Positions 1 to 64,000 of a DNA stretch of 64,000 nt are shown piece after piece; within the stretch, counting starts at the first letter, position 1, and every line of letters begins with the position of its first letter. Position numbers and translations under genes: made by a program. Under the pieces are notes generated by a model. It did no database searches, was not told the origin of the DNA, and saw only the letters and a list, made by a program, of their open reading frames with translations. The stretch is from the NCBI GenBank assembly GCA_048013815.1, contig CM106586.1:7006001-7070000 (forward strand). Reading direction: 5' to 3'. The stretch comes from Setoptus koraiensis. Taxonomy: Eukaryota; Animalia; Arthropoda.

Positions 1-577
1 TGGCCCCAGTGACCACTGATTAGCGGATCCACACCTCCCGTTCTAAAGAGCGCCTCCTCCCTTTCCAGTGATCGCCGCCTCCCTTTCCAGTGAGTGCCGC
101 CTCCCTGCGCACGGTCGCCTTTGTCGGTCATTCAAATGTCCCATTGAATGCCAGCCATTTATTTGATTGGATTGATTTGGTGGGATATTTGAGCCAGTCG
201 ATGCAGTCTGCCTGACAATGTGCGAATGACTGGAATCGGCTGGAATTTGGACTGTTTGAAAATGGCGCCTAGAAGTGGCCGTTGCGCGCGCCATCTCGCG
301 CCAATTCGACGAGTTCATTGATGTTCGTGAAGTGGCCCAATGTTGGGGGCCGAGTTGTCGTCACTGAGACAACTCGCCAGCGCGCATTAAAATAATCCAC
401 TCTAACCCGTATTCGGCGGGGGCCCCTCGGCAAGCTGCTCAGCGAGCGACGAGGCTGGTGTTGTGCCGAAAGGTGCTCGCGTTACGTAATGCGCGTTATT
501 ATTGGTCAGTGCGGCAGCAGCCCAGCAGCGACGACAAGAATTTCGCTCTCATATTGTTCACTTCTGCCTATTTGAGC

Positions 578-629
<52 letters not shown>

Positions 630-642
630 GTGTGTGTGTGCG
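578..642. repeat. (GT)n microsatellite
   Basis: Directly visible, about 30 units with one interruption. Confidence 0.95.
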
Positions 643-3504
643 TGCTTGTGTGCCTAGCGGAATTTGCAAGCATATGTTGAAGTAATCAATTATCACGTCA
701 ACTTTTGTTGGCGATGAGACAAACAGGTGACACAACGAGACACAACAGCGAGCAATTATCCGTTACGCGTGTACGTGATAATGTAGTTGTTTCTGGCTGA
801 TTTATGAGGCCAGCAGTAGACAAAGCGACCACGACAACTGGCGGCCAGAGCGCGTTATTTGCAGCGTTATTAACAAACGGCAAGCCGAAACGTAAACAAC
901 GCGTAATCATAACAAGCCTACGACATACACAAATAAACGGCTCGCCAGGTAATTCAAGATAAGAGTGCTGTATCCATCCAAGTTGTTGTAGGTAGCGCCA
1001 AAACGGTCGCTCACATAACAGGATATAACCATATGTAATAATATGTAATAATGGATCAAGCGAATATACACAGCAAACAGCCACAATAGACAAACAATAA
1101 ACAGACCAACAGCTAGCAAACAAACGCAAAATACCGTTGCGCCTCGTCAACCATTTCGAACATCATCGTTCCTTCATCCGATTCACCCGATTCATCCCAT
1201 TGCTGCAAGTAGTAAATGTGATTGTTCTGCAGACAGACAGATAATAGTAACGTTACAAACGAATTTAAATGATATCGATTTGATAATAATGATGGCATCG
1301 TGCTCGCTGGCTTTCGGCGCTGGCGCTACTTGACGTGCGGTCACACGTCATGCAACGGTGTCCATTCTGAGAAAAAGTCTTTATAAGCGCGCCATTAATT
1401 TCATGCAACTAGACGCAAACACGCCGCATCATTAGGCAACAACGTGTTTTCATTTACAAACTCATTAGTTAACTCGACAAACAACTCATTTAGTCACACC
1501 AAGGCACATACGAAATATCGACACATTATTGTACAATAACTCAACAAATAACTGACCAATCGATGTTGGGCATCCAGTCGAACTGGATTGTCTAATTGAA
1601 TGTCAAACCGAAATCAACCAATGACATTTTCGCGTACCTATTTCGCTAGGCTTGGCAGGCTAGTTGCAAACACACGACGACACATATAATAAGTGAGTTA
1701 CTGCAACGCTTACATACTGTTATATAATCATACTTGTGTAACAGCATACAAAGCTAACGGCAGCTAACGGTTTATAATGACGTAACAATGCACAACTACA
1801 TCCCATGTATGTGCCAGTGACATGTATTGCCATTATAATGACCTATTATACAAACTAATGAGCTACTTTTGTGTTCCATATGGACACGACATTGGGCGCT
1901 GTTATTGTTTTGAAAAATTGAATAATTGAGGCACAACAATAAGCTACGCGGGCCCGCAGAAAACAAATTAAACACACCACCACAAATAGCACGATAAACG
2001 TCCAGCGTAAGACGTTCAATTCATCTACTTGTTAGGCTACTTTTGATTGTTACGCAAGTTTCAGCGGGCTGATAATATTTTTTCTACTTGCAGACAACAC
2101 ACAAATACACTAAAAGTGGGCACTTGTTATCAACACATCGCACTGGTTTTATTTCTATAGTTGTTGTAATAACTGCGAATCTGTTATCTGGAAGACACAA
2201 ATAGATATCGAGACTATTTATTAGGCAGCCATAGGTCAAGAGAATGCGCTCACACAATAAGAAATAATTCATTGTGACAACACATTTCTTCTCTTCCTTG
2301 GTTGTCGCCCTTGCAAATTGGCCAGAGCGAGCTCAAGGAAAAAAGATAATAATAATAGTAATTAATTGAAAGTATGAACAAGTGCTGCAAACCAGTGAAT
2401 TGTTGGTAAATTATTGCATCGAATGGGATTTGACAGGACGTATTAGATCGATAAGCAAACAAATTTATTAAAATATGGCAATTTGTTAGATAATACAACA
2501 CACAATGACTAGCCTTGAAGAGATGGATTCTCAGTCCAATGGTGAGTAACCCTATTTATTGATGATGTTATTAATCATCAGCAATAGCTGTTGTTGTCAT
2601 TATTGCTTTATTTTTGTTCTTTCTAGCTACACTAACTTGGCTTTTGGTGCACGCAATGATGACATAGTTGCTCAAATATCATTGTGCCAGTAATAGGCAC
2701 AATTATCCAGTCAATTTCCTCACCTTTTCCATTTACATTTTAGTTATTTATCCAACGACATTTAAGAGTAACACAATCAATAAATTATTATTATTATTAT
2801 TATTATTACTATTACTATTGCTATTATTTTTGTTAGTATTATTATTGTCATTATTATTATTGCAGGATTTATTTATAGCTTTACCAGTGGCAGTGTTCGC
2901 TGCTATCTCTCTAGCTGCTAGTAACACGTAATATCTAATATTATCCGTGTGCACTTGTTACAACGGACGATCAAGTTAGGACACAAGTAGTAACCATTAC
3001 ACACACACTGAACATGTATGGTGATGATATATTGCGCAATCCATTTAATGAGAAATCAATTTTTTGACAAGACCCAACACTAAACAAAAAGAGAGCGAAA
3101 ATTTCCATTTGAAACAGAGACATAAAAGAAAGGCTTGTTGCTAAGGACGCCTCTTGATCGGGCCCGCTATTTGTTATTATGAAGCTACCATAATGAGGCA
3201 AGCTTTGCTCTATTTGGAGCAAAACCAAAAACACAAAGAGAGATCATCATCATACGCAATATTAGTTCAGTCTGTCAATTGTTGTTCCATTGTCACTAGC
3301 AACAGTTATCAATCAGTCTAGCGACAACAACTGAGCAAGTCGTTTCGTCTCTCTCTCTTGAGCCACCAATATCTGTCACAATTATTGTCAATTGTTAATT
3401 CCATTCACATTGTCTTCCACATGTGAACACACCACTGTCTTCTGCTTTTCCGGCCAACCGCAAAACCGCCTCTCCCCCCGACACACCAATCAACGAATCA
3501 ACCA

Positions 3505-6500
3505 ATGGATATGGGCGACGAAGAGTGCGACAAGCTGCTGAGAGCTGTCAAAAAAGAGGTAACTACAGCTCAGGGAACCCCAGATCGGGCCCAGATAAAG
3601 CTCCTTTCGGGCCCCTAACACAGGGTGTCTGCTCACTGTCTCAATCGATTCGAAGCACCAAAATTATCATTATCCCCATCATGATCAAATCCACAGGTCA
3701 AACAAATCATGGAGGAGGCCGTCACCAAGAAGTTTGTCCACGAGGACAGTGGCTCCATAATATCACTTTGCGGTGAGTCACTTCTCGAAATCTCATTTCG
3801 CTTAGCGCAGTCCAGTTCGCGTGTATAAGAATACTTCCTATTTCTTCCTATTTTTTGCGTATGAGAATTTTTCCCATTTCTCATAGTGTTTGTATGAGAA
3901 AATTTCCCATTTCTCAGCGTGTTCGCCACAAGCCGCGGCGATATCAGCTTCCTAGAAAACTCATACAAGTAATGCTCATACAAGTATACTTATACAACTG
4001 TAAGAGTAGCTTTGAAGTGTGTTGTTGTCATATGTTTTCCAACCGAAAATCGCTACTAGAGATGAGCTCGACAGTTAGAAAGATGATTCCAGATAACGAG
4101 ACCTCACTTGAGAGTTAAGCTGCTTTCGAAGTAATAATATGATTGCTGGCTGCAGATTTCGGCTTGTTAGTTTAGTGAGAGGCCACTAGTGGCAGAGAGA
4201 TATATCCCAACTATCTGGAGCGAAAATCTCGAAAAACGTTATTGCGAAAGAGCGCTCGAAAAATAGCTGAAAAAACGCAGGAGAGAGTGCTCCAAAAAAA
4301 ATAAAACATGCGAGAATGTGAAGCGAAAAATGGAACCGAAGAAAATTTGCATTTGTTGTTATCATGACGGCAAAAGACAACAACATCAGCTGATAGCGAA
4401 CGATTCCACAATCTAGACACAATCTGGTTTTACTTTTTCAATAGAAATTGATTTTTCCTAGTGCCGAGACATTAGTTTATGTTCGCCTCGGGCCCGTCTG
4501 TTATCACGCAGGCAACCTTCAGCTGAGGCCATATCACCACTTTTCATTATTCAACTACTTGCCTATAATGGTGCAGTATGGTGAAGTAGAGGCCAGCCAC
4601 CATTATTGCAACAACAGCAACAACAGCCGCAACAACAGCAGTAACAACAGCAACAACAATGATTACGTAATGTTGTTCCCGCCGCAACTTGTATATATTA
4701 CGCACCTAGCACAATACCATTGAAAGCATAGATTCGCACCATATGCTGGCATGTTTTTTGATGCCTATTAATCATATGGCACCAGCAGTATTTAATCTGG
4801 GTTAGGCGGCGGCGGCGCCGCTGAATTGAGGCGATCCGACTAAAGTCACAAGCAGACACACACACACACACGTACAGACGGCCAAAGTGAGTGCCAAAAA
4901 TGTCAGGGGGAATTCTCTTTATTTGTTAGAAAAACCATTCGCATCTTCCATATTGTCCATATTGAAACTCACACACAATCGAGTCAGATGTTGCATCATG
5001 ATGAGATTAGATTGGCAATTTGCGAATGACAATGATGCTGGCATTGGTTGTGTTCGAGTCGAAGCCGATGCAATAGGATTTCCGCGTCATGCAAATCTTA
5101 TTGCGTCTATTCTGTTTGCTGTTGCGATCCACGAACAAAATAAAATGGCTTCGATACGCACATTCGAGCTCGATATACAATCGATTGGCGGCATCAAACG
5201 AACAACAGTTTGCAATCTAATTGCGGCCGGATAGTTTGTGGTGGTGCCATTGTTGTGCTAGCAGGGCAGCCAGTGATTCGGCGGCTAGACTTATCCGCAT
5301 TGAGAAGCCGCCAGTTTCTTTGTTCTCGCTTCTCGCAATTGTTTTTCTGCGTTAATTTTTGGCAACGTTCGCACGTCGCCAAAAATTATTATTATTCGCA
5401 GTGCTTTCATTTCGAGATAGTGTCTAGTTTGTGGCCACAAATTAGACATAGGCGCATAGATAGATTCGTACTAGTTGCTGATTAACTATCTGGAAATAAC
5501 TCTCTGATTGACACATACGCCGAGAACGATCATTGGACGCAAATAAAATCAAAATCAGAATAGGTTCCCAAGACACAAGAAAGTTTCCAAGAGAATGACT
5601 GGCCAGATATCATCGTGCACTGTCGTTGTGATGGCTCTGCTGATGTCGTCAACAATAACGGTTCATTCAATTCGTCCAAAAGACGTTCGAAATGCCTTTC
5701 GCCGAGAAAATAGTCTCATGCTGCCCGATCGCAGTCCCGCCATGGATGCTTACATATTTGAATTTTATGATTCGGACTCATCATTGTTATCTCCTGTTGA
5801 TAGAGTGCTCAAGAAGCGCTCAATCAGTGAGCCGCTGATGGACAATGCAATGGACTTTGTGGACAACAGATTTGACGTGATCGAAGTGAACGAAATCGTT
5901 CGCGACAATCAATTGAGTCTCGATTTGCAAGAGTTAATTATAGAATCGTTGAATCTATTGCAGGCTCAGCAAGTCAACTATGCGGACGAATTGAAAAACA
6001 ATCAGGCGGCCTCGTTGGCATTGGAGATGATCAAAAGTAATTTGAACGAGGCTCTGTACGATTTGCAAAAAACAGACGACGCACTCACAATGCATAGAGT
6101 GTTGAATGAAGTAGCGCAAGCCAACAATTTTTATCAAGCTCTCAGAGAAGATTTGCTAGCAGCCGATGGGAACCATAATGTTGACATGAGCCTTTTGGGG
6201 CCCATCAAGCCGTTATTTGATTTGTATGTGGCTATTCAGGAGCAATTTGACAGAGTGAAAAAATCTGGCTCAATGTCAGATTCTAGCAGCGCCTACACTA
6301 TCATTAAATCCATTGCAGATAAAATGGTTGAATCCATTAAAGCCACGGCTGTAGTCGATGCAAACAACAACAACGGCAACAAAATTATCAGCAATAAAAA
6401 AATCAATAATGTTGATATGATGAACGCTGTTGTACCCGTTGTTGGGCCCGCAAACAAGCCCGCGGGCGCACTCATGCCCCCTAAACCCCCGAAAAAATCG

Positions 6501-9500
6501 TCAAATCTGTTAGATAAACAGGCCATGGCTATGCCGAAGTTAGATATCGATCAAAAGAAGAGCGTCGCTATCAATGAGGCCCCCTTCAATATGATGCAAA
6601 TGAGCAAATTCAGCACTGAGAGCTATCAAGTTGATGACAATGCCGACGACGCCGACGACGCCAATTTCGCGCAATTGCTCCTTGAATATTAATCGATTGG
6701 ATCGACGATCATTCAATGGGTTGTGTTTGTCATTTGTCACCTAATTTTGTATCGCTTGTGCAACTAAACACAGGTATACCTGAATAGATTATATAGCACA
6801 GCCATATGTGAGTTTGAGATCGTGATCGGAAGCAATTCAGTTGCATTACTTATAAACAAAAATATGGAGATTTTCATTATAACATAAGGTTGTCGCATGG
6901 GCAATTGTCATAACTAATTTAATCGCGTGCCATGCCAACCCATGGCGACTGCAAGCTTTGCAGTGTCCGCCAGATCGTTATGTAATGAGGACAATTAAAT
7001 GTAGATTACATATCACCCGCAAAGAGATGCAATTATGTGCGGTGGCATTTGAAATCGACTCGCAGAATACCTTTCTTCCCATTCGCTCTAACACCTGAAC
7101 AGGAAAACCGACATGTGACATGTAAATATCAGATTAACATTATTAGCTAGCTAAATATGGTGTGCTATGTGTATCCCAGACAAAGGCCATTGTGCAAACA
7201 TTGGCTAATCTGAATCTGATTGGAATTTAATTTGATTTGATTTTGATTGATTTCGATTGATTTTGATTTGGACTGATTCACTCGAAATCATCTTTGTAAA
7301 TGTCGTCTTTTTCGTTTTATAAAGAACGACCACAATTTCATCGGCACGATGATATGCCGATCATCCGACGGATGCAACTAAGTGTCAGGGGAATTGTTTC
7401 AACTTCATCATGTCGCTCCTACGTCCAATTTATAATGTCGAAATTGTATGCGTATTATTTGTCGCCATCTCAACAGTTTTGGCTGCCATACCAAACCAAG
7501 AATCGAAGCATCCGAAGGAGCCTGAGACAATTGAAAACAAAGTCGCCAATTCAGAACTGAATGAGTCAGTTGATCTGTTTAATGCTGCTCTCAACAGTTA
7601 CGTAAGATCGCTCGGCGCTGATGAGCAGTTACGAGAGCTTCTCAATATAGCACAGACGATCAAGACATTGATAGATGGCGAACCTAGTTCATCAAGTTCC
7701 AAAAATATTTTGGACAACAATAGAAGTCTCAAGCAAATTTTGACTGAGATGAAGCAAAATGCAAATTTCCAATTTGAGTTTAATGAAACAGACAGTGGTC
7801 GTTATTGTCAAAGAGTTATAACAGAATATGCAGACATTTGTAAACAATTAAACAAGATAAATGACTTTTTTGAGGTTCAAAACGATAGCGAAAACAATGC
7901 AACGCTGTCGGTATCTAAACAATTTGAACAAACGCGAGACAAATCTCTGCAATTGTTTGCTCTAATTAGTAGATTTTCCAACAATTTATCTCTGCTGAGA
8001 AGCGAATCAATTGAGCCGATCGATCAAATAGCCTCGCAAATCCAGTTGATATTGAAGAGATGGCCATATGTTGCAATGCTGGGCAACATCGAAAACGATG
8101 CAAAGGCGGCCAAATTGGTCGATTTGCTCGAGAAATACATTATGCATTCTTCCATAAGCAAGAAATCATTTCAAGCGAAATTGTCAACATTACCAGAAAG
8201 TTACAAATATTTCGCAAGAAATGTTGCCCACTGGTTCGATAGAGATGAATTGCGTCTGAGTAGCGCTCAAGAGGAGCCTCGCCGACCGTATCCCTACCAA
8301 GCTCAATATAAACTGTGACGGAAAAATACAAATACAATTAGAAAACAAGCAATGTTTGTATTTCTTTCGCTCTCTGTTTTTTCTCTGTCGATTTTGTATC
8401 GGGCTAAATGCAACAAACTCTGCTGTAGCGATTCAATAAACTGGCCATAAGTTATCACTTGCTCATCATCAACACTTGTCTATCACTCTCGACACACAAC
8501 AATAATTTGCATAATCAGTGGCCGTGGATGCCTGTTTATCGCACGGACTGAAACGGCGCGTTTTAGGTTTGTTCAAGACGAATTCCACCACTGCACTGGT
8601 GCAGAAAATTGCCAAAAATTGCGATTCGGCCGCAGAGGTGATCAAATCGCTGGACCAGGCCTGCAAAGGCAACCAACTAAGGTAATTACCGACTGTCCAA
8701 TTGGGGCCCCAATCGCGCCAATCAAACGACGACGTGTTTGTTTACTCAGCGATATAAGCTGTTAGGTGCATAATTGAAATCTCTAATTACTCTTCGCAAT
8801 CTGATTACCCCAACCGCATAAATTGCCGTGGCTGGCGTCCAAACAAAATGTCATCTATGTGGCGTAAGCAGAACAAACTCGCCCCCGTGTGGCGAAAATA
8901 CCTCCTCGAATTCGCGACACAGCCAAGTGTCCAGTAACAGCAACTCTGTCGGAAGCGCCGCATCGCAGCAACAGCAGGCCGCGGCGTCGCAGCAAGGCGG
9001 CTCAAAATTGACCACTAGCAGCGTTAGCAGTTTGTCGCCCATCAGGCGAGCCAACAACAAGCGCTACCTCTGGATTAAAACGGCCCTTCTAATGCGAAAG
9101 CTCATTAGCATAATGGATCATCTCACTAAGCATGCAAACAAATATTACGAAGACGACGCGCTAATGTCCGACTATTTCTATGCGCAATTGTTGTCCTCGT
9201 TACTAGTGGGCCCGTGCGCGTTAGATTTCAGCCGAATGAAAACACACGATCACCTGTGGACGGACCCGAGCGCCGACGAGCTGGTTCAGCGTCACAATTT
9301 GGCCAACCCGATTGAGTGCGGCTGCAAGTGCAATCATTTCCAGAATCATAATACCCAAAATGCAACCCACAGCAACTCGCCGCAGGGCAGCCGAGCATCG
9401 CAAAGCGGCGGCCCTGCGACCAGTAACAGTAGCCACAGCGCCACTTCCGGTCAAAACAATTTAAACTTGGTGGACGAGTTGTCATCGGCGACCATTGACA

Positions 9501-12500
9501 TAATGATGATGAACTCCAACGAGCACCATTACGGCCGCCACATCAACAACCATCACCAACAACCGAATAATTGTGCTTCACCTGTAACTGTGTCTAGCAG
9601 CCACGATTTGGGCAGCACAACAACTACACCGACAACGACAACCGCAACCGCATCAACTCAATCACGCAAACCCTTGGCCCTGTCACAAAGTCTCAAAACA
9701 ACCATGGTCACCGATTGTCATCATTTCGATTGCAAGCACAGCAATCACCGGCACAATTCCAAGGGATATTCGTTCACGTCGCAAGACCAGGCGCCCATAT
9801 GGAGCCCCAGGATGCTGCACGAAACGCTGCACCAAAATTCAAAGTTGTTGCTGTTGTACGCCAAGAACAACGTTTTGATGCAAACTAGCGACATGCAAAC
9901 GATGCCCGGTTACCTGTCGTTGCATCAGAGCTCTGGCGATCTCATAATCAAATGGATACCAAATCAGATGATAAACGGCGGCAACGGTACCAACATAAGC
10001 ATTTGTAACAGCAACACCAACAGCAACAGTCTACAATCGGGCAACAAGCAACAGCCGCAAGCAGCCGAAATGCCGGATGGCGCCGGCACGGGCGCGGGCG
10101 AACAATCAAGCGCAGCCGACAATTCCTGTCGGCCCGTCGAAGAGTCGCCGCCCGTCGCCGACACTTGCGGCCACGAGCCCACACTAGCGCCGGCTAGTGC
10201 GGGTAGCGCGGGTAGTGCCGCCGGTCAATTGCCGCAGTCGCAATCGGTCAAGAGCTCCTATTTGGATCTGGTGGTGAGCTTGTCGGTGAGCCGAATAGTG
10301 TATTTGCATTGTCACGAACGCGAGGACACCGGCGAAGGAACAATAATACTGGTGGAGCGAGACGGCACACAGAGGGCGCCATTTATATTTCCGAAAGGCG
10401 GACTGTGGTCGTTCTTGTCGTGCATAGAAAGCGGACTGGAGCCCCACAGCAGCCTGGACCCGCCGCTGAGCATGAGATACAGTTCGGGTCACTATAGCAC
10501 CGGCTTGTTGGCACCGCTGTCGCCCAATGACTGCGACTCGCCGGCACACCAGCAGCGACAAATGCAACAGCAAGACTCGCTGGGCGACCTGCTCATGTCC
10601 AAGCTGACCCTATTGGGCCGCCGCAAACAAAAACAACAGACCCAATCGACGCCCACGCCCACCACCAGCACCAGCAGCTGCGAACTGACCGATCCGGCCC
10701 GACCGGCCAGCGAGGGGGGCGCCGCCGGCCAGCAGTTCAGCAACAGGACGGCCGAGCAACAGGAGGGCAGCGGCTCCGCCGAGGGCCCGGCCAGATTGGC
10801 ACCGTCGGATTATGTGTTTAGAATTGTCGCTCCGCTGGATAAAATGTTGCTGCCGAGCGCCACAAACAGTTCGTCTGTGGACACTCCGCCAAATTCGGCC
10901 AATTCAACCAACGACGATCTGTCGCTTGCCACTCAATCAAACGGACACTCCAACGCGCCCAAATATCGCTGGAATTTGAGCAAATTCACCCAGTTTGCAA
11001 CCATAGCCAAATACTCAACATCATCGACAAATTCTACTGGCTCGTCGAGCCTCAAATCGGCCAGCATTGGCACCGCCACTGGCGAGTCGCTAGATTCGTG
11101 CTGGTCGCCCTCGTCGACGACGCCCGCAACAACCGTCTGCAACAACAGCAACATCAGCAGCACCAATAGCACAAATCCAACAATAACGGTGGACACCTTG
11201 ACAACGACAACCCAATCGCACGATATTGTCAACAGTCACAGCGCCGACCTGAGAACAACCTCCAACGATGTCTCGAAAATCTCCAACCAAAACGGCGAGC
11301 AACTGTCAAACGGCAAAATCTGCGCTGCTGCGGCCGACTCACATTGCCAGTCGGCCGCGGGTGAGTGCCGGTGCCCGGGTACGCCAACCAGCCATCATCA
11401 GGCAGACCAGCAGACATTGATACAGACCAACCAGTCTATTCAGACGTTGTGTCACGCCATGAGAAAACAAATTATATCGCGCGCCTTCTACGGGTGGCTA
11501 ACGCATTGTAGACACTTCAGAACGGTCAGGTTGCATCTGGCAAAATTGGTCAAGAAAGAGATTGTGTCACAGGATTATCCGAGCGACGCCAGTGTTGGCC
11601 TCAATCAGGAGATCTGGCTAAAGTTGCACACCCAACAGACGCAAGATGTCGCCGTCGGTGGCGCAAGCGAGCTGGCCAGAGAGATGTTTCGTTTGGTGTA
11701 TTTTGGTGGCATTAAAGAGGCCAGTTTGCGCAAGACAGTGTGGCCCTACTTGTTGGGCCATTATCAATTTGAGGATAGCGAGGAGGCGCGCACGTTCAAA
11801 GACAACCAAGTCAGAGAATTGTATTATTCGTCTATGAACGATTGGCAACAAATTGAGGCCGTTGTCAGACAGCGGGATCGTGATATATGCGCCGCAAATA
11901 TGGCCAAATATTCCAACGAACGAAAGTTGTCCAAACAAAACAAAGATTCTTCCGATTCAATTCTCGTTAACAAAAGGGAGGTGACATTCGAGGATTCGTC
12001 CTCGTCGGCGTTACACATGTCACACAGAGACGAAGAAGTTTTCAGAGAAGAAACCATGTCTTGCGCTAACGACGACGATTTCATGACGCAACCAGATGAT
12101 AATAACAAAAATATTGATAATAACAATAATAATGAACAACAAACGCAAATGGACGAAGATGATTGCACAGTGGCCCCGGCCAATGGTCAAGATGACGTAT
12201 ACGATAATAATGACGAAGCAGAAGAATCACAAGATGTTGTCATTGACGACAACCCCATAGATAAGATTGAGGCTATTGAAAGAAGAAAATTACAGGGTCG
12301 ATTAGAGAGCACCGGAAGTGTTGGCTCAGACGCCTCTATTACAGACCAATTTGGGTGTAATATACATAGAATAGATAAGGATGTTCAAAGATGTGATAGA
12401 AATTACTGGTATTTCACAAACACCACCAATTTAGACAAGCTACGGAATGTCATGTGCAGCTACGTCTGGCAAAATTTAGATGTGGGATACGTGCAAGGAA

Positions 12501-13369
12501 TGTGCGATCTGGCGGCTCCATTCTTGGTCATTTTCGACGACGGTAAGGCACACATGCAGGCTATCATTAATCTTGAGATCAACCTTTTAAAATTTGAATA
12601 TATCCCATACGTTAATATGATAATATTATGTAACTACTCCCTCTCTATCTATCAGAAATTATGGCCTACAGTTGTTTCAGTTTGTTGATGAAAAGAATGG
12701 TGGCAAACTTCCCCCACGGTGGAGCTATGGATCAACATTTTGCAAGTCTACGCTACATGCTTCAAGTTTTAGATCCGGAATTGTTCGAGATGATGCAAAG
12801 TAACGGCGATTATACGCATTTTTATTTTTGCTACAGATGGCTGCTATTGGATTTTAAAAGAGGTAAGTTTCGGTTTCATTGAAAGTAAATCATTAACGAG
12901 TCTTCTTTTCTCCGACAGCATCTCATAATGAATTTTTAAAATTGTGCCTTCGTCTTTATCTTCCACTTACAATCGCAACAGAGCTCACTTATGAAGATGT
13001 GTTTCGCGTCTGGGAGATTATCTGGGCTGCTAGTCATATATCTACCGACAATTTCGTTCTATTCGTTGCATTGGCTATGATCAAATATTATCGTGATATC
13101 ATTATAGAGAACAATATGGATTTTACCGACACAATTAAGTTTTTTAACGGTCAGTATGTGGTTGTAGTGGTAAACTTCGATCTTGATTAATCATCTGAAC
13201 ACATGAATTTTCGTTGCATATTCGATTGAACTATTGATTTTATGAGTATATTAACATTTCATCATCATTATCACATTCCATAGAGATGGCAGAGAAACAC
13301 GACGCACAAAGGATTGTAAGTCTCGCCAAAGATTGTGTATTGGAGGTACAAAATATGCTCAACGCATAA
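3505..13369 (+). CDS. SGSM: Small G protein signaling modulator 1/2-like (RUN + TBC Rab-GAP); 7 exons approx. 3505-3558, 3697-3772, 8519-8681, 8872-12542, 12656-12862, 12982-13149, 13284-13369
   Basis: Hand-spliced N-terminus [18 protein letters not shown]|[25 protein letters not shown]|[14 protein letters not shown] matches the SGSM1/2 start ([27 protein letters not shown]). Also present: [32 protein letters not shown] and TBC motifs [44 protein letters not shown] junctions are phase-consistent. Confidence 0.93.
3823..3924. repeat. Three ~33-36-bp tandem units (GTATGAGAA...TTCCCATTTCTCA...) in SGSM intron 2
   Basis: Units start at about 3823, 3859 and 3892. The last two contain an internal TGAGAA/TTCTCA inverted pair. 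Confidence 0.7.
5595..6692 (+). CDS. Orphan secreted protein A (365 aa, intronless), nested in SGSM intron 2
   Basis: Long ORF with ATG and a hydrophobic leader ([25 protein letters not shown]). The mature part looks helical, has no Cys and contains a KKR site. No family recognised. Confidence 0.8.
   Translation: MTGQISSCTVVVMALLMSSTITVHSIRPKDVRNAFRRENSLMLPDRSPAMDAYIFEFYDSDSSLLSPVDRVLKKRSISEPLMDNAMDFVDNRFDVIEVNEIVRDNQLSLDLQELIIESLNLLQAQQVNYADELKNNQAASLALEMIKSNLNEALYDLQKTDDALTMHRVLNEVAQANNFYQALREDLLAADGNHNVDMSLLGPIKPLFDLYVAIQEQFDRVKKSGSMSDSSSAYTIIKSIADKMVESIKATAVVDANNNNGNKIISNKKINNVDMMNAVVPVVGPANKPAGALMPPKPPKKSSNLLDKQAMAMPKLDIDQKKSVAINEAPFNMMQMSKFSTESYQVDDNADDADDANFAQLLLEY
7410..8318 (+). CDS. 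Orphan secreted protein B (302 aa, intronless), nested in SGSM intron 2
   Basis: Long ORF with signal-like [14 protein letters not shown], a helical-looking mature region with two Cys, and AATAAA at 8435-8440. No family recognised. Confidence 0.8.
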   Translation: MSLLRPIYNVEIVCVLFVAISTVLAAIPNQESKHPKEPETIENKVANSELNESVDLFNAALNSYVRSLGADEQLRELLNIAQTIKTLIDGEPSSSSSKNILDNNRSLKQILTEMKQNANFQFEFNETDSGRYCQRVITEYADICKQLNKINDFFEVQNDSENNATLSVSKQFEQTRDKSLQLFALISRFSNNLSLLRSESIEPIDQIASQIQLILKRWPYVAMLGNIENDAKAAKLVDLLEKYIMHSSISKKSFQAKLSTLPESYKYFARNVAHWFDRDELRLSSAQEEPRRPYPYQAQYKL

Positions 13370-13718
13370 TGTGTAGAACAAGATAAAATTGAATGAAAGG
13401 CACTTGGACAATTAAGCGATACGGATAAAACAAAATCTATATGTTGGTTTTGTTGATTCATTTGGAGATCAAGAAAAATAAAAACGCCTATACAAATTTA
13501 ATAGATGTATCTAACAATGAATTCAGATGTTGAATTGTCATTTGAATTAGTTAGATGCATCACAATAATTATCGTATCAAACTCAATTTACACATTGTCG
13601 AATAGGCCGACCGTTGCTACAAATAATCATCTTATTTTACAAACTTTCACACTTATATAACGCATACAGCGTCCATGTGTCATGTATTAGTAATGATTTT
13701 CCTAGAAAATAGCTTGGA

Positions 13719-25698: not shown

Positions 25699-27803
25699 CT
25701 ATATATCCTCGTAACGCAAATAAATGTCGTTGGAGAAAGTCCTTTCTGTGGCCTCTTTAGAGCCCAAATTTTGAGTCTTCTGTTGGCTCAGTTGAGTTTG
25801 CTCACTAAATACTTTTGTATTATTGCCCGCAAATGCGATAAATTTGATTTGCCATTCTTCACTACATGGGTCATAGGTGGCGTGTGAATTGATCAGCTCT
25901 AGAAATTTATTTGGAATATAGTTTTCTATAACGCAATTAGCCAGCCTGATTTCTTTATTTGTTGCCCGTATTGCTGTTAATAGGTCGTCTTTCAGTTGAT
26001 TATGTTCACTTTTCACATCATCCAGCTCACTTTTAGTAGCTTTATACATTAGTATTGCCCTCTTCAGTTTCAGACCCGTTTGTTTCACTTGATCCTGTAA
26101 AGTACCAAAAGATTGCTCAATTTTGGAAATTTCTTGTTGCCTCTTTCGGTACGCCTCTTGCAGATCTTTTTCTTTGCGTCGCTGGTGTTGTAATTCTGCT
26201 TCGCTCTCCTGGAGAAGCCTTTCATGTAGCTCCGCTTTTTCGAGTAAATTCTCGCCTCCAACCATAATTTTAGCTTTGAGAGCCTTAAGTTGAGCAACAA
26301 CCTCGTTTTGTTGCTTCGTCAATGTACAATTTTGATTGTTTGTCAATCCAATATCCGACAAACTTTTATCGTCCACTTTAAATCTTTGTTCCATCTGTCC
26401 CTCATGGTTATGAACGTCAGACTGCTCACTAATTCCTTGTTCTGACTCTTGCAATTGAAGTTGATACTTAAGTTCATCGATCTGTTTCTTATATTTGCGC
26501 AACAAAGCATCTTTGGCATCTTCATTAACAACGGCCTTATTCTTGATCTTTTTGGTTCTGCTAGCGAATCTCAGGGTGTTTAGAGTTTCGTCAGAATTCA
26601 TCTTAGCAGGACTTATGCAAGCTATGAGCAATGTCTTGGAGTTTCCTCCCAAGGACTTTGATAGAAGACGGGTCAATTTAGAGTTTCTGTAGGGTATGTG
26701 ATTTGCATTGGGATTAGTCAGCGCTTGAATCACGAGCGACAAACACGTAAGTGATAAATTTATTCTTGATGATTCTTTTAATCTTTCACCGGAACTCAAA
26801 GTCTTCGATTGTCTCTCTGAACCGGCTAAATCAACAAGATGCAATTTTCCAACTCTAACTGCGGATATATCCGGATCGGTTCCAACTAAAATTGTTGATT
26901 GAGGAATGGAATGCTCGATCAGTGTTATATTGTCACAGTGGGTTGCAAATCTAAAATCTCGTATGAAGTTTTTACTCACCTTCAATAGTCTCTACAGTTA
27001 TAGAGAACAACGAATGAGATCGGCTAGAGTGCTCGTTCATTTTGGTCGCGGCTGTTGATCGCTGTCGATCACCTAATGTTTTGAGTTTCTGCAATTCACC
27101 TACATTATTGACAAGAAAACTGGAAAGATCTTTCACATAAACACCGGCCTCTTGGGATTCTCTCAACGACAGGGGTTTTTTATAATCTTTAGACTGATCG
27201 AGTTTACCTCGAATTAGTTGTTGGTTTAACAATCATACAAAAATTTACTGTGAATACATAAGTAAGTAAGATTCTTTCAACACTTACCAACAAATCGTGT
27301 ATCTCCTCATTATAGACTTCGTAATAAGACGCCCTGACTAGAAAACGGCTATCTTTGTGACTTTCAGCGATCAATCCAAATATGTGAGCATAACAATGTG
27401 ACATAATGCTTGAATGGGTATAAGTTTTACCTGTTCCTGTTTGACCATACAGAAATAAAGTACAATTGTAGCCTCTTATAACATCGTCTATCATAGTCAT
27501 TAACGATTTCGTGTAAACATCTAAATCAGTTGACTCTGGCCCAAATACTCTATCGAATGTGAATTGACGTCCATTGATATGGATTATGTCATTGTGTTCA
27601 TCGACCTGGATGGGATATCCAACGAGATTAAATGTGTGAAACAAGAACCAGTGATAAAGGTCGAATATTAAAAAATTAATCTAGCACCAATTTTCAAATG
27701 AAATTGAGGATAACTAATGACTCACAAGTACGACAGATTCTTCATTACTTTCGGTGGTGCTTAACAGTGGCCGGCATCTGACCATTACCCGAACGTTCTC
27801 CAT
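25699..27803 (-). CDS. KIF3A: Kinesin-2 motor subunit, KIF3A/Klp64D-like; exons approx. 27803-27726, 27605-27288, 27193-26980, 26885-25699
   Basis: [81 protein letters not shown], and the kinesin-2 stalk motif [12 protein letters not shown]. Confidence 0.9.
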
Positions 27804-28753
27804 GAATACAGTTATATAGTACTATAATAATATAAACATTCTGCTCAAATATTTTGAAGGCTGGATTGGTATGATTTTTGAACTAATGCCGATTCGTTTT
27901 GTCATAATAATTGAGAATATGCTCAACTTTAACTCGTACGCATCTATATCGCTGAGAGAAATCTGGTGACCCAGTTGATGAGGCGACATTGTCGTGCAAT
28001 CGGATTGTGAAATGACGATGACATAATAAAAGTGAGTTCATTCTAACTGTCTAATCATTGACACGAAGAAAAATATATCAACGACCTCGCTTGCGAAATC
28101 GAACCTGTTTTTAGGTTGTCATGGTGATCAGTGAGGAAAACAATGGCGGTTAAATTAGATAAACATTCGCGAGAGACATGGAACAGTTGTTTGGTCGCAG
28201 ATCAATTGTGTTTGACAAGAACCGATGTCAACATGGCAACGCTTTGTGGTGTCAACGACACAAATAATCATTTCAATATGGTCATTGATTGCGGCAAGTT
28301 AGTTACTGTTACCAATTAACATCTGCTATGGCGATTGGAAGTGAAATTTACAAGCCGGACAATTTGTTTCTGAAACTCTCCATGCGCATTGATCCGACCA
28401 TATACCGTTCATTGTTGTTTTGGGTTTGTTCCAAGTTGAATTATAACAAGGACACCCCGGATGATAGAAATCACTACTTTCTATCAAACTATTGGGCTCA
28501 GAAAGGATTACCGTCTCATATCACTCCGTCACGACCCATTCAAAATCAGAATGGATGAACTCGACCCGATGCAATGAGATAACTAGAATTTTTTGTTGTT
28601 CCGAGATAATCAAGCTAACATGGTTTACTTTATTTCTATATGATTAAACAAAAGTTTGTACTTTAGACAAACGACCACTTTAAATAGTCAAGTAATATGT
28701 AATTCTGAGCTAATTTATTAATGAAATCTTAGTGGTAATAGTAGTTTCGCTGT

Positions 28754-29377
28754 TCAAAATCTGGGTCTCGGATGCTTGTATGTTGTGGCATCAAAATTCT
28801 CAGCGGCATAGAACTTTAAAAGAGGGAAGATATAGAATATAAAATGAGGATTAGGCCGGCTGCGAAAATATCAAGTCCCATAAAATGGAAAATAATAGTT
28901 GATAGGATATATTACCTTGTACTCTTTGTTTTCATATCTGTTCCAGGGTTCATTTGGTCGCTTCTTGTTGTCGAAGTTCCAGCTGTGTATGTGAAAGGGG
29001 TGAAAAATGTGGATCAGAACCTAGAATGGAAAGATATGAAGATCATTGAGGAGTTTTCCGCACTTACCTCATATCCGGACACTTGGTGGCCAGTCTAGCG
29101 AGGTAGGCGAACGACATGACGAGTCCACCAGCCACAATGGCCATAACGGGTATAACCTGGTTGATACAAGAATTACAAAGATTGTATTATATTAATTGCA
29201 TGATAAAATATAGCCGTTCATGTTAGAGAGAATGTTCACATTGATGTGATAAAACGGAGTGGGGATTAATTTGTTGGGGGAAATTCAACAGCGTCTACTC
29301 ACCGCCGGGTTCTTCTTGATTGTGATCAAACTGAAGGGAGTCGGTGGTTTCTCTACTTTTATTCCGTCAATCCCCAT
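28754..29377 (-). CDS. NDUFA4: Cytochrome c oxidase subunit NDUFA4 (MLRQ family); 4 short exons, absent from the ORF track
   Basis: Hand-spliced MGIDGIKVEKPPTPFSLITIKKNPA|VIPVMAIVAGGLVMSFAYLARLATKCPDMS|WNFDNKKRPNEPWNRYENKEYK|FYAAENFDATTYKHPRPRF* follows the NDUFA4 pattern (IP..one TM..RLA...PD.SW...PW....YK.Y...P.F). Confidence 0.85.
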
Positions 29378-29853
29378 TTTTTTAGTGATTGTTGTTACAA
29401 GTTATCGATGGTGACTATTATTCAGGCTCCGATATATAATTATTAGCGTTTAAACAGAGATATAAATCTATTAGACGTGGGTCAAATGTAGCCTGGTGCT
29501 TACGCCAATGTTTGATATTGAATGAATTTTTTTCCAATGCCCTCTCTAGAGCGTTTCAATAACATTCACATGCACAGCTGTTTCTGGGCACTTTCTGTGC
29601 CAAAAGCGCACAGAGTTCGTGTAAACATTTTCCAGAAATAAACGTGTTCATGCAGAAAACGTTTCATAGCGAAAGTCTAAAATCCACGCGTTGTTCTCGA
29701 CAGTGCATCTCATGAAAACATATCCCAAATAAAATCTTATTAATTCACTATTGTTAAACACTAATCAATATTAATTCTATTGAAATCATACACCAGAAAT
29801 CAACTTATTGGCTTCTCTGATATTTACAGATTGCCTTACGAAACACAGTCAAA
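29378..29853. promoter_or_regulatory. Probable bidirectional promoter (NDUFA4 / GNL3-N protein)
   Basis: The two start codons diverge about 476 bp apart; promoter function is inferred. Confidence 0.5.
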
Positions 29854-30105
29854 ATGACCAAGGGATTCCACAAGAAAGTGTCGAAGAGGCAGCCGCTCAA
29901 ACGAAGATACAAGATCGAGAAAAAAGTTCGAGAGCACAACAGGAAGCTCAGGAAAGAAGCCAAAAAGGCCAAAGAGGCCAGGAAGAGGAAAATGGACGAA
30001 AAGAATAAGGCCAAGGCAATGGAGGTGGCCAAGACTCAGGCCCAGAGATCCAAAGCCAAAAAGGTTCCAAAATCGGCCGCGTCCGCGACGCTGGCAGTTG
30101 TATGA
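29854..30105 (+). CDS. Stand-alone nucleostemin/GNL3 N-terminal basic domain protein (83 aa)
   Basis: KKVSKRQPLKRRYKIEKKVREHNRKLRKEAKK is the GNL3/Nug1/Grn1 N-terminal signature. It stops after 83 aa, and the next gene on the opposite strand ends at 30268. Confidence 0.75.
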   Translation: MTKGFHKKVSKRQPLKRRYKIEKKVREHNRKLRKEAKKAKEARKRKMDEKNKAKAMEVAKTQAQRSKAKKVPKSAASATLAVV

Positions 30106-30267
30106 CACCATCTATCATGTATGATCGTTCCATAAAAGATTTAACTTTCGCTTATATTTGAGCCTTTATTCATTCATCAATTACAACAATCAGGATTGTT
30201 AAACTCTAACAGGTGCTATGAGTGAAACTTAGTTACTCAATACCTGCTGGTGAATTACTCATGCCAC

Positions 30268-32000
30268 TCATAACTCGTCGTGTGTGTCTGGCTTGAATTT
30301 GAGATTGGATTCGTCGGAATTCAAAATCAAATGATGATAGAAGTTGATGAGACTCTCATAATTTTTCACGCTAAGTCTCTCATCGTGACCATGAAAGCAT
30401 TTCATCTCTGTCAGCTCTACCGCTATACCACTAAATCTGTACACAGAATCTGTTAGTTTCGTGTACCATTTTGAATCTGTGGCGGCCAAAAATATGCTCG
30501 GCACTACAACCGTGCCAGGGTACACTTGCAACAGACTATGTTTGATCAATTGGTAGCCATAACAATCATCACAGTAAGGCGATACAGGACTAGCCTCGCT
30601 AGCCGGACTAGAGAGTTCCAAAGTGATCGTGTCGTCATTGATAAGTCGCTTGTCGAATGCAATAACGTCGTCCACTCGGTCACACTGATGAACTCGGTGA
30701 TTTATGATACCCCAGGCAGAATCGGGAAGAACATTCTCTTTGGTGCCGCCTTGAATTTGTGTGACGGCCGTTGATGATCTAACTAGTGCGTTAAGAGTGG
30801 GATCACTGGAAAATACATAATTTAGCACTGGCTTGAATAGCCAAAAGTTGGCGTAAACAATTTTGAGAGGCCAAGTTGAATAGCCTGCAAATACATCAAA
30901 CATTTCTCGTTCTATACCTGCGCCGAGGAAACTTGGCAATGAATTTGCATGAAATTTACCCAGGGCGGCAGCCAATTTCCCTACTGCGGTCTTCGTCGGA
31001 GGCATGGAGCCATGGCCCACTTCTCCCACTGTTGACACCTTAAGCGACAAATAGCCTTTTTCTGTCACGCCAATAAGTCCGATGTCGTATGGAATACCCG
31101 GAAAATGGGTCTTGGATATGATTAGACCCTCGTCTAGCACGTATTCCAACTTGTCCCATTTGTTTTTGAGTCTCTTCTGCAGAATCTTTGAAATCTCCTG
31201 AGCACCCTCAACCCCGAGAATTTCCTCTGTTTTTTTTAAAACAAACGGACAAAACGAGAAACAGTGTGTAATTATTAGAATATATTTGAGATGTAGGAGC
31301 TGATTGTGTGCTTGGCGATGATGGTTGTCAACTAACCGTCGTGACCAAAAGTCATGTAGTAGGTTCTGCGAGGTTTCCACCCTTTCTTGAGTAAATATTC
31401 CGTTGATTCCAGTATAGCCATAACCAAGTGCTTGGCATCCATGGTGCCACGAGCATAGATATATCCATCCTCTTTGATGACAGCCTTGAAAGGGTCAGAG
31501 GACCATTTCTCTGGGACGGCCGGGACAACATCAATGTGAGAAGTCAGCATATACGGTCTCAGTTTTGGATCCGAGCCCTTGATTGTATAGAGTAGACTGT
31601 AGTTTGCCACTATTTCACGCCTGACAATGTCGGAGTTATGGATTGTGGGATAGTCTGGAAGAGGGGGAATATTGAAACAGAACATAATTAGAATGTAGCT
31701 GAGCATTGCAACAAAGTGCATTGTTTTTGGTGTATACCTACTTTGTGCGATATAGTCTATCATTTTTGTCATCTGGGGTCCATCATAGACGTGAACTTTG
31801 TAAGATATTGTAGGGATGTTGAGGGCGCCCAAAAATCTGTTTAGAATATTGGGATCATTCTTGATGGTAATATTGTCGTGGCCCTCGAGACTGGAACAGG
31901 CTTTTGGTGGCGGTGGTGGCTTGAAGAGAAAGGCCGCTCTGAAAAGGGCCACTCCAAACACGGTCCCAATGATGGCCCCAACAATGGCTGCAGCTTTCAT
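30268..32000 (-). CDS. PM20D1: M20 peptidase, PM20D1-like (N-fatty-acyl amino acid synthase/hydrolase); exons approx. 32000-31742, 31654-31337, 31226-30268
   Basis: N-terminal hydrophobic anchor, LTSHIDVVP, YARGTMDAK, FGHDEE across the splice, EKG, GHGSMPP, GGTKENVLP, ATDSKWY, HGHDER. Confidence 0.93.
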
Positions 32001-33932
32001 CGTGTCTAGAGAATATTATTATTCTATTATTATTGTGAATGAAATATCTGATGTAAACGGTTGTTGATAATGGCCAAATAATAACAATAATAAATATCAC
32101 GTACAGCAAACGTGCAATGGATTGCGAGGGTGTCTCTCAAACTAGCAAATAATAACAAGTCATATGCACGTCGAAGACAAATGTGTGCTAGCAATGTATT
32201 TTGTCTTTCTCACGATCCAACTTGAATTCTAATGAATACTCGCGATAAATACAACTCACAGCCTGTTGTTACATGAGGTGGTGGTGGTAATAGCGATGTG
32301 GCGATGTTATCTGATGAGTCGATAGCATGTGAATACAGAAATCGTTTGTAATGTTAATTAGTTTATTCACATGCCATCCAGAAATTGCGATGTCGCGACT
32401 CGCGACAAATTAAACAAATTAAACAACCTGACGGTATCGGCGGCAAACATGGTTGTCATTGTGGTCTATGAAATTTTCATTGTGCCAATCAGCATGTAAT
32501 AATTGATGATTGATCCATTGGCTAGGCACGTATAGCCGAAACATTTCTAGCTCTCTCAGTAGGCAAGCAATAGCAATGTTGTCAGTCATTGCAAAGGTTG
32601 AGCCTCTGATTCGGCAGACTTTTGATTGGGCACGATTAGATTATTGACGAAAGATCGAAAGTAACATTATTACATAACGATAACGACCATATTGCAGGTT
32701 GTGTCAGAGGAGAGTGACATGTTTCATTTTTTCATAGAGCTTTCTTTTGGAACAGCGATTTGCAACCACTCACCCTAATGCTGTCGCAATAAAAGAAACA
32801 TCACTGATCATCTGTCGCGATACATCGCAAAGTTATCGTTATGAGTTTGAGATTGCAGACGGCTTCGAGATAATGGCAATAAAAAACACACACACACACT
32901 ATCCGATGGCAATATTTCGAGAAAGGAAAATTGGCATGTGTGGTATAGATGTTAATATGATGTTAAAATGAAAACCAGTCACATTTACATCATTTGTCAA
33001 TATCAGATGCAATATATACCGGTATATTAGATGCAATCGGGCGATCATGAAATTATTCGCCTCACTCACTGTATGTACATTGCGAAACACTGTTACAAAA
33101 TGACAGATTGATCAATTTATAACTGGAGCATGTTTCAATCCCACTGTAACTGTCAAAGTTTAACTGTCATCCATGACTGACACATTAAATGTGTATGCAT
33201 GTACATATTTATATATATACCCTCGTGCGTACCTGTGTTATTGCTCAGTGTTATTAGCCAGCGATCTTTGTGACCGATTACCAGTCCGAATGACCACTGG
33301 CGATTGAAAACTTCATTCGATTTAGTTATGTAATGTTCATTTTTACCCTACTCGCGGGCTCACACAGAGTGCAGAAATCCATCATGAAACTTTCAATTTA
33401 TTGCAGCTTCAAAAGCTCGAAAGTGCAATTAAATCCCCGCACTGTAGGTGTGTGTGCGAGCATTAAACACAACAAATTAACTAACGAAATGTGCCCGAAA
33501 TCTGAAAACGCACCATGTAATTCTTGGCTGACATCTGTTATGTCATAAATGGCCCCAAAGTAGTGCACTCGACCCGGGGAGCTCCAGTTAGTAATTTCGG
33601 GTCGATTGATCGGGTAGTATCGGTACAACGCACGGAGGCCATGATTAGAATTTGCCATACAAATGAGCGAAAAATGATCTGGTAGCAGACTTCCCGGTAA
33701 ACTCAGTGGGGCGCCTCAGCGAGAATGCGCAGGCTAGAACACAAATACGTTGAGAGTGGCACGGTAGAATCACGGTGCCAATTGTTCAGATTGCTAGTCG
33801 TTGCTTTCAAACTATGCGAAATATAGACGCAGATGCAAATAAGCAACCGGATAGATCTAAAAAAAAGGCGATAAATAAGCGATAAATAGGCGATTGTAGA
33901 AAAAAGCAATACAGTCCAAAACAAATCAAGAG

Positions 33933-34920
33933 ATGTCTAAGAGCAACATCACCCAAATACTAGTTGTAATTTGCATTGTTGTTGGTCAGCATGCAATAAA
34001 TTGCAATAATGATCTTGCTGTACCGGCTAATCAACAGCATTCGTATGACCAGGATTTGGTGGAAGATCAATGCAAAATGGTACCAATTGTACATTTGCTT
34101 CAATATCCAGGATGCCGACCCCAAACAATAGCCTCGTTCGCTTGCAGAGGCCATTGTAGTTCATACGTTCAGGTAGGTGACTTTTGTTTGATCATTAAAC
34201 TTTCGTCAATAATTGATTTTCGGCCTAAAAAAGCAATAGACCTTTTTTTCAGAATGACCGAAAACAACGAGAGAAGATTTAAATATGAGCATCATCGATG
34301 CTGTGGTTATAATTTATCATATAGATCACCGGATCTTATGATTTTTGGTTCTAAACACCCTTATGTAGATTTTCCCCGAATCAGCCGTGCGCTTTTCGCA
34401 AAAAAAAAGCTGTTCAGAAAAAAAAGTTCAGGGAAAAAGCATTTTTCACGAAAACAGATCGGGAACATCATTTTTCCCTTAGATTAGAAGTTAAAGTTAA
34501 TTAAAATTTCTCTCACAATCACAACAACATAATACTCTGTTCCAATCTCAGCCCTCTAGATCTAAATTCTGGTTATTGGAGCGCTCGTGCACCTGCTGTC
34601 AACAAATAGGGCAGAGGGAGGCCTTGATAAAATTGGATTGTCCAGGCTCTGATCAACCCGAGAGAGAGGTTAGTAACGAGTTTGATTCACATTGTGACCC
34701 GCAACTCTTAGTAAATTTTAAATGAAATGTAAATGAATTCTTTGATCGAAATGCCTCGAAGCTCCTCGGAATTTTTGTTGCTAACACCGGTTTATTTCTA
34801 CACGCACAGGTGATCACAAAAGCTCCTGTTGATTGTTTATGTCGAGCTTGCATAGATATGAGCAGAGAAGATGTTAGACCCCAGGAATTGGTGGAGGCTT
34901 TGGCCAAGGACGGCGAATGA
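33933..34920 (+). CDS. burs: Bursicon alpha subunit (cystine-knot neurohormone); exons 33933-34172, 34552-34668, 34810-34920
   Basis: Signal peptide, then DQCKMVPIVHLLQYPGCRPQTIASFACRGHCSSYVQ|PSRSKFWLLERSCTCCQQIGQREALIKLDCP...|VITKAPVDCLCRAC. This matches the bursicon-alpha Cys pattern, with three phase-0 exons. Confidence 0.93.
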
Positions 34921-36330
34921 TTCAATTCATGACATTATGTGAACCGCAGTCCAGTGACATTTGCTGCAATAGTGATTATTATCATCATAAGATGCACTGG
35001 CATGCATGTCAAACGAAGCGCCCTATTGGAAAAGAAGTGTCTTGGTGCCCTTCGAAAGTAACGAATTGAGAGCGGGACAGATGACAGATGTAATGCAATA
35101 GGAAAATGTAGTTTGTGCTCGGATAATGAATGAAAACTTGAATTGCTGCACCAGTTTTCATGTGTGCCAACATTGTTTGCCTATCTATGGCATCTCACCA
35201 GTAAGCGAACTAACGTGACAAATGTGGCCATTTTTAATCATTAGCAACAAGTGCAATTACTAACCATTTATCTGTATGTGTGTATGTTATTATTTATTGA
35301 CTGTCCCAGTCATTTAATTATGACTGAACAAAACCACTATTTGTATACTTGATTACTATGTTGCCACGATAGGCCTTCAATGATGATGGGAGGCAGACAG
35401 TTGACAGTTGTTGTTGTTGTTTCACAGGCTTCAATTGTCACCTAATCTACCAGATAGACGATCAACACACAATCAAATTAATGAGAATCAATGATATCAA
35501 TTGATGTGTCGTTATCTCGACAGCCAAAGATAGTGAACTGGTGATATTTCTAATCTAGTTTACAACACTAACCTAACACAGCCCAAACGATGTCACTCAA
35601 AACAACAACAACAACAACTATGAGGAAGGGGTGTCGAGACAAGTAACGAGCTGCATTTGCAGTCGAGAGAGCTCGCTAAGAATGAGCAAAAAGAAAGAGA
35701 GCGAGACAATACATGCAATATTGTTCGAATATCGCGTTGGCTGCCGAGAACACCAAATTATTTGGATATAAACATTGTCAGATAAGCACACATTCAGAGG
35801 AAGCGGATTGGCAAGTCGCGCGAGCATTTGCAAGTTCAAAGGTCAGCATTGTCTTGCTTGTTAGTGGCAGTTGTGCCGTTATGATTGAAACATGAAAACA
35901 AGCGGAAGTTCAACAATACACTCACCTTGACAAGTAGTTTCAGCGAAGAAGCTCGCGTATGCCGCTCGGTTGCAATATACGCCGACAGACACATCAACAG
36001 ACGATACATTTACTTTGCATTTACTTGTGTGTTCGTGTCTCACAACAAACAAAACCAATTCAATTGATAAAACACGAAAACAATTGGCATTTGGCCGCTC
36101 CGGAAAAGCAGCCAACGAAAAGCGAGAGCATTCCTCAACATCGCAACAACATATTTACAACAGCAACAAAAAAAAGCAATCTTCCATTGATCTGCTCACA
36201 GTACAAATGACAATTTGGCCAGCTATTTGCAACGACAGCAGCCAGTTAATTAGGCCCAATATTTCAATATCAGCATAGCATTTTCAGAAATTTCATTTTA
36301 CGCGCCAGCTACAAGCCACAAGTAGAAACA

Positions 36331-36609
36331 ATGTCCAAACAATCAATATATCTGACCCTAACAATACTCATTCTGTTGAGTCACCTGTCGAGCATCTGGG
36401 CAGCGGCCATCAAAGTGAACGTGCAGCCAGGAGTGGAGTATGCGCCGGCCGAAGCGGCAAAAAATTCGTCGTCGTCGTCGTCTTCGTCTATGTCGTCGCT
36501 GATAGAGGCCAGCCTCAAGCACGGTCTGTCGAGCCTATTGGAATTTCAGCGGTCCTCACTGATTAATCCCGAACAAAACATTGGTCATATGGTTTTGGCG
36601 CGAAAATAA
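36331..36609 (+). CDS. Putative small orphan secreted protein (92 aa)
   Basis: ATG in A-rich context, a clear signal-like leader (MSKQSIYLTLTILILLSHLSSIWAAA) and a Ser run. No family recognised; it may have further exons. Confidence 0.5.
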   Translation: MSKQSIYLTLTILILLSHLSSIWAAAIKVNVQPGVEYAPAEAAKNSSSSSSSSMSSLIEASLKHGLSSLLEFQRSSLINPEQNIGHMVLARK

Positions 36610-39162
36610 GCACATCAAGTTGCGGCTAACGACGAGCTCGCATCGAGGTTTGGTGCAATGAGGCTCATTAACTATACAGATGTATATATCCATCTCCATT
36701 TCTAGTCTAATATTTTAGCGTCAACCTACAGTGACCATTGGCAAACAAACAACACAAACAACAACAGCAACAGCAACAAGTACGATATAATAATAACATG
36801 TCATGTATACTATATACATCATCTGTGAGCCAGTGGGCGAATGGCAAAAATGTGCAAAAACAAAAAATAAAACGATGAAAAAAAGTAATAACAAACGATA
36901 AGTTTGACTCAAGTTGGACTAGTCGATGGCGTTCGCTTGCTCGATGGACTTGCTCGATGTGAGCACTAATGAGGAAGACTAATGAGCAAACAAGTTAATT
37001 TTGTGTGTTTGCTCATTAGTGCAAGTCCGCTTAGCACCGGCACTGGACTAGAGACAAATCAAAGCGACACTGAAGAGAACGGAAGAGCAAACACGGCCTA
37101 CAGTAGGCGCCCAAGACCAGTGCAAATGTCAGCCAGCTCTGTGCCAACATAAATATGATATTTCGGTATATTTTATATTGAACAACAACAACAATATTAT
37201 TTGTGTGTCAATGCGGTTTGCAAACAAAACCAGCCAAACAAATTGTTGTTAGAGCCGCTTTGCAGTCACTTGTTGCTCATCTTGTTGCTGCACTTGTTGT
37301 GCTCGTCTAAAAACAACAATAAGTGACACAAGACGCCCGAACTAATTATATATTATTAATAAATACACTTGCTTATAATTAATTTGTTGTCGGGCCGATG
37401 CGAGCACAAATACGGCGCACACACAAAATACAACAATATACCGAAAAAAAAATTCATGAAATAATCTGTATATACCGGTATATATTGCATTGAATACAAT
37501 ATGTGTATACGCAGCAGCAGCAGTGGCTGTAATCTTGTGAAAATCTTGCTGGGATGTACTGTATTAATACTCTAAACATCCATCGTGAGCACCAATGTGA
37601 TCATGTGGAGGAAATGAATGTGAAAATCTCTCATGAGCATTATTGTTGTGATTGTTGGCATTGCCAATATTGGCAATATTGGCTCGATTTATTGGTTAGG
37701 CAGAACTATCGTTTGCCGGCAAGCGAGCAAACAACACAATGCTGATCATTTCAGATAAAATTTGCGATGATAACAATATTACAACAATAATAATAATATT
37801 GATATCACTACGAAAATTGGCACCAACTGTTGGCGCTGCCGAAAGTATAAGATGAAAGATAAATGGTTCGCGTTCGTGCTTGCGCATCAAGATAATCGGA
37901 AGCGGCCATCTTGATACTGCGAGCGAATAATCGCAACTATCATCGCCACACTGGCGCACTCGATGGCATTTGGCATATATCAATCCATATATATCGATAT
38001 ATTTTTGAGTATATAATTAGGTATTAGTATCAAGTATAATATATAAGTATCAAGCATAATATATATACTTGTATATAGCAACATGTGTGCATTGGCGAGC
38101 TGGTGGCAAGCGACTTTGTTTGCCATTGTGACTGGCTTGCGTTTGGCGTAGGCCGAAAAGGTGGCACTGGGTGTGCTGCGCATGTTGGGGCGGCAAATAG
38201 TCGAGATTGTAAAAAAGATACCCGATAAATGGTTGGCATGGTTGACAATTGTATCATTTTATCGCCTACTCAATCTCACACAATATATCAAAATATATCC
38301 ACTGATAGGATGATTTCTCTGTGATTTCTCTGTGATTTCTCTATGATTTCTGGCCAACCAAAGAGTGGAGTGGCGCGTTGAGAGGAGCGCGCAAAGTTTG
38401 CACATCCTCGCATTTCATGTCATGTAACTGCGGCCAGAAGCGAGAGATGATCGATCCAGATAAATGCAAACGCTGATAATGATAACCAATGCGAATATTG
38501 GCTTATCAAGTGGTTGTGTATGTATCATTTGTTGTGCACGCCAGAATAACAACAGCAACAACAACAACAACAACAATCGTACAATCTCTCATAGTTGGCG
38601 CTTGAGGTGCAAGAGTAAAAGCTCGGCTCGGCTTAGGCCGCGAGCTTATCCGGCTCAATCTGTCCAATTTGTGTCTCTTGTCTGAAAATACTCTAAACAC
38701 AATAATTAATATATATATATTGAGAGCATTATATCGAGAGTTTAATTGTTGTATTTTATATATATTGTATAGTGTAATTGCGAGCGCCACCGGCACCACC
38801 GACGGCTCGGATCCTTGCTCCTTCTTCTCTGAATGTTCATCTGTTCATCTCGCTGCGATTGGCCATTATCGCTCGCTTGCTAATTGATAAGAAGCGCCAG
38901 TTATCACTCATTATATCACTGCTAGCTTGCTGGCTGGCTGGCTGCCTGCTATTATTATATCACTAGATCGCCAAATCAAATCAAATCAAATCAAATCAAA
39001 TTGAGCGAATAATTGAATCATTATTATTATTATTCAATCAGCATTATATCAACATATATCATCTTGGCCGTATCGCTTTACAATACAACACACACACAAA
39101 CACATACAGCCAACTATTACACACAGCGCAACTATTATCTATTTTAGGCCTGATTCACTGAT

Positions 39163-39197
<35 letters not shown>

Positions 39198-39223
39198 CAC
39201 ACTCATTTATTGACATCCGGCCA

Positions 39224-42062
39224 ATGATTTCCAGCCATCAGTCTAGCCAACAGGACAACAGTGGCGGCCAGGGCGCCACTCAGAATGGTCAACAGCAAGC
39301 GACAGTGGCGTCCGCTCAGATGCAACCGCCGGCCGCGCAACCACCGGCCCCACTACAACAACAGCAACAACAGCAGCAGCAGCAACAACAACAACAACAA
39401 CAACAGTCCAGTGGTCAGCAATCTAGCGCCGGAATCGCACAGGTGCCCCAATTGAGCGCCAGCCTGGTCAGTGGCACCGCGCAGGCCCAACAGCTTCAGG
39501 TGGCTGGAAATCCCGTTCTTGACCAGGCCAGTGGTGCCCAACAGCAACAACAGCAACAACAGCAACAACAGCAGCAACACCAACAACAACACCAACAACA
39601 ACAACCGCAGCAGCAGCAACAACAACAACAACAGCAACAACAGGCCAACATTCAGCACGATCACAGTCACCACAACAACAGGAATCACCCAGCCGACAGC
39701 CGACACCATCAGCAGTTGACGTCGCCCCAGTCGCACCACCAACAACAACAGCAACAACAACAGCAGCAGCAGCAGATTATTCACCAGCAGCAGCACCAGC
39801 AACAACAACCAAATGGCAACCACGATCACCACCACCAACAACAACAACCACCGCCGCCGCCGCCGCCCTCACAACATCAGCACCACCAACACCAGGCACA
39901 CCACCAGCACCAACAACAACAGCACCAGCCACACCAACAGCAACAACAACACCAGCCACATCAGCACCAGCATCAGCAGCAGCAACCACAGCAGCAACAA
40001 CAACATCACCACCACCACCACAGTCAACAGCATAACGCCAATCAGCAACACAACACAAATCAACACCAACAACAACAACACCAGCACCACCATCAACAAC
40101 AGCACCGCCAGCCGCATCAGCAGCAACAGGTGCATCATCCGCACCAGCAGAACAACATTACGCTAAACGATCTTTGTTACTCGTTGAACGATGACCATCA
40201 TCTCCATTTGCCGTTGCCGTTGCCCGTGTTGAGCGCGGCCAGCGCACTGACCGGTGGCGCAAGCGGTGGCGCCACCCAATTGATGGCCCTGGACAGCGGC
40301 AGCGGGCCCGGCGGCCAGCAAACTGTCCAACAACAAACACTGACAACGGGCGGCACGGGACCCGGCGGCGCGGGAGCCGGTGGCGGCGCAACACACACTC
40401 AGGATCTATTGAATGGCAACTCTCACCAGGTGCAACAGCAGCAGCAGACGGCGGGCGCACAAGTGTCCGCGGGCATAACGGTGGCCGCACATCATCACAA
40501 TTACTGGCCGGTCGGGATGGCGGCGCTGCCGGCGGCCAATTCGGTGGTGACGGCGGCCGCCTACGCAGCACAATTGGGCGGCTCCGAGGACGAGCGCGAA
40601 TGCGTCAATTGTGCGGCCACACAAACCCCGCTGTGGCGCCGCGACCAAAGCGGAAATTACCTGTGCAACGCGTGCGGCTTATACACCAAGACCAACGGGC
40701 AGAACCGGCCCGCCACTAGGCCCCACAAGCGAATGTCCACGGCGCGCCGGCAGGGCATGAGCTGTACAAATTGCACGACGCAAACAACAACCCTATGGAG
40801 GCGCAATAGTCAAGGTGATCCGGTTTGCAACGCCTGTGGACTGTACTTCAAGTTGCACAATGTGAGTATATTCTGTTTGACGTTCAATCGATTGGCAACT
40901 GTCAACTGTCAGTTGTCAATTGTCATTGGTCGTGCGTGCCGTGTTCAAATCGCATGACATGTCGCTATAGTCGCCGAGCGGATCTGTCACTAGCGAGTTG
41001 CCGAGATCAGCTGTTTGCGTCAGTTTGCGCGCGCGTCGCATGACATATGTCACATGACACATGACATGTGTCAGCTGATCGCAAGCTGCGATTGTAAATT
41101 GTAAATTGATCGGCAATTGTGGCCGCCACCTATAAAGCCTATAAAGCCGCTCATAAATAATGGTAATTAATCAATTAACCGATTCTTTCGCCGTCGCCTC
41201 ACCCGTCGCCCCACCCGACGCGCCCGACGCCCGCCGCGCGCTGACCCGATGCGCCCGATGACACAATTCGCCCGACGCACACCCGCGCAATGACGCGATG
41301 CGCACCCGATGGCACAACCACCCGGACCGGAAATGGGCGCAGCAAAACCGACCGCTGGCCATGAAAAAGGACGGCATACAGACGAGAAAGCGCAAGCCCA
41401 AGCAACCGGGCAACCCGGTCTACACAGTGACAAACTCATACGGGATGACGCACGCGGGCGACAGTCACGTCATTGTGTCCAATCACACGCCCAATCACTG
41501 TCACCAGCAGATTAGCGGTGGCCCGCCGCAGCAGCAGCAGCCACTGGACACGCAGCAAGCGTCGGGGCAGCAGCAGCAAATGCCCAGACAGCAGCAGCAG
41601 CAACCGCAACAGGTGCCCCAAGCGGTGGGTACGGGAGTCGGCGCGGGCGTGGCTGTCCCAGTCGAGGTGGTGTCGGCGCCGCCAGCGGGCGCACCGGCAA
41701 GTGCCACGCCGACAGCAACGGTGACGCCGACAGGTTCAACTAGTCAGACGCAGCATACTCTTGCGCATACCATTACAATGGAACAACAGCAGCAACAACA
41801 GCAGCAACAACAACAACAACAACAACAGCAGCAACAACAGCAACAACATCAACAACAACACCAGCAGCAGCTACAGGCAGGCAGCCTGGCGAGCAGCCAG
41901 TCGCTGGTTAGCGAGCTGAAAATCGAGCCGAGCGATCCGGTGATCGAAGAGAGAGAAATCCAGCAGCAACAACAGCAGCAACAACAGCAACAACAACAAC
42001 AACAGCAGCAGCTCATATTGAGCGGCAACAACGGCGACGCCGAACAGCAGCGACCTCTATAG
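39224..42062 (+). CDS. GATA: GATA4/5/6-class transcription factor, paralog a (polyQ/H); exons 39224-40861, 41343-42062
   Basis: Two C4 fingers, [30 protein letters not shown] and [32 protein letters not shown], then the spliced basic tail [18 protein letters not shown] (TRKRKP is the GATA456 type). AATAAA at 42099. Confidence 0.93.
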
Positions 42063-42242
42063 TGTGTGTAGTATAGACGCGACAGGTATAGGCTTTCGAA
42101 TAAAGCGACTAATTTACTTTGATTTAATTTGCTGTCGGCTCTCTCGGCTGGCGTCGTCTGCGGCAACTTGCAACAGCAACTGCAAACAGTCTCGACACTC
42201 TCGTATTTATGTATTTCATTCCCTCTATTTTATCCCTTGGCG

Positions 42243-42244
<2 letters not shown>

Positions 42245-42287
<43 letters not shown>

Positions 42288-42559
42288 GCGTGTGTGTGTC
42301 GCCGCGATGCCCTACCTACCCGACGAATTGTGCGCCACTGCGCATGAGCACAACCACAAATGTACAAACAAACAGACAGACGGGCAGGCAAACAAACAAA
42401 CAAACAAACAACCAACAGCCAGTGAGCAAATAGTTGCAGTTGATTACAGTCGAATGAGTCGAGTTTCGCAGTTTGCTGCCCGAGTCTATCCATTCCATAC
42501 ACCTGTCGGCGCTGCCGTCTGTCCCGTCTGTCAGCTTCTCTGCCCTCCCCACTGTGTGC

Positions 42560-42601
<42 letters not shown>

Positions 42602-42771
42602 GCGTCGTCGTCGCCCGGCTTTTGCCCGCCGCCGCCGCCGCTGTCCCTCTGTCGTGTGTCGTCGTGTTGTTGTTGCTGTTCATACTATTCATACTATCAG
42701 CACAAACATTTATTTGCAAGGAGAACTTCTTTTCCTTTTTCTTCTTGCTTGTGTGTGTGTGTGTGTGTGCG

Positions 42772-42813
<42 letters not shown>

Positions 42814-42860
42814 TGTGTGAGTGTGTGTGCGCGCGCGTGTGTGTGTGTGTGTGTGTGTGT
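42245..42860. repeat. Cluster of three (GT)n microsatellites between the GATA paralogs
   Basis: Runs at about 42245-42298, 42555-42602 and 42750-42860. Confidence 0.95.
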
Positions 42861-42870
42861 CACAATCATT

Positions 42871-45800
42871 ATGTCATCGCAACAACAATCAATCTATCAA
42901 TTGGCCAACAGTTCTGGTACAGTTATCTACGACGATAATAGCGCAGCAGCGACAACAAACCAACAACAACAACAGCAACAACAACATCATTACCACCTGA
43001 ACCAACAGCAACAGCAGCACCCGTTCACTAACAGCGAACAGAGCAACGGCAGCAGCACCAACGGCACTCCCCATCAACAACAAGTGGCCCCAACAGCAAC
43101 ACTAGCGATTGTCGAATCACAGCAGCAGCAACAACAACAACAGCAACAACAACAGCAACAACAGCAACAACAACAACAACAGCAGCAACAACAACCACAC
43201 TCGACGGCGACCGCAAATCACCTGTCGGTGGGCGACTTTTGTTTGCCTATAACGGACGCGCATCATGCAAATGCGGCCTTCACAATAGCCTACGGACACT
43301 ATTTATACAACAACCACCACCACCATCATCTGGCAAGCCATGCCGTCGCCAACCATGCCCACCACCACCACCACCATGCGCACCACCATTTGAGCGCCGC
43401 AGCGGCAGTGGTAGTTCACCAGGTATCGTCGGCGGCGGCCGCGGCAGCCCAGCATCAGAGCAGCAACGCAGCGAGCGCCAACAACAACAACAGCAACCAC
43501 ACCAACAATCACAACAACAACAACAGCAACCACAAAAACGGCAACAACTCAACAAACAACGGCTCAATTTCATCTCACCTGTCGTCTGCTTCAACGACCG
43601 GCCACAGCAACAGCAATAATCAAACAACAAATAATTTGAGTATCCAAAGCAACGGCTCGTCGCTTACGTCACCTTCAACGTCGACTTCCACATCCACGCC
43701 GAGCGCTCAACAAGCGAACCAGCAAACAACAACAGCAAACAACTCATCGTCATCGTCGTCATCCTCTGATTCTGTGCGCTCCTCAGGCGCCCCAATTCAC
43801 TCAGCCACTCACTCATCTCACCTAAACAATAATCAATTGCACGCACTGGGCCCGTTAGGCGGTTGCGGCTCGTCGTCGTCGTCGTCTAATATTGTTGTCA
43901 ATAGTCTAGTAACAAATAATATGAATAGTAGTAGCAGTACAGCACACAATAATCACGGCTCGTCGTCGGCGGCGGCGGTTGCGGCGGCCGCGGCCGGAAG
44001 TTCGGCAGTTGCGTCCGCAGCGGTTGCCGCCGCCGCTGCAGCGGCCGCCGCGGCAAATCTAGCCAACACCAATAGCGTCAATTTGTTGACGGCGACGGGT
44101 AACCATTCTATTAGCAACCACCATCATCATAGTCATCATCATCATCCCTTGCATCACACTAATCATCCTACTCTGCAACAGCAGCAGCACCAGCAACATC
44201 CGTTACATCAATCACACCAATCGCACCTGCACCAGCATCATCAGCACCAGCAACAGCAACAACAGCACCAGTCGCACCTTCATCACCACCATCAGCAGCA
44301 CCAACAGCAGCAACAGCAACAACAACAACAACATCTCCAACAGCAACACAACCAACAACAACAACATCAGCACCAACAACAGCACCAGCACCAGCATCAC
44401 CAGCACCACCTAAACCAGCAGCAGCACCAGCCGCACCATCATCATCACCTGAATCATCTTAGCCAGCAGCAGCACCATCAACAACAGCACCAGCACCAGC
44501 AACAACATCAGCACCAGCAGCACCAGCATCAGCAACAACAGCAGCACCAGCATCATCAGCAGCATCACCTGAATCATCATCATCATCAATCTGCCGCCAT
44601 GGCCGCCGCCGCCGCCGTTCACGTTGGCGGCCAGGCGGCCTCTTCGGCGGCCCATGCGGCCGTTGTTGCGGCCCACAATTTGGCCGCCAGTGCGGCCGGT
44701 CACCATTGGCCGTCGGCGTCGGTGGCCAATTCGGCCGCGGCCAGTGCCGCTGTGGCCGCCTACGCGGCCCAATTCGGGTCCGAGGGCGGCCGCGAATGCG
44801 TCAATTGCGGCGCCATCAACACGCCCCTGTGGAGGCGCGACGTTGGCGGCAATTATCTATGCAACGCCTGCGGGTTGTATAGCAAAACTAACGGAATGAG
44901 CCGGCCCGCCATCAGGCCACACAAGCGAATGTCGACGGCCCGACGACAGGGAATGAATTGTCATAATTGTCAAACTCAAACAACGACATTATGGCGACGC
45001 AACAACGAGGGTGACCCCGTTTGCAACGCCTGTGGACTGTACTTCAAACTGCATGGGGTAAGTGAGTGCGTCGAGCTCCGACGCAAATTCCAAACAATTC
45101 CGACTGGTCGCAGTTCCCGTTCGAAGCCGCTCCGATTTCGATTCAAAGCCGCTCCGATTTTGATTTGAAGCCGCTCCAATTCCCGTTCGAAGGCGCTCCG
45201 GCTCGAGCCGATTCCGACAGTCGATCGGGCCGAATGGCCTGTGTCGTCTGTTGCTGTCGTCGTGTGTCGACTCGACACTGTCGAGCTGTGGCGCAACGCC
45301 AGCAACAGCTCGGATATTTCGCCGTAATTGGCTCACTGACGGCGCAATCGATCGATCGATGGAATTTGCATTTTCATTTGTCTTTGTGTGTGTCTGTCAG
45401 AATTGTCTGTCGGACCAATGATACTTGCTGTGCGGCGTTTTTTGAACACCGATCTTGACAGCTGATTCGGCCGATCAATCTATAATTAGCGCGCCTCACT
45501 CAATGTGTGTGCGTCTTTGCATGTTCTTTGTATCAACGGGCAACCAAACCAATTATGCAATGCACAATGCGACCAATGTCAACACAACCGCCCACGCACA
45601 CAATGCAATACACACGACAACAATATTGGCTACCTTATATCAGTTGGTTGTTGCGCGAATCGAAGATAAAACGACGACGACCAATAAATGGTCAGTTATC
45701 ATTGTGTTTACAAGCCATTAGCACTCTCTAATGGCTCTAATGGCTCTAATCGCTTTGATCGCTCTAATCGCTCTAATTGCTAACGGCTCGCTCGCAATCA

Positions 45801-46850
45801 CCTGTGCCGGTGTCGTGGCATGATATATAAAATTATATAATGCTGTTTGTTTGCCTCCACACGCCAGACACTTCACCTATACCATGCTGTGCCATGCTGT
45901 GCCATGAATTCTGTTTCGTGTAGCTGTTTCGCTGGTCGCACTCGGGCCACAATTTAATATATGATGTTAATATATATTAGTATATATTGATATGTGTTAC
46001 ATAATAATAAGAGGCAACAATGTCAGCCGAGCCACAGACGAGCTCCACTGACCAGTTACTCAACAGTGACAGTTGTGAGTCGCGCAAGCCAAGAGCTTGC
46101 GCTGACAATATTTAAATGACCTATAAATAATGGCAATATCTGTGCGCAGTTGGCCTGGTGCAAGTTGCAAGCAAATCTCTACCATTCAGACAGATTTGAT
46201 ATTTTAATCACGTAACCGGGTATGAGCATTTGAGTGTGTTTGAGCTGGAAAAGTTGCTCTCTGTTCATGGTCACGACATTCGGTTTGCCGGTTGTTGCAA
46301 TGACCGCTCGCCAGACAGCTTGAAGTGAATTTTGAATATTGAAGTGTCGATAGTAATCATTGTGGTCGCGCCCAAACTAGATAATCTCGCCAGATTAACC
46401 CAACGAACCAATCATATTAATAGATAATCCTTGTATCGCTTCCTTCTTCAATAATATCAATTCGTATTCAATGCAATCATGGCTATCGCTCGTTATAAAC
46501 AATTGTATCGTGGTCGCGCCGAACAAACAAAACTGTCGCCAACTGCACACCATCGACCAACAACAAACCAACAACCGACCAACAACCATCCAACAACCGA
46601 CCAACGACCGACCAACAACCGACCAACAACCATCCAACAACTACCTCGACAACAGGTGAACAGGCCGATGGCAATGAAAAAAGAGGGAATTCAGACGAGA
46701 AAGAGAAAACCCAAACAACCCGGCAACAGCGTCTATTCCATAGCCTCCAGTGGTGTCGTGAACGCTTTAAACGGAGCCCAATCGGGGGCGAACGGCATGA
46801 GTGGCAAATATCACCATTTGTCGGCCACTCCAACCAACGATCACGATTAA
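42871..46850 (+). CDS. GATA: GATA4/5/6-class transcription factor, paralog b (polyQ/H/N/A); exons 42871-45057, 46656-46850
   Basis: [30 protein letters not shown] and [33 protein letters not shown], then [20 protein letters not shown] after CAG at 46655. The start at ATG 42871 is inferred. Confidence 0.9.
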
Positions 46851-47148
46851 CCGTTATCATGTAACTCCTATAGATAAAGAGTATAGAGAGAGAGAGAGAG
46901 AGAGAGACAGAGCGAGAACGAGAGAGAGCAGGGCAAAGTGGCACGCATATTCACGCAATACAACCATTATAGGACAACACGACACCTAGTGTAAATGCCC
47001 AGTGTATAACTAAAGGGAAAATATTCAAACATTGTAATTAGCGATTTTCAATTAGCGAGCATTAATTGGCGGCCACACTACTACTACTACTAAACTACTA
47101 CTATTACAAATAGACAAACAAAAACACAGCACAGGGCGACCAGTTTTC

Positions 47149-47292
47149 AAATGCAAATTTCGAACGCGAATTCTGAATGCGAATTCCGAATGCGCGTTCC
47201 GAATGCAAATTTCGAATGCGAATTCCAAGTGCAAATTCGAAATGCTCTCGCTCTCGCTCTCGCTCTCGCTCTCGCTCTCGCTCTCTCTCTCT
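47149..47292. repeat. 13-bp minisatellite (GAATGCGAATTCC-like, ~7 units) followed by (GCTCTC)n
   Basis: Directly visible tandem units. Confidence 0.85.
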
Positions 47293-49962
47293 CCCTCGGT
47301 CGCTTGTGATCTACTTTCAACGAGCTGCAACCAGCGCGATAATTGGCCACAATGCATGCTAATTAGCTACAACGCGCGCTGATCGGCCCCAATTACAAAA
47401 ATGCGTTGCTTTGCGTGAAAAATCTGGATAAAAATGATTCGATTGCATCCAATGAAATTGAATGCAAACAACAACAAGCTCACAGGCGGCTCACGGACTC
47501 GTGCACTCGGATTGATTAAATTAAATGTGTATTAGCAACAATTACGTTGAGCAAGAAACAATCACACCACAATTACAATTACACAATTACACAATTGTGA
47601 TACAATACCAAACCATTATACCCTATACATACACAATGCGATATTACGACAACAACAACAACACGAACAACAACAGCAACAGTACAATACTGTCATTGGT
47701 CAGCTGTGTGAGCTCACTGGATTAGCTGATAATTGGCAAATAATTATAATTAGCATCATCTCATCTATCTTTTGATTGATTAACATTTGAGATAGCCCGA
47801 CAAGATTTGCGACGACATTTGAACAGCCCAAGAGAGGGTTGGTGTTGGCCCCATGCTCTTCCCGTGTAGCCTCCCATGTAGCCTCCCTATGTCCTTTCCA
47901 ACTACAATCATCATGGTCATGTTGTTATCACCATCACCTAATAATCGCCTAACACTATTAGGCCTCATATTGTTTGCAATGTTGCAACAAAACAAACACA
48001 CAAATAATAAACACACAATGACGACAATTGAGCTAGCTACGCAATTTGCAATCACTAATTGCATTGATATTATTACATATATGACAATCGGCGGCCTTCC
48101 TCTCGGTACACGCTACGTGTGTGTCCTATCGCGACAATTGTCATGAGTGTCATTTGTCAGTTTTGCGACGGCTTGTGCCCGTCGCTCGCAAATACCTGTC
48201 GGTGTCACCTGTCAGTGCTGTGACATGGTATAAAATACAAAATGCATCTAATACGAGAGTATCAGTAATTACAAGAGTGAGGTAACAAGTTACGTGAGGT
48301 GAAAAGGTCGACTCGGCAGGAGCAGATTTGAGGCAGATTTTCGGCAGATTTTCGAAAGTGAATCAATCGATATCGTCATCAGATTTTAAGTGAAGTCAAG
48401 AGAAGAAACTCTGTCTACCTGTGCGGTGTTGAGCGTGTCACAACTTGCAAAAGTTACCACTCGACTAGCATCCCGATAATATTTGCGTTGCCCAGACACG
48501 CTACAGTGGTACATTGCGACACTCCCCCGCGAACTGTGTGCGAACAATCCCGGAGCTCCCCCCTTTGGAGGTGCGCACGTCTGCGCGGCTCGTTCAATCC
48601 ATCAAGTGGCCCGCGAGTGTTCTTAGAGAGCTAAGCCCGCCTCGCGCGAACTCGAAATGATGGACCTTGTTAAACTGCAGCGAGCGACTCTGCAGCAACC
48701 ATTAGCTTATTGGAACGTCAACCTTCTGACTCGTCAAACAGCAAATAGTTTAGCAAAGGGGCAGGATTCGTACCGAGACACAGGGCGCGGGCTTGTGCGG
48801 CTTTGATTACTGGCTTGCCAGAACTTGCAAATAATACCATTCAACTAGTGTCGTGTTCATAGTTGCCTCATGGGCGAGCTACACACAATTTGTCACCGAT
48901 AAATAATGGGCGATAATGGATATGATGATATTGCCACTGACTTGATTAGTAGATTGGATCTAGTTAGATTAGATTATGTGACAATTAGATTAGTTGACAA
49001 TTGTCAACTTGACTACACTCACTAACTCATTAGAGCAGCAGCTTGATGGCAAACAAATGATTGCTAAATCGTTGTTGCTGCTCATTTATCATTATTATGC
49101 CATCATTTTATCTGCTTTGCTCAAGTATTTCTGGCAGCTATTATGCAATCTTGATCACAAAGCAAAATCGTCAAATGGTGCTTGAAATGTTGTTGTGAGT
49201 GTGTATATAAGTGTTTACAGTGTGTAACGAGCAACGTACACACTTTGCTGCCGATGTTACTGTCGATTTCGACAGCTTCCATGGCTCCAAAGGCTCAAAA
49301 AAGGCTCATTAGCTAACAGAAAAATCCAAAATAAATACCTAATAGACATGATTTGACAATATGATAGACGACAGAAGAAAAACAGAAAAAACAGAGTTAA
49401 TTCAAGTGATTTCGCATGTACGGTATGGCGATATGGCGATATATGTATGCATGTTTGGTTGGCGCATTATTATTATTGAAACATCGAAATATTGAAACAT
49501 TGAAACACCGAGCCAACAATACGATTAGCCTGATTAGCCTGATTAGCCTGGTTAGCCTGATTAGCCTGATTAGCGATCACGATCCATTGCATCATGTCAG
49601 ATTATTGTCAGATTATTAGATTAGTGTTGGCTTTGTGTCGCGACTGGGCTACTAGCAGCCAGAAATAAGCTCATTGCTTGTTTGCAATCCTCTGTTATCC
49701 GACACACTAACTAACAAATAATCGCTCTTGTTGAGCGCTCGCGCCCATAACGCCAATTTCGCGACTCTCGACCACCAATCAGAAATTGGAAAAATTAGCC
49801 AATCGACTCACATTCGTCAGCTTCCTGTTTTTGCTGCGTCTTCAGTTGTGCAAATGTGTTCGCCCTCGATAATAAGTAATCATTGCCTCGCTCGCCTGGC
49901 CCCGGCGCGATTCGTTGCGGCGTCGGCCGACGAGCGGGCTTGTGTCTCCGGAGCGGTCAGTC

Positions 49963-50180
49963 TCGATTTCGGGCCGCCAATTCCGGACTTCGGATGCCCG
50001 ATTCCCGATTTCGGACGCCCAATTCGAATTTCGTACGCACAATTTGAATTTCGGACGCCCGATTCCGGATTTCGGACGCTCAGTTTGAATTTCGAACGCT
50101 CAATTCCCGATTTCGGACGCTCGATTCCCGATTTCGGATGCCCGATTGGAACTTCGGATGGCGAGTTTCGAATTTCGATC
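49963..50180. repeat. 20-21-bp minisatellite (CCGATTTCGGACGCCCGATTC-like, ~11 units)
   Basis: Directly visible degenerate tandem array. Confidence 0.85.
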
Positions 50181-53100
50181 GGTCGCTGGCAAAATTAATA
50201 GTCATTCAGGCATCAGATTTAATCATTTAATCACGGTCAATGGAATGAGCGACGCACATAAATAGTTGCCAATACGTAGTGACAAGGTTTGTTTGTGTGG
50301 CGGCGCCAAAAGCAATCCAAGAATGCGATCTCTATCTCATTAATGTTGTGGCGCCAGCGCAAATGTACCCATGTCTCGATTTGCAGTTATTCCGAGTTTG
50401 ATTGATGCCAATAACAACGCACGCGCTTATTGTCAAGTGTGTCCACTTTTCCGCAAATGAGTTTGTCGAGTTGCTCGAATTGTCCCTCACTCTCTCTGTC
50501 TCGTGTTCCACGGCATGCCGGTGGTATGACAGTGTCACGACCAGCGCTCATTATTATGCTCGCCAGCAGCGATATTAGCGGCGATATTGGCAGCCAGATC
50601 ACACAAACAGATAATCGATCGCTGGCACGCCAGCCAGTGACAACTAAATGAAGCCCAACGAGGCCCGACGAAGCTAAATGAAGCCAAATGAAGCGATCGA
50701 TTGGGCACGCCAGCTAAAAATGTCATGTCCGTACCAGGTGAGTGCGTGTGGACACAGTGTAGTCATTTAGCGGTCCGTTGCAAAACGGGTTGGCCCGGTC
50801 CGGCTCGAAGTGGCCCCATTCAACAGGGCTCAATAGTGTTGTGCGCTCGCGAATGTTGACCACATTAATAAAGTTAATAATTGATTAAGTTTTCATTTGG
50901 TGGGCCCGTGAGAGCTCTCATAATTGTCATTGTCGCCGACGATGACAATTGCCCAACAATCACAACAACAAACAAACGACGCTCTGTCACCTGTCTGCTG
51001 ACAGTGATTTCAATTTGTCACCGTCTATCAATTATACACTTGGCCTTGGTCTATTCACGCCAGATATAGCCCGTTTAGCCAGTGACGATTGTCGGAGCGC
51101 AAATTAGCGATGACCAGCTGACCACTGATGATGATGCACCACTGTCAATTATAATTGTCGGTTATAATTGTCGGTTATAATTGTCAGTTATAATTGTCAA
51201 TTATAATTGTCCAGCGTCGATTGACAGGTGAAAGGCGAGCCCCAGAGCTCGTTTGACAGTTTGACAATGCAGCGTGTCTGACAATACAATAAGTCTGACA
51301 GATTGCGAGCGGCTCACTCAATATTGTCGCTCACAATCTGTCAAATTGATCAATTAGCGATTATTGGGCGACACACATCGATTAGTGGATGCCACCAGTG
51401 CCCACAATCGGGCCAATTGTTCAAACGTTGCACGCTCGCCACCAAATTTGGCCGGGCCGCCATTCGTTGGGCCGCGTCGGAGGCGCCACCTCAGCTACAC
51501 GTTTCGGCCCGTCGGCCATTTTGCCGCCAGTGCCGCCAGTGCCGCCATTGCCGGTCGCATGCCGAGCGGATCGCCACTCGATCCGGGATTCGGGCACGCC
51601 GTCCGTCCGCGACCGGCGACAAAAGAGCCGAGAGACGCCAAGAGAGTAGTGGACAGAACTCTCGTTTGGGCACACGACACGATTTTATAAATTGATTGGG
51701 CACCGTGTAAACTCGGTATATGTGTGTTGTCCGCAAACTGTGCCGAGATCAAGCGATTGATAGCATCGAAACAGTGGTAGCGCCCCAAACGGGCCAACCA
51801 CTCACTAACACTATCACTGTATTAGCAATACTAATTGCTGGAGGAGATTGGCATTTATTAGCATGTTATTTTCATGTTTATCTATCACTGATTCACTGAT
51901 GTGATTTGATCGATCAATCGATTATTCGGGCCGATCAGTGGCAAGTTATTGGCGTTTGCCAGCCACCAATTGGCTGGCTGGCGAACGCCAACAACTTGCC
52001 ATGGCAATGAATACAAATGTCATAAATAACCCTTTCGGGCAGCACTTACTAGGCGGTGCAGCTCGGCCCGAGCGTGTTTATTATTATTATCATTCCCAAC
52101 AGGCCGACACAAGCGAGTCACCTGTCGAAATGGCTGCCGCTGCTGCCACACTCAACTGCGGCAGCAGCAGCAGCGGCGGCAGACGGCGACTAAAATTGAA
52201 TTAAAATTAATGTCACAACGAGAAGCTTGATGAGAGCCGAAATGAGAATTGAAACGAAAATTGAAATGACTCGTCATAGCGCACACAGTGCAGGGCATGG
52301 CTGGCAAGAATGGCAGAAACGAACGATCGCTCGAACTTATATTGTGCTCGCCTTGTCTCACATCGGCGGCACAATATAATAATAATAATTTAATAATGAT
52401 ACGATATCTCTGTTTGTGTTTATGCCAGCCAGCCAGCCAGTCAGCCGACTGAAATCTGCATCTTCAATTAAGCTGCCAACGAAAGAGTTTCACTGTTCGC
52501 CTGTTCGACGTTCGACAGGTGAACAAAGCTGCCAGTGTCGCTGCTCGGTGGCTCAACGACAACTTGTTGCTGGCCCGACTCAACACTGACTGGTTAGTAG
52601 TAATTGAAACAACAGCAACGACAACAAGTTGAAATTGTCACTGCGACGACAATTGGCCAATGCGAATTTGTTTGCAAATTGCTGCAATTTTTTGTTGTTT
52701 CTCTCTAACCTTTATTACTAAAGTGTTTTTCTGTTCATCCATTAGTGTGTCGTTGCTGCTGCTGCTGCGACGACGACGACGAGCGACGACGACGGGCGCC
52801 GCCGCCGCCGCCACGCCAGCCACTCCGACTGCAACAGGTTCAATCGCAGCAGCCACTAGACTTGGCACTGTAACTATTGGAGCGACAACAGGTGAGTTGT
52901 TTCTTTTGTTGGCTTCGAAGCGAAATGTGACCAGCCAATGTGTGTGTGCATGTGCCAGCAAAGAAAGGCTGGCGAAGAAAAGAATAAATAGCGACAACAG
53001 CCTCGGGTGGAATGTGCACGCATGATGTTAGCAGCAGCAGCTAGTTTGGCATTTGCCGAGATTCAATTCCATCGGAGCCGCCAATAAATTCCTCGCCCAA

Positions 53101-64000: not shown

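Follow-up and report, generated by a model that had tools for sequence, protein, structure and literature searches.

The window analysed here, a 64,000-nt stretch of the Setoptus koraiensis genome, probably carries two independent single-exon genes, A and B, nested on the sense strand in intron 2 of an SGSM/RUTBC RabGAP gene of this eriophyoid mite. Their products are predicted to have a signal peptide and to be helical and Cys-poor. Exon phase, coding statistics and sequence comparison support the view that two genes for secreted proteins share one exceptionally long SGSM intron with the host's own orientation. Splicing of exon 2 to exon 3 (3772 to 8519), a promoter and a poly(A) site of its own for each of A and B, and the secretion and any biological role of their products are inferred from these data.

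The Host Gene and Its Second Intron

The features of the host gene that bear on the nesting are the following.

3505..3558, + strand: coding exon 1 of the host SGSM-like gene (18 aa, phase 0, donor GAG/GTAACT)
3697..3772, + strand: exon 2 of the host SGSM-like gene (25 aa plus the first base of a Val codon)
3773..8518, + strand: host intron 2 (4,746 nt, contains genes A and B)
8519..8681, + strand: exon 3 of the host SGSM-like gene (start of the RUN domain, Pfam RUN positions 5-52)
8872..12688, + strand: large exon of the host SGSM-like gene (RUN 45-130, PH_RBD, start of RabGAP-TBC)

Host exons were searched one by one. Pfam matches were obtained for PH_RBD (2.8e-31) and RabGAP-TBC (3e-16), with RUN split over exon 3 and the large exon; exon 3 matches RUN positions 5-52 at E 2.3e-5, above the cutoff. 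The order RUN, Rab-binding PH-like domain, TBC is that of the SGSM/RUTBC proteins, and because the domains are collinear and one RUN domain is divided between them, exon 3 and the large exon belong to one SGSM-type gene. The acceptor of the large exon (aagcag/A at 8872) was placed by phase, and the TBC domain is carried on in short exons from 12661 to about 13190. The host thus has the three domains of the SGSM1/2 (RUTBC1/2) RabGAPs in canonical order and N-terminal exons that encode the conserved start of the protein, but differs from them by long low-complexity inserts in one 3.8-kb exon. Its introns cluster towards the 5' end, a pattern also reported for the retained introns of A. lycopersici.

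Exon 3 (acceptor ...cataatcag/TGG, donor CTAAG/GTAATT) contains no Met and is preceded by an in-frame TAA at 8512-8514, two codons ahead of its acceptor, which requires splicing from a coding exon further upstream. Exon 2 is in phase with exons 1 and 3 and has canonical splice sites (acceptor ...tccacag/GTC, donor TTGCG/GTGAGT, where GTGAGT is the consensus). The preliminary description held that exons 2 and 3 join in phase, G from exon 2 and TG from exon 3 together giving Val, and this was confirmed when sites and frame were checked. Exon 1 is too short for family scans, and the 25 aa of exon 2 gave no match of their own in Pfam, PDB or a full-text peptide search. Exon 1 was assigned from its sequence together with the SGSM1/2 N-terminus. 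For the assignment of exon 2 we relied on phase, canonical splice sites and the conserved SGSM1/2 N-terminus, with which the residues across the exon 2/exon 3 join appear to be collinear.

Intron 2 is indeed unusually long, as had been noted before, with 4,746 nt compared to 138 nt for intron 1 and 190 nt for intron 3. It consists of unique DNA except for a (CAA/CAG)n microsatellite at 4608-4661, and neither a transposon nor an Rfam match was found in it. Five AATAAA hexamers lie on its sense strand. Genes A and B are situated wholly between the end of exon 2 (3772) and the start of exon 3 (8519), and the earlier placement of a 365-aa and a 302-aa signal-peptide ORF in a single 4.7-kb intron therefore stands. 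Besides A and B the intron holds no further open frame with a convincing coding signal. A frame at 4445-4720 was considered as an additional gene or exon and rejected, as it scores only through the CAA/CAG microsatellite.

Coding Potential of Genes A and B

The two nested genes and the candidate signals around them are listed below.

5595..6692, + strand: nested gene A (single exon, 365 aa, ATG start)
6994..6999, + strand: ATTAAA, 302 nt beyond the stop codon of gene A and the closest candidate poly(A) signal downstream of it; weak
7216..7223, + strand: CTGATTGG, inverted CCAAT/Y-box-like, in a GATTT-rich tract upstream of gene B; a motif only
7318..7323, + strand: TATAAA, 92 nt upstream of the ATG of gene B; candidate promoter of its own
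7410..8318, + strand: nested gene B (single exon, 302 aa, ATG start)
8435..8440, + strand: AATAAA, candidate poly(A) signal of gene B, 117 nt after its stop codon and with the host acceptor 79 nt further on

Genes A and B are not chance open reading frames, since the intron was shuffled 500 times and its longest ORF with an ATG then averaged 88 aa and never exceeded 178 aa. By codon usage they are the two best open frames in 3400-8900: the log-likelihood per codon in frame 0 is +0.17 for A and +0.12 for B (training genes 0.01-0.34), and it is negative in all other frames of both genes and in the rest of the intron. Both are single copy, as the 48.8-Mb genome yielded no paralogue at E<=1. The relatives P0001 (of A) and P0002 (of B) are each encoded on one 5,401-bp contig of a second assembly, and as the identical size suggests one shared contig, the two genes seem to have kept their adjacency there. 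The pair is probably older than the divergence from the relative with P0001 and P0002.

The presence of the pair would account for the length of the intron, 4.7 kb where its neighbours have 138 and 190 nt. Host transcription would have to read through A, B and their candidate poly(A) signals, and mutual transcriptional interference is therefore possible.

Predicted Products

In A and B the hydropathy maximum lies only at residues 5-25, and it is likewise confined to the N-terminus in P0001-P0008; small residues occupy positions -3 and -1 in A and B as in every relative. By a heuristic that combines hydropathy with the -3/-1 rule, used in place of a trained predictor, A and B look like classically secreted proteins, having a signal-like segment and no other membrane segment. 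Each product is predicted to begin with a signal peptide that is cleaved off, the mature protein being mostly alpha-helical and Cys-poor, so that it would enter the secretory pathway and most likely end up outside the cell. The description of A and B as secreted-looking, Cys-poor and helical-looking is supported. AlphaFold models on two-sequence alignments reached pLDDT values of 39 and 40, and because confidence is this low, helical here denotes a secondary-structure tendency only.

The product of gene A is acidic (pI 4.7) and has its sole Cys in the signal segment, which is likely cut near VHS/IRP (25/26) and whose n-region is without a basic residue. A helical core is predicted at about residues 88-257; the Pro/Lys-rich tail is non-helical and of low confidence in the AlphaFold model, and the acidic C-terminus is conserved. 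Gene B has a signal-like N-terminus (VLA/AIP, 25/26), an all-helical prediction and six NxS/T sequons.

Relatives and Taxonomic Range

Available comparisons support a restriction of A and B to a narrow lineage, and in this sense the earlier term lineage-specific can be retained: nothing matching either protein was found in Pfam, PDB or the Atlas. Searches of Pfam with A, B, P0001-P0004 and P0006-P0008 gave sub-threshold noise only, profile searches of PDB nothing below E 0.1, and the ESM Atlas nothing usable for A or P0006.

The term orphan fits the two genes unequally. Outside this genome gene A is known from a single assembly, in which a word search found its one relative, P0001 (379 aa, 52% identity over 97% of A), and metagenome locus scans with an A profile gave no match. 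Gene B has a close relative in P0002 (305 aa, 59% identity over 92% of B) and belongs to a wider family, so that it is no orphan. In a HMMER scan of 1.84 billion proteins with B, P0003, P0004, P0006 (on a 10.6-kb contig) and P0007 scored between E 5e-6 and 6e-4. P0008 also belongs to the family, and hhalign joined B to it with a probability of 97.5% (E 5.3e-12, 172 columns). In the reciprocal search of the whole genome with the family profile gene B was the sole match (E 8.9e-14). By these sequence matches an unnamed family of secreted, sequon-rich proteins, with members in at least five other assemblies, is represented in this genome by gene B alone. P0003-P0008 come from Logan and ENA assemblies; one of these, P0005 (1,489 aa), is a bacterial FG-GAP/HYR protein and was discarded as a false positive. 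The B-family profile found nothing in metagenome locus scans.

Homology to the family covers residues 110-284 of B. The C-terminal core of the family is marked by the motifs N-x-NF, T-x-FG-x-YY, (L)TRPS, PY[IV]xMLG and LL-x-Y...F-x-x-KL-x-x-LP, and gene B keeps NANF, TDSGRY, VSK, PYVAMLG, LLEKY and FQAKLSTLP in register but is without the EREKYYKFYD block of the family's N-terminal half. Its distant relatives carry 8-12 sequons compared to 6 in B. The family would thus appear to comprise fast-evolving, heavily N-glycosylatable, secreted helical proteins.

Whether A and B share a fold was also asked at the outset, and at the sequence level the answer is negative: a paralogous relationship was rejected (BLASTP E 0.04 over 42 residues, hhalign probability 0.3%), as was gene A as a relative of the B family (hhalign probability 0.1%).

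Alternative Explanations

It is conceivable that A and B are not nested at all, i.e., that the exons at 3505-3772 are relics or part of a separate transcript, that SGSM starts downstream of B, and that A and B are intergenic. The acceptor at 8518 does have a weak polypyrimidine tract and exon 2 is without an independent database match. However, exons 1 and 2 are open, begin with an ATG, have canonical sites and are in phase with exon 3, and a start downstream of B would truncate the RUN domain, as exon 3 has no Met and follows a TAA. The apparent collinearity across the join with the conserved SGSM1/2 N-terminus points the same way, and an intergenic position of A and B is considered very improbable. 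An assembly artefact, by which the 4.7-kb segment with A and B was misplaced between SGSM exons, is more improbable still. The intron sequence is unique in the genome and has no border repeats that could seed a misjoin, the borders of the segment coincide exactly with good splice sites, and A and B seem to be neighbours in the second assembly too. The S. koraiensis assembly combines PacBio CLR reads with Hi-C scaffolding and was corrected by hand, and the sequencing runs listed for it are DNA and Hi-C only (S. koraiensis genome paper). Nesting of A and B within intron 2 is accordingly the reading adopted here.

A different question is how the nested genes arose and what they do. In the preliminary description they were seen as lineage-specific orphan insertions, retroposed or de novo, that encode salivary effectors injected into the host plant. 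Secreted-looking, Cys-poor, helical products with no match in Pfam, PDB or the Atlas are what this would predict, and the single known relative of gene A agrees with it. Species specificity is expected of effectors, and of 612 secreted proteins predicted for A. lycopersici, 351 are not in any orthogroup shared with non-eriophyoids (PMC7738191). Against it, membership in a wider family with older protein homologues makes B neither orphan nor de novo, and the origin of A is only moved back beyond the split from the carrier of P0001. Retroposition found no backing, since the genome contains neither a parent gene nor a paralogue, and the genes show neither a poly(A) remnant nor direct repeats on their flanks that would mark a target-site duplication. 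The intron has no A-run of 9 or more, and neither of two shorter runs (8 at 4294, 7 at 6396) lies just downstream of the stop codon of A or B. That A and B are intronless is correct, each being a single exon, but it says little in an eriophyoid: 83.7% of the genes are intronless in A. lycopersici, the only eriophyoid with published gene-structure statistics (PMC7738191). In Drosophila, furthermore, testis expression is over-represented among same-strand nested genes, so that a reproductive role is at least as plausible for A and B. Taken as a whole the proposal is unlikely. A salivary function for A and B is conjecture; they could act in saliva and plant manipulation, or equally in reproduction or elsewhere outside the cell. 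It is tempting to speculate that gene A arose de novo in the phytoptid lineage inside the SGSM intron and forms with B a small intron-hosted cassette of plant-directed salivary effectors, with read-through of the RabGAP gene coupled to their expression or gating it, but we regard this as quite improbable.

Comparison with Known Systems

The same-strand orientation of A and B within their host is confirmed, but it is not as notable as the preliminary description suggests, as about 29% of Drosophila nested genes are on the strand of their host and 72.5% of those are single-exon (PMC3814207). The layout of A and B is ordinary for arthropods, and same-strand, single-exon nesting is well documented in Drosophila. 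As in the Drosophila cases (PMC3814207), the guests lie wholly in an intron of a longer, conserved host, are sense-strand, single-exon, short and apparently fast-evolving, and enlarge the host intron. Differences are that here the genome is a streamlined mite genome of 49 Mb in which long introns are rare, that two guests stand in tandem, and that many young nested genes of flies are duplicates while A and B are without a parent gene.

Among plant-feeding mites a close parallel is the lineage-restricted predicted secretome of A. lycopersici (PMC7738191), which likewise consists of eriophyoid-restricted signal-peptide proteins without recognisable domains. Most of them lack introns, and they have been discussed as possible effectors that manipulate the plant. 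The salivary effector families of spider mites (Jonckheere 2016; Villarroel 2016; via PMC7738191) are also small-to-medium secreted proteins of unfamiliar fold and taxonomically restricted, in a plant-feeding acariform mite. Their resemblance to A and B is one of profile only, and no sequence similarity to either was found.

With same-strand nesting and lineage-specific secretomes both well documented, none of the findings on A and B changes current understanding. The published annotation of S. koraiensis comprises 5,954 genes obtained by homology and ab initio prediction without RNA-seq (S. koraiensis genome paper), and because it was built in this way lineage-restricted genes such as A and B may be missing from it. 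Gene models are supplied here for A, B and the 5' end of SGSM, and searches for secreted proteins in eriophyoid mites can take the B family as a set of candidates. The locus is also an example of how a streamlined genome can retain one of its rare long introns, namely through its occupation by genes.

The host SGSM gene and its second intron

The host, an SGSM/RUTBC-type RabGAP gene, spans about 3,500-13,200 on the + strand of the window. The elements at its 5' end, together with the two open reading frames (ORFs) found there, are as follows.

Features at the 5' end of the host gene (/, predicted splice site)
3505-3558, +, host coding exon 1 (donor GAG/GTAACT)
3697-3772, +, host exon 2 (acceptor tccacag/, donor GCG/GTGAGT)
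5595-6692, +, ORF A, intact, 365 aa
7410-8318, +, ORF B, intact, 302 aa
8519-8681, +, host exon 3 (acceptor cataatcag/, donor AAG/GTAATT)
From 8872, +, very large host exon after exon 3 (putative acceptor aagcag/A)

Exon 3 matches positions 5-52 of the Pfam RUN domain (E 2.3e-5, above cutoff), and on the large exon are RUN positions 45-130, a Rab-binding PH-like domain (2.8e-31) and the first part of the TBC domain, the remainder of which lies on short exons up to about 13,190. Exon 3 lacks a methionine, and two codons upstream of its acceptor is a TAA. It must therefore splice to an upstream coding exon, for which the phase-matched donor at 3772 appears the obvious partner. This gives the in-phase join proposed in the preliminary description, with exon 2 supplying the first base of a Val codon and exon 3 the TG. 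Exon 2 alone, being too short, had no match in Pfam or PDB; its putative assignment to the SGSM gene is based on its phase, its consensus splice sites and the conserved N-terminus of SGSM1/2. Intron 2 measures 4,746 nt, against 138 nt for intron 1 and 190 nt for intron 3. With this predicted splicing A and B lie intact between exons 2 and 3, and the nested layout is upheld.

Directly past the exon 2 donor, at 3823-3923, a 33-36-nt unit (GTATGAGAA..TTTCCCATTTCTCA..) is present in three tandem copies.

Coding evidence for A and B

From the sequence evidence A and B are judged to be genes. Shuffling the intron 500 times yielded a longest ATG-ORF of 88 aa on average and of 178 aa at most. When codon log-likelihood was trained on the other long ORFs of the window (which themselves score 0.01-0.34), the proposed frames scored +0.17 (A) and +0.12 (B) per codon, the other five frames of each and the remaining intron were negative, and A and B were the best two open frames in 3400-8900. 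A search of 5.8 billion clustered proteins returned exactly one close relative for each: P0001 (379 aa; 52% identity over 97% of A) and P0002 (305 aa; 59% identity over 92% of B). Each is encoded on a Logan contig of 5,401 bp, and the simplest reading is that the two share it. Open frames that remain full-length despite such divergence argue for purifying selection on A and B, and for conservation of the pair.

Relationships and origin

An exhaustive HMMER scan of 1.84 billion representatives with a profile of B and P0002 added P0003, P0004, P0006 and P0007 (E 5e-6 to 6e-4); a bacterial FG-GAP protein also returned was a false positive. These four proteins (315-442 aa, 41-52% identical among themselves) start with a signal peptide and have 8-12 sequons. 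Profile-profile comparison aligned them with B/P0002 over 172 columns (B residues 110-284; 97.5% probability, E 5.3e-12), with the motifs NxNF, T-x-(F)G-x-Y, PS/VSK, PY[IV]xMLG, LLxxY and F-x-x-KL-x-x-LP in register. In the reverse search of the six-frame 48.8-Mb genome their profile found only ORF B (E 8.9e-14), and a word search added a fifth member, P0008 (581 aa, ENA). All wider-family proteins come from Logan or ENA assemblies. Because of these relatives and the reciprocal genome match B, previously called an orphan, is not one: it is the single, shortened and divergent S. koraiensis copy of an unnamed family of secreted proteins. A is unrelated to this family by sequence comparison, and a direct A-B kinship was likewise rejected (BLASTP E 0.04; hhalign 0.3%). 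A is provisionally an orphan with P0001 as sole known relative, the exhaustive scan having covered B only. Lineage restriction holds for both. The B-family members had no match in Pfam, PDB or Atlas.

Retroposition and de novo emergence had both been proposed as origins. Neither A nor B has a paralogue in the S. koraiensis genome at E<=1, no direct repeats were found flanking the locus, and intron 2 has no A-run of 9 or more, its two shorter A-runs not lying just downstream of either stop codon; there is thus nothing that points to retroposition. Nor does the lack of introns carry weight, since another eriophyoid, Aculops lycopersici, has no introns in 83.7% of its genes; its median intron is 170 bp, and the introns it retains are biased towards the 5' end (PMC7738191), a bias seen in the host gene here too. 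The older homologues exclude de novo origin for B, while for A such an origin, if any, would merely have to predate the divergence from the P0001 species.

Intron 2 has no Rfam match and is unique DNA except for a (GCAACAACA)n (CAA/CAG) microsatellite at 4608-4661, near-identical 50-nt tracts of which occur in at least 80 places on both chromosomes. The genome searched consists of two contigs of 24,221,962 and 24,533,333 bp (48.76 Mb); the assembly of this phytoptid eriophyoid is described as two chromosomes with an N50 of 24.53 Mb and a total of 47 Mb (PMC11920263). The TTTGG-type telomere repeat reported in another eriophyoid is absent from the first 400 bases of the larger contig.

Predicted products

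By a heuristic for signal peptides (hydrophobic segment and -3/-1 residues), A and B look secreted, as claimed, and so do all relatives: in each, the sole hydrophobic segment lies at the N-terminus, with small residues at -3/-1 after it, and candidate cleavage is between VHS and IRP in A and between VLA and AIP in B. A is acidic (pI 4.7), with a single Cys within the signal segment, a conserved helical core at about 88-257, a Pro/Lys-rich region (non-helical and of low confidence in the model) and an acidic C-terminus that is conserved. In B there are six NxS/T sequons. AlphaFold, run on two-sequence alignments, gave all-helical chains (pLDDT 39 for A and 40 for B), models too poor for a fold search. 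What can be supported is that the products are predicted to be secreted and helical, and B probably glycosylated, and nothing further. The suggested salivary-effector role is possible, and no better supported than a reproductive (spermatophore or seminal) or other extracellular one.

Nested genes compared

About 10% of Drosophila melanogaster genes are nested, 71% of these antisense and 29% sense; the sense-strand ones are fast-evolving, enriched for testis expression and in 72.5% of cases single-exon (PMC3814207). A and B, on the host strand with a single exon each, therefore show the usual arrangement of same-strand nested genes. Secreted proteins confined to the lineage are likewise frequent among eriophyoids, making up 351 of the 612 predicted secreted proteins in A. 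lycopersici (PMC7738191). The feature is real and of an already known kind; particular to this case are that there are two guests in tandem and that they explain the exceptional length of an intron within a streamlined genome.

Transcription and neighbouring features

The host polymerase would pass five sense-strand AATAAA hexamers in intron 2, which makes host-guest transcriptional interference plausible; one of the five, only 79 nt upstream of the host acceptor, probably serves B as its poly(A) signal. The published genome has DNA and Hi-C runs only, its 5,954 genes being annotated without transcript evidence (PMC11920263). About 150-200 nt upstream of the B ATG a short-repeat tract rich in GATTT/GATTG (7211-7266) holds CTGATTGG (inverted CCAAT); downstream of the tract, at 7318, is a TATAAA.

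Upstream of the SGSM gene are a (GT)n microsatellite at 458-685 (reading CVCVCV...) and a CTT/CTG-type repeat with a poly-Leu frame at 2668-2931. Converging with its 3' end across a very small spacer, ORFs at 13719-15500 (- strand) resemble, by eye only, a multi-pass membrane channel, possibly mucolipin/TRPML-like.
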